Below, in pieces: positions 1 through 64,000 of a DNA stretch of 64,000 bases. The notes under the pieces were generated by a model, which had not been told where the DNA came from, did no database searches, and was given only the letters and a program-made list of their open reading frames with translations. A program made the translations under genes and the position numbers. The stretch is from Mobula hypostoma (Eukaryota): contig NC_086097.1 of NCBI RefSeq assembly GCF_963921235.1, forward strand, positions 61,258,001 through 61,322,000. The letters run 5' to 3'. Numbering within the stretch: the first letter of the stretch is position 1; each line of letters opens with the position of its first letter.

Positions 1-729
1 GCAACATTTTGATTTGATAGTGTCAGGTGAGCTGGTGCTCAACTGCCTGAAGAACAGGGACTTGCACCACATAGCTGGACTCTAAAATGATGTATGCTTA
101 TTCAAAGCATTTGGATTGGGATATCTGATGCACCTACTCCAGAGAGCTTATCTGATCATTAAATCTTGAAGGAGTGCTGCACCGGAGGATTTCTCCCACC
201 ACCCCCATTACCTGTGTGCTAACTGTTTATAAGAATTCCATAGACACTCTTTCTTGTGCAATTTTTTATCACCAAATATTTTTTTCAGTTTTGTTTTGAA
301 AGCCACTATTCAAATTCACTGACAACCAAGATTTCAAGTATTCATTGCTGAAAAGAGTATTTCCTCACATTGTTACTTGTTTATCTGTTTGTTTCAATCT
401 TACCCTCTATTTATCAGTCCTCCTGACACTTAAGATAGTTTTTCTTTATTTGGACTCTTCATGATCTTTAAATACCTCTTCCAATCTCCTGTCAGTCTTC
501 ACTGGTATAAGAAAAAAATAAATCAAGCTTCTTCAATCTTACCACATGAATACATGCCTGAGACTTTCATGTACATCTATTTGGTGTCCTCTCCAAAAGC
601 TTCTCAGCCTTTCTAAAGTGTGATATCCAGAAATGGACCAAGTACTCTAGCTGAGGATGAACTTGTGTTTTAAGTAGGTTTAGTAAAATGTAGTCCTTAA
701 TGACACTTTTTAATCTATTGGGCCAAATA

Positions 730-836
730 TAATTGTCCATTGTAAATCATCTGTGATTGGGCTAAGGTTAAGTAGGTGAGTTGCTGGGTGATACAGCTCA
801 ATGAGCTAGAAGCGCTATGTCTCTAAATAAAATAAA
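730..836 (+). mobile_element. 3' fragment of a V-SINE/HE1-like SINE
   Basis: The tail (…atgtctctaaataaaataaa) resembles the tail of the more complete SINE at 58070-58325. Confidence 0.4.
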
Positions 837-987
837 GAATAAAACTAATTCAATGATTTGTGTGGAAAATCTCTAAATGCCTCAGCTACCTCTGCTTTTG
901 AGTTGTACCATGTAAGATCGCTTGCCTCTCCACATTCTTACACAAAAACATCTATGTACACCCTGAACAGGAACAAATCCAGCTTTG

Positions 988-1466
988 TATTGTTCTTTGT
1001 GCCTGCTATGCCACTGACATTTAGGGCAGCAATGAAAGTCCTCCATCTCTGTCTGTCCTTAGCCATCTTCTCTATTGTGCCCCACGTATGGTTCAGGGTT
1101 CTCATTTCTGGCTCTTCAATACGCTGCTGAGTTATCTTTTGTCCCCATGTGTCCTCTCAGTTATCACTATTGTCAGTCATGCAGTCCCAGGTGGAAACTC
1201 AGGAATAGTCTTGCTCAGATAGAGAGTTCTTCATTGCTATTTCTCTAACAATATTCTTTGACCAGTCAGGGTGGTTAGCCCTGAGCTGAACCAAAATCTA
1301 GAGGACTGGTGGACCACTCTGAGCCTGGCCTCTAGTCTTCAACTTATTTGGCATGAGTGATCCTACCAAGAATCCAAGGCTCTTAACTCCCACCGCATAG
1401 CTCCCTGGGTCATTCAGGCATGCAAGCTTCCAAACCCTATGACAAGCTTGTGGTCCTCTTGGAGGA
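988..1466 (-). mobile_element. RTE-derived non-autonomous bipartite element (RTE 5' UTR plus RTE 3' end)
   Basis: The minus strand near 1000-1100 encodes an RTE-like C-terminus (DRQRWRTFIAALN). The minus strand of 1255-1465 resembles an RTE/BovB 5' UTR (cttgtcatagg…gcttgcatgcctgaatgacc…gagctatgc…gggctaaccaccc). Confidence 0.6.
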
Positions 1467-2384
1467 TCTTTACATTGTGCTTGTAGTGAACCTATAACAA
1501 TGATTTCTCACTGTCTTTTCCGTATAATCTGACCACTGCTTAGTGGTTTGGCAGTATTTTTTTTAAACAATTAACTTCATACGATGTCAATTTTCTTGAC
1601 ATCACTGTATTAAAGTAAATGAATTTTATTGGTAAACTAGTAAGGGAATCAAGTTCTTCAGATTGAATAATGATGCACCTAAATTAGATTTATATAAACA
1701 CAGTAGTCTCTCAATAATTTAAACATGCAGTTCTGAAATATTATATCAAATATATTTATTACTTGTCTTTGTAAATCAAAGTGCTCATACCTCCGACTAA
1801 ATTCTCTTTAGGACTCTGCATATCATTTTGTCTTTGTCTTGACATCTTCCTTTCTTCCAGAAATGATGGCTGTGTCTCAGCTTTGCTCCCTGTCAAGATA
1901 TTGTCTTTATTCTCCTGCCACATAAACCTGCTTTGAGCATCATTAACAAAATATTCACTGAATGTTGGAAGAGTATAACTGAATTAATGGCTGAACCATG
2001 TTAGACTGTGTGGATAAGATAAAATATGTGGTCATGAACAGACATTCTCAGACAAGGGTTATTGGAAAGCAAGAATAAATCTTTAGACTGAGTGGGACTC
2101 TGGTACAATCATGAAATAAAACGCCCATTAATCAGAAGAGGACAAAATAAGTTACCACACTGAACCTTGAAGAAAGCAAGAAAACAAGTATTTTGCAACC
2201 GCAAATTACCAATCATTGCAGATCATGTAAATAAGAGATATAAATATTGATTTTAATTTTGTATTTCCATGAGTCAGAACAAATGGGGCTTAGGCTAACA
2301 AATCAAGTTATGACTAGCATTGATATAATTAGATTGGCACTTAGCAATACTAGGACTAGCCTAACGGTATTTCGCATTTAATCC

Positions 2385-2588
2385 ATGTGATGTGGTGGCA
2401 TCAGCACTGGATTTCAAGGCAGATGGCCCTGAGTTCAAACCTAGCCGGGTCCCAAACTGGGCAGCAGCACTATCTGCACGGAAGAAAGGCCTGGCAATCT
2501 GCTTCCATATCTTGCAATGAAAAGCCTATGGACTCTACAGTCAATGAGGTTATGAAGAGTCGGACTCGACTTAACGACTGAACAACAA
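2385..2588 (+). mobile_element. tRNA-headed SINE with RTE/BovB-type body and tail
   Basis: B-box-like GAGTTCAAACC near 2430, a BovB-like middle (ggcaatctgcttccatatcttgc…aaaagcctatggac) and an RTE-type tail gagtcggactcgacttaacgactgaacaacaa. Confidence 0.65.
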
Positions 2589-2749
2589 ATAGTTCATTAA
2601 ATAAGGGCTATCTCCATGACTGAAGGCATTATCTGTGTATTGCTGTCAGGGCAAATTCAAGTCTTTAGACTCCAATCTTATGCCTGCCCTAGAATAATTT
2701 CTTTCTCTCTCTGCAGTTTTTGTCCTATATCCAAACTTCCCTAGTTTTA

Positions 2750-4693
2750 CAAACCAGCCTGTCCTGGCAGACCTGTTGTCTCAGCTTGCTCCTGCCCCAC
2801 CGAACTCGTTTCTGCATACCTCGACACAGTTTTATCCCCCCTTGTTCAATCCCTTCCTACCTATGTTCGTGAAACTTCTCGCACTCTTAAACTTTTCGAT
2901 GATTTTAAGTTCCCTGGCCCCCACTGCTTTATTTTCACCATGGATGTCCAGTCCCTATATACTTCCATCCTCCAACAGGAAGGTCTCAAAGCTCTCCTCT
3001 TCTTTTTGGATTCCAGACCTAATCAGTTCCCCTCTACCACCATTCTGCTCCGTCTAGTGGAATTAGTCCTTACTCTTAATAATTTCTGCTTTGGCTTCTC
3101 CCACTTCCTCTAAACTAAAGGTGTAGCTATGGGCACCCGTATGGGTCCTAGCTATGCCTGCCTTTTGTTGACTTTGTGGAACAATCTATGTTCTGAAACT
3201 ATTCTGGTATCTATCCCCCACTTTTCCTTCGCTACATCGACGACTGCATTGGCGCTGCTTCCTGCACACATGCTGAGCTCGTTGACTTTATTAACTTTGC
3301 CTCCAACTTTCACCTTGCCCTCAAGTTTGTCTGGTCCATTACCGACACCTCCCTCCCCTTCTAGATCTTTCTGTCTCTATCTCTGGAGACAGCTTATCCG
3401 CTGATGTTTACTATAAGCCTACTGACTCTCACAGCTATCTGCACTATTCCTCTTCTCACTCTGTCTCTTGCAAAAATGCCATCCCTTTCTTGCAATTCCT
3501 CTGTCTCCGCCGCACCTGCTCTCAGGATGAGGCTTTTCATTCCAGGACGAGGGAGATGTTCTCCTTTTTTAAAGAAAGGGGCTTCCCTTCCTCCACCATA
3601 AACTCTGCTCTCAAACGCATCTCCCCCATTTCACGCACATTTGCTCTCACTCCATCCTCCCGCCACCCCACTAGGAATAGGGTTCCCCTGGTCCTCACCT
3701 ACCACCCCACCGGCCTCCGGGTCCAACATATTATTCTCCGTAACTTCCGCCACCTCCAACGGGATCGCACCACTAAGCACATCTTTCCCACCCCCTCCCT
3801 CTGTTTTCCGCAGGGATCACTCCCTACACAACTCCCTTGTCCATTCGTCCACCACATCCCTCCCCACTGATCTCCCTCCTGGCACTTAGCCTTGTAAGCG
3901 GAAAAAATGCTACACATGCCCTTACACTTCCTCCCTTACCACCATTCAGGGCCCCAGACAGTCCTTCCAGGTGAGGCGATATTTCACCTCTGAGTTGGCT
4001 GGGGTGATATACTGCGTCCGCTGCTCCTGATGTGGCTTTCTATATATTGGCGAGACCCGACGCAGACTGGGAGATCATTTGGCTGAACACCTACGCTCTG
4101 TCCGCTGGAGAAAGCAGGATCTCCCAGTGGCCACACATTTTAATTCCACATCCCATTCCCATTCTGACATGTCTATCCATGGCCTCCTCTACTGTAAAAA
4201 TGAAGCCACACTCAGGTTGGAGGAACAACACCTTATATTCCATCTGGGTAGCCTCCAACCTGATGGCATAAACATTGACTTCTCTAACTTCCGCTAATGC
4301 CCCACCTCCCCCTCGTACCCCATCCGTTATTTATTTTTATACACACATTCTTTCTCTCACTCTCCTTTTTATCCCTCTGTCCCTCTGACTATACCCCTTG
4401 CCCATCCAGTGGGTTCCCCCCTCGTCCTCTTTCCTTCTCCCTGGGCCTCCTGTCCCATGATTCTCTCATATTCCCTTTGCCAATCAACTGTCCAGCTCTT
4501 GGCTCCATCCCTCCCCCTCCTGTCTTCTCCTATCATTTTGGATCTCCCCCTCCCCCTCCCACTTTCAAATCTCTTACTAACTCTTCCTTCAGTTAGTCCT
4601 GAACGAAGGGTCTCAGCCCGAAACATCGTCTGTACCTCTTCCTAGAGATGCTGCCTGGCCTGCTGCGTTCACCAGCAACTTTGATGTGTGTTG
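2750..4693 (+). mobile_element. Penelope-like retroelement (Neptune type), 5'-truncated and decayed; RT plus GIY-YIG endonuclease
   Basis: Frameshifted RT motifs (PGRPVVSACSCPTE; KGVAMGTRMGPSYACL; RYIDD near 3230), a Cys-rich linker CKRKKCYTC near 3893, GIY-YIG VIYCVRCS.CGFLYIGETRRRL near 4004-4070, and C-terminal RLEEQHLIFHLGSLQPDGINIDF. A 9-bp TSD CTAGTTTTA lies at 2741-2749 and 4694-4702. Confidence 0.9.
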
Positions 4694-5529
4694 CTAGTTT
4701 TATAATTGGGTTTGCTTCACCAGTGCTCTCATTACTCAAAGTCATGGGTCCTAATTGTCAATGGGATGAATAGAAAGGGGCTCAGTCACATCACATCCAT
4801 TTGCCGTTATTTCCAACAGGAAGTCACCTGGGAATCACCCACGTTGACAAACCTCTATCACTATAGAGTATATGAGATCTCAGCTCCCGAGCAATGAAGG
4901 TTCTTATTTCTGGAAAATAATTTTACAGATACCCAAATATCTCAGTAGATAAATACTGGGAATCAAAAACAATGTGGTTGCTGATCATGTGAAAAGGGAG
5001 TCACTAATCACAAGGGACGTCAATTATAGTGGGCATTTTGGTGATTGCAGCGGGCAGTATTCACAGCAATCATACAGGAATGATATGATCATGGATTGAG
5101 AGCAAATGACTACAAGATGGGTGTTGTTTCTGGTGAGTTGTTAACCCTTTCTTGATCATCTGACCGAGGTAAGGTAAGTGACCAAATGAATCCTAATTAA
5201 TTCAAACACACAACTTTATTGTATCAAAGTTATTGTATCAATGCAAATATCCATGCAAGTTGTATTCACTGAGTTAATGATTCCTGAATGTTATTGTTCC
5301 TCCTGTACCAGTACTCACCCAAAGTAGTTTTCCCACAACAATAAAATAGCCTATTAGCCAAACAATCAATCGTTCTTTTCCCTGCCCAAGCAGTGGGGGT
5401 TTCTCTTGCAATAGTTCTCTGTTCTACCTCAGAAATTCTTCACTTTAATTTTTCTTCTTTTTCCTTATCTGCTCTGCACCGTTATACTCAATTCCATGGA
5501 TTCTGACTTATTGGGTAGCCGAGCTCCAC

Positions 5530-5785
5530 TTTTCATTGGCTCAGGCCCAAGACAATAGGTTCTTCCAGGTTTCATCTATTACCTTGTGGTTCTCTTTCTG
5601 CTACCCCCTCCTCCAACCTTTTAAATCTACTCCTCAGCTTTTTTTCTTCAGTCCTGCTGAAGGGTTTCAGCCTGAAACACTGACAGTACTTTTTTTTTTC
5701 CATAGGTGCTGCCTGGCCTGCTGAGTTCCTCCAGCATTTTGTGTGTGTTGTTTAGATTTCCAGCATCTGCAGATTTTCTCTTGTA
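5530..5785 (+). mobile_element. Penelope-like 3' terminal fragment with a degenerate hammerhead motif
   Basis: Homologous to the 4560-4693 tail (cagtcctgctgaagggtttcagcctgaaac…gctgcctggcctgctg). Confidence 0.7.
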
Positions 5786-5875
5786 GGTAGTGTTATCTCA
5801 TTGTTTGTCTCCTAAATTAGGACATGCCTCTGATGTCATTCCTTTGTTTTCCCCCTAAGTCAGTCTATTGCAAAG

Positions 5876-5995
5876 AGACACACATAAAAATTGCTGGTGA
5901 ACGCAGCAGGCCAGGCAGCATCTATAGGAAGAGGTACAGTCGACATTTCGGGCCGAGACCCTTCATCAGGATTGGAAAAAAAGAGGAGTCAGAGT
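5876..5995 (-). mobile_element. Penelope-like 3' terminal fragment, inverted
   Basis: Reverse complement of the tail at 15805-15925. Confidence 0.8.
5937..5974 (-). ncRNA. Minimal type I hammerhead ribozyme motif (Penelope terminus)
   Basis: The minus strand reads caatc-CTGATGA-a-ggg tctcgg ccc-GAAA-tGTC-gactg: intact core with one mismatch in stem I. Confidence 0.65.
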
Positions 5996-5999
5996 CATC

Positions 6000-6197
6000 A
6001 GGATGGGAAAGAAATGTGATCTAAGCAACTTTGAACGTGGAGTGATTGTTGATGCCAGACTCTGTGGTTTGAGTATCTTCGAACCTGCTGATCTCCTGGG
6101 ATTTTCACACACAGTAGTTATCTCTAGAATTTACAGCGAATGGTGTGAGAAACAAAAAAAAATGTCCAATGAGCACCAGTTTTGTGGGTAAAAGTTT
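6000..6197 (+). mobile_element. Tc1/mariner transposase N-terminal remnant (left part, split by CR1)
   Basis: ORF 6003-6191 MGKKCDLSNFERGVIVDARLCGLSIFEPADLLGFSHT resembles a Tc1 paired-like HTH. Confidence 0.75.
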
Positions 6198-6531
6198 GTG
6201 TCACTTGGGAATGGCAAATCCAGGGCAAAAATCAAAAAGGCCACTTTTCAACATAATTGTATAAGGGCTAAGAGTGTTGTAAAAGTGAGCCTGAAGGCTT
6301 TGTCTGTCAATGAAAGGAGCATTCATAACAAGGTGGATGAATTGAATGTGCAGATAGTTATTAATGAATATGATATAGTTGGGATCACAGAGACATGGCT
6401 CCAGGGTGACCAAGGATGAGAGCTCAACATAAAGGGATATTCAACATTCAGGAGGGATAGACATGAAAGAAAAGGTGGGGTGGCATTGCTGGTTAGAGAG
6501 GAGATTAATGCAATAGAAAGGAAGGACATTA

Positions 6532-7047
6532 CTCATAGTCATAGTCACAGTCATACTTTATTGATCCCGAGGGAAATTGGTTTTTGTTACAGTTGCACCA
6601 TAAATAATAGTAATAAAATCATAAATAATTAAATAGTAATAAAACCATAAATAATTAAATAGTAATATGTAAATTATGCCAGGAAATAAGTCCAGGACCA
6701 GCCTATTGGCTCAGGCTGTCTGACCCTCCAAGGGAGGAGTTGTAAAGTTTGATGGCCACAGGCAGGAATGACTTCCTATGACGCTCCGTGTTGCATCTCG
6801 GTGGAATGAGTCTCTGGCTTAATGTACTCCTGTGCCCAACCAGTCCATTATGTAGTGGATGGGAGACATTGTCCAAGATGGTATGCAACTTGGACAGCAT
6901 CGTCTTTTCAGACACCACTGTCAGAGAGTCCAGTTCCATCCCCACAACATCACTGGCCTTACGAATGAGGTTGTTGATTCTGTTATGTCTGCTACCCTCA
7001 GTCTGCTGCCCCAGCACACAACAGCAATCAACAACAACACAAAACAC
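6532..7047 (-). mobile_element. Rex1/Babar-type LINE 3' fragment nested in the CR1 endonuclease
   Basis: ORF 6703-7086(-) with HPLH…RCNTERHRKSFLPVAIKLYN. The minus-strand tail is aataaagtatgac followed by (tatgac)-like repeats. The CR1 frame ERKDI|SQEDVESI rejoins across the insertion. Confidence 0.85.
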
Positions 7048-9052
7048 AGCCAGGAGGATGTGGAATCGATATGTGTAGAGCTGCATAACACTAAGGGGCA
7101 GAAACTACTCGTGAGAGTTGTGTACAGGCCACCTAACAGTAGTAGTAATGTTGGGGATGGCATTAATCTGGAAATTAGAAATGCGTGCAATAAAGGAACA
7201 GCAGTTATAATGGGTGACTTCAATCTACATATAGATTGAGTGAACCAAATTGGTAAGGGTGCTGAAGAAGAGGATTTCTTGGAATGTATGCGGGAGAGCT
7301 TTCTGAACCAACATGTCAAAGAACCAACTAGAGAGCAGGCCATTCTAGACTGGGTATTGGGCAATGAGGAAGGGTTAGTTAGCAATCTTGTCGTGCGAGG
7401 CCCCTTGGGTAAGAGTAAGCATAATATGGTGGAATTCTTCATTAAGGTGGAGGGTGATATAGTTAATTCAGTAACAAAGGTTCTGAACTTAAAGAAAGGT
7501 AACTTTGAAGGTATGAGACGTGAATTAGCTAAGATAGACTGGCAAATGACACTTAAAGGGTTGAAGGTGGATATGCAATGGCAAGCACTTAAAGATCGCA
7601 TGGATCAACTGCAAAAATTGTTCATCCCAGTTTGGCAATAGAATAAACTAGGGAAGGTAGTGCACCCATGGCTGACAAGGGAAATTAGGGATAGTATCAA
7701 TTCCAAAGAATAAACATACAAATTAGCCAGAAAAAGTGGCACACCTGAGGACTGGGAGAAATTCAGATTCCAGCAGAGGAGCGCAAAGGGCTTAATTAGG
7801 AAAGGGAAAAAAGATTATGAGAGAAAGCTGGCAGGGAACATAAAAACTGACTGTAAAAGCTTTTATAGATATGTGAAAAGAAAGAGATTGGTTAAGACAA
7901 ATGTAGGCCCTTTACAGTCAGAAACAGATGAATTGATCATGGGGAACAAGGACATGGCAGACCAATTGAATAACTACTTTGGTTCTGTCTTCACTAAGGA
8001 GGACGTAAATAATCTTCCAGAAATAGTAGGGGACCGAGGGTCTAGTGAGATGAAAGAATTGAGGGAAATACATGTTAGTAGGGAAGTGGTGTTAGGTAAA
8101 TTGAAGGGATTAAAGGCAGATAAATCCCCAGGGCCAGATGGTCTGCATCCCAAAGTGCTTAAGGAAGTAACCTAAGAAATAGTGGATGCATTAGTGATAA
8201 TTTTTCAAAACTCTTTAGATTCTGGATTAGTTCCTGAGGATTGGAGGGTGGCTAATGTAACCCCACTTTTTAAAAATGGAGGGAGAGAGAAACCGGGGAA
8301 TTATAGACCAGTAAGCCTGACATCGGTGGTGGGGAAACTGTTGGAGTCAGTTATTAAAGATGTGATAACAGCACATTTGGAAAGCGGTGAAATCATTGGA
8401 CAAAGTCAGCATGGATTTGTGAAAGGAAAATCATGTCTGACGAATCTCATAGAATTTTTTGAGGATGTAACTAGTAGAGTGGATAGGGGAGAACCAGTGG
8501 ATGTGGTATAGTTGGATTTTTAAAAGGCTTTTGACAAGGTCCCACACAGGAGATTAGTGTGCGAACTTAAAGCACACAGTATTGGGGGTATGGTATTGAT
8601 GTGGATAGAGAATTGGTTGGCAGACAGGAAGCAGAGAATGGGAATAAATGGGACCTTTTCAGAATGGCAGACAGTGACTAGTGGGGTACCGCAAGGCTCA
8701 GTGCTGGGACCCCAATTGTTTACAATATATATTAATGACTTAGACGAGGGAATTAAATGCACTATCTCCAAGTTTGCGGATGACACGAAGCTGGGCGGCA
8801 GTGTTAGCTGTGAGGAGGATGCTAAGAGGATGCAGGGTGACTTGGATAGGTTAGGTGAGTGGGCAAATTCATGGCAGATACAATTTAATGTGGATAAATG
8901 TGAGGTTATCCACTTTGGTGGCAAGAACAGGAAAACAGATTATTATCTGAATGGTGGCCGATTAGGAAAAGAGGAGGTGCAACAAGACCTGGGTGTCATT
9001 GTACACCCATCATTGAAAGTGGGCATGCAGGTACAGCAGGCGGTGAAAAAGG

Positions 9053-9282
9053 TGTGGTAAACCATATATATATGTTGTAACTGGGTTAACTGTCTGGACA
9101 TGCCCCTCTGCTGACTGCCCCAGTGGCTCCCCCCACAGGTTCCTGTATAAAGGTGTTTCACCTTGCCCCTCCCCCTCAGTCCAGGGTCAGACACTCACCG
9201 TGGAGGTCGTATTGTACAGCGAATAAAAGCCTTTCAGTATTTTACCAAATCTCAGTCTTTTGGAGTTATTGAAGGTGCTTCA
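9053..9282 (+). repeat. 5' LTR (230 bp)
   Basis: TGTGGT…CTTCA; TATAAA at 9146-9151, Inr-like TCAGT at 9176-9180, AATAAA at 9222-9227. About 12 substitutions and 1 indel versus the 3' LTR by manual alignment. Confidence 0.95.
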
Positions 9283-9284
9283 AC

Positions 9285-9299
9285 TTTATTCGCTGTACA
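9285..9299 (+). promoter_or_regulatory. Self-complementary sequence at the primer-binding-site position
   Basis: TTTATTCGCTGTACA, 2 nt after the LTR, is the exact reverse complement of LTR 9213-9227. No TGG-starting tRNA PBS is present. Confidence 0.8.
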
Positions 9300-9308
9300 T
9301 TTCAAAGC

Positions 9309-12300
9309 ATGGAACAACCATTGAGACCAGACAAATTAGACCTCGATCCGCCAACACCTGAAGCTGGAAACGCTTTTGAACTCTGGCTGGCCTGCTTCAA
9401 AGCGTACCTGGAGGAGATTAAAGCAACCAACCCCATAGCAAAGTGCAGAGTTCTACTCTCCAGGGTCAGTCCACGGGTCTATTCGCTGATCAGAGACCAG
9501 CCGAACTACGATGGCGCAATGAGTGCCCTCAAAGGACAGTACCTGCGGCCGATAAACAGCGTCAATGCTCAGCACCGCTTAGCTACTCGGCAACAATGCC
9601 CCGGGGAATCGAGTGCTGAGTTCGTCCAGGCCCTACGGACACTTGTGCCGGCCTGCAATTGCCAGGAGCTGACCGCGGCGCAACATGCAGAGCTCCTAGT
9701 GAGAGACGCCTTCGTCACGGGGACCAGGTCAGTGTATGTGTGCCAGCGGCTGCTGGAAATAGCCGATCTTACCTTAAGTCTGGCGATCGAGCTGACCAAT
9801 ATGCTGGAGGCCGCTCTGCACAACTCTGAGGCTCTCCAGGCATGCGACCCCCCTCATGGCCTCGTGGGCATCGCAGACCCCGCAACCCGCCGGCGAATCG
9901 ACCTCGGCTGCCGTCAGTCGTGAATCCACGAAGTGCTACTTCTGCGGACTGGAGAAGCACCCCCGGAAACGCAGCCCGGTCCAACAAGCTACCTGCTCCA
10001 GCTGCGGAAAGAAGGGCCACTTCGCCAAGGTCTGTAAGTCCAAACCGCGAGCGGGATCGAGCAGCATCACTTGCAAGACGTGGGGGTCGCCATCTTGCCT
10101 GCCGCTATCTTCCCCGCACGCCGCCACCACGTGCGAGACATGGGGGCGGCCATCTTGGTCGGTGCCACCTCCAACGGCCTGTGACCAACGGGTGCTCACG
10201 GGGCACCCCACCGCGCCGGACCAAGACAGCGACCCAACATTGGCTTCCATGACCCTCGACCAAAGCGCTCCCCACCAGCTCGCAAGGTCAATGATGGACA
10301 TCCTAGTGGAGGGGCGCAGGACAAGCTGCCTGTTTGACACAGGCAGCATGGAGAGTTTTATCCACCCGGCCATGGTGCAGCATTGCGGACTCGTGATATG
10401 GCCTGTAAGTCAGAGGGTCACCATGGCTGTCGCATACAACAGACATCAAGGGGGGTTGTGTAGCGACACTAGTGGTGCAGGGCACAGAATATCGAGACTT
10501 TACGTTACTGGTCTTGCCTCAACTGTGTGCCCCTGTGCAGTTGGGGTTGGGCTTCCAGAGCCACCTGAAAAGCATGACAATGAAGTATGATGGGCCCCTC
10601 CCACCAATTACTGTCGTAAGTCCCCAGTTTTGTAGAGATATGTCACGTACCCCGCTACTGACCACACACACACACCGACCCGCACATCCCACCCAACACC
10701 ATGCCAACTGCCACACTACCAACACCACTTGCGGCCTCTCCACCCTCAGGATCCCTCCCCCACCGCTGTTCGCCAACCTGACCCCCGACTGTAAACCTGT
10801 GGCAACTAAAAGCAGGAGGTACAGCGCGGGGGACAGAGCTTTCATTAAGTCGGAGGTGCAGCGGTTGCTCAGGGAGGGGGTCATTGAGGTAAGCACAAGT
10901 CCTTGGAGGGCGCAGGTGGTGGTTGTTCGGAACGGGGAGAAGAATAGGATGGTCATGGACTATAGCCAGACCATCAATAGGTTCACGCAGCTCGACGCGT
11001 ACCCTCTACCCCGCATCGCGGATATGGTCAATCAGATAGCACAGTACAAGGTGTACTCGACCATAGACCTAAAATCCACTTACCATAAGCTCCCCATCCG
11101 CCGGAAGGACCGCCCTTACACCACCTTCGAGGCGGACGGCAGGCTTTATCAATTCCTGCCCGTCCCCTTCAGTGTTACGAATGGTGTATCTGTCTTCCAG
11201 AGGGCAATGGACCGGATGGTGGACCAATGCCAACTGAAGGCCACATTCCCATATCTGGATAACATCACCATCTGCGGTCACGACCAGCAGGATCACGACA
11301 ACAACCTCCAAAAATTTCTCCAAGCGGCCAAATCTTTCAACCTCACCTACAACAAGGACAAGTGTGTATTTGGGACCACCCGACTTGCTATCCTTGGGTG
11401 TGTCGTGGAGAATGGAGTCATTGGCCCTGACCCAAACCGTATGCGCCCCCTGTTGGAACTCCCTCTTCCCAACACCCTCAGAGCCCTCAAAAGGTGCCTG
11501 GGCTTCTTTTCATATTACGCCCAATAGGTCTCTAACTATGCAGACAAGGCCCACCCCCTGGTCAAGTCCACCACATTTCCCCTCTCTGCCAAGGCTCCCG
11601 CGGCCTTCAGCCGCATAAAAGGGGACATTGCCAAAGCAGCAATGCATGCGGTGGATGAGGCCATTCCCTTCCAAGTAGAGAGTGACGCCTCCGACTTTGA
11701 GCTGGCTGCTACCCTCAACCAGGCGAGAAGACCGGTGGCGTTCTTCTCCCGTACCCTTCAAGGCCCTGAAATTCGGCACTCTGCAGTAAAGAAAAAGGGC
11801 CAGGCCATAGTGGAAGCTATTAGGCACTAGAGGCACTATCTTGCCGGCAAAAGGTTTACCCTGCTAACTGACCAGCGCTCAGTCGCGTTCATGTTTAATA
11901 ACCAACAGCGGAGCAAAATCAAAAATGATAAGATTCTGAGGTGGAGAATCGAACTCTCCACCTTCAACTATGACATCATGTACAGGCCTGGAAAGCTCAA
12001 CGAGCTCTCCGATGCCCTATCCCGGGGAACATGCGCCAGCGCGCAGATTGACCGGCTATACGCCCTACATGTAGACCTTTGCCACCCGGGGGTCACCCGG
12101 CTTTTCCACTTCGTGAAAGCCCGGAACCTGCCTTACTGCCTTGAGGAGATCAGGATGATGACCAGGGACTGCCAAGTCTGCGCAGAGTGCAAACCGCACT
12201 TCTACTGACCCGAAAAGGCACCACTCATCAAGGCCACCCGCCCCTTTGAGTGACTAAGTGTTGAAGTTAAGGGCCCCCTTCCCTCCACCGACCGCAATGT

Positions 12301-13195
12301 GTACTTTCTTAACGTTATCGACGAGTACTCGTGGTTCCCCTTCGCCATCCCCTGCCCCGACACCACTACCACGTCAGTTATAAAAGCCCTGCACAAGCTC
12401 TTCACTCTGTTCCGATACCCATGCTATATCCACAGTGACAGAGGGTCCTCATTTATGAGTGACGAGCTGCGCCAATATCTGCTGGCTAGGGGTATTGCAA
12501 CCAGTAGGACCACGAGCTGTAATCTCCGGGGGAATGGACAGGTAGAGAAGGAAAATGGCACAGTGTGGAAAGCCACACTCTTAGCCCTCAGGTCAAAGGG
12601 ACTGCCGGTCTCCCGCTGGCAGGAGGTCCTTCCCGAGGCACTCCACTCCATCCGCTCCCTGTTATGCACGGCCACCAATGCCACCCCTCATGAGCGGCTC
12701 TTTTCTTTTCCCAGAAAATCGACCACTGGAACCACCCTACCATCTTGGCTGATGTCCCCGGGGCCAGTGCTGCTCCGGAAACATGCGAGGAGCAATAAAT
12801 ACTCCCTGATAGTCGAGAGGGTTCACTTACTTCATGCGAACCCCCAGTATGCCTACGTGGTTTTACCTGATGGGCGGGAGGACACGGTCTCCATCCGTGA
12901 CCTGGCACCCGCAGGGGCACCGGGCCCCTACCCTGAACACTCCGTGGTGACTATTAACCCCATACCCACTGATATATGTACCCACGAGACACTGCACACC
13001 CCAACCCCTACACAGACACCACACGACACTTCCATACCGGGCGCAACGCACACGCACGAGGGATTACCGACGCCTAACGCGCTGACACCTGAAGTCAGGC
13101 CGGAGCCAGCACAACCGCCATCGCCGGTGCAATCACCGCTGGTGCTACGTAGATCACAGCGACGGACTCGACCGCCTGATAGACTTGACCTGTAA
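9309..13195 (+). pseudogene. Gypsy gag-pol polyprotein pseudogene
   Basis: Gag (9309-), zinc knuckle CSSCGKKGHFAKVC, protease LFDTGS, RT (SPWRAQVVVV, YLDN), RNase H ESDASD, and integrase H-x4-H…CQVC, IDEYS, HSDRGSSF, GNGQVEKEN. Frameshifts near 9855 and 10430; stops at 11525, 11828, 12206 and 12251. Confidence 0.93.
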
Positions 13196-13247
13196 ATATA
13201 CTTGTTTTAAATATTGTCAGTCGCTGCACCCCGTGGGACTCTTTTTT

Positions 13248-13264
13248 AAAAAAGGAAGAGCGAA
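13248..13264 (+). promoter_or_regulatory. Polypurine tract
   Basis: AAAAAAGGAAGAGCGAA immediately before the 3' LTR. Confidence 0.85.
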
Positions 13265-13495
13265 TGTGGTAAATCATATATATATGTTGTAACTGGGTTA
13301 CCTGTCTGGACACACCCCTCTGCTGACTGCCCCTGTGGCTCCTCCCACAGAGTCCTGTATAAAGGTGATTTCACCTTGCCCCTCCCCCTCAGTCCGGGGG
13401 CAGACACTCACCGTGGAGGTCGTATTGTACAGCGAATAAAAGCCTTTCAGTATTTTACCAAACCTCAGTCTTTTGGAGCTATTGAAGGTGCTTCA
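13265..13495 (+). repeat. 3' LTR (231 bp)
   Basis: Direct repeat of 9053-9282. Confidence 0.95.
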
Positions 13496-14153
13496 AAAGG
13501 CGAATGGTATGCTGGCATTCATAGCAAGAGGATTCGAGTACAGGAGCACGGAGGTACTACTGCAGTTATACAAGGCCTTGGCGAGACCACACCTGGAGTA
13601 TTGAGAGTAGTTTTGGTCCCCTAATCTGAGGAAAGACATTCGTGCCATAGAGGGAGTACAAAGAAGGATCACCAGATTGATTCCTGGGATGGCAGGATTT
13701 TCATATGATGAAAGACTGGATGAACTGGGCTTGTACTCTTTGGAATTTAGAAGATTAAGGGGGGATCTTATTGAAACATATAAAATTCTAAAGGGATTAG
13801 ACAGGCTAGATGTAGGAAGATTGTTCCCAATGTTGAGGAAGTCCGGAACGAGGGGTCACAGTTTGAGGATAAGGGGGAAGCTTTTTAGGACCGAGATGAG
13901 GAAAAACTTCTTCATACAGAGTGGTGAATCTGTGGAATTCTCTGCCACAGGAAACAGTTGAGGCCAGTTCATCGGCTATATTTAAGAGGGAGTTGGATAT
14001 GGCCCTTGTGGCTAAAGGGATCGGGGGTATGGAGAGAGGGCAGGTACAGGGTTCTGAGTTGAATGATCAGCCATGATCATACTGAATGGGGCTGCAGGCT
14101 CGAAGGGCCGAATGGCCTACTCCTGCACCTATTTTCTATGTTTCTATTTTTCT

Positions 14154-14330
14154 AGACTGGATCTAGATGTCAGGAAGGCGACAGTAACTCAAATAACCAC
14201 ACCCTACAACCGTGGGCAAAATAACATCTTTGAATGCTCAATACATCAATCCTTGAAATAGGTAGGCTACAGCAGCAGAATACGACACTGGATTTCACTC
14301 CTGTGACTAATAATATGGCCACAGAGTGTA
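14154..14330 (+). mobile_element. Tc1 remnant, right part with terminal inverted repeat
   Basis: Encodes RKATVTQITTPYNRG, a Tc1-like continuation of 6003-6191. Ends in taataatatggccacagagtg+TA, similar to the terminus near 48290-48313. Confidence 0.7.
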
Positions 14331-14371
14331 CGTTAATCTCTATAAAATTAAAATATTTGAATTTAATACTT

Positions 14372-14700
14372 AAACAAGAGAAAATCTGCAGATGTTGGGG
14401 ATCCAAGCAATACACACGGAATGCTGGCAGAGCTCAGCAGGTCAGGCTGCATCTGTGGAGGTGAGTGCAGTCGACATTTTGGGCCGAGATCCTTTGTCAG
14501 GACTGGAAAAAAGGATGAGGAGTCAGAGTAAGAAAGTGGGGGGAGGTGAGGAAGAAATGACAAGGTGATGGTTGAAACTGGGAAGGGGGAGGAGTGAAGT
14601 AAAGAGCTGGGAAGTTGATTGACGGAAGAGGTTGAAGAAAGGGGAATCTGGTGGGAGAGGACAGAAGGCCATGGGAGACAGAAAAGGGAGAGGAGCAGCA
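14372..14700 (-). mobile_element. Penelope-like 3' terminal region, inverted
   Basis: Reverse complement of ~15640-15960; degenerate hammerhead motif at 14468-14505. Confidence 0.8.
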
Positions 14701-14704
14701 GAGA

Positions 14705-15963
14705 TGTTTATTGATGTCTATTATAAGCCCACACTGACTCTCACAGCTACCTGGACAAAATCCCTTCCCACCCTGTTACTTGTAAAAATGCCATCCCCTT
14801 CTCTCAATTGGTCCATCTCCCCCACATCTACTCTCATGATGAGGGTTTTCATTGCAGAACTAAGAAGTTGTCCTCCTTCTTCAAAGAAAGGGGCTTCCCT
14901 TCCTCCACCATTAACTCTGCCCTCAAACACATCTCTTCCATTTTGCCAGTGTCTGCCTCACCCCATCCTCCTGCCATGCTACCAGGGATAGGGTTCCTCT
15001 TGTCCTCGCCTACCACTCCACCAGCCTCCGCATACAGCACATAATCCTCTGCGACTTCCGCCATCTCCAGCGGGATCCAGCTACCAGGCACATCTTTCCC
15101 TTCCTCCCACTTTCTGCTTTCCACATGGATCGCTCACTACACGACTCCCTTGTCCATTCGGCCCTCCCCACTGATCTCCCTCCTGGCACTTATTCTTGCA
15201 AGCGGAACAAGTGCTACACCTACCCCTACACTACCTCCCTTACTACCATTCAGGGCCCCAAACAAGCCTTCCAGTGAGAATCTCTTCACCTGTGGTCTGT
15301 TAGGGTCATCTACTGCATCCAAATCTCCCAGTGTGGCCTGCTGTATATTAGTGAGACCTGACATAGATTAGGGGACTGCTTCGTCAAGCATCTATGCTCC
15401 GTCTACCAGAAAAGTGTGATCTCCCAGTGACAACCCATTTTACTTCCACTTCCCAATCCCATCCCAATATGTCAGTCCATGTCGTGATGAGGCCACACTC
15501 AGATTGGAGGAGCAACACCTTATATTCCATCTGGGTAGCCTCCATGAGCATCGATTTCTTGAACTTCTGGTAATGCCCCCCCTCCCCTCACCATTCCCCA
15601 TTCCTCTTTCACCTCATCTCCTTATCAGTCTATCACCTCCCCCTTTTCTTTCCTCCATGACCTTCGTCCACTCCTATCAGATTCCCCCTTCTCCAGCCCT
15701 GTATCTCTTTCACCAATCAACTTCCCAGCTCTTTACTTCACTCCTCCTCCCTCCCAGTTTCACCTATCACCTTTTGTTTCTTCCTCCCCTCCCCCAATTA
15801 CTTACTCTGACTCCTCATATTTTTCTGGTCCTGACGAAGGGCCTCGGCCCGAAATGTCGACTGTACCTCTTCCTGTAGATGCTGCCTGGCCTGCTGCATT
15901 CACCAGCGATTTTTATGTGTGTTGCTTGAAATTCCAGCATCTGCAGATTTCCTCGTGTTTGTG
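14705..15963 (+). mobile_element. Penelope-like element, 3' third (thumb, GIY-YIG, tail)
   Basis: Colinear with 3400-4693 (FFKERGFPSSTINSALK; CKRNKCYT; VIYCI…LLYISET; EEQHLIFHLGSL). Confidence 0.88.
15826..15863 (+). ncRNA. Minimal type I hammerhead ribozyme motif (best plus-strand copy)
   Basis: tggtc-CTGACGA-a-gggc ctcg gccc-GAAA-tGTC-gactg. Confidence 0.7.
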
Positions 15964-16117
15964 CTATTGCAAGGAGAACCAGTTCAAATTGGAAACTGAA
16001 CTTAAGTTATTTCAGTTCACGGACGAGTCTACTCTTGTTATAAGCCTGCCTAGATTCTTCTGTCTCATCAAAGAGAATCACACATATAACTTATTTGGAA
16101 AACTTACTTGCATTGTA

Positions 16118-16256
16118 GGGGTATTAAGGGTTATGGGGAAAAGGCAGGTTGGTGGAGATGAGTCCATGGCCAGATCAGCCATAATCTTGTTGAATTGCGG
16201 AGCAGGCTCGATGGGCCAGATGGTCTACTCCTGCTCCTATTTCTTATGTTATTATG
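16118..16256 (+). mobile_element. CR1 3' end fragment
   Basis: gatgggccagatggtctactcctgctcctatttcttatgtt resembles the tail at 14100-14150. Confidence 0.7.
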
Positions 16257-18290
16257 AAATCATCTCTGATTACTGGTACAGCCTTCTTTATGTTCACTTT
16301 TGATTACTTCAGTCCAGCAAGAATTAGTTCAGAGAATCAGTCAAAAAACTGGTGGTGAGAAGAACGCTGTCACTAAATGACAGCCTTCACTTCTTCTACC
16401 ACACTGTGTGAATAAAGGCATTTGTTTTGACTGCTAGTTGATTTTCCCACTAGCTCTTTTGCAGATGTTTAATTTCCTCAGGCCAACAGTGTTGGAGGAA
16501 GGTGGGTAAGGTTTACTTTAGCTGCCAAATTTCAAGGGGCCTAGAAATCTAAGGTTAATCCCAGTAGTAAGGTAAACCTGATGCTATCAGCCATACTGTA
16601 ATATGTAAATGTTCAATTTGTCTCACAGGAGAGGATAAGACACTTGCCCCTTTATCTTCCAATGCCAGTCACACATCCCCTCCCAAAAACCACCTTCCTA
16701 TACTTGCGCTCTCATACATGTAAAAAGTCAGGCTGGGTTTGAGTTGTTTAATATTCTTACATTTCTTTTAATCCAAAGCCAAACATTTCTCTCAGAGAAA
16801 TTGCCTTTTCTGCCTATGTAGGATTTTTGCCAGAGTTATCCAATTAATCCTACTTTTTTTTTACACATTCTTGAAACTGCAATGTTTTCCAAAATGTCCA
16901 TCTATTTTGGAAAGGTAAAATTGAATCAGCTTCCACCATTCCTCCATATCCTAATCTCCAAATGATAACTCACTGTTCATAAAACTCACTTTTGATTCTT
17001 TTGTCAATTTTCTTAAATCAGTATCATTGACCTTCTGCCAGAGTAAAAGCGTCCTTCTTATATCATCTGTCAACAGGCTTGCAAATAACTGAAACCTCTC
17101 ATCTGGGCTGTCATTTTGATGAATCTACTAAGTATCATTTGCTCTAAAGAGAACAAAACTATCTGCAGTTTACTGGACGAGATTCCTACTTCAATTAATA
17201 TTTATCAGTTTTATACATGTCATTTCTGGTATCTCATAAATAAGTGTGGGTACATTAAGGAAAGAATCCTCAAAGTTAGCTGGAGACATGATCTGCACAC
17301 TATAAATTTCAGGTTCTGTCCAATTATCCTCTAAGCTATCCTGATAATTCACATATTGTATAGATTTGTTGCATTATTTTATATTGTCCACACTTTGCTG
17401 ATTTAGTCTTTTTAAAACAAGATCTAATTCCCATCAGGGATTTGTAGCTGAGAGCATTATCTATACCATTAAAGTGACAGACAAGCAGAGCAGTATTTAG
17501 GCAGGGAAAGGAAAGAGCTGTCATAAGCACCGAAGCATATCCTATTTCTTAACAGTTGGCTTAAGAACAGCCTTGTTCTTTTGGCAGAAGAATACAGAAT
17601 TGTTTGAGTAGTGACTGGTGGGAGTGGGGATAGAGCAGTGAAGATAGAATAGAAAAAAATAGAATAAGGAAAACATGAAAATGGATGGTTTACTGCCAAG
17701 GTGATGAAATAAAGGTGATTAGTTGTATATCATTATCCAGCATTTGTTTATCAAGCCTGATATGACAATGTGTCTTAGGCTCAGAATCAAGAACAGCAAA
17801 AAAAAAATCCCATTCTGTTGTGAGTACATCATGTACAGGAATGCAAAGCAGAGCTTACATTATTAATGCTTCTCTCCAAGGAATCATGCACTTGCATCAT
17901 TCTTCTTGCTTTGGTTTACATAAGGAGTCTGTCTATATCTGTAACCCTGTTACTAAGGCAGCACTGGCCACTGAGTTTCTTTATTCCAAGTTTCTTCCTT
18001 TTTCTATACTTGTATGTTATAAAGTCATGCAAGAATTAAATAGAATATTATATAAGGTAATAACTGGCTGAGTAAAAATGCATTAATGATTGAATACAGG
18101 AAAAAATGCTGCAAAAAGCTGGAAAGCTGTCTGATGATCTTTTTCTACTGATGAAAGTAGTACAGTATTTACAGAATAAGCCTAATTGTATAACTACAGA
18201 ACACTTATCAAATAAAAATATTAAACATACAGTGGTTCATTGTAAAATGTTAGAATAAGAATAGTGTTATTTCAGTTGATAGTCTTTAAG

Positions 18291-18455
18291 GAACTCAGCT
18301 GGCCAGGCAGCAACTATGGGAAAAGGTACAGTCAAAGTTTCAGCCTGAAACATCGACTGTACTTTTTTCTGTAGGTGCTGCCTGGCCTGCTGAGATCCTC
18401 CAGCATTTTGTGAGAGTTGCTTAGATTTCCTGCATCTGCAAATTTTCTCTTGTTT
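18291..18455. mobile_element. Short fold-back Penelope-tail insertion with a 12-bp TSD
   Basis: Inverted repeat centred near 18344; TSD ATAGTCTTTAAG at 18279-18290 and 18456-18467. Confidence 0.85.
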
Positions 18456-19244
18456 ATAGTCTTTAAGTTACTTTTTCATATCAACAAATGTGTTTACCTC
18501 CCATAATGTCTGTTCATTATCAAGTATACAAGCTAATATAATGTACATATTAGCAGGAGAAAATTAAAATCTTGATATTAAGATATCTAATTTCAGAGTT
18601 CCCGTCAACATTTCTTGGCCCAGCAGATAAACATTGAGTTGCTATGTTGATGTTTACCAACATCAGCACTCCCAATACACAGACTAAATTGCTTTAACTT
18701 ATTTGATGTCAGCTGCCTTTGAGTTGCAACATGCTGTTAATGCTGATCCATTACTGAGCATGGAAAATAAGGTCACACACTCCATTTACTAACGAGTCCT
18801 TAAAAATCAGAATTTATTAAAATTCTTGTTTTTAAATTTACAGCTTTGAATGTCTCGTGTTTTACAAAATAACATGGAGCTGTTTTCTGATTGGACAGCT
18901 GCCAGATTGGGTTATTTTGCTCAAATTTTAAAGGCTGGCAATGTTCAACAGATCAGGCAGTACTTATGGAGAAAGATAAAGTTCTATGTCAGTGGTCTCT
19001 GATCAGATTTGTTTGTCTGCCTGCTAATCAACTTTGCATCTAAGTAGAAAGGCTGTAGGATGAAAACAATGGAAAACTAGTCTGCAAGCCTATGAGGGCA
19101 TTTTTTGTAAGGAATAGATATCCAGTTTTTTTGCAGCATTGGCAATTAGGATTATCTCAAAATTCAGCCAGCAAATTGAATTCTTCACCTGCAGGTGTAT
19201 TAAAAGCCAGTGTGCAGCTGGCCAAGAAATATGTTCAAGGGCCA

Positions 19245-20045
19245 ATAGACTATTAGACACAGGAGCAGAATTAGGTCATTCAGCCCATTGAACCTGCTCC
19301 ACCATTGCATCATGATAAATTTATTATCCCTCTCAACTCCATCCTCTTGCCTTTCCCCCTTAAGCTTTGACACCCTTGCTAGTAAAGAACCTATCAAACT
19401 CTGTTTTAAATATATCCAATAACGTGGCCTCAGTAACCATCTGTGGCAATGCATTCCACAGATTCACCACCTCTGACTAAAGAAATTCTTCCTTATCTCT
19501 GTTCTAAAGGGACATCCTTCTGATGCTGTGCCCTCTGGTCCTACCCTCCCCCACCATTGGAAACATCCTGTTTACTTCCATTCTTGCTATATTTGACAGG
19601 TTTCAATGAGATCCCACATAATTCTTCTGAACTCCAATGAGTACAGGCTCAGAGCCATCAAATGCTCTTCATACATTAACGCTTTCATTCCCAGGATCAT
19701 TCTCATATCCTCTTTTCGACCCTCTTCTATGCCAGCACATCCTTTTTTAGATAAGGGGCCCCAAACTGTTCACAATTTTCCAAATGCAGTTTGACCAATG
19801 CCTTATAAAGCTTTGGAATTACATTGTTGCTTATTTTTTACTCAGCACTCTTGAAATGAGTTCTTACTGTTGAAATGTTGTAAGAAATGCCTTTCTTACT
19901 GCTGACTCAACCTGCAAGTTAACCTGAAGGGAAGCACTAGAACTTCCAGGTTTTTTTGAATTAGTACCCTGTTAAAAAAATAGTCTATGCCTTTATTCCA
20001 GTGCATAACCATTCGGTATACTGCACTGTATTCCATTGTCCATAT
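19245..20045 (-). mobile_element. CR1 LINE 3' fragment
   Basis: Reverse-complement similarity to the CR1 at 13500-14150. Confidence 0.75.
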
Positions 20046-20569
20046 CCCATTATTACAGTGGCCATCTATTAAGTTCCAGAAGTGTTTGAGATCTAAGGTG
20101 ATGTGCTCTATGACTAGATCACAATACTGAAAGGACTTTCTTTTGTAGGACCAGCCATTGCAGAATGCTCAAAGGTAAAATATCAGGTAACTGTTGGTCA
20201 CATTCAGGATGAGAGATTGGGGTCTAAGAATTTCAAGACTACAGGTCACTAAAGAGATCAGCTCCTGGGGATAATGAGTAGAGGAATTAGACTTTGCTTG
20301 CAGGACACTTTGAGGACAGGCTGTGGAATTCCTGGGGAGGGGAACAGGACAGAAGATCAGATTGCAGATTAATGGAGTGAAGTGACTGTGGTAGATTTGT
20401 GATTGGTGCGGTGGGGAAGCAAGGGCTCTGAATAAATGCATGGTCTATGCTGTGGTCTGGGGATGCTGACAGGGACCCTGAGGGACAGCCATCAAAATTG
20501 TTATGTATATTACTATTGGAGAACTATACTGTGATGTATATTTAGCATCAGACTCACTTTTAGTTCAGA

Positions 20570-20735
20570 ATCAGAATAAAGTTTAATATCATTGTCATAT
20601 GCCACAAATTTTTTTGTTTTGCTGCAGCAGTAAATTGCAGTACATAATAATAATAATCTATAAATTACATTAAGTATAAAATTCAATAAGTAGTGCAAAA
20701 AAAGGAGAAAGTAGTGAGGTAGTATTCATGGTCAC
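20570..20735 (-). mobile_element. Rex1-type 3' UTR fragment
   Basis: Similar to 22015-22150; (tcagaa) repeat tail. Confidence 0.55.
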
Positions 20736-22004
20736 TTGCACAAGTCTAGATTTGAGTGCCAACATCTCAGAGGCAAGCAGGGCGTAGAACAAAATCTGTA
20801 GACTTTATGGAAAATGCAGTAAATCCTCAATTTTCCTTTTCAATTTATGTTTCACTGACATAGCCTAATAATCACAATGTTACACTTTTAAGTTAAGATG
20901 GTCTGCCGGAGTAGTAAATGTTCTATTTTAGTTACTTTGTAATAATCCTTGAAATCAAATTTTAAAAATCTGGGCTAGCACCTTTAATGATTTCAAGCTT
21001 ATTCCAAAATTACATCAGTGATGTGTTTTTAAAGAGTAGTCATGTTTGTTTTGGAGCAAGCCAGTAGTGCCCAGTTGGATATTATAGAGTGTGTGATGAT
21101 GATCAGAGCTGCTATCAGTCATGTGCTTGCTCCTCTATGAGATAATGCCAAGGATTTTTGATTGCTAGATCAGCCCACTTTTGAAATTTACATTGGATTT
21201 ATTCTTCTTTCAGCTCAAAATGCCCTAATGCTTTCATTCTGTGGTGGCCTTTAAATTTTGGGACATTTATGATGGCCTTTAAATTTTGAGAGGATTGAGA
21301 GTCCTGTCAAAGCCAATTCCATTTACACTGAGTACAACAACAGAAGTTGGCAGTAGAAGTGTCAATATAGCCATGTTCTGGTGTGTAATTGATTGGAAGA
21401 ATGCTTTATGTGAAATTCCCAAATTTTTGTCTCATTTCCTCATCATTCCTCTCTCCTGGAGAATGTAACATTGCCACAATTACTCATGTGCCGATCACTC
21501 TGGGAGAGGTGGTTGAACTTCTTCATTTATCAGGGCAAGTTGTCATCCAAGGCTGTGCTGCTTTGGCCATGACTACGTGAGTTCCGCTTGGATTTCTCAC
21601 AAATTCTGACCTAATTGGAAAATCCTTGTCCTCAAATTGAAACACCACAGTTTTGCAATGGAGGTTTTAAATGACAGCATAAAGTATGACAAGACATATA
21701 ATATCCCTGCAATGATGCATGATCTGAAAGAAAAGTATCACTGGTGAAATGTCTCCCCTGTAACAACTGATCTTCAGACTATTCGGACAAGATGAGAAAT
21801 CAATAATGCTCCCTCTTGAGGATTATTGTGCTAAAGAATGCAACCTAAGGCTCCCATCTTTTTGCAGACTGCCAACATAGTTAGGATTGAGAGATATTCA
21901 GGAGTTCTGTTTCATTATCCCAGCTCTTAGATCATTGAAGAAACCATAGTGCCTGTCTTTGAAAAGAGCTGCCCTTGAAAAGCAGAGATTACAAGTTAAA
22001 AAAA

Positions 22005-25000
22005 CGTATCAGTGACATATGTCGTGAAACCTGCTTTTTTGCTGCAGCAGTACAATACAATACATAAAATATTATAAATTACAGTAAGTATATATAAAAA
22101 TTAAATTAACAAGCAGTGCAAAATCCTGCAAAAATAGTGAGGTAGTGTGCATATGTTGATTCATTTTCCATTGAAAAATGTGATGGCGAAGATGAAGAAG
22201 CTTTATTTAAAATGTTGATTGTGTTTTCAGGCTCTTGTCCTTCCTCCTTGTTGGTAGCAATGATAAGAGGTCAAGTCCTGGATGATGGGGTCCTTAATGA
22301 TGCATGCTGCATTTTTGAGTCATCATCTTTTGAAGGTGTACGCAACGCTGTGGAGGTTAGTGCCCATGATGGAGCTGCAACCCTCTGCAGCTTTTTCCAG
22401 TCCTGTGTGGTGGCCCCTACATACAAGATGACGATGCAACCAACTAAAACACTCTCTGCAGTATACTTGCAGAAATTCTCTAGAATCTTTGGTGGCATAC
22501 CAAATGCTCAAACTACTAATGAAAAGTCACCATTGGCATGCCTTCTTCATAATAGGGTTGTCGTGATGGGAGATCTTAATTTCCCCAATATTGATTGGCA
22601 TTACCCTAGAGCAAGGGGTTCAGATGGGGTGGAGTTTGTTAGGTGTGTTCAGGAAGGTTTCCTGACACAATATGTAGATAAGCCTACAAGAGGAAAGGCT
22701 GTACTTGATCTGGTATTGGGAAATGAACCTGCTCAGGTGTCAGGTCTCTCAGTGGGAGAGCATTCTGGAGAGAGTGATCACAATTCTATCTCCTTTACCA
22801 TACTATTAGAGAGGGATAGGAGCAGACAAGTTAGGATAACATTTAATTGGAATAAGGGGGAAATATGAAGCCATCAGGCAAGAACTTGGAAGTATAAATT
22901 AGGAGCCGATGTTCTCAGGGAAATGTACGGTAGAAATGTGGCAAATGGCCAGGGGATATTTGCGTGGTGTTTTGCAAAGGTACGTTCCAATGACACAGGG
23001 AAAGGATGGTAGGGTATAGGAAATGTGGTGTACAAAGGCTGTTGAATATCTAGTCAAGAAGAAAAGCTTACTAAAAGGTTCAAAAAACTAGGTAATAATA
23101 GAGATCTAGAAAATTATAAGGCCAGCAGGAAGGAGTTTAGGAATGAAATTAGGAGAGCCAGAAGGGGCCATGAGAAGGCCTTGGTGAGCAGGATTAAGGA
23201 AAAACCCAAGGCATTCTACAAGTATGTGAAGAGCAAGAGGATGAGCTGTGTGAGAATAGGACCAATCAAGTGTGACAGTGGAAAAGTATGTATGGAACAG
23301 AGGTGGTAGAGGAGGTTCTTAATGAATAACTTGCTTCAGTATTCACTAGGGAAAAGGATCTTGGCAATTGTAGGAATGACTTACAGCAAACTGAAAAGCT
23401 TGAACATATAGACTTTAAGAGAGAGGATGTGCAGGAACTTTTGGAAAGCATCAAGTTGGATAAGTCACCAGGACCTGACAAGATATACCCCAGGCTACTG
23501 TAGGAAGCAAGGGAGGAGATTGCTGAGCTTCTATCAATGATCTTTGTATCATCAATAGGGAGGGAAGAGGTTCTGGAGTATTGGAGGGTTGCAGGTGTTG
23601 TTCCCTTCTTAAGAAGGGGAGTAGCGATAGCCCAGGAAATTATAGACCAGTGAGTCTTAATTCAGTGCTTGGTAAGATGATGGATAAGATCCTGAGAGGC
23701 AGGATTTATGAACATTTGAGGAGGCATGATATGATTAGGAATAGTCAGCATGGCTTTGTCAAAGGCAGGTTGTGCCTGACAGAGTTTTTTTGAGGATGTG
23801 ACTAAACACATTGATGAAGGTAGAGCAGTAGATGTAGTGTGTATCAATTTCAGCAAGGCATTTGATAAGGTAACCCCAGATAAGGCTTATTGAGAAAGTA
23901 AGAAATCATGAGATCCAAGGAGACCTTGCTTTGTGGATCCAGAATTAGCTTGCCCACAGAAGGCAAAGAGTGGTTGTAGACAGGTCATATTCTGCATGGA
24001 GGTTGATGAGCAGCGGTGTGCCTCAGGGAACTGTTCTTGGACCCTACTCTTTGTGATTTTTATAAATGGCCTGGATGAAGAAGTGGAGGGATGGGTTCGT
24101 AAATTTGCTGGTGACACAAATGTTGGGGGTGTTGTGGATAGTGTGGAGGGCTGTCAGAGGTTACAGAGGGACATTGATAGGTTGCAAACCTGGGCTGAGA
24201 AGTAGCAGATGGAGTTCAACCCAGATAAGTGTGAGATGGTTCATTTTGGTAGGTAATACATGATGGCAGAATATAGTATTAATGGTAAGACTCTTGGAAG
24301 TGTGGAGGATCAGAGGGATCTTGGGGTTCCGACACCATAAGACTCTCAAAACTGCTGAGCAGGTGGACTGTGTGGTTAAGAAGGCATACGGTGTATTGGC
24401 CTTCTTCAACCTTGGGATTGAGTTCAAGAGCCGAGAGGTAATGTTACAACTTAATTGGACCCTGGTCAGACCCCTCTTGGAGTACTGTGCTCAGTTCTGG
24501 TCACCTCACTACAGGAAGGACATGGAAACTATAGAAGGGGTGCAGAGAAGACTTACAAGGATGTTGCCTGGATTGGGGAGCATGCCTTATGAGAATAGTT
24601 TGAGTGAACTTGGCCTTTTCTCCTTGGAGCGACTGAGGATGAGAGGTTACCTGAAAGAGGTGTATAAGATGATGAGAAGCATCGATTATGTGGATAGTCA
24701 GAGGCTTTGTCCCAGGGCTGAAATAGCTAACACAAGAGGGAACAGTGTTAAGGTGCTTGGAAGTAAGTACAGAGGAGGTGTCAGGGGTAAGTTTTTTATG
24801 CAGAGAGTGGTGAATGCGTGGAATGGGCTGCTAGTGACAGTTGTGGAGGCGGATATAGTATGGTCTTTTAAGAGAAACTTGGATAGGTACATGGAGCTTA
24901 AAAAATAGAGGGCTATGGGTAACACTGGGTAACTTCTAAACTAAGTACATGTTCGGCACAGCATTGTGGCCCTAAGGACATGTATTGTGCTGTAGGTTTT

Positions 25001-27350
25001 TTATGTTGCTATAACTTCATCATTATGTTGGGACCAGGATAGATCTTCAGAGATATTGACACAGGGACTTGAAACTGCTTATCTCTCATTGAGGAGTGCT
25101 ATGTGCTCTCTCAGCTTCTCCTTTTGGAGTCCAAAATCATTTCTTTGGTCTTACTAATGTTGAGCGCAAGTTTGTATTGCAACACCACTCAAGCAGCCGA
25201 TCTATCTCACTCCTGTATGCCTCCTCGTCACCATTGGAGATAATGCCAACAACAGTTGTGACATTGGCCAGTTGATAGGTGGTGTTTGAACTATACCTAG
25301 CCACACTGTCATGGACAGTAGGGCAGTAGGCTAAGCGCACATCCCAGACATGTGTCAGTGATTGATTATCAGTGAGGAAATGTTATTTGCGATCCACGCT
25401 GACTGTGGTCTCCCAGTGAGGAAGTCAAGGATCTAGTTGTAGAGTGAGGTACAGAGGCCCAAGTTTTGAAGCTTGTTGATTGGCATTGACGGGATGATAG
25501 TGCTGAATGCTGAGCTGGAATCAATAAACAGCAGCCTGTCATAGGTATTGCTGTTGTCTAGGTGGTTCAAGGGTGAGTAGAAAATTGTACATGCTGCAGA
25601 CCTATTGTGGTGGTAGGCAAATTGCAGCAGATCCATATCCTTGCTTAGACAGGGATGAATTGTGGCCAGGACCAACCTCTCAAAGCATTTCATCACTGTG
25701 CATGAGTACAACTGCTGACAGTAATTGAGGTAGCTCATCCTGCTCCTCTTGGGCACCATTATAGTTGAAGTCCTTTTGAAGCAGGTGGGATCCACCGACT
25801 ACTGCAATGAGAGACCGAAGATGTCCTTGAACACTGTCAGCAATTGGTTGGCAAAGGTTTTCAGTGCCCTACCAGGTTCTCCATTGGGGCCCAATCCTTG
25901 CTAGGGTTCACTCCCTTGAAAAATGCTCTTATTTCGGCCAATGAGACAGATCACACGGTCACCAGCTGCTGCAGGGATACACACATGTCTGTTTGTATAC
26001 TCCATTTAAAAATGTGCACAAAAAGTATTGACCCTATCTGGGAGTGAAACATCACAGCCATTTATGATATTAGGTTTCACATTGTAGGTAGTAATAGCAT
26101 GCAAACTCTGCCAGAACTGATGTGCTTCCGATTCCATCTCTAATTTCAATCGGAATTCATTTTTCGCTCTTAAGTAGCCTTCTATACGTTATACTTGTAC
26201 TTCTTACAGAGTTCTGGATTACTGGTCTTAAATGCAACAGAGCTTGTCTTTAGCAGACTGCAAATCTGCTGGTTTATCCATAGCTTCTAGTTTGGATATG
26301 TCTCATTTTCTCGTAGAGACACATTCATCCACACAGGTCTTTTTGAAGTCAAAGACAACTGTGGCATATTCATTCAGATTTGAAGATGAATCCCTGAATA
26401 TTATTCAGTCTACCAATTCAAAGCAGTCCTGTAAGCACTCCTCTTCCTTCCTTGACCATACCTTCATGGTCCTCACCACAGGTGCTGCAATCCTCAGTCT
26501 CAGTCTATATATAGCCAGGTAATTGGACTTGCCAAAGTGTGGGCATGGGATGACACGGTAAGCACTCTTGCTGGTGGTATAACAGTGGTCTAGTGTGCTA
26601 GCTCCTCTGATATACAGCTGATATGTTGGTGGTGGTTGTTCAGAGACCTCTTCAAGCTGGCCTGTTTAAAATCTCCTGCAATGATTGGGAAAGCATCAGG
26701 TTGCGCTGTTTTGTGACAGCTGATCACAGCGCTCAGCTCCTCCAGTTCCTGCCTAATGTCAGCCTAGATGGAAGATACACCATGACTAGGATGATGGTGG
26801 AAAACTTCCTTGGCAGATAAAATGGATGACACTTGACCGCTGGATGTCCCAAGTCAGGAAGTAGGACTGAGACAGAACCGCCACTTCTGTGCGCCACAAT
26901 AACTTAATCATGAAGCAAACTCCACCCCCTCTGCCTTTATGTGAATCCATTCCTTGGTCCATGTGGTGGAAGGTGAAGCACTTGGGCTGCAGCATGTGTG
27001 TCCAGAGTGCTGGGAGTGAGCTCTGTTTCCGTGAAGCAAAGTACATAGCAGTATCTGATATCCCTCTGGTACTACAACCTTGCCCCTGAGGTCTTCAATT
27101 TTATTTCCAGAGACTGTACATTAGCCAGCAGGGTGATATGGAGTGGGTCCTCAAGTCCCTGTGTTTCTATCTTATTTGCATCCCAGCATACTTTCTGTGC
27201 ATCCTTTTTCTTAAAGGGAAATTGCACTCATAACGCAAATCTGCAGTCCAGAGTCTGCTGACTTTGAGAATCGATAGATTTTTACAATGTTGCTTACTTA
27301 AGTACAAATGGCCATGACTGTGGACTTCAGCTGTAGTAGTCCTAAATGGG
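22005..27350 (-). mobile_element. Rex1/Babar LINE, near-complete EN-RT region, decayed, split by CR1
   Basis: Minus-strand ORFs 26786-27046 (GRGGGVCFMI, EN), 25433-25795 (MKCFERLV, LQFAY, LLFIDSSSAFSTI), 25137-25340 and 22271-22498 (ILENFCKYTAESVLVGCI…KKLQRV). Confidence 0.85.
22553..25010 (+). mobile_element. CR1 LINE (5'-truncated ORF2) nested in Rex1
   Basis: VVVMGDLNFP, AVLDLV, NYRPVSL, QHGF, KFAGDT, RPLLEYCAQFWSP. ATAA is shared at both junctions (22549-22552 and 25011-25014). Confidence 0.9.
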
Positions 27351-28378
27351 CATATTTGATAATTCTCTTTGGAACTGCGGAGAAGAACTTCTGCTTTCCA
27401 GTGGTATCATAGAAGCTCTTACACAAGTGTTATGTTAACACAAATATTAGGACTCTGATATTAAACCTCATGCACATCCATATAGTTTCTATTCCATAAT
27501 TCTTTATGTCTCTGCTGTTAATTCTGTGTCTCTCCGCGCCCCCCACTCCCCCACCAACTTCTTGACTTTTTTGATTCTAAGGAGATTTGCCTTACAAAGT
27601 GTCCATTTGGCTTTACCCTTCTGGTTCTTCTGTTATTGGTCAAGTAAATGGTCTAATGATCAACTCTGTGAATTTTGTTATTAACAAGCTGGTTATGGGT
27701 GCATGATACAGGCCACAACCAACTATTGAAACCACATCAAAAAGAAGAATCTAAACAATCATTACAACAACTGGAAATGTGTCGCTAGGTAACAAACATA
27801 AGCCACCAAGTTTTGCAAGAAAAAAATAGCTGATACCCAGTAAGAGAGCAATAAAATTGTGCAGAAGTCTTTTAATAGGTTACAGTTTATTTTGCGCAAG
27901 TGCTGGCTCACCATGCAGGGATTATAAGCAGATGTTACACAACATTGACCATTTGTCATTACCTCCTGGTTTTTGGTGCCAAAGCAATTTTCAATCCAGC
28001 TGTCCAATTATATTTAATTTGAATCCCTGTTATTACCTTTAATTTGTCTTCATGTTAAACTGTGACTGCTATCAATAGAGCAGAACAACTGGAATTCTTT
28101 AAGTCTCTAAGAATCACAATGTGTGCGTTACATAAATGTCAGCTGTGATTTTATCATAACTTATAAGACCATATTTTGAAAAACAGCAATGTATACTATC
28201 ACTGAACAAAAACAAAACAGAACTATAAAGTCTGGCAGCACTCTTATACTTATGCAATTTAGATGATAACAGGAAAAGACCACAAGGCATAGGAGTAGAA
28301 TTAGACCAATGAGCCTATTGAGTTCACTCCAGCATTCCAACGTGTATTTAATAATTCAGGAATATTTGTGAAATGTAT

Positions 28379-31300
28379 GGAGCAACGACTTCCCTTAACG
28401 CTACATATGGACTGATAACTTACCTATGCACATTGATCTAGACATGCATATTGATTCCCTCCCCCTCTCTCCCCAATGTGAATACACCAGATAATGCCAT
28501 CTCCCACATGTGTGCTTTTATTTAAAAGATATGTAGTTGCACAGACACAACAAATTGGTGATGAGTTCAAGCCTGGATGTTAGAGAATATCACCAACTGC
28601 ACTAACAGTTATGGGATGATTACAGGACAGTAAGAGGAAAAAGTTAAACAGTAAGGACAAAGTCATCACAGACGCTAACAAATGGACGCACGAGTAACTG
28701 CAGAATACATAGTAAAAGATACAACTAGCAAAGTTAAGGTGAAAATAATGTGATAATGGTCTTAATCAGGAAAGATGATGAATTTGATAGTGCTTATGAG
28801 GACTGGGAATTGTATATTGAGAGGGTTGAACTCTATTGTAAGGCAAACGACATTGACAAGGAAAAGAAGGTATCCACACTTCCTGGCTTAATGGATATTA
28901 AAATGTACAGCCCTTACATAACTTAGTAACTCTTGAAAAGCCAGCAAGCAAGACATTCAACAAAATTGTTACAATTTTACAAAACCAGTTGAGTCTTAAG
29001 CCACCGGTAATAGCTGAGAGATTTAGATTTCACAAAAGGAAATAGTCAAAGGACAAAAGCATTTCTGAATACATTGAACAACTGTGCAAACTTTCCCAAT
29101 ACTGACTTTAGAGATGGACCTTCTGATGTGTTAGGGATAGGCATGCATGTAGCATACAGAGTCAAAGCACTCAAAAGAGTTTACTGTCAGAAAGAGACCT
29201 AAACTCAGAATGGGCATTGACCATTGCAATATTGTTAAGCATGCATCAGAACTACAGAATAAAAGATTTGAGTGTGAAATTGACAAGATGTCCCTGAATA
29301 GTGCATAAATCCAAGAATACTGTCGAAGTGGCAAATCCTGCCATGATGAAAATGACTGTTTGTTCAAAGAAAAAGATTGCAGGAAGTGCTACAGACAAGG
29401 TCACACAGTGAGCGTGCAAGACAGATAAAAAGCACAACCAGAGAAAATGACACCAAATGAAAAGTTTCAAACACAAAAATAAATAAGTGCATAAAGTTAC
29501 CAAATGTGAAACAGAATCAGACATCAGAGCCTGACAAAGGTGAACTGTCATGCCTAGAACTGCATAGTATTACTGAAGCAGATTACAAAATCATATGGAT
29601 CACAATAGATGTTTCTGCTGTAAAACTGAAAATGGAGCTGGATACAGTGCCAGCTTTGTCTATAATTTCAGAGGCTGACTGCAACAGACTGTTTACTAAG
29701 CTACCATCAGAGAAGATCTCAGTGATGCTGAAGACTTACACAGGTGAAAAAGTGTCTCCCAAAGGCAAACTGAAAGTGAATGTGATGTATAGAGCCAATA
29801 CAGCAGTTGGGCTTTATGTGTTGAAAAGTGGAGGGCTGAGAAATTTCCAATCAGACTGGCACACAATCAAAGCTCTCAATGTGTCATCAACAGACAACTG
29901 CAGCCCAAGTGGGAGCATTAATCAGAGTCTGTCACAGTTGCGTAAAGCTAATGAGAAGATGTTTGAGAAGGGTATTGGTAAATCATGACGACCAGAATTG
30001 AACTGGATGAAGCAACGACACCAAAATTCAATAAAGAGCATCCATTGCCTTATTCACTATGTCCTAAAGTGGATGTTGAACTTCAGAGCTTGGAGATGTC
30101 TGGAATTCTCTCCAAAGTTGAATGAGGCAATTTTGCCTTGGCCATTGTCCTGGTGATCAGGAAGGAAAAGGCCAGAGCCATTTGCTATTGAGGTTTTCAA
30201 GGTGACCATCAACGATGTGCTACAGACTGTGCAGTATCCCCTGTCATGAATACAAAGATGAATAAAAAATCCATCTTTGGCAAGTAGGAAGAGGTTTTCA
30301 AAGATTGACTTGTTACAAGACTATCTGCAAATGGAGATTGAGGAATCAAGCAGGAAATTCCTCACAAGGGACTGTTCCAGTATAATCATCTCATCTTTGG
30401 CACCACATCAGCTCCAGCATTTTGGCAAAGACCAATGGAACATGCGTTACAAGATATTCCAGGAACACAATGTTACCTTGATGACATCATCGTGATTGGC
30501 AAGAATGAAGAGTACCTCCAGAATATTGGTAAAGGGCTTACCAGGCTGAGTGAGTGTGGTCTGCAGGCAAAGAGAGAGAAATGTAAGACTTTTTTAGGAT
30601 GATTTATCTTATTGTGGACATCTCATTGATAAGCATGGCTTACACAAGTCACAAAAGAAGATTGAAGAAGTGCTACAAGCACCTAAAACATGAAAATGTG
30701 TCACAACTCAGGTCATATTTGGACCTTGTAAAGTACTACCACCAGTCTTTCCCCAACATTGCTGCAGTGCTGGATCCATTGAATGCACTATTACATACAG
30801 GAGCAAATGGGAATGGTCAGAAAGGTGTGAAAGAGCATTCGAGGAAACAAAAGAAACCAGATCTACTAAGGGAAGTGCAAAATAAACAGTTCAGCCAACT
30901 GCCAAGTGAATTAGCAAGGTGCTTCGAGATTGGACAGGAAGTCCTGGGCATGATTACCGAGAAGACCCAGTAGGATAGCTGCAAGAACTGGAGTACTGGT
31001 GTGCACAGTAGATATAGGAGATCATACATGGAGACGTCTTGTGGACCAGATACTGGATGCTCAACTGAAGAACATACCTGAGTCGACTGCATCCAACAAG
31101 ACAGACACATTATAGTCACCAGATTTACCTCTCAGTGATGATCATGACACTGACAATGTGATACCGGCAGCTGAGAACATTGTCTTTGAGAGGCATCTTC
31201 CAAACCTGATGCCATAGAAACATAGAAAATAGGTGCAGGAGTACGCCATTCGGCCCTTCGAGCCTGCACCGCCATTTATTATGATCATGGCTGATCATCC

Positions 31301-31733
31301 AACTCAGAACCCTGCACCAGCCTTCCCTCCATACTCCCTGATCCCCGTAGCCACAAGGGCCATTCCAGAGGTCTAGAGGTGCTGTCCTGATAGAAACAGA
31401 ACATCACCCAAAAGACTGAATCTTTAGTTTAATTAAGATAACCATAGACCATTATTGTGAAAGTATGTTATTTGAGTATGTTTGTGAAAAAGAAATTGAA
31501 TGTTTTGTACATATACAGTTTTATGTTACATTAATCTAAAGGGGGAGGAAGTGTAATATATTGATCTACTTATTTTAGAGCAATGACTCCCCTTAGCACT
31601 ATGACTGGACTGCTAACTTACCTATGTGCATTAATCTGCCTCCCCGCTCTCTCACTGCAAAGTGAATACACCAGTTAAATCCATCTCCCCGTGCATGTTT
31701 TTATTTAATTGATATATAGCTGTACAGATACAA
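28379..31733 (+). mobile_element. Old Gypsy (Mag-like) LTR retrotransposon with an internal RH/IN deletion
   Basis: Diverged LTRs at ~28379-28552 and 31552-~31733, PBS-like TGGTGATGAG at 28556, PPT AAAGGGGGAGGAAG at 31538-31551, gag EDWELYIERV, protease MELDTVPALSII, RT FSKIDL…YLQM and YLDDII near 30474. Confidence 0.85.
31214..31362 (-). mobile_element. CR1 3' end (same family as 6198-14153) inserted in the Gypsy relic
   Basis: Close reverse complement of ~14000-14147. Confidence 0.85.
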
Positions 31734-33088
31734 TTTGAGTAATCTTGTAAATATACTGCTAATTGATCATTCTTTGCTTGTTTAAAGAATTCAGTATAGG
31801 TTTTATGTAAATGTATGAATTACACACATAATGTAATACCACGTGATACATACTCACTGTGCTTAAAGTAAAAAGGACTTATCTCCTAACTCTTGTTTTC
31901 TGTTTAATGTTCTATAGTTACAAAACATATCAGTGGCAATGAGGTATTTTTAAAACAAACCCAAGATGGCTACCAAACTGTTGAAGTGCAGTGAGATGTT
32001 TAATTTTTTTTTAATGCAGCACAACACATGTTCTTCAGAAGGGAAGACATGATTGAGTTTTTTTAAAATAGGCAGAAAATGGAAGAATGCGTGGGAACAT
32101 AAATGCTGAGTACCAGATAATGATAATCTTATTTTTTGTTAAAAAGAGCAGAAATAGCAAGTTAAATTAGAAAGACAGATGTAATCAATTGCTCAACAGG
32201 CAACTAGCTCAAGTATACTCAGCTAATTGAATGGTATCTTGAAGCAAATGAAAATCAATGAGAAACAAGTACACATTTTGCTGAGTGCATTGAATTTAAA
32301 GGCACACAGTTTGCTTCAAAGTTTGACTACTCCAAGCAAGCCAGTAGAAATTAGCTTTGCATTATTTTCATGGTATCAGCAAAAATATTTGGAAGCAAAA
32401 TCATTGTTGATTGTAGAATGCTTTAGATTTCATTACTGGAGTGAAAAAGAAGGGGAGTCCATATCAAAGAAAGTGTTTGAACTGAAGAGTTTGAGCATTA
32501 TCAGTTCAGTAATGAGCTTAGTGCACTGAATGATTATTTAGTTTGTGGAATCTCACACAAAAGTATTCAAAAACAGCTCCTAACTGAAGCACAATTTACA
32601 TTTAAAAGAGCAGTTAAAATAGCTGTATCAAAGGAAACAGTACACGGAGATGCATTGAATAGCAGTCAGGAATGAGAGTGAACGTGAACACAATTACAAT
32701 GTCTAAACAGAAACTGGCCAGTCCGAACAAATTGTGTCACTGTTGTGGCCGGGGCTCACATTCCAGACCAATGCAGTTTAGAGGCAAAACTTGCAGAGTA
32801 TGCATCCAGATAGGACACATACAAAGAGCATGTCAACAGGTAAAAAATAATGATCTGGACAGGGAAGAGAGAAAGATGAAAAGTCAAGTTGCAGTTTCAT
32901 AAAAATCACTAACCTGCATGCCTTTGATGAAAAACTTGACAATGATGAGAGTGACACAGGACTGAATAGCCTTGAGATTCACAATGGAAAACTAATAACA
33001 AACAAGTAATATGGCACCTGAAGTGAATGACAAATAAATTAAAATGGAATTGGGCACTCTCTCAGCTGTTTAAGCCATTCCACAAAAT

Positions 33089-33720
33089 TGTCACAATGGG
33101 GCGTTGGGAACAGACCAAATGCAAGTCACAGACACTGAAGTACAAGGAACAGGACTTGACTAGAGTAGGGACGTGACAGGATTCCGACCAGGAGCAGGAA
33201 CAGGAATGCAGACTTCGGCTAGGGAAAGCAGGACCAAGATTAGAAACCATGGACTAGGAGACAAGGCTTTGACTCCGAGCCCGAGACTGGACAAGGGCCC
33301 AGAACCTGGGTCTTGCCTTGGGCTCAGACCCCAGAACCAGGCAAGGACATGACATGGCTTCAGGACAGGATGCAGCTGGGGTCTAGAGGCTTGCGGTCTT
33401 GGAGCTTGGCTGCGGGATCCTCGAGGCTTGGGTTCTTGGAGCTTGGCTGCGGAATCCTCGAGGCTTGTGTTCTTGGAGCTTGGCTGCGGAATCCTCGAGG
33501 CTTGTGTTCTTGAAGCTTGGCTGCGGGATCCTTGAGGCTTGGGTTCTTGGAGCTTGGCTGCGGGATCCTCGAGGCTTGGGTTCTTGGAACTTGGCTGCGG
33601 GATCTTCGTCTTTAAATGCAGAGGCTAATTTGGAGGCTGGGGCTGAGACCCCGACTGGGATCTGAACATCAACATAGAGCCAGGACTTGTCCTTCGAAAA
33701 GCCAGGACTCATCGTTAACA
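33089..33720 (-). mobile_element. LTR-like fragment of another element inserted in the protease region
   Basis: The minus strand ends in …gcatttggtctgttcccaacgccccattgTGACA, an LTR-like terminus. GC-rich and contains a minisatellite. Confidence 0.5.
33386..33608. repeat. 37-bp minisatellite, about 6 copies
   Basis: Unit cttggagcttggctgcgggatcctcgaggcttgggtt starts at 33398, 33435, 33472, 33509, 33546 and 33583. Confidence 0.95.
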
Positions 33721-33730
33721 CAACACCAAC

Positions 33731-33866
33731 TCCATCCCTCCCCTTCCTGTCTTCTCCCATCATTTTGGTTCTCCTTCTCCCTCTCCCACTTTCAAATCTC
33801 TTACTATCTCTTCATATAGATGCTGCCTGGCCTGCTGCGTTCACCAGCATTTTTGTGTGTGTTGCT
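33731..33866 (+). mobile_element. Penelope-like tail fragment lacking the hammerhead segment
   Basis: Matches 4503-4580 joined directly to ~4640-4693. Confidence 0.8.
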
Positions 33867-35179
33867 TAAAGCCTGCAGATATCCAACTAAGAATTTATAC
33901 TGGGAAAAAAAGGTAACTCCTGCGGGAATGACATTTGTACAGTGAAATACAACAACCAACAAGCCATATTGGGTTTGAATGTGATAAAAACAGGAAGACG
34001 AGTTTGTGAAGATGTTATTGGCTGAGACAACTACAACTTGATTGGAGATCCATCCACTATTCGCATGCCACATCCCCAGCAATAGAGTCAACCAAAAGTA
34101 AATTAAGAAGGGTACTGGATGATGCCACAGCAATGTTGAAGGATGTCAGTGGAAGTCTCAAACAATCAAGGGTAAAATAGCATGAAATAAAAATGCTACA
34201 TCCATGTTCTGCAAAGCCCGTCTGTTTCCTTATACCAACTGTAGCAATAATAATAATACTAAGTACTTTATTGATCCCAAGTGGAAAATTATTTTGTTAC
34301 AGCAGCAACATTTAAAAATACACTTAGAAATAATAATAATAATATACAGAATAATAATATATACGATAATAATTTACCAATGTGCAATAGAGCAGCGAGA
34401 TTGCATGGAGGCTGATGGAATTCTGTTTAAGGTTCAGTGGAACCCATGGGTAATATCAGTGGTCTCATAGCCACGAAGGATGGGTCTGTCAAGACCTGTG
34501 GTGATTTTAAGGTTACCATCAAACCAGTACTGAAAGTAGATCAATATCTCTGCACAGGATAGAAGATGCCTCTGCAAAACCTTTTGGAGAAAAACACTTC
34601 AGCAAGGTAGACTTACCTGAGGCCTACTTACAGATGGAAATGAAGGAAGAGTCCAACATGTTTCTCACTGTAAACACACACAAAGGACATTATTGCTATA
34701 ATAGACATATTTTTGGATTAGCATCTGCACCTGCACTTTGGATGAAAGGTATTGACCAGGTGTGGAAGGCTGTTCAGGGACTCAGTGTCACTGGTAAGGG
34801 TGACAAGGATAATCTTAAAAACCATAAGATAGTGTTAAAAGATTAGAAGATTATGGGCTCAGCACAAAATGCAACAAGTGTGAATTCTTTAAACTATGCT
34901 TCAGTTACAGTGGTCACATTATTGACGCACAATCGTCACACTACTGATGCACAAGGATTACACAGTGTGCAGAGAAAATTCAAGCAGTAGTGGATGTGCC
35001 ACAGTTGCAGTCCTTTATAGGATTTTTCAAGTATTATAACAGGCCTCTGCCAATCCTGGCTACTATGCTCGACCCCTTAAGCTCATCATTGCAGATTGGG
35101 AAGAAATGGCAATGAGCAAAGCAGTGTGAGGTGGCTTTCAAAAATTTAAAGGAAATGGTGATGTTACATGTTATGCTGA

Positions 35180-36880
35180 CTGTCCCTAATTAGATCATGG
35201 TTGTCTCATTGCTGATAAACCTTATCCCTAAGAATCTTCTTCAGTAACTTATTACCACTGATCTGAGACTCAACCGTCTATGGTTTCCAGGATTATCCCC
35301 ATTTACTTCCTTGGAAAATGGAACAGTGTTAGCTACATGTAAGTTCTCTGGAACTCTAATGAATAGTGCAACTCCCCCCAGCTCTTTTATCTCCTTCTCT
35401 ATCTTTTCTAAGGCACTGAAACCATGGAACATTAAACACCCATTCCTGTCCCTTCTCAACCAGGTCTGTGTTATGGCCTCAGCTGCAATCCATGACCCAG
35501 CCCATTGTCCTTACCCACAATACTCCCAGCATTAAAAGACACACACTTCAACCTGTCCATCTCATTGTGTCTACTGGTCATGACACCTACCTTCATCTCT
35601 GTCCCTCCATTTTTTGACCTAGTGCTCTGGTTTCCATCCATCTGCCAAACTAGTTTAAACCCTCCATAATAGAACTAGCAAATCCCTTGGTCAGGTATTG
35701 GTCCCCTCTGTTTAAAGGGCAACCTCTTCCTCTTGTAATGGTCATCCCTGCTTCAAAACAGGTTCAAGTGATCGAAGAACCCCAAACACTTGTCCCTAAA
35801 CCAGATCTTCAGCCATATATAATCTGACCTACCTTGTTATCTTGTTATTCCTGTTATTCCAGCATTGGGCACCAGCAGTAATCCAGAAGTGACTCCCTTA
35901 AAGTCCTGCTCTTCAGTCTCTTTCCCAACTCCCTCTACCCACGGTGCAGGTTCTCCTCCCCCATTTTATGTATGTCATTGGTGCCCATTGCAACAAAACC
36001 TCTGACTGCTTATCCACCACCTTGAGAATATTCTGCAGTCACTTCGAGACATGCTTGACCCTGGCATCGAGGCAGAACACACAAAGAGCTTGGAACACTT
36101 TCATAGCTGCAGAAACTGTCTGTCTCCTAAACTATTTAGTCTCTTATCATTGTTGTTCTGCTTGACTTTACCTTTCTGTGCAGAGCCTCAGAGCCTGCTA
36201 CTGATACCTGTTACAACTGTGTCCTAAACACAGTTAGCTTTATTTGTCATGTGTACATTGAAACCTACAGTGAAATGCATTGTATTTCATCAAATCAAAT
36301 CAGTGAGAATTGTTTGGGCTGCCTGCAAGTGTCGGCACACTTCGGCACCAACATAGCATCCCTACAACTTACTGTACATATTTAGATCATGGCAGAAAAC
36401 CAGAACATCCAAAGGAAAGTCACTCAGTCACAGAGAGAACACACAAACTCATTACAGAGAGAGGAGAGAATTGAAGCCCAATCTTACAGCTGATGCTTTG
36501 AGGTGTTGCAATAACTATTACGCTACTGTGGATGATAGGTCACCTCACCTTCAGCAGTATCCAAAGGGGTATACATTTAACTGAGGGAGCTGCCACAGGG
36601 AACATGGCACAGATTCCTTACTCCACTTACTTTTTCCAGTGGCCATCCACCTACCTGAAGCCTGTACTTTGGGGGTGACCACCCAAAGTCTCAGCTATAA
36701 GGTGTTCAGCCTCCCAGGTGGTCATGAGTACATCCCACACCAGCTCCAGCTCCAATGACTTGACCCAGTCAGTTCAGCACTGCATCAGATTGCACTTCCC
36801 ACAGACGAGTCTTCATCAGCAAAACTCTGAGATTCACTGACTTTCCACATTTCCCTGCCCTGCATTTCACTACCATCCTG
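35180..36880 (-). mobile_element. Decayed CR1 fragments (RT, ORF1 esterase and zinc-finger region)
   Basis: Similar to 41800-42900 and 52600-53600; ORF 35241-35459(-) has GVALFI and NPGNHRRLSLRSV. Confidence 0.65.
36240..36530 (-). mobile_element. tRNA-derived SINE (V-SINE-like head) nested in CR1
   Basis: Reverse-complement similarity to 58130-58220 (ctgtaaggagtttgt…ctc…gtgac). Confidence 0.55.
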
Positions 36881-39689
36881 CTAACAGTGAATCAGGACTA
36901 AGGATTTACAGACAACAATAATGCCTCATTGTATACCCAATTATACCTGACCCAGAGGCACTACAGTGAGTAACAAGAGAGAAGGACAGATACAGTCTCA
37001 CTCCTTTCCTTCTTTTCCCTCTTCCTTTTTCCCTATTCCTCCCTACATTTTCTGGCCTCCAGCAGCTTGGCTTGAGAGGTCATCCAACGTAAAAGCAGCT
37101 TAAGAGTCCTGCTGGCATGATCGTATCACTAACACTGCTGATTTATTCTATTCCTTCTGATTGTGTCAGGCATATTCAAAGCTCTTCTTGCTTCAGCCTG
37201 TTTTTCCATGTTTTCACCTCTGGGCCTGGATCATTCCCCAGACCTGATGTTCTCTCAGCAGCAGGCCACGATGAAGTCTGAATTGCTTTTGACATGACAG
37301 CTGCTTTGGCTTGGCTTGTGGGGAACTAGAGCACAATACACTCTTGGCAGGTTTCTTTCTGTAAGTTGAATTATCCAATACTGTGTCCTAGGCCCTAGTT
37401 TAAAAATTCTAATCTTTGTTTTCAAATTCTGCTATGGTTTTGCATTCAGTCCTTCAATTCTCTAATGCTCCTGTGGTTCTTGAACACCCCGGACATCAAC
37501 AGTTTCTTCACTTACAACTATTTCTTCAGCCACCAACTCTTGTTGAACTTTCTCTGCCTCTCTACCTCTCTTTCCTTCCTAAAGATACCCTTTATTATTG
37601 TATCTCTTAGGCTAAAATTTTGTTGTACCTCCTCTGTCTTATTTATTCCTTGTGTGGTTTGATATCAAGTTTTTGTTTAATAATGATGTTATGAAGTGCC
37701 TTGGAACAATTTGTTATATAAATTTCAAGCTGTCATTGTAAAAGTTCAACAGTAGAAAATACATAAATTAATCTATTGGACCAATATCACATAGTAATAA
37801 TATCTTGCCATAATAGCATCCATAAAAAGAGATTTGTTATGCTAAATTAGGAGAGAATTTAAGAATTAAAATGTTAATTCTTATAATTTTAGTCCCAAGT
37901 ATGTTGGTATCGAAGTTCATATTTTTTAATTACATTAATCTTTTAAAAAAATTATAATAACAAATACCACTGCAACATTTAAAGGATGTTAGGAAATATT
38001 TTGAACATAAATTATTCTCAAAGAATCTTCTCTCTACTGTGTTTGTTGAGGACTCGAGAAATCCCACACATGTTGATGCTTTGATATTAAAGACAAAGGA
38101 GCAATTAAAAGATTGTTTTATGTTGTGGCTAGCTGCCACTAATAATTCCACTAGTTGGTGCAAGAAGCATCACATAATTTACTATAACACCCAGCCAGAA
38201 AATTCAGGCATATGATGCCAATTCTCCAACTATTTGGTCAAATGGGAGATAATGACAGATATTGGGCCTTTGATTGCTGGTTTAGCACACTGTGTCAACA
38301 CCACTCCAAAATGAGACCACAAGGCTGTGGATTCAGCTTTGGCCTTCACCTTGTGCCAGTAAATGTATTAATACAGATACGTTATATCAGGTACAAACAT
38401 AATGGCTGACTTTACCAGATACAACAAAGAATGAATAATATGTTGACCCCTCTTGTGAACAGTATTAGCTACCAGCAGTCAGTAATGTCTCAGGTAAGGG
38501 ACAGACAGACACTAGCTAGGATACATTTAAAGATCCCCTCTTCCTTGTGCAAATACTGAAGGCACACTATTCAGATATACACTATGCACCAGTAGACAAA
38601 GTATGTAACACCTTGTTTGACCTGCAGCCATTTCTTTCCTTCAATAGGTTGAATGGGAGAAAAAGTGAGAACCAATGCTTTTATTATCCACAAAGCAGGG
38701 AGATGAGCAGTCTTTCTCTCTGAATATAATCTCATTATATGTTATTTTTGGAGAAAGGTGCATGGCTTGTGCACAAAAGTGACAAGAGAAAATGTCTGAG
38801 GAGAAATTCAGAAGATATGACTTGGGATGTGCTTTTCATGAAGATTTACAATGGTAAGTAAATGTCTACTCCCTTCATTTTCACAGAGCTATTATGCACA
38901 GCCAGATTACAGAATTCATCAGTGTTATCTGTTAAGTGGCTGATTAGCTAATTGAGAAGAGTGAAATAACCATTAATACAATGACTTTCGCTTATATTAC
39001 AGGTGAATCATGACTAACTAGTTTACTTTCACTAATGTAGACAGATTTTGGTTTCATAAAATCAATCACTGAAAAAAAATATACATTTCTATTTTTTTCA
39101 ACTAATACCATGCTAAAAGAAGGGTAACTGGTATCAGTCTTTATGATCTATAAAATTAATTTAGACTGTTGAAATATATTGGGGTTGAAATTAAATAGTT
39201 GAATGCAGGTGGGCAGGCATTTAACACAGTCGTCTGTAATTTGTTATCTGATACTTAGAAAAGGTTGCAAACATTTATTTTATCTTCAGTACCACAGTGA
39301 AAAAGGAAAGTGGAGTGAAATGTGAAGAATGCTCAAAATGTAAGGTGGTGGAAGCAGCTACAAATATGACATTGAAAAGATATTTGAATATTTGCTTGAA
39401 TGGGAAAAGCTTGAGAGCATTGGTGAAAGAACGGAAGGAAGACTGGAACTAATTTGATAGTTTAACACACCCTCAGAAAAACAATGGGCCAAATGGTCCC
39501 CCTCTATGCTTCAAAATCGTGGTGATGTAATTTCAAGGGAAATATCTTCCATGAATAATGCTCTTCACTCCACATGACCTTTATTAATTTAACTTAAGCT
39601 AATTGTCCATTTGTTGGGCCATAAATAGATATAATCCAAAAGGAAAAAAAAGGCACTAGTGGCGCCAAAATCTTCACTTGATATAGAGA

Positions 39690-42600
39690 TATAGAACCAT
39701 AGAGTACCACTGCACAGGAGCAGGCACTTTGGCCGATCTAGTCCATGCCAAAATGTTACTCTGCCTAGTCCCATGAAGTCACACTGGACCATAGTCCTCC
39801 ATACCTCTCCACCCATATACTTATTCAAACTTCTCTTAAGTGTTAAAATTGGATCTTTATCTATCCACTACCTCCGCTGGCCACTCATTCCACACACTCA
39901 CTATCCTCTGAGTGAAGAAGCTCTCCCTCATGTTCCCTTTAAATATTTCACCTTTCACCTTTAACCCATGACCTCTACTTCTCGTCTCACCGAAACTCAA
40001 GATGGTACCGGCGAGCATCTTCCAGGTAGCAAACCTCTGCAACTATTTCACTTTTTCTATGCCTTCTGCCTGTTCTTTTTGTCTTGTTTGTGTTACAGAA
40101 ACCATTGATGCCTGTGACCTACAGTTTGGTACTCAATCAAAGGATCCAGCACAATGCTGTGACCTGGAGAGCTGTCTCTTGGAGATTGTGGGAGGGGGCA
40201 GCATTCAAAAAGGGCCGAGAACACAAGCTGACTCACGGAAAAGACCAGAGATGAGGCACGGGGTCATAAGTAACTCCACCTCGAAGTGGCAAAGGAGGTT
40301 GAAGCATCGAGGTGAATGCAGACGGGATCAATGATGGATCCTAACAGAGATTGTCAGCAGACAGATCAGCAGTGTTCGGACCCGGGTCAGTGATCACTAC
40401 TTACGGAAGGACTGAGCTTGAGCGGCTGGTCTCCTCTTTAGCAGATGAAACGATGTTTTCGATATCCTGAGAGTTATGTAATTATTGGTCTGTATTTTAT
40501 ATTGATTTCCTTCAGTTTTTCGGTGTTTTCTTTCTTGTGGACGATTGGTGGGTGGGTGATCTGTTAATGTTTTGTATGGCGGGGGCTTGGGGGTTTGGGG
40601 CTACTTTTGCTGTTCTTTTCTGTCAGCGAGAGGGTCGGGAATTGATATTGTCAATGTTCACTTCTGTGAGTGAGGGTGTCGAGGTCGTGAACTGTTATTG
40701 TTACTGTTTTTTTTGCTGCAGTGAAGAGGGGTTTGTGAGTTTTGTTCCTTTTCTTTTTCATGCTGGGTAGGGGCTGATGGAGTTGATGTCGTTTCTTTCA
40801 TCAATGCCTATGGTCTTTCTGTATTTAATGGCTACCTGGAGTAGACAAATATCAGAGTTGTATTGCACATGCATACTTTGACAATAAAATGAACCTTTGA
40901 ACCTTTGAACTTTGAGTGGAAAAAGCCTGCTTGCATTTACCCTATCTATGCCCCTCATAATTTTGTATACCTCTATCAAATTACCCCTCATTCTCCTGTC
41001 CTCCAGGAAATAAAGTCCTAACCTATTCTACCTTTCCCTGTTACTCAAGTCCTCAAATCTTGGCATCATCCTTGTAGATTTTCTCCGTTCTCTTTCAATC
41101 CTTTTGACAGTTTTCCTGTAGGTAGGTAACCAAAACTGCACACAATACTGCAAATTTGGCCTCACCAATGTCTTATACAACTGTAAGACAACATTCTAAT
41201 TCCTCTGCTTAATACTTTGATTTATGAAGGGCAATGTGTCAAACCATCTTTTTATGACCCTGTCTACCTGTGATGCCATTTTCAAGATATTATGGATCTG
41301 TATTCCTAGATCCTTTTGTTCTACCACACTCCTCAGTGCCTTATCGCTCTCTGTGTTAAATTCTACACTGGTTTGTTCTGCCAAAGGTCAACACCTCACA
41401 CTTGACTGCATTAAATTCCATCTGCCACTTTTCACCCCATTTTCTAGCTGGTCCAGATCCTATTTCAAGCTTTGTAACCTCCCTTACTGTCCACTATGCC
41501 CTCAGTCTTAGTGCCATTCTCAAATTTTTTGATCCAGTTTACCACATGATCATCCAAATTATTAATATAGATGAAAACAGCATAAACAGCAGCAACTTAT
41601 GGGGCACAACACTAGTCACAGGTTTTCATTTGAAGAGGTAACCATCTACTACCTCTCTCCGGCTTCTCCCACTAAGCTAATGTTGAATCAAATTTACTAC
41701 TTCATCCTGAATGCCAAGTGACTGTCCTATCTGCACCAGTCTCCCAGGCGGGAATTATCAAAGGCCTTGTTAAAATTAGTGTAGACAACATCCAAGTGCT
41801 GCTCCGTGCTCTAAACTCATCTGCCTTACCTACAACGCTTCTTACATTGAAATATTTACACCTTAGAACATGAGTCCCACCATGCTCAACCTTCCAGTTT
41901 CTGGTCTTCGTGTGTAGGCTTAGTATCTATTTTCTCCACAACCTGTCCACTAATACTCCTGTTACTCTGTTTCCTATCCCACTGGAACTCTAGTTTAAAC
42001 TCCCTGGAACAGTACTAGCAAACCTTCCTGCAAGAATATTTACCTGCAGTTCAGGTGCAAATTCTCCCATTTGTACAGGTCCCATCTTCCCCATTAAGAG
42101 AGTCCAATGATCCAAAAATCTGAAGCACTCCCTCCTGCACCATCTTCTTAGCCAGATGTTAAACTGTGTTGTCTTCCTCTTTCTAATTTCTGTAGCATGT
42201 GGCACAGAAAGCACTCCTGAGATCATCACCCTGGATGTCCTGTCCTTTAACTTGACATCTAACTCCCTGAATGCACTTTGCAAGACCTTGTCATCCCTCA
42301 ACCTATGACAATTGTATCAATCTGGACCACAACCTCTGGCTACTTACCCTCCACCTTAAGAATGCCATGGACTCAATTTGAGAGGTTGCTGATCGTGGTA
42401 CCTGGGAGGCAACATAACATCCAGAATCTTGTTCTCATCCACAGAACCTCCTGTCTGTTTCCCTATCCAATAAATCCCCTACCAATACAGCTTTCCTCTC
42501 CTCCCCACTGCCCTTCTGAGCCACAGAGATAGACTCAGTGCTAGAGCTCTGACTGCTGTGCCTTTTATGTGCTAGGTCATTCCCTCCCAGAACTATTCAA

Positions 42601-42900
42601 AATAATATACTTGTTGTTCAAGGGAATGGCGATAAAGTTACCCTGCACTTGCTGCCTATCTCCTTTTCCTTTCCTGATGCTCATCCAGTTACATGTGTTC
42701 TATATATTAGATATAACTACCTCCATGTATCTCCAACCAATTAACCTCTTCATCTCCATGATCCAAAGGTCATTCATCTCCAGTTCCAATTCTGTAATAC
42801 AGCTGGATGCATTTTTTGTAGGTGTTGTCAGGAGGATACTGATGGTCTCCCTGCCTTCCCACATCCTATACGAGCAGTACTCCATTCTACTGCCTGTCAT
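39690..42900 (-). mobile_element. CR1 LINE with internal deletions (ORF1 SGNH esterase to 3' tail)
   Basis: ORF 41990-42301(-) KLKDRTSRVMISGVL…WLRRWCRRECFRFLDHW (CR1 ORF1 esterase), ORF 40758-40991(-) MRGNLIEVYKIMRGIDRV, and tail near 39690. Confidence 0.8.
39999..40915 (+). mobile_element. Non-coding retroposon with a Rex-like tail inserted into CR1
   Basis: Starts near aagatggtaccggcg and ends caataaaatgaacc(tttgaacc)n. CR1 sequence …aactca|gtggaaaaagcc rejoins across it. Confidence 0.65.
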
Positions 42901-43429
42901 TTCGAATGCTCTAATGGAAAAGAAAAAGAGAGAGAGAATTCTATGTGATCTCTAACTGCACAGAAAGTCCTGACAGGTCCCATTCACTTTTTCAATCTGG
43001 TGCTTAAACTCCACAAGCAACTAAGATGTATCTCATTTGATATCCAAAAGCACAGCTAATTCTGTCAGATGTTAAAAGGACATTTATTCATTTGCATATG
43101 CAGAGCACAATTTTGTTTCTTTGAACCATCTTACTGCGTGTGACCGGGAGAGCCTTTTTGCTATGGATGCATTCCAGCAAAGGTTTCTGGAAAGAAAATA
43201 CATCTACTTTAAGAGATCCTAAAGGGACTAGTTGGACACTGCTAGAATAATTCCATTCAGAAGGATAATAAAGTGGCATGGTTAATAGACACTATAATAA
43301 TCTATGTCACTGCTTTTCATAGTCTTTACTTTATCAAGGAACCGTGACTGAGCTGTGTCATGTGTTGTAATCTAATCCACAGACAATTTTGACTCTGCTT
43401 TAGAATTGCTGTTGGTGGTGAAGGTTACC

Positions 43430-43727
43430 ATTACGTCTCCAGCTCCTTCATTCAACCATCTCATGCAGGTTCATCAAGTAGATCACTGCTGTGTCACCTA
43501 CATTGCAAATATATTCCTCTCCCAGCTCCTTACTTCATTCTCCCTCCCCCATCCACTGATGCCTTCAGATTGTCCTCCTTCCCCTCCACCTATCTGCTTA
43601 TTCTGGCATCTTCCCCCTTACTTTCCTGTCCCGATGAAGGGTCTCAGCCTGAAACATCGACTGCTTACTCACTTCCACAGATGCTGCCTGGCCTGCTGAA
43701 TTCTTCCAGTATTTTGTGTGTGTTGCA
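43430..43727 (+). mobile_element. Old Penelope-like tail with a degenerate hammerhead motif
   Basis: tgtcccgatgaagggtctcagcctgaaacatcgactg at 43627-43663, then gatgctgcctggcctgctg. Confidence 0.7.
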
Positions 43728-44504
43728 AATACATTTATCAGTTCATCCATGGGAAAGGATGTTGAACAAGAGAGTCAAGTAAATTTTTTAGAATTTCATA
43801 ATACTTCCAAGTACATGATATTAGTTAATGTTGGTCAATGTAGAGCTCTCAAGGGCACCCATGATATACTTATTCTCTACAAAGAATACCATATTGTTCA
43901 CGAACTGGTGAATGGGCAATACTCTGCAGTAAAGGTCATGGATCTCTCTTCATACACAAGGCAATAAACGTAATTTCTATTTTTAGAAAAAATTTTCTGT
44001 GCCTGGAGTAATAAAATGATGAGTTAAGCTGGCTCTAAAAGACCAAAGCCACATTTCTCTGCTGTGATTAACAATGATCTGATAGCACAAGAATCCTGCA
44101 GCTTTCAAGATTATTTTTGAATGTACATTAATATTTTGAAACTTTGTATGTCTCTTGTTTGACCAGGAGGTACTTATCGTTTTCCTCTAAATACTTTTGA
44201 AAATATTATGGTCTACAACTTTCTTAGTAATAGAGCACTGGAATAAAGCAATAAACTTGATGCTAAGTGCGATAAAACCTGCGGTAAGAAAAATTTACAT
44301 TGGAATTAAAGTACTGAAACATGCCACTTCCTGTAGTCCATGTTGTCTTTTGTGTTCCATATAGTTTTCCTCCTGTTCTTGTTTATTCAATATTATCAGA
44401 ATATCCTTCATTTTGTTATTCTCTATTGCATAATTGTCTCATTTCCCACTCCAGCATTTCAATTTCTGGAATCCATCAGGCCTATCATTAATCCTTCCTC
44501 TTCT

Positions 44505-45482
44505 AATCTACGCAACATCACTGTCATAGGCCGAATCAAAGGTAGTGATGAATCATCATATTGAAAGGAGAAAGAAAATCTGGACGAGTGGTGCCATAAC
44601 AACAACCTTTTAGTCTATGTCAGCAAGATTAAAGAAATGAATATTGACTTCAGGAGAAGGAAACCAGAAGTCCGTGAGCGAGTCCTCATCAGAGAATCAA
44701 ACATGGAGAGGGTCACTAACTTTAAAACTCCTGACGTTATTATTTTGGATAACCTGCCCTGGGTCTAACACATGAGTGCAAAAAAAGCACAAAAGTGCCT
44801 GGACTTCCTCAGGAGTTTGCAAAGATTCAACTTGACATCTAACACTTTGAGAAACTTCTATAGAGAGAGTATATTGACTGTCTGCATCACAGCCTGGTAT
44901 GGAAACACCAGTCCCGTTGAATGGAAAATACTACAAAAACTAGTGGAAACCATCTATTCAATCATGGGAAAAGCACTCCCCACCATTGGGCACATCTACA
45001 TGAAACACTGTTGCAGGAAATTGACATCCATCATCAGGGATGCCTACCAGCCAGGACATGCTCTCTTCTGGCTGCTGCCATCAGGAAGAAGATACAAGAG
45101 TCTCAAGATACACACCACCAGGTTCAGGGGCAGTTACTTCCCCTCAACCATCAGGCTCCTGAACCAAAGGAAATAACTTCACTCAACTTCAATTTCCCCA
45201 TCATTGAAATGTTCCTACAATCTATGGACTGACCTTCAAAGACTCTTCATTTCAGGTTTTTGATATTATTTATTTATTTATTATTATGATTTCTTTCTTT
45301 TTGTGTTTTCACATGTTGTGGTGTTTAGCTCACTGGTTGAACACCCAATTTGGTGCGATCTTTCATTGATTCTGTTATGGTTATTATTCCATAGATTTAC
45401 TGAGTATGCTCACAAAAAAATGAAAATCAGGGTTTTATATGGCAACATGTATGTACTTTGATAATAAATTCACTTTGAACTT
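44505..45482 (+). mobile_element. Rex1/Babar LINE 3' part
   Basis: ORF 44772-45176 KKAQKCLDFLRSL…LRNFYRESILTVCITAWYG…LLPSGRRY…TTRFRGSYFPSTIRLLN; tail ataataaattcactttgaacttt. Confidence 0.85.
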
Positions 45483-45596
45483 TACATACTTTAATTTTGT
45501 TGTTTTACAAAACAATCACATTGTATTCACATGAATGATGATGACCCTCAGTTCTAGCTCACCATTGTCACCACGGACGACGTAATTTTCTAAGAT
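45472..45596 (+). repeat. Left copy of a ~125-bp direct repeat flanking the RLE retrotransposon
   Basis: Aligns with 47007-47132 with about 14 substitutions and 1 indel (manual count). Confidence 0.9.
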
Positions 45597-47006
45597 CCTA
45601 CTAGTCTACGAGGTGCCAATGTCAACAGTGGAGGCTCTAGGGAAGACCATCAGTCAGTTTCTCCGGAGGTGGTTGGGGGTCCCCCTCCTCCGGACCTTAA
45701 GCAGCATTGCCCTGTATGTGCATTCCACAAAGCCGCAGCTCGCCATTAGTGGCTTATCAGAGGAATTCAAAGTCACTCAAGCCAGGGAGATTATGATGTA
45801 CTGAAACTCTTCTGATGTTAAAGTCGCTTCAGCAGGAATCCGCATAAAGACTGGAAGGAAGTGGCAGGCACAGGAAGCTGTTGACAGAGCGGAGGGACAG
45901 CTGTGGCACAACATTTTGGTGGGGGCACTGTGGTGGTGGGGTGGACAGGACTGGGCTGTTTTCCCAAACCATGCTACGATAAAACCCCTGGAAAGGACAA
46001 GCGTCAACTGGTTCAGGACGAGATACGAGCAAAAGTGGAGGAAGAACAATACAGCAAGATGGCCGGCATGTACAAACAAGGAGCCTGGACTAGATGGGAG
46101 CATGTGGAACCTCGCAAGCTCACCTGGACAGAGCTCCGGAGAGCCGAACCATTGCGCATCAAGTTTCTTATCCAGTCAGTTTATGACGTTCTCCCAAGCC
46201 CGGCCAACCTGCACATATGGGGCATGGCAAACACTCCAGCATGTTGACTGTGCCAGAGGAGGAGCACCTTGGAGCATATCCTAAGTTGCTGCCCGAAGGT
46301 GTTGGGAGAAGGGCAATACCGCTGACGCCACGACTAAGGTCTATGGCGGACACAATCAGCCCAGCAATTAAAGATAGCAAAAATCAGCACGCTCCCAAAC
46401 AGTCCATCACCTTTATTAGAGTGGGGGAGAAGGCTCGATATAGTCCTAGCTCCTCAGGAGGGCTTCTTGCCACTGCATAAGACTGGCAGCTCCAAGTCGA
46501 ACGAGGGAGATAGTTCAAGTTCCTAGAGAACATCACAGCCAGTCCGCTCCGCCCAGACATGGTGTTGATATCAGAGTCTACAAAGCAAGTGGTTCTGCTG
46601 GAACTTACTCTTCACCGAGAAGACCGGATTGAGGAGGCCAACGAACGCAAGAGGGCTAAATACACAAATCTTGTTGCAGAATGCTGGAGCAACGGCTGGA
46701 GAGCTCGCTGTGAACCATCCGAAGATGGGTGTTGGGGCTTTGCTGGCTATTCATTACAGCGGACTCTAAAGCTCCTTGCAGTTACAGGACTGCAGTGCAG
46801 AAGAGCCACCAAGAACATTCTGGAGGTTGCTGAAAAGACCTCACGGTGGCTGTGGTTCCGGAGGGTGGATCTGTGGATTAGTGTGCGACTTGGACACAAG
46901 TCGGGGGCTGATCACCCCAGGTGAGGGTGTCTGATGATTAAAGACCTGAAACACCCAATGACCCCGGGTTCATCACTGAAGACATGTCCAGAAGGTGTAT
47001 TTTACA
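45597..47006 (+). mobile_element. HERO/NeSL-type non-LTR retrotransposon with restriction-like endonuclease, 5'-truncated
   Basis: FLRRWLGVP, KTGRKW, QGAWTRWE, IKFLIQSVYDVLPSPANL, a CCHC knuckle (C.LC…TLEHILSCC) and PD-(D/E)xK RPDMVLIS…VVLLELT…ANERKRAKY. Confidence 0.88.
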
Positions 47007-47132
47007 ACTTTGAAATCTACATACTTTAATTTTTTTTATTTTACAAAATAATCACATTGTATTCACATGAATGTTGATGACCCTCAGTGCTATTTCACTA
47101 TTGTCACCTTGGACCACATAATTTTCTAAGAT
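47007..47132 (+). repeat. Right copy of the ~125-bp direct repeat
   Basis: See 45472-45596. Confidence 0.9.
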
Positions 47133-47326
47133 TTATCACATCTTTCAGCCTTAAGGGAACGAAGGTGAGGAATATACACCAGAGATCAACCCAGGTGAGA
47201 GACTATAGTAGTTTTCCTAAAGCAATAAAAAATAATACAAAAAGGATCTCAAATTCAAAAGTCAATTAATTCTGAAGAATGACAAATGGGAAACAAAGGA
47301 AAGCATTAGAATTCACATCCAAGGTT

Positions 47327-48090
47327 AAGATTCAAAGATTCAAAGTGCATTTATTATTAAAGTATGCATATAGTATACAACCCTGAGATTTGTCTTCCTT
47401 ACAGACAGCTGTGAAACAAAGAAAACCCTGGAACCTGTTCAAAGATAAACATCAAACCCCCAACTCCCCAGTGCAAAAAAACAAATTGCACCACTGGCAA
47501 CAAACAAAAATGAGTGAAAAACTCAGAATATAAAGCATAAAATTGAATGAGTCCAGGCATATTTAGTTCAGTTTAGTGTTTGTTATCTGCAGACTACCCT
47601 GATTCAAAGTCCCTCAGAATGCCAACAAAAAAGGAGTAACCAGGAAACAGAAACATATCATAACCTGAACTACAGAGCCTAATTCACAAACCACATTGAA
47701 TAATCCTTACCAAAGACCCAGGTCTCCAACATCATCCTCCAACTGGATTGAGGGTGAGGGGGACTATTCAAAGACAGAGACCTTCCTCCGACAGCAGTGA
47801 GCGAGAGGATAGTAGCTCATGCTGATCACCTGCTCACCTTCTGTACTCGCCTTTGATGATTTCAATCTTGCTCAATGCTTTAATTGGTGGTATCTGCAAG
47901 AAATCGAGGCCATATGCTTCACTTCAATCCTCATGGAAGCCTTTTGGGAAAAAACAAAGCACCAGATTGCTCAATCAGCCCAAAACCACACCACCAAAAT
48001 GTAGTTCACAGTCTCCAATAGTGGAAGAACCACGTTTGAAAGAAAAACATGTAAAAGAAGTGAAAGAAGTAATTCTGTGAACTGTCAGAG
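47327..48090 (-). mobile_element. Non-coding retroposon with a Rex-like tail
   Basis: The tail is the reverse complement of the 40820-40910 type tail (aagattcaaagattcaaagtgcatttatt). Confidence 0.55.
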
Positions 48091-48101
48091 ACATGAAAGG
48101 C

Positions 48102-48313
48102 ACACTCAGTTGCCTTTCACAATCATTCCACTGTCAGAGTTAATTAGATCACATTTCTTCCCCATTCTGATGTTTGATTTTGAAAACAACTGAACCTCTT
48201 GACTATCACTGTATGCTTTATACATTGAGTTTCTGCCACATGATTGGCTGATTAGATACTTATATTAACAAGAAGGTGTACAAGCGTACCTAATAAAGTC
48301 ACCACTGAATGTG
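48102..48313. mobile_element. Tc1-derived MITE-like remnant
   Basis: Degenerate inverted ends acactcagttgcc … caccactgaatgt; the right end resembles 14308-14330. Confidence 0.5.
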
Positions 48314-48829
48314 CCTTTCATGTCTCCTAAAGCATTTCCAATCCCAAGTTTCGCAATCTACTGAAGCATAAGAGTGTGTTCCCTGAAGAACTTCATATAA
48401 TCTTACCCAAGGCAACCTGATGAGGCCACAAGTAACATAATTATGATTAATGTCAATTTATATTGGCAGTAAGACTCTTAAATTCTTAAAGACTCGAATG
48501 AAGTAATTCTTATCTTTTAATCTGAAAATTATATTTATCTGTGCGCTTATCCCAGCAAAGTTTAATTATGATAGACATAGGAGAGACTACACTTATTTAC
48601 TGCTGTTATCTCAAATGTATTGGAATAGTATTTCCTGTTAAATAGTACACTTCATATCTTAAAACATTGCTAAGTGAAACACAAATTTGGAAACAAAGCA
48701 ACTATTAATTTAAGAAAAATGTGGTTCCAAGGTATTCCTCCTGATAAACAAATATTCAACAACAATAACCAAATGGAATTATAGGTTTAGTCCCTTGGCA
48801 TTCAGGATGAGATAATAAATGGGATTAGA

Positions 48830-49682
48830 CATTGACTGAAAAATGGCAGATGCAATGTAATGCAGACAAGTGTGAGGTTTTGTATTTAGGTGGGACCACA
48901 CATGGTAGGTCTTACACAATGAATCGTAGGGCACTGAGAAGTGTAGTAGAACAAAGGGATCTGGGAATACAGGTACATAATTTGTTGAAAGTGGCATCAC
49001 AGGTAGATAGGGTCATATAGAAAACTTTTGGCACATTGGTCTTCATAATAAATGTATTGAGCACGGAAGTTGGGATGTTTTGTTGAAGTTGTATAAGACA
49101 TTGTTCAGGCCTAACTTGGAGTTTTCTGTGCACTTTTGGTCACCTACTTGCAAGAAAAAATTAAAAAAGTTGAAAGAGTGCAGAGAAAATTTACAAGGAT
49201 ATTGCCAAGTCTGGAGGACCTGAGTTAAAAGGAAAGATTGAATAGTTTAGCACTGTATTATTTAGAACATAAGCACTGTATTATTTAGAACATAGAAGAT
49301 TGAGAATAGATTTGATAGGAGTATACAACATTATGAGTGGTGTTGATAAGGTAAATACAAGTAGGCTTTTTCCACTGAGGTTATGTGGGACTACAACCAG
49401 AGGTCATGGGTTAAAGGTGAAAGGTGAGAAGTTTAAGGGGAACATGGGGAAAACTTCTTTACTCAGAGGGTCATAGGAGTGTGGAATTATCTGCCAGCAC
49501 AAGTGGCGCATGCAAGCTCGATTTCAGCATTTAAGAGAAGTTTGGATAAGTACATGGATAGTAGGGATATGAAGGACAATGGTCCCAGTGCAGGTCAATG
49601 GAAGTAGGCTGTTTAAATGGTTTTGGCTGCAGATGGGCTGCAGAGCCTGTCTCTTTGCTGTACTGCTGTATGACTCTATGAT
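48830..49682 (+). mobile_element. CR1 LINE 3' fragment
   Basis: EKWQMQCNADKCEVLYLG…QRDLGIQVH; tail ctgtatgactctatga. Confidence 0.85.
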
Positions 49683-49694
49683 TAAATGTTATTC

Positions 49695-49930
49695 CTCACT
49701 CTGATGAAGGATTTCCAACCAGATGTCTTCCCACACATGCAGCCTGAACTGTTTTTGTTGTAGATTTCCGGCATCTGTGTTTTTATTCTCTAACCTATTC
49801 CTATGTTACAAGTTTCTATGAGGCTCAGTTACAACACAAAAACTGCTATAAAATCATACCAGGCCAGGCAGCATCTATGAAAGGAAATGGACAGTTGATG
49901 TTTTGGATCGAGACCCTTTATCTGGACTCA
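49695..49930. mobile_element. Two old Penelope-like tail remnants, tail to tail
   Basis: ctgatgaagg…agatttccggcatctg on the plus strand and caggccaggcagcatctatg…cgagacccttt on the minus strand. Confidence 0.5.
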
Positions 49931-51599
49931 GTGTTGACCATATTCATCAATTAGTAGCCATCCTGACCTCTGAATCTCTGTGGGTTCAAATCTGATATTT
50001 GATCACAAGACCTAGACATTGGATATACTTAAATCAGAGGTTGATAGGTTCTTGTTTAGTAAGGGCATCAAAAGTCAGAGGTTTTATGTTGAGAGCAATA
50101 ATAAATCAGTCATGATGGAACGGCAGAGCAACCACGATGGGCTAAGTGACCAAATTCTGCTCTTGTGCCTATGGTCTATGGTCTTATGGTTCACACTCCA
50201 GTGTAATAGTGTTTCATGGCTGGAGATGCTGTCCTTTGGATGAGATGCTCAACTATGATACTATCTGTCTTGTCAGGTGAGTACAGTAGAATTCCTTGAC
50301 TTTATGTTAAAGAAGAGGAGCAGGGTTATCCCCAGTGTCTTGGCCCATAATAATCCATTGAATAAAATCACATGGAACGGTTGTCTGGTCATTTCCAAAT
50401 TATGGTTTGGTGGGAGGTTGCCACCTCACTAACTACATTAGAACAAAAAACATAGTTTAAAAGTATTACTTCAGCAAAGTCATCTGGGCAGTCTGAGGTT
50501 GTGAGATGAGCAGTTTATTGTTTGGTCTCAGAAAAGTTACCTTTGAACTATTGGTAAATTGAATAACTTGAATTAAGTTCTCCCAGTGGTGAGCAGCCTA
50601 TGGAGGTATTACAACCTCCTGTAGTTTGTCCAATTAATATTAATGAGATTCAAGCTATTTTCAGATTATCTCAGTGTTCTGTTTCAAGTGCACCTTATGG
50701 CCATGTGCATGTCTTTGCACCCAAAATCAGCAGTGTCTGAGTTATTTGTGCTCAGTGCATTTACAATTTAATTTGTGCTTTCTCTAACATTACTAATCAA
50801 TTTGAACTGCCTGCAGCCACTTGTCATGAATTTATTCAAACAGTCCTCTTTAAATTTTTATGAGTGTGTTTGATTACTGCTAAACTCAAACCTGTTCTGA
50901 AATCCATGTGGCTCTATCTCATAGATATTTTAGATGAATGCCTAGAAATCTGATTTTACCCTCTTGTGTTGGATCAAGCATGCACTGCTTAAATTATCTC
51001 TGTCCAGTTGCATCCCCTGTGAAAATATTATGATATTGAGCAATATTATGTTAAGGACATGGCTTTGGAGTTTTCACACAAAATCACGTGCTGAGACAGT
51101 ACCTATGTGGCTGCCATCAGAGCCCCTTGTGAAGCTCACTCCTGCCATATTACTGCCAGGCTGATCTCATGAGTCTTTAAAGTACTCTGCCCACCTGGCA
51201 ACCACACAGACATTGTCATCTAGTTGAAGGAAAGTGCAGATGAAGTATGGAATTAGATAAATGTATCTCTAATACTTGCAGCTATCCTCCTAGTAATGGC
51301 CAACCTAATTGAATCCCATGCTGCAAGGGAACCTGAACCACTGTGAAACATTGGCAATCAAGCAGCTAGAGATTGTAGCATTCAGCTCCGATGAGAATTG
51401 TAATGAAAGGACAACTAAAAATGAAGGCTCCATTATTTTAAACACAGAAACTGGAGACACGACCAATTATGTGTGCCAATCCTACATATTCTGTTCTTAG
51501 TCCTTCTGTGAAAGAGCAACAGAGGTTGCAGATTACACTCAAACACTCCTCATAGTATCAAGGAGGAAATATGCAATGGACAGCTAACAGCTGAGAAAT

Positions 51600-53640
51600 A
51601 CCATAAGACCATAAGACGTAGGAGTAGAATTAAGCCATCTTGGCCCATCGAGTTTGCTATGCCATTTCATCCTGACTGATCCATTTTCCTTTCAATCCCA
51701 TTCTCCTACCTTATGCTGATAACCTTTCAAGCCATAGCTAATCAAGAACCCATCAACCTTTGCCTTAAATACACCCAATCACCAGGATCAACAGCCACAT
51801 GTGGCAACAAGTTCCACTGATTCACCACCATCTCACTTATGTAATTTCTCCTCATCTCCATTCTAAATGGAACCCATTCTATTCTGAAGCTATGCCTTCC
51901 AATCCTAGACTCCCCACTATAGGATGCATCTTCTCCACATCAAATCTATCTAGGCCATTCAACATTTGATAGGTTTCAATGAGATTTCCCACCTCACTCG
52001 CATTTTGCTAAATTCCATTAAGTACGGGTCCAGAACCATCAAATGCTCCTCCATAGGTTTCAATGAGATTTGCCACCTCACCTGCATTTTTCTAAATTCC
52101 ACTAAGTACAGGCCCAGAACCATCAAACGCTCCTCTTGAGATCTAGGACTAACCTGATTTTCCAAAACTACCTGCGTATTGAAAACCCCCATGACTATTG
52201 TAACATTGCCCTTTTGGCATGCATTTTCTATCTTCCATTGTAATTTCTAGACCACATCTTTACTACTATTTGGGAGTCTGTATATAACTTCCATCAGGGT
52301 ATTCATAGTTTTGCAGTTCCTTAGCTCTCCCCACAACGGTTCAACACCTACCAACCCCATGTCACCTCTTTCTAATGATTTGATTTCACTTTTTACCAAC
52401 AGAGCCATGCCACTCCCTCTGTCTACTTGCCTGTCCTTTCAATAGAATGAGTATCACTGGATGTTTAGTTCCCAGCTATAATTTTCCTTTTCCATGATTC
52501 AATGATATCTACAACATTATACATGCCAATCTGTAACTGTACTACAAGTTAATCTACCTTATTCTGTACACTGCACACATTCAGATAAAACACTTTCAGT
52601 CCTGTATTCACCCTTTTCGATTTTGTCTGTCTTTTACATTGCAACATCCTGTTGACTGCAATTTGCCCTAACATCAACCTCTCCTTGTTAGCAGTCTCAT
52701 TACATACTGTCTCTGTTTGTAAACCAACTACTTCATCCTCAGCACCATCATTCTGATTCGCATCCCCCTGCCAAGTTAGGTAAATCTTCCTGAGCAACTC
52801 TAGCAAACCTGCCCACAAGGATCTTAGTCCTCCACGGGTTCAGGTGTAACCAGTCCCTTTTGTACAGTTTGTTCCTTCCCCAGAAGAGACCCCTATGATC
52901 CATAAATCTGAACCTCTGCCCCTTGTGCCAGTTCCCCACCCACACATTTACCTGCCAAGTCATCCTACTCTTACCCACACTGGTGCATGGCAAGGGCAGC
53001 AATCCAGAGATTACTACCACAGAGGTCCTGCTTTTCAGCTTTCTACCTAGCTCCCTAAAATCTCTCTTCAGGACCTCCTCACCTTGTGCTAATATGTACC
53101 AAGACCTCTGGCTGCTCACCATCTCCTTTTAGAATGCGGTGAACCCAATCTGAGACATCCCTGATCCTGACAGCTGGGAGGCAACATACCATCCAGGTGT
53201 CTCTATTGTGCCCACAGAATCTCATCTCTGTTCCTCTAACTATGGAATCTCCTATCACCACTGCAGTCCTCCTCACCTTTCTTCTCTTCTGAGCTACTGC
53301 ACCAGACTCAGTGCCAGAGACCTGGTGAGAAACATATTATTGAGGAAAACAGCTACAAGGGTAATCTGCACTGGTCATGCATTTTATTTCCTTCCCTTGA
53401 CTGTCACCCAGTTATCTACCTTCTGCAACCTAGGGGAGATTACATCCCTGTAGCTCCAATCAATCACCTCCTCATTCTCCCGTATGAGACAACGGTCATC
53501 TGGTGGCAGTTCCAGATCCTTAATACATTCTCTGAGGTGTTGCAGCTCGGAGCACCTGGTGTAGATGTGGAAGTCATCCAGAATTTCTTCATCTCACACA
53601 CAGTACAAACACTGCCCCTGAAGCCATTCTCACTGCACTA
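51600..53640 (-). mobile_element. CR1 LINE with a large internal deletion (ORF1 esterase, EN start, 3' end)
   Basis: ORFs 53079-53276(-) AVVIGDSIVRG, 52748-53122(-) and 52549-52818(-) LKVFYLNVCSVQNKVD; tail ccataagaccataaga. Confidence 0.85.
51969..52135. repeat. Tandem duplication, 84-bp period, 2 copies
   Basis: ataggtttcaatgagattt…aaccatcaaa.gctcctc starts at 51969 and 52053. Confidence 0.85.
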
Positions 53641-53944
53641 TTATGCCCTAGCATATGAGGAATGAAGAAATAAGAAAAAAAAAATGAGGAACTTACCAGA
53701 CACTTTACCTCACCCAAGTCTGATGAGCCAAAGCCACTCTTAACACTGACCCACTCACAACAATGTTTGCTCCAAGAAGGGCTGGTCCACTTGTGCTTGC
53801 ATTATTTTTATTCACCCTTTCTCATTAATCCTGCTCGGTGATTGGTTGCTGTTCAACTCCAGGAAACTGCCACGTAGTTCTGCCTTTTTAATCTTGAGTG
53901 TTGACCTAATTGAAAAGGTAGTTCTCTTCTCGTACTTCTGCTCA

Positions 53945-54460
53945 GTGATTATTCCCATTCTGCCTTCTGCCAATCAGCCAATCATCCACCCATGTTAGGA
54001 TCTTTCCTGTAATACCATAGACTCTTAGTTTGTTAAGCAGCCTCATGTGTGGTACCTTGTTAAAGGCCTTCTGAAAATCCAAGCACACAACATCCATCAA
54101 TTCTCCTTTGTCTATCCTGATTGTTATTTCCTCAAAAACATCCAACAGATTTGTCTGGTAAGAATTTCTCTTAAGGAAGCCATGCTGAATTTGGCTTATT
54201 TTATGTTGTGCCTCCAAGTACCCTGAGACTTAATCCTTAACAATTGACTTCAAAATTTTCCCATCCACTGAGGTCAGACTAAATGGCCTAAAATGTCTTT
54301 TTTTTCTGCCTCCCTCCCTTCTTGAAGGGTAGAGTGTCACTAATGGCTCCACAATTTCTTGAGCTATCTCTTTCAGAACCCTGGGGTATAGTCCATCTGG
54401 TCCAGGTGTTTTAATCTACCTTTAGACTTTGGGAAACTTCCCAAGAACCTTCTCTCTTAG
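53945..54460 (-). mobile_element. CR1 RT fragment
   Basis: ORF 53942-54217(-) QHGFLK…DVVCLDFQKAFNKVPH. Confidence 0.85.
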
Positions 54461-55099
54461 AAATAGCACCAAGTAATAGTAAAATGTCAATAGCACTCAT
54501 GGATGTGTTTGACAGCTTTCTGATGCGTCCAATTTCTTCTGAAATTTATCACTAGACCATTTTCCCTGGAAAAAATTACTTTCATACACAATTTGGACAA
54601 GAAATAATTACATATGAAAATACGAACATGGATCTAATTGATAGGTCAAAGTGTCCCTCTTGACAAAATAGGATCTTAAGTTTCCATACAATCTCAGCAA
54701 TGATAAGGTGTGCCATAGGAGAATGATCAATCATAAACTGACTTGCAATTCCACTAACATATTAAGGTGATTGAACAAAACCTTGATTAAAGAAGTAAGT
54801 TTCACACTACCTTTTTAAGGATAGATATAGAGGGAATAGATGTAGAGATCTTGAAAAGATTAGGTATGAATACTGAAACTTTGAAATTAGGCAGATAATA
54901 GAATGACTATTAATGATTAATAATTGGCCAACAAAATAAAGATCCAGAATTAGAACAACACAGAAATCTCAGAGGTCATATAGCTGGAGGAAGTTACAGA
55001 GATAAGTTGTGGCCAGGCCATGAAGGGATTGAGAATCATACATGACAATTTTAAAAATAAGCTTTTGCTTATACAACAGTTAATGTAGAAAGCAAGGGT

Positions 55100-55935
55100 A
55101 ATAGTTGCCCAAAAAGAGCAGGTTAAACAGTTTCAATTACTATCACTCACTTGCAATCACATCGATTCTCTTGAAGTGCTTTGAGAAGGTGGTCATGACC
55201 AGAATCAACTCCTGCTTGTCCATTTGGCCTTCAGACACCTGGACAATATCAATACCTACATCAGGCTGCTGCTTATTGATCACAGCACAGCGTTCAACAC
55301 AATCATGCACTCGGTCCTAGGCATCAGAACCTAGGCTTGTAAACGGCCCTCTGGAAGTGGATCCTTAACGTCCTCACCAGGAGACTAAAGTCAGTGCCGA
55401 TCAGAAACAATATTTCCTCCTCGCTGACAATCAGCACTGGCACACCTCAAGTATGCATGCTTAGCCCACTGCTCTACTCTCATTACATCCACGACTGTGT
55501 GGATAGTGGATAGCTCAAACACCGTCTATAAGTTTCTTGATGACACAACTTCTGTTGGCAGAATTTCAGATGGTGACGAGGTGGCTTATAGGAGCAAGAT
55601 AGGTCAGAAGTGAAAAGGGTGAGCAGTTTTAAGTTCCTGGATGTCAACATCTCTGAAGATTTTTTCTGTGCCGACGTATTGAAGCATTTACAATGGAGGC
55701 ACAACAGCAGCTATATTTGTTTAGGAGGTTGATGAGACTCTGTATGTCACCAAAGACTCTTGCAAATCTCTACAGATGTACCATGGAGATCATTCGGTCT
55801 GGTTGCATCACCATCTGACATGGAGGGGCCACCGCACAGGATCAGAAAAGGCTACAGTAAGTTGTAAACTCAGCCAGCTCCATTGTGGTCACTAGCCTTC
55901 CAAACATCGAACACACCTTTAAAAGGTGATAGCTC
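55100..55935 (+). mobile_element. Rex1/Babar RT fragment
   Basis: LAITSILLKCFEKVV; TGTPQVCMLSPLLYS; KFLDDTT. Confidence 0.8.
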
Positions 55936-57194
55936 AAGTTCACTCCTTGCCACTTACACATCCATTTACCTTCTATAAACCTTCCATTGTAGGTCTGCGG
56001 CTGTGAGTGATGAAGATACTCTTTTAACATAACTAAACACATTGATTTCTCTATAGTATTAGAATAGTTTAGACATGGTACAAAGAGAAGTTGTTTTTTT
56101 ACCTAATTGAGCATTAGTAACTATATCAAATTCAGAAACATGAGTATTTTTAGGATTGTTTAGCTTGTAGCATTCACAGATGCAAAAATTCTCTGGAGAA
56201 ATACAGAAGGCAAACCTAATCATTCGGGTGACTGGTCACTACAACACATAGTCACATCATAAATATTGTAATACCTTTCTTCTCAAAAGTAATGTTACTC
56301 TTTAACTGTTGGCTGTTGTTCTTTAATGTTAGATTTATATAGTGTGATTAATTTGCCTTGAATGTGAAAGTAGAAATGGAGACATAAAAGCACCTCCCTC
56401 TTGGTCCAAGATCTTCTTTGTTGAATAATAATTCACAATTGTTTCCCAATTACAATCAGATGGTTAAGCTGTTTGCAAAATTCATCATTAATGGAAGAGT
56501 TCCACAAAAATGGATTTCTTCCAGCTTACCTCACATGCATAATCATAAATATTATTTTTGTTAGGTATGTTCTACAGTGTGTATCTGCCATCTTACCTGC
56601 TTTTGACAGAACCACCACAATAACTTTTGTAATCTCAACAGTCTTCTCTAAAATGTAATTGTTTATTAATTAAATACAATTATTCCCAATGGTCAATGAT
56701 CTGATTCCATATTCACTATGTTCATCCATACAGTTCATGTTTCTGTCTGGCAACCACAATGATTAAGAGCTTCTTATCAATATGTGCATTTCCAGTCTCT
56801 ACTATTGCTATTGGCCTTGATGTATTGCCAACAGATTATTCATTCTGCATCATTGTTGCTCCAAATCCAGACTGAGATGCATCATATTGTATTTCTTGTT
56901 TAAGATTATATAAGAACCAGTAAAATAATGACTGTGACTTAAGATTTTGCAGCATCACTTCTTGGGATTGTCCCTATAACAATTTTGTATCTGTCCTTGT
57001 GAGCAGGGTCACATTAGCTGATTAATTACGATCTAAGCAGAGAGAAAGAAAATTGCCACTGTTGAACTAAATGAAACTAATGGGGTTGTTACTGGAACGA
57101 GAATATCTTGTTTGACCAGACTATTCTGCAGTTGTTTTTCAAGTCTCTGGCACCCTGAAGAAAACAGTTCATCGTTAGCCTGATTTTAATGCGT

Positions 57195-57780
57195 ATTATA
57201 CTTTATACTTTATACTTTATTGTCGCCAAACAATTGATACTAGAACGTACAATCATCACAGCGATATTTGATTCTGCGCTTCCCACTCCCTGGATTACAA
57301 ATATTAAATATTAAAAATATTAAAAATTAGTAAATATTAAAAAATTAAATTATAATTCATAAATAGAAAATAGAAAAATGGAAAGTAAGGTAGTGCAAAA
57401 AAACCGAGAGGCAGGTCCAGATATTTGGAGGGTATGGCCCAGATCTGGATCAGGATCCATTCAGCAGTCTTATCACAGTTGGAAGGAAGCTGTTCCCAAA
57501 TCTGGCCATACGAGTCTTCAAGCTCCTGAGCCTTCTCCCGAAGGGAAGAGGGACGAAAAGTGTGTTGGCTGGGTGGGTCGTGTCCTCGATTATCCTGGCA
57601 GCACTGCTCCGACAGCGTGCGGTGTAAAGTGAGTCCACGGAAGGAAGATTGGTTTGTGTGATGTGCTGGGCCATGTTCACAATCTTCTGCAGCTTCTTTC
57701 GGTCTTGGACAGGACAAATTCCATACCAGGTTGTGATACACCCTAGAAGAATGCTTTCTACGGTGCAGCTATAAAAATTA
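57195..57780 (-). mobile_element. Young Rex1/Babar 3' fragment
   Basis: Open ORF 57450-57788(-) NFYSCTVESILLGCITTWYG…HPANTLFVPLPFGRR…RFGNSFLPTVIRLLN; (tatactt)n tail; possible TSD TATTAT. Confidence 0.88.
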
Positions 57781-58069
57781 TTATCCATTTACATCACTTA
57801 ACCAAGGGAGATATATATTATACCCCACCCAAATCTTGGTTATTGGCCTCCAGTTATTTAATTTATATAACATGACTCTAGTAGATGCAGGTTGATTCGT
57901 TGAATTAGATAATATCCATGCTAAAGAATGCCTTTTTGACTACCAAAAGTCTAACAGTCATCCTATCCACAAACTCACACTCCATGTACTTTTATAAACC
58001 AACAGTCCTATCTGTCATCTGAAAGGAAGATGATTCTATTGCAAGCTATAAAGGGATTTAAGTGCTTCG

Positions 58070-58325
58070 GGCAGTGTGTTTCTGTGTGGTAGTGGTTATC
58101 ATAACACTATTACAGTGCCAGTGACACGGATTCATTTCCAATGCTGTCTGTAAGGAGTTTGTACATTCTGCACGTGACTCTGTGGGATCCCTCTGGGTGC
58201 TCTGCTTTACTTCCATATTTCAAAGACGTAAGGTTTGACAGGTTAATTGGTCACATGGGTGTAATTGGATGGTGTGGACTCATGGAACTGGTAGGGCCCG
58301 TACCATGCCATATCTCTAAATAAAC
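58070..58325 (+). mobile_element. V-SINE/HE1-like tRNA-derived SINE
   Basis: tRNA-like head, central ctgtaaggagtttgtacattct…ctctgggtgctctgcttt…caaagacgt…ggttaattgg, and tail tatctctaaataaa. Confidence 0.65.
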
Positions 58326-58614
58326 TTTCTATGCATACTGATTGACATGGGACACTTGTTACAAATTTTACTAAAGCAAGGGTGCTGTAAAGTTCTTATT
58401 TATTCCCACATTTCTGACAGCATTGTGGTTTAGTTTTTTTGTAAACTGAGCTTGGAGTTTTATTCTGTCACTCCTGCAGGTTTCCTTGAATTTATGTGCT
58501 GTACCCACATACTGTCCCATTGACTCATTAATTTCTTTAAGCTTGCACCTGCATGCATTCTGTTGCACGGTAAATCCTGCCTGTTTTCTCCTGGTGCCTA
58601 CTAGTTTCATAATT

Positions 58615-58890
58615 CAACAGTTGGAGTATTGTCAACAGTTTCGGGCCCTTATCTCTGAAAGGATGTGTTGTCATTGGAGAAAGTCCAGAAGAGGTTCACA
58701 AGGATGTTTCTGGGAATGAAGGGGTTAACATATGAGGAATGTTTGGCAGCGTTGGACCTGTATTCACTGGAATTTAGAAGAATAAGGGGGTATCTCATTG
58801 AAATCTACCAAATGCTGAAAGGACTAGATAGGGTGGATATGGAGAGGATGTTTTCTGTGGCGGGGGTATCCAGAATTAGAGGGCACAGAT
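58615..58890 (+). mobile_element. CR1 3' ORF2 fragment
   Basis: LEKVQKRFTRM…YSLEFRRIRGYLIEIYQMLKG. Confidence 0.85.
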
Positions 58891-61800
58891 ATTCTGATAT
58901 TATTGGATGAAACTCACAATCTTTGACAAATTTTCAGACCACTTTAGTCTCTGGGGAATATTCCTGAGGAATATCTTACTGTGTTGGAATACCTGAAAAA
59001 ATTTCTTAACACCAGGTATGATCGTGTTACATTTGCATGTTATGCCTACTGTATCCAGGTGTAAAAAAAATAATTCATTCTCTTTCACTGCTGTGATGGT
59101 GGATGGAAGTGTTGCTATCTGGACTCATTCCGCCCCCTGAGCCAGCTTCACCGTTAGAGAATAATGACGGCAATCTGACTCTATTAAACCCCACACTTCT
59201 ACAACATTTCTAACATGTAATGAGAGATTGTAGTAATGGTAGTACTTCCTGAAGCCTTTATTCAGACAGTTATGCTTCAGTGACTTTCAAACAACAAAAC
59301 CAGCTCCAGGATATTCAACAACTGAGTTGCCTCACAACCTTCAGCTCAGCCACCGTGTACTGATCCCTCTTTATAAGCATTGTTGAGATTTGCACAAAGG
59401 AAAATATATTTTATTTTCAAGTAAAATGGTGTAACTATATAGAAGTTTGGGATACAAGCATTTTACAGTATAATTTGTTGTTGTATTCACACAGACACAA
59501 AAACTTTGGAAAAATATACATTAAAAAAGAGTCTATTCATTTGACTTTTTTGTATTTGCTTTTGTTTTCTGCTACAAAACAATAAATTTCACAACATATA
59601 AGTCAGTAATAGAAAACCTGATTCTGATTCTGACTTTGTCATGTCATATATCCTTTACTCCATTCAAAGACAAAATAATACCATCATCTTTCTTAACATT
59701 AAAGTACAGAATAATCCTGTATCTCCACCAAAGAGACTTTTGTGATTCTTACGCTTACCTTGATAAAGACACATTTGCAGAATTGTTTCATGAGGTGATA
59801 AATCACTGCTGTAGTTGAACTTCACAAGAATGACTAAAGTGTTCCTACAGACTTCTATACCCACCGTCATCAGATTTTAGGACATAAATTGCTTTTTTCC
59901 TCTATTCATATTTACAAATTGCTAAACCTACCCAATATATTTGACAGTCCACAATTCTATCTGTGAGTATTCAGAAAATATATTGGAAGCTGACAGGAGC
60001 CAGGTGCCTAGCAACCACAGGCCTGCTGTGCTCATCGCATGCTCTCAACATGAATCACACGATTCATCAGTTCCAGCCGTTCAACCTCAGTAGATTCAGC
60101 AAGTGTGTTTAGTTGGCTGATTAACTCTGATTAATTGAATTTACTTTCATCTAGAATATTGACTGGTACCTGAGCACAATTAGAGCAAGTACAATTATTT
60201 TAAAAAGAGCAAATTTTATTAATGTTATGCTTCGATATGAATAGATGCTGTAGTTTTTTTAGCCTGTCTTGATATCACGACAGACTAATTAAGTTAATGT
60301 GTCAGACTCATAAGAGTGGAGTAAACCTTCAAGGAAAGAACTACCAATCTGTTCAAACAAAGCTTGAAGGCGAACAGCTCATTAATCTCTGGAGTATTCT
60401 GAATAAACCTTTGAAGCTTCCAAAACTTAATTTCCAAGATTTTATCATATCTATTGCAATAATTTGCTATGAATCTCTTATAGAGAATTTTCAAATGTAC
60501 TGGGAAATTCTTGGAAGCTTAGTCCTTTTAAAACATTCACTACAATCTGTAGTCAGGAGATTTGAACCACTAGTCAGCAACTAGGCCTCAAACCATATAA
60601 ATCCGTAGCCTTGTCCCAGACTGCTTCCATCAGCCTTTGAGAGGAGGCAAAGCTGGAGATAGAGTTTACTCTGTATCAAAACTATTTACAGATTTTACAT
60701 TCAAGATTATTAAACAATTAAAATTGAAATAAATATTAAAAACAAAGTGATTTCTACAAGATAGAAATATTCCTTAAAAATAAAATTTGCAAGTTATTAA
60801 TCAAGTGAAGCTAATGCAAAATATTTTTAAATGGACTATCCCTTTTGTTTCCCAATCATCAAAGTTTTAATACCCATTAAAAAAATGGGGGCTCGTATCT
60901 CATAATTCTGAAAGGCAAATCTCCAGTGCAAAGTTGGGGAATTCTAGCAAAACTGTGCCACACTTAGAGTACATGCAGAACCTATATGGTGAATGGACCA
61001 AGTCACCTGCACATTGCTGAACCATAGCAGATCCGCATAAGTTCCTGATTTTCACTTGAAAGGCTAGACAGGTGAAGTTTCATTTGTGATCACCAGCTGT
61101 AGACAGAAAAAATTGTTCTTCAGTTTATGATGATGGTGCAGAAAGTCTGTCATGATTATTACTAAGTTGCCACAGAAAATGAATATGAATCAACAGCTTG
61201 TGAATGAACATTGGATCTTGAAGGATTGTGGGGAGACAATTGGGGAGAGTGTTTTCAGAGGATCTCACATTTCATTAGTGCCTTTGACAGAGGATAAAGG
61301 CTCAGTTTGTACATGTTTATGGGGTTGCTGGCAGTTACACTGGCAAAGCAGGGGTCGCTCTGAAGATATGTCCTTAGATGTAACTATAAAGCTAAAAATG
61401 AAACATGAAATGGTAGGGTTATAGCGCAGAAATGTTTTTACTTACTTGCATGCATGCATATTCTATGTGTTACAAGTTTTCCATTGTACCTATCCCACAC
61501 CATACTTATGCATGTGACAATAAACTATTTGATTTGATTGCTTCTTACTTACTGTATCTTCTTAATGAACTCACATCATGTGCAAGACGCAAACATGTGA
61601 GAAACACAGCAAGATTCAAATTCCCATTCTGTTTCTGCCTCTCTGTATTGAGGATTCTCATTGAATTGCCTAAAGAGGAAGATGTTTAATGTATTATCTG
61701 AACAAAATTTCTGAAAATAATTGAATGATGTTAAAATGTGCTACTTCTAAAAATACTTCATCAGTTTTACAAGCCTGCACATAAGATTTTGACAAATCCC

Positions 61801-62071
61801 TTTACTCTCTTTTCTCAACCACTTCCATGTTCGGCCCTCAGCCTCAATTATACTAAAACACATTCTTTATCATTAGGGATATCACTAAGGATTTCTCCAG
61901 ATGTTACAGTTATAAAGCTGTCCTAATGGTGGGGGCTGCTGTAACTGTGTGTCTGAGTGTTACAGATAAAAACATTGGCATTTAGTGGCAAAATTATCTT
62001 CTTCCAGATGATGTGAGTGACATTCCTGATGGTTTTGCTGAACCATGCATCCAATACTGTTTCCCTCCTTC

Positions 62072-63600
62072 ATTCAAAGTTCAAAGTAAATTTACTTTCA
62101 AAGCACATATATGTCACCATATACAACTCTGAGATTTGTTTTCTTGTAGGCATACTCAATAAATCCATAATAGAATAAATGGAAGACCATACTAACTTGG
62201 GTATTCAACTAGTGTACAAAAGACAACAAGCTCCATATATAAAAAGAAAGAAATAATAATAATAAATACATAAACAATAAATATCAAGAACATGAAATGA
62301 AGAATCCTTGAAAGTGAGTCCACAGTTATGGGAGCATTTCCATAATGGGGAAAGTGAAGTTGAGTGATGTTATTCTCTATGGGTCAAGAGCTTAATGGTT
62401 AACTGTTCCTGAACCTGGTGGTATGAGGCCTAAAACTCCAGTATCCACCTCCTGATGGCAGCAGTGAGAACAGAGCAAGACCTGGATGGTGGGAGTCATT
62501 GATAATGGATGCTGTTTTCCTGTGCCAATGCTTCATGTAGATGTTCTAAGTGGTGAGGAGGACTCTGCCCATGATGAATTTAGATTAGATTAGATTATGA
62601 GGACACGCAGTCCTCTTTTATTGTCATTTAGTAATGCATGCGTTAAGAAATTATACAATATTCCTCCGGTGTGAAATCACAGAAACACAGGACAGACTGA
62701 AAAACTGACAAAAACCACATAATTATAACATATAGTTACAACCGTGCAAGCAATACTGTAACTTGATAAGGAACAGGCCGTGAGCACGGTAAAAAAGTTC
62801 AAAGTCTTTCGAAAGTCCTACATCTCACGCAGACAGGAGAAGGAAGAAAACTCTCCCTGCTATGCCCGACCACAGTTCAACTCTGAGTCATCCGAAAACT
62901 TCGAGCTCCGACCAGCCCTCCGACACTGAGCACCGAGCACCATCACTGCCGAATGCCTTGACCCCAACCCCGGTCGCCAGCAGCAGGCAAAGCCAAGGAT
63001 TTTGGGGCCTTCCCTCTGGAGATTCTCGATCACACAGTAGCAGCGACAGCAAACTGGACACTTCAAAAGTTACTCTAGATGTTCCTCCGTGCTCTCACGG
63101 CTGTCTCCATCAAATCAGGATTGTGCACGGCATCCTACTTACAAATACAATATCATTTCACCGGAGAGGCTACGCGCACTGCATCACACCGCCATCTTCT
63201 CCCTCCCTCTGGGCTATACCACTACTTCTGTGGGATGGGATTTTCTGTTAAATGGCATTGGTGTTTCTTTACCAGGCTGTGATACAGCCAGTCAATATAC
63301 TCTCTACCACACTTTAGTTTATCAAAAATTTAGATGTCATGCTGAATCTTTGCAAACTCCTAAGGAAGTAGTGGTACTGCCATGCTTTCTTTGTAATTAC
63401 ACTTACATGCTGCACCCAGTTCAGGTCCTCCAAACTGATAATGCCAAGGAATTTAAAGTTGCTGGCTCTCTCCACCTCTGGTCCTTTGACAAGGACTGGC
63501 TCATGGACCTCTGGTTTCCTCCTTCTGTGGTCAATAATCTCCTCTTTGGTCTTGCTTACAATGAGTAAGAGGCTGTTGCTGTGGCAACATTCATCCAGAT
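62072..63600 (-). mobile_element. Rex1/Babar LINE 3' part, split by a younger insertion
   Basis: Reverse-complement similarity to 44600-45480; tail ttcaaagttcaaagtaaatttact. Confidence 0.75.
62578..63208 (-). mobile_element. Non-coding retroposon (AAGATGGCGG start, (ctaat)n tail)
   Basis: ttagattagattagatt tail at the left, ccgccatctt at 63189-63198, CpG-rich; the host Rex sequence rejoins across it. Confidence 0.65.
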
Positions 63601-63840
63601 TCTATATTCCCATGCAGATTCCAGAGTTCTCTGTTTTGTTTCACCTGGCTGCTTGGTCCTGAGTGCAGCGTTCTGGATATTTTTAAAATTATCAGATAAA
63701 GGTTAATGTGACCTGATAGAAAAATATTGGGGCCTGTTTGAATTCATCAGGAAATGTCCCTGGGTTTCCCAAAATTCTGCTCGATTATATGGGATAGATC
63801 ATATTTTTAAAGGCGGTAGTCCATTTCGTATTCCCTCTAG

Positions 63841-64000
63841 AGATAGTAAGAGATTTGAAAGCTTTCTCCTCTTTCAGTTAGTCCTGACGAAGGGTCCCAG
63901 CCCGAAACTTCGACTGTACCTCTTTCTATAGATGATGCCTGGCTTGCTGCATTAACCAGCATTTTTTTTGTGTGTGCTGCTTGAATTTCCAGTATCTGCA
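63841..64000 (+). mobile_element. Penelope-like tail with a hammerhead motif and a short inverted 5' piece
   Basis: agtc-CTGACGA-agggtcccagccc-GAAA-cTTC-gact at 63880-63915. 63841-63861 is the reverse complement of the tail segment ctttcaaatctcttactatct. Confidence 0.8.

Follow-up and report, generated by a model that had tools for sequence, protein, structure and literature searches.

How does a Ty3/Gypsy element prime its reverse transcription when no tRNA-type primer-binding site (PBS) follows its 5' LTR? The question is raised by a copy in the window, the 64,000-nt stretch of Mobula hypostoma contig NC_086097.1 (positions 61,258,001 to 61,322,000, forward strand) analysed in this work. 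In the initial annotation, the PBS position of this copy was reported to be a perfect complement of the poly(A)-signal region of its own LTR. Here we examine this complement in the window copy, in the other copies of the host family and in distant relatives.

The window copy and its family in the host genome

The window copy is a 4.4-kb Gypsy element inserted in a CR1/L2-type LINE. On the forward strand it comprises a 5' LTR of 230 bp (TG...CA, 9053-9282), gag-pol (9309-13195, with zinc knuckles, protease, RT, RNase H and integrase), a polypurine tract (13248-13264) and a 3' LTR (TG...CA, 13265-13495); it is flanked by a 5-bp target-site duplication, AAAGG (9048-9052 and 13496-13500), with LINE-type frames on both sides. 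The order of the pol domains found with Pfam in the window copy and its relatives (protease-RT-RNase H-integrase) is that of Ty3/Gypsy, and the TG...CA termini, the short target duplication and the polypurine tract characteristic of this group are all present. The copy is dead, its gag-pol being interrupted by frame changes and stops. C/A-rich low-complexity spacers lie at 10620-10740 (after the protease) and 12950-13140 (after the integrase core), and make the ray proteins longer than those of the invertebrate relatives. The RT frame of the host LINE (CR1/L2-type, window 7714-9052 and 13496-13960) runs on across the AAAGG duplication.

As the initial annotation indicated, there is no TGG-type PBS behind the LTR, and only 26 nt separate the LTR from the gag ATG at 9309. 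Positions 9285-9299 are the exact reverse complement of 9213-9227 (15-nt inverted repeat, 100%), and are also 100% complementary to 13426-13440 in the 3' LTR. The 2-nt spacer described for this site holds for the window copy but not as the norm: 71 of the 73 full-length copies carry T at 9284, so that copies of this family normally have a 1-nt spacer, and a duplex of 16 bp between the candidate self-primer segment (9213-9228, repeated at 13426-13441 in the 3' LTR) and the PBS position (9284-9299). The window copy, changed at 9284, retains 15 of these 16 pairs. The segment includes the hexamer AATAAA (9222-9227) and an AG conserved throughout the clade (9218-9219). It is indeed identical in both LTRs, whose divergence, given initially as about 5%, was measured as 5.2%; however, at this divergence a stretch of 15 sites has a chance of about 45% of remaining unchanged (0.95^15), and consequently identity of the segment is weak evidence when taken alone.

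Searching the host genome at the DNA level yielded 1636 candidates, of which 40 were scored. A total of 78 copies were fetched (38 by protein similarity, 38 from the DNA search and two from a protein search with a distant member, which retrieved the same family again) and, with the window copy included, both LTRs were present in 73 of 79. PBS positions 1-15 pair perfectly in 55 of the 73 full copies, a proportion in which the 38 copies from the DNA search favour a conserved PBS, since this was part of the query. Fourteen of the 18 imperfect copies differ at CpG, as predicted by decay after insertion. At position 16 of the PBS, 49 of the 73 copies have A and 22 have G; the G is linked to other diagnostic sites, and the LTR partner shows no inherited change. 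Either a G-U pair is tolerated at this outermost position, or the position is not part of the primer that is copied. Variants shared by both LTRs fall at 2 of 34 sites in 9213-9246 and at 28 of 159 sites upstream, a difference that does not reveal significant purifying selection on the segment (Fisher p = 0.12). The sole shared-LTR change inside the segment, at a CpG site of copy L285, is not mirrored in the PBS of that copy.

Two motif searches aimed at additional families of the host genome produced 163 and 284 matches; none of the 30 loci checked in the first set had a complement of at least 10 nt or a gag match, and one had an integrase-like match. An unrelated AT-rich repeat family with two subtypes also matched the motif search (host loci L228, L229, L237, L242, L245, L247-L250, L252 and L254), with neither a gag match nor a self-complement.

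Covariation of the PBS and the LTR segment

Distant relatives were collected from an alignment of 35 full-length elements, which led to 87 loci (79 metagenome loci and 8 MAG loci), 42 of them with the gag start on the contig. In 32 of these 42 non-host relatives, 10-19 nt that begin 1 nt after a CA are perfectly complementary to an upstream segment. The ten failing loci are two decayed copies of a positive family, one locus with 46 nt upstream only, three in which the site is present with one mismatch or G-U pair (judged by eye) and four with nothing. The loci were collapsed by eye to 22 families, 23 with the host family; as these are selected, 32/42 is the unbiased figure.

Across the 23 families the complement is 11-18 nt long (mean 14.4). 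The 11-nt core takes 20 different forms, every one with its match in the LTR of its own family, and columns 4-12 of the duplex show two to four different Watson-Crick pair types each. Pairing is found in 295 of 299 cells; when the partners are shuffled, it averages 197 and does not exceed 225. These pairing counts are partly circular at positions 1-10 since the families were chosen for a complement of at least 10 nt. The same correspondence is seen at short distance: L063 and L065/66/67 have near-identical LTRs, with one base swapped in both LTRs and mirrored in the PBS. The duplex always lies 1 nt behind the LTR, the register that a primer needs, and it ends in AAA followed by R (21/23), C (20/23) and C (21/23); the distance from the segment end to the LTR end varies between 23 and 65 nt. 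As a control, 20 host-genome loci were collected by RNase H profile, and the 12 with a clean junction (Gmr1-like and Mag-like elements) have TGG-type sites and self-complements of at most 9 nt; none of the 30 motif-only loci mentioned above reaches 10 nt. Self-complementarity is a real feature of the whole lineage, far from chance, and a chance origin of the complement is very unlikely. The comparison of copies and distant families proposed in the initial annotation thus had a clear outcome: PBS and LTR segment change together. In one relative, L074, the LTR end and the PBS occur twice in tandem upstream of gag (about 138-250), about 56 nt apart.

The PBS might nevertheless bind a host tRNA, a tRNA half or a small RNA, the match to the LTR being a by-product (for instance, if a copy of the primer had been inserted into the LTR). 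In favour of this, families share the core in part: cross-family pairing averages 4-5 nt, but 14 of 506 pairs reach at least 10 nt and six match at 11/11. The tRNA search of the genome gave only tRNA-Lys(TTT) in the 30 matches examined of 60, which is uninformative as a screen. However, the 20 cores each track their own LTR, including the one-base swap within a family, and a tRNA primer cannot explain this covariation. Moreover, there is no TGG, and therefore no CCA end, and the end AAUAAAA is unlike a cut in the anticodon loop, which begins pyrimidine-U. Rfam models run over 9000-9400 matched nothing relevant, with one chance hairpin match. Altogether, we judge a host RNA primer highly improbable. 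The host genome also contains a dense tandem cluster of tRNA-Lys(TTT) genes (L154-L177), at about 4.02-4.33 Mb of contig C90.

The complement could also be a neutral by-product at the DNA level, generated by snap-back copying at the LTR end and devoid of any priming role. Pairing falls off gradually towards its outer end, where inherited mismatches are tolerated (PBS position 16 in the host family; position 14, which differs between L033 and L034/L087), and snap-back copying could account for the outer 3-8 nt. However, it would leave the element without a primer site, and the inner 11 pairs are kept across lineages at only 45-60% protein identity. We give this explanation very little credence.

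Primer formation, transcription start and poly(A) signal

In Tf1-type self-priming, a segment at the 5' end of the RNA pairs to the PBS, as described in excerpts of PMC4600332, PMC10085805 and PMC5341516, and the Tf1 cDNA keeps a copy of the PBS made from the primer (excerpt of PMC11042837). By analogy, we infer that the present elements work in a similar way. The 5' part of the transcript would fold onto the PBS in vivo (11-19 bp), and the RNase H of the RT would cleave it where the duplex ends on the 3' side, between the A-run at 9228 and the conserved RCC stem (predicted cut 9228|9229). From the freed 3'-OH, minus-strand synthesis would then proceed across the 1-nt spacer, through U5 and the remainder of R, and plus-strand synthesis would copy the primer, rewriting the PBS from the LTR segment; such rewriting would make PBS and segment change together. 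Judging from the sequence comparisons, cleavage-based self-priming from the 5' R segment, with the element's own RNA as the primer, is probably how these elements start reverse transcription.

The predicted 5' fold has z-scores of -5.2 to -6.7 against shuffles, and the 5' segment folds on the PBS with a predicted probability of 0.88-1.00 in all 23 families. A predicted stem-loop (9229-9278, in which 9229-9239 pairs with about 9267-9280) stacks on the 3' edge of the duplex. The stem starting at +1 is above the shuffle mean in 18 of the 23 families (individually significant in few) when folded with 6 nt behind the PBS only, and is not above it in L111, the host-family representative. Compared to the three-duplex 'pretzel' fold of the Tf1-type primer (excerpt of PMC10085805), the central duplex is present in 23/23 families, accompanied by one weak adjacent stem, and no second flanking duplex appears in the folds.

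The initial annotation also considered a primer derived from the 3' R copy of the segment. Such a primer would explain pairing upstream of the conserved AG with no upstream start (decay at -12 to -17), and the segment is largely unpaired in the predicted 3' LTR fold. However, it would use up the 3' R, which is the acceptor for the first strand transfer in the established scheme of LTR replication, and the 5' copy is at hand within 23-65 nt of the PBS, with the high predicted pairing given above. No precedent was found in the literature searched and the analysis yielded no positive evidence for this origin, which we consider quite unlikely.

Where the primer begins depends on the transcription start. 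In the host family, the predicted promoter TATAAA (9146-9151) lies 67 nt before the segment and 32 nt before the A of the initiator-like TCAGTC (9176-9181), a canonical distance; both motifs were correctly annotated. The predicted start, A9178, is 35 nt upstream of the segment; a primer beginning there would be about 50 nt long and have an unpaired 5' tail. No inherited variant of TATAAA was found among the 73 copies, although the motif is too short for significance, and no other family among the 23 has a TATA in this geometry (two other matches, one of them outside the LTR). Throughout the clade, an initiator-like A (17/23) and G (20/23) precede the duplex end by 11 and 10 nt, embedded in a full YYAGYY in six families; in the window copy this is the AG at 9218-9219, 11 nt before the 3' end of the segment. 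This AG, or a point just before it, is the likely start of the primer in most families, 11 nt from the cut, in a Tf1-like geometry. A strict 11-nt primer does not account for the complement past the AG, where pairing is seen for 34 of the 44 non-T letters from -12 to -16 (16/18 at -12/-13 and 18/26 at -14 to -16, with background from -20). These non-T pairs beyond the A are real, indicating that bases further upstream are sometimes part of the partner; such pairs could arise through variable starts, longer primers or copying at the DNA level.

On the distinct mode of self-priming suggested in the initial annotation, the evidence points both ways. In its favour, the TATA box of the host family is at -67, compared to a TATA-like box at -30/-31 from the first base of the site in 7 of 10 sushi-type elements of the same genome, which have the geometry of Tf1; on the other side, the clade-wide AG near the duplex end and the restriction of this TATA geometry to the host family point to ordinary 5'-terminal priming. 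We place self-priming with a 5'-terminal primer, as in Tf1, a little short of an even chance, and self-priming with an upstream start, at least in the host family, is possible but rather doubtful. The choice of start site in Tf2 controls whether the self-primer is present, according to an excerpt of PMC5341516, and two starts are thus conceivable in the host family. Four contig sets from putative RNA runs cover the whole LTR; their loose ends at 9053 and 9282, the LTR borders, derive from the flanks, and they carry no signal of a start, an end or a poly(A) site, since contigs cannot place ends. None of the RNA runs listed contained more than a small share of the query.

A hexamer (AATAAA or ATTAAA) falls inside the duplex in 15 of the 23 families. 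In the window copy, the predicted poly(A) site is near 9247, upstream of a U-rich stretch. The predicted 5' fold has the hexamer paired (z = -5.7), and the 3' LTR fold, where no PBS follows, leaves it largely open (z = -0.2). The duplex might consequently serve mainly to hide the poly(A) signal of the 5' LTR, an idea already raised in the initial annotation, with priming left to an unknown host RNA or to another element-derived RNA. However, eight of the 23 families keep the duplex without a hexamer in it (three of these have one further downstream), which weakens masking as the main role. A mask requires neither a fixed 1-nt spacer at the PBS nor perfect pairing, and the 26 nt between LTR and ATG leave no room for another primer site. 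We regard this explanation as unlikely: poly(A) masking can only be secondary, and hiding of the 5' AAUAAA is plausible, from the folding models, as a side benefit of a self-priming duplex where this includes the hexamer.

Phylogenetic placement and comparison with known systems

The closest named proteins are from rays and sharks (77-94% identity), followed by those of cnidarians, a damselfly and a whipworm (58-63%). The reported absence of a chromodomain was corroborated: the window copy has no match, and neither a Chromo nor an SH3_Tf2-1 domain was detected in any of the 35 relatives. In quick maximum-likelihood trees of the RT-RNase H region (49 rows, four short rows being skipped, and 20 rows), with host-genome elements as references rather than named reference elements, the lineage forms its own clade (SH-aLRT 100) on a long branch, apart from the sushi-type, Gmr1-like and Mag-like elements of the host, to which it is roughly 25-33% identical. 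The labels Gmr1-like and Mag-like are provisional and follow domain order and PBS type (PBS type in the case of the Mag-like L212-L214). In a library clustered at 50%, single-domain matches drop from more than 40% identity to multi-domain matches of about 30%, which fits a bounded clade. By these comparisons the lineage is a separate, deep, non-chromovirus Gypsy clade and not a member of the Tf1/sushi group, in agreement with the contrast to typical sushi chromoviruses drawn in the initial annotation. A sister relation to the SH3_Tf2-1-bearing sushi-type elements was not rejected, at a borderline value (AU p = 0.0504); an independent origin of self-priming is therefore favoured rather than shown.

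No relatives were found among viral contigs or phages, and the protein-cluster atlas returned generic Gag clusters only. Eight contigs in bacterial MAGs (L218-L225) carry this animal Gypsy lineage; these loci, together with two bacterial-named protein records, are most likely host DNA contaminating the bins.

To our knowledge, Tf1-type chromoviruses are the only elements in which self-priming has been demonstrated; for a plant copia lineage it has been predicted. The Tf1/sushi elements, including Tf1 and Tf2 of Schizosaccharomyces pombe and Tj1 of S. japonicus, likewise have a non-tRNA PBS behind the 5' LTR complementary to an LTR segment, the Ty3/Gypsy domain order and a stem beside the duplex edge. 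The sushi-type elements of the host are built on this principle too: their site is 11 nt long and the spacer 1 nt. Unlike them, the present lineage has no chromodomain or Tf2-type SH3 domain, belongs to a separate clade (about 25-33% RT-RH identity to the sushi-type copies) and forms duplexes of 11-19 bp, which end 23-65 nt from the LTR end and often overlap the poly(A) hexamer, whereas in the sushi-type controls this distance is 167-227 nt and there is no overlap.

Excerpts of PMC6317226 report self-priming in the Tf1/sushi, Tcn1 and copia TAR (Houba/Osr-1) lineages, the TAR copia and plant Tcn1 chromoviruses being predicted by the same criterion as used here (complement of at least 10 nt, 0-5 nt behind the LTR). 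Those elements are copia or chromoviruses of plant hosts, whereas the present lineage is a non-chromovirus Gypsy of animals; the predictions indicate that self-priming can arise more than once.

The Mag (A/B/C clades) and Cigr-1 elements resemble the present lineage in their short LTRs, single compact ORF, 5-bp duplication and two Gag zinc knuckles, the last being a Mag trait. Cigr-1, which the present lineage may resemble in size and single ORF, is a candidate clade name. It is placed under Mag in the excerpted supplement of PMC6238403, and mosquito Mag elements use tRNA-Leu/Ser/Arg sites (excerpt of PMC3286476). In contrast, the present lineage has no TGG PBS, while the Mag-like elements L212 and L213 of the host have TGG sites, are about 28% identical and are separated by a long branch. 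Among the open-literature matches listed, a scope that takes in neither subscription journals nor Repbase Reports, no paper describes an animal Gypsy clade that primes itself and is not a chromovirus. Repbase is said to use the clade name 'Smaug' for self-primed Gypsy elements, and an earlier description may exist there; no paper on a 'Smaug' clade was found in the literature searched.

The boldest reading, to which we give less than an even chance, is a second and independent origin of self-priming in Gypsy elements, animal-wide and with the primer cut from the poly(A)-signal region of R; the start 35 nt upstream would make the primer internal in the host family, and a single hairpin would both produce the primer and switch off the 5' poly(A) signal. 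If self-priming is true, a lineage of sharks and rays, cnidarians, insects and nematodes would have dropped the tRNA, tRNA independence would have been reached repeatedly or be old, and these elements would be beyond the reach of tRNA-fragment silencing. Self-priming would also explain that PBS-based annotation finds no primer site in them. The 20 covarying cores, the fixed spacer and the conserved edge motif constitute a comparative set for primer making by RNase H from an RNA duplex.

The sushi-type chromoviruses of the host are an abundant set (L180-L197; 5456 SH3_Tf2-1 candidates) with a self-complementary 11-nt PBS, and two unrelated Gypsy lineages that would prime themselves thus coexist in this genome. 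The Gmr1-like elements of the host (L203-L211, L216-L217) are young, with the integrase before the RT, tRNA-type TGG sites and LTRs of 850-890 bp that are up to 99.7% identical; one of them, L205, is a tandem pair with a common LTR.
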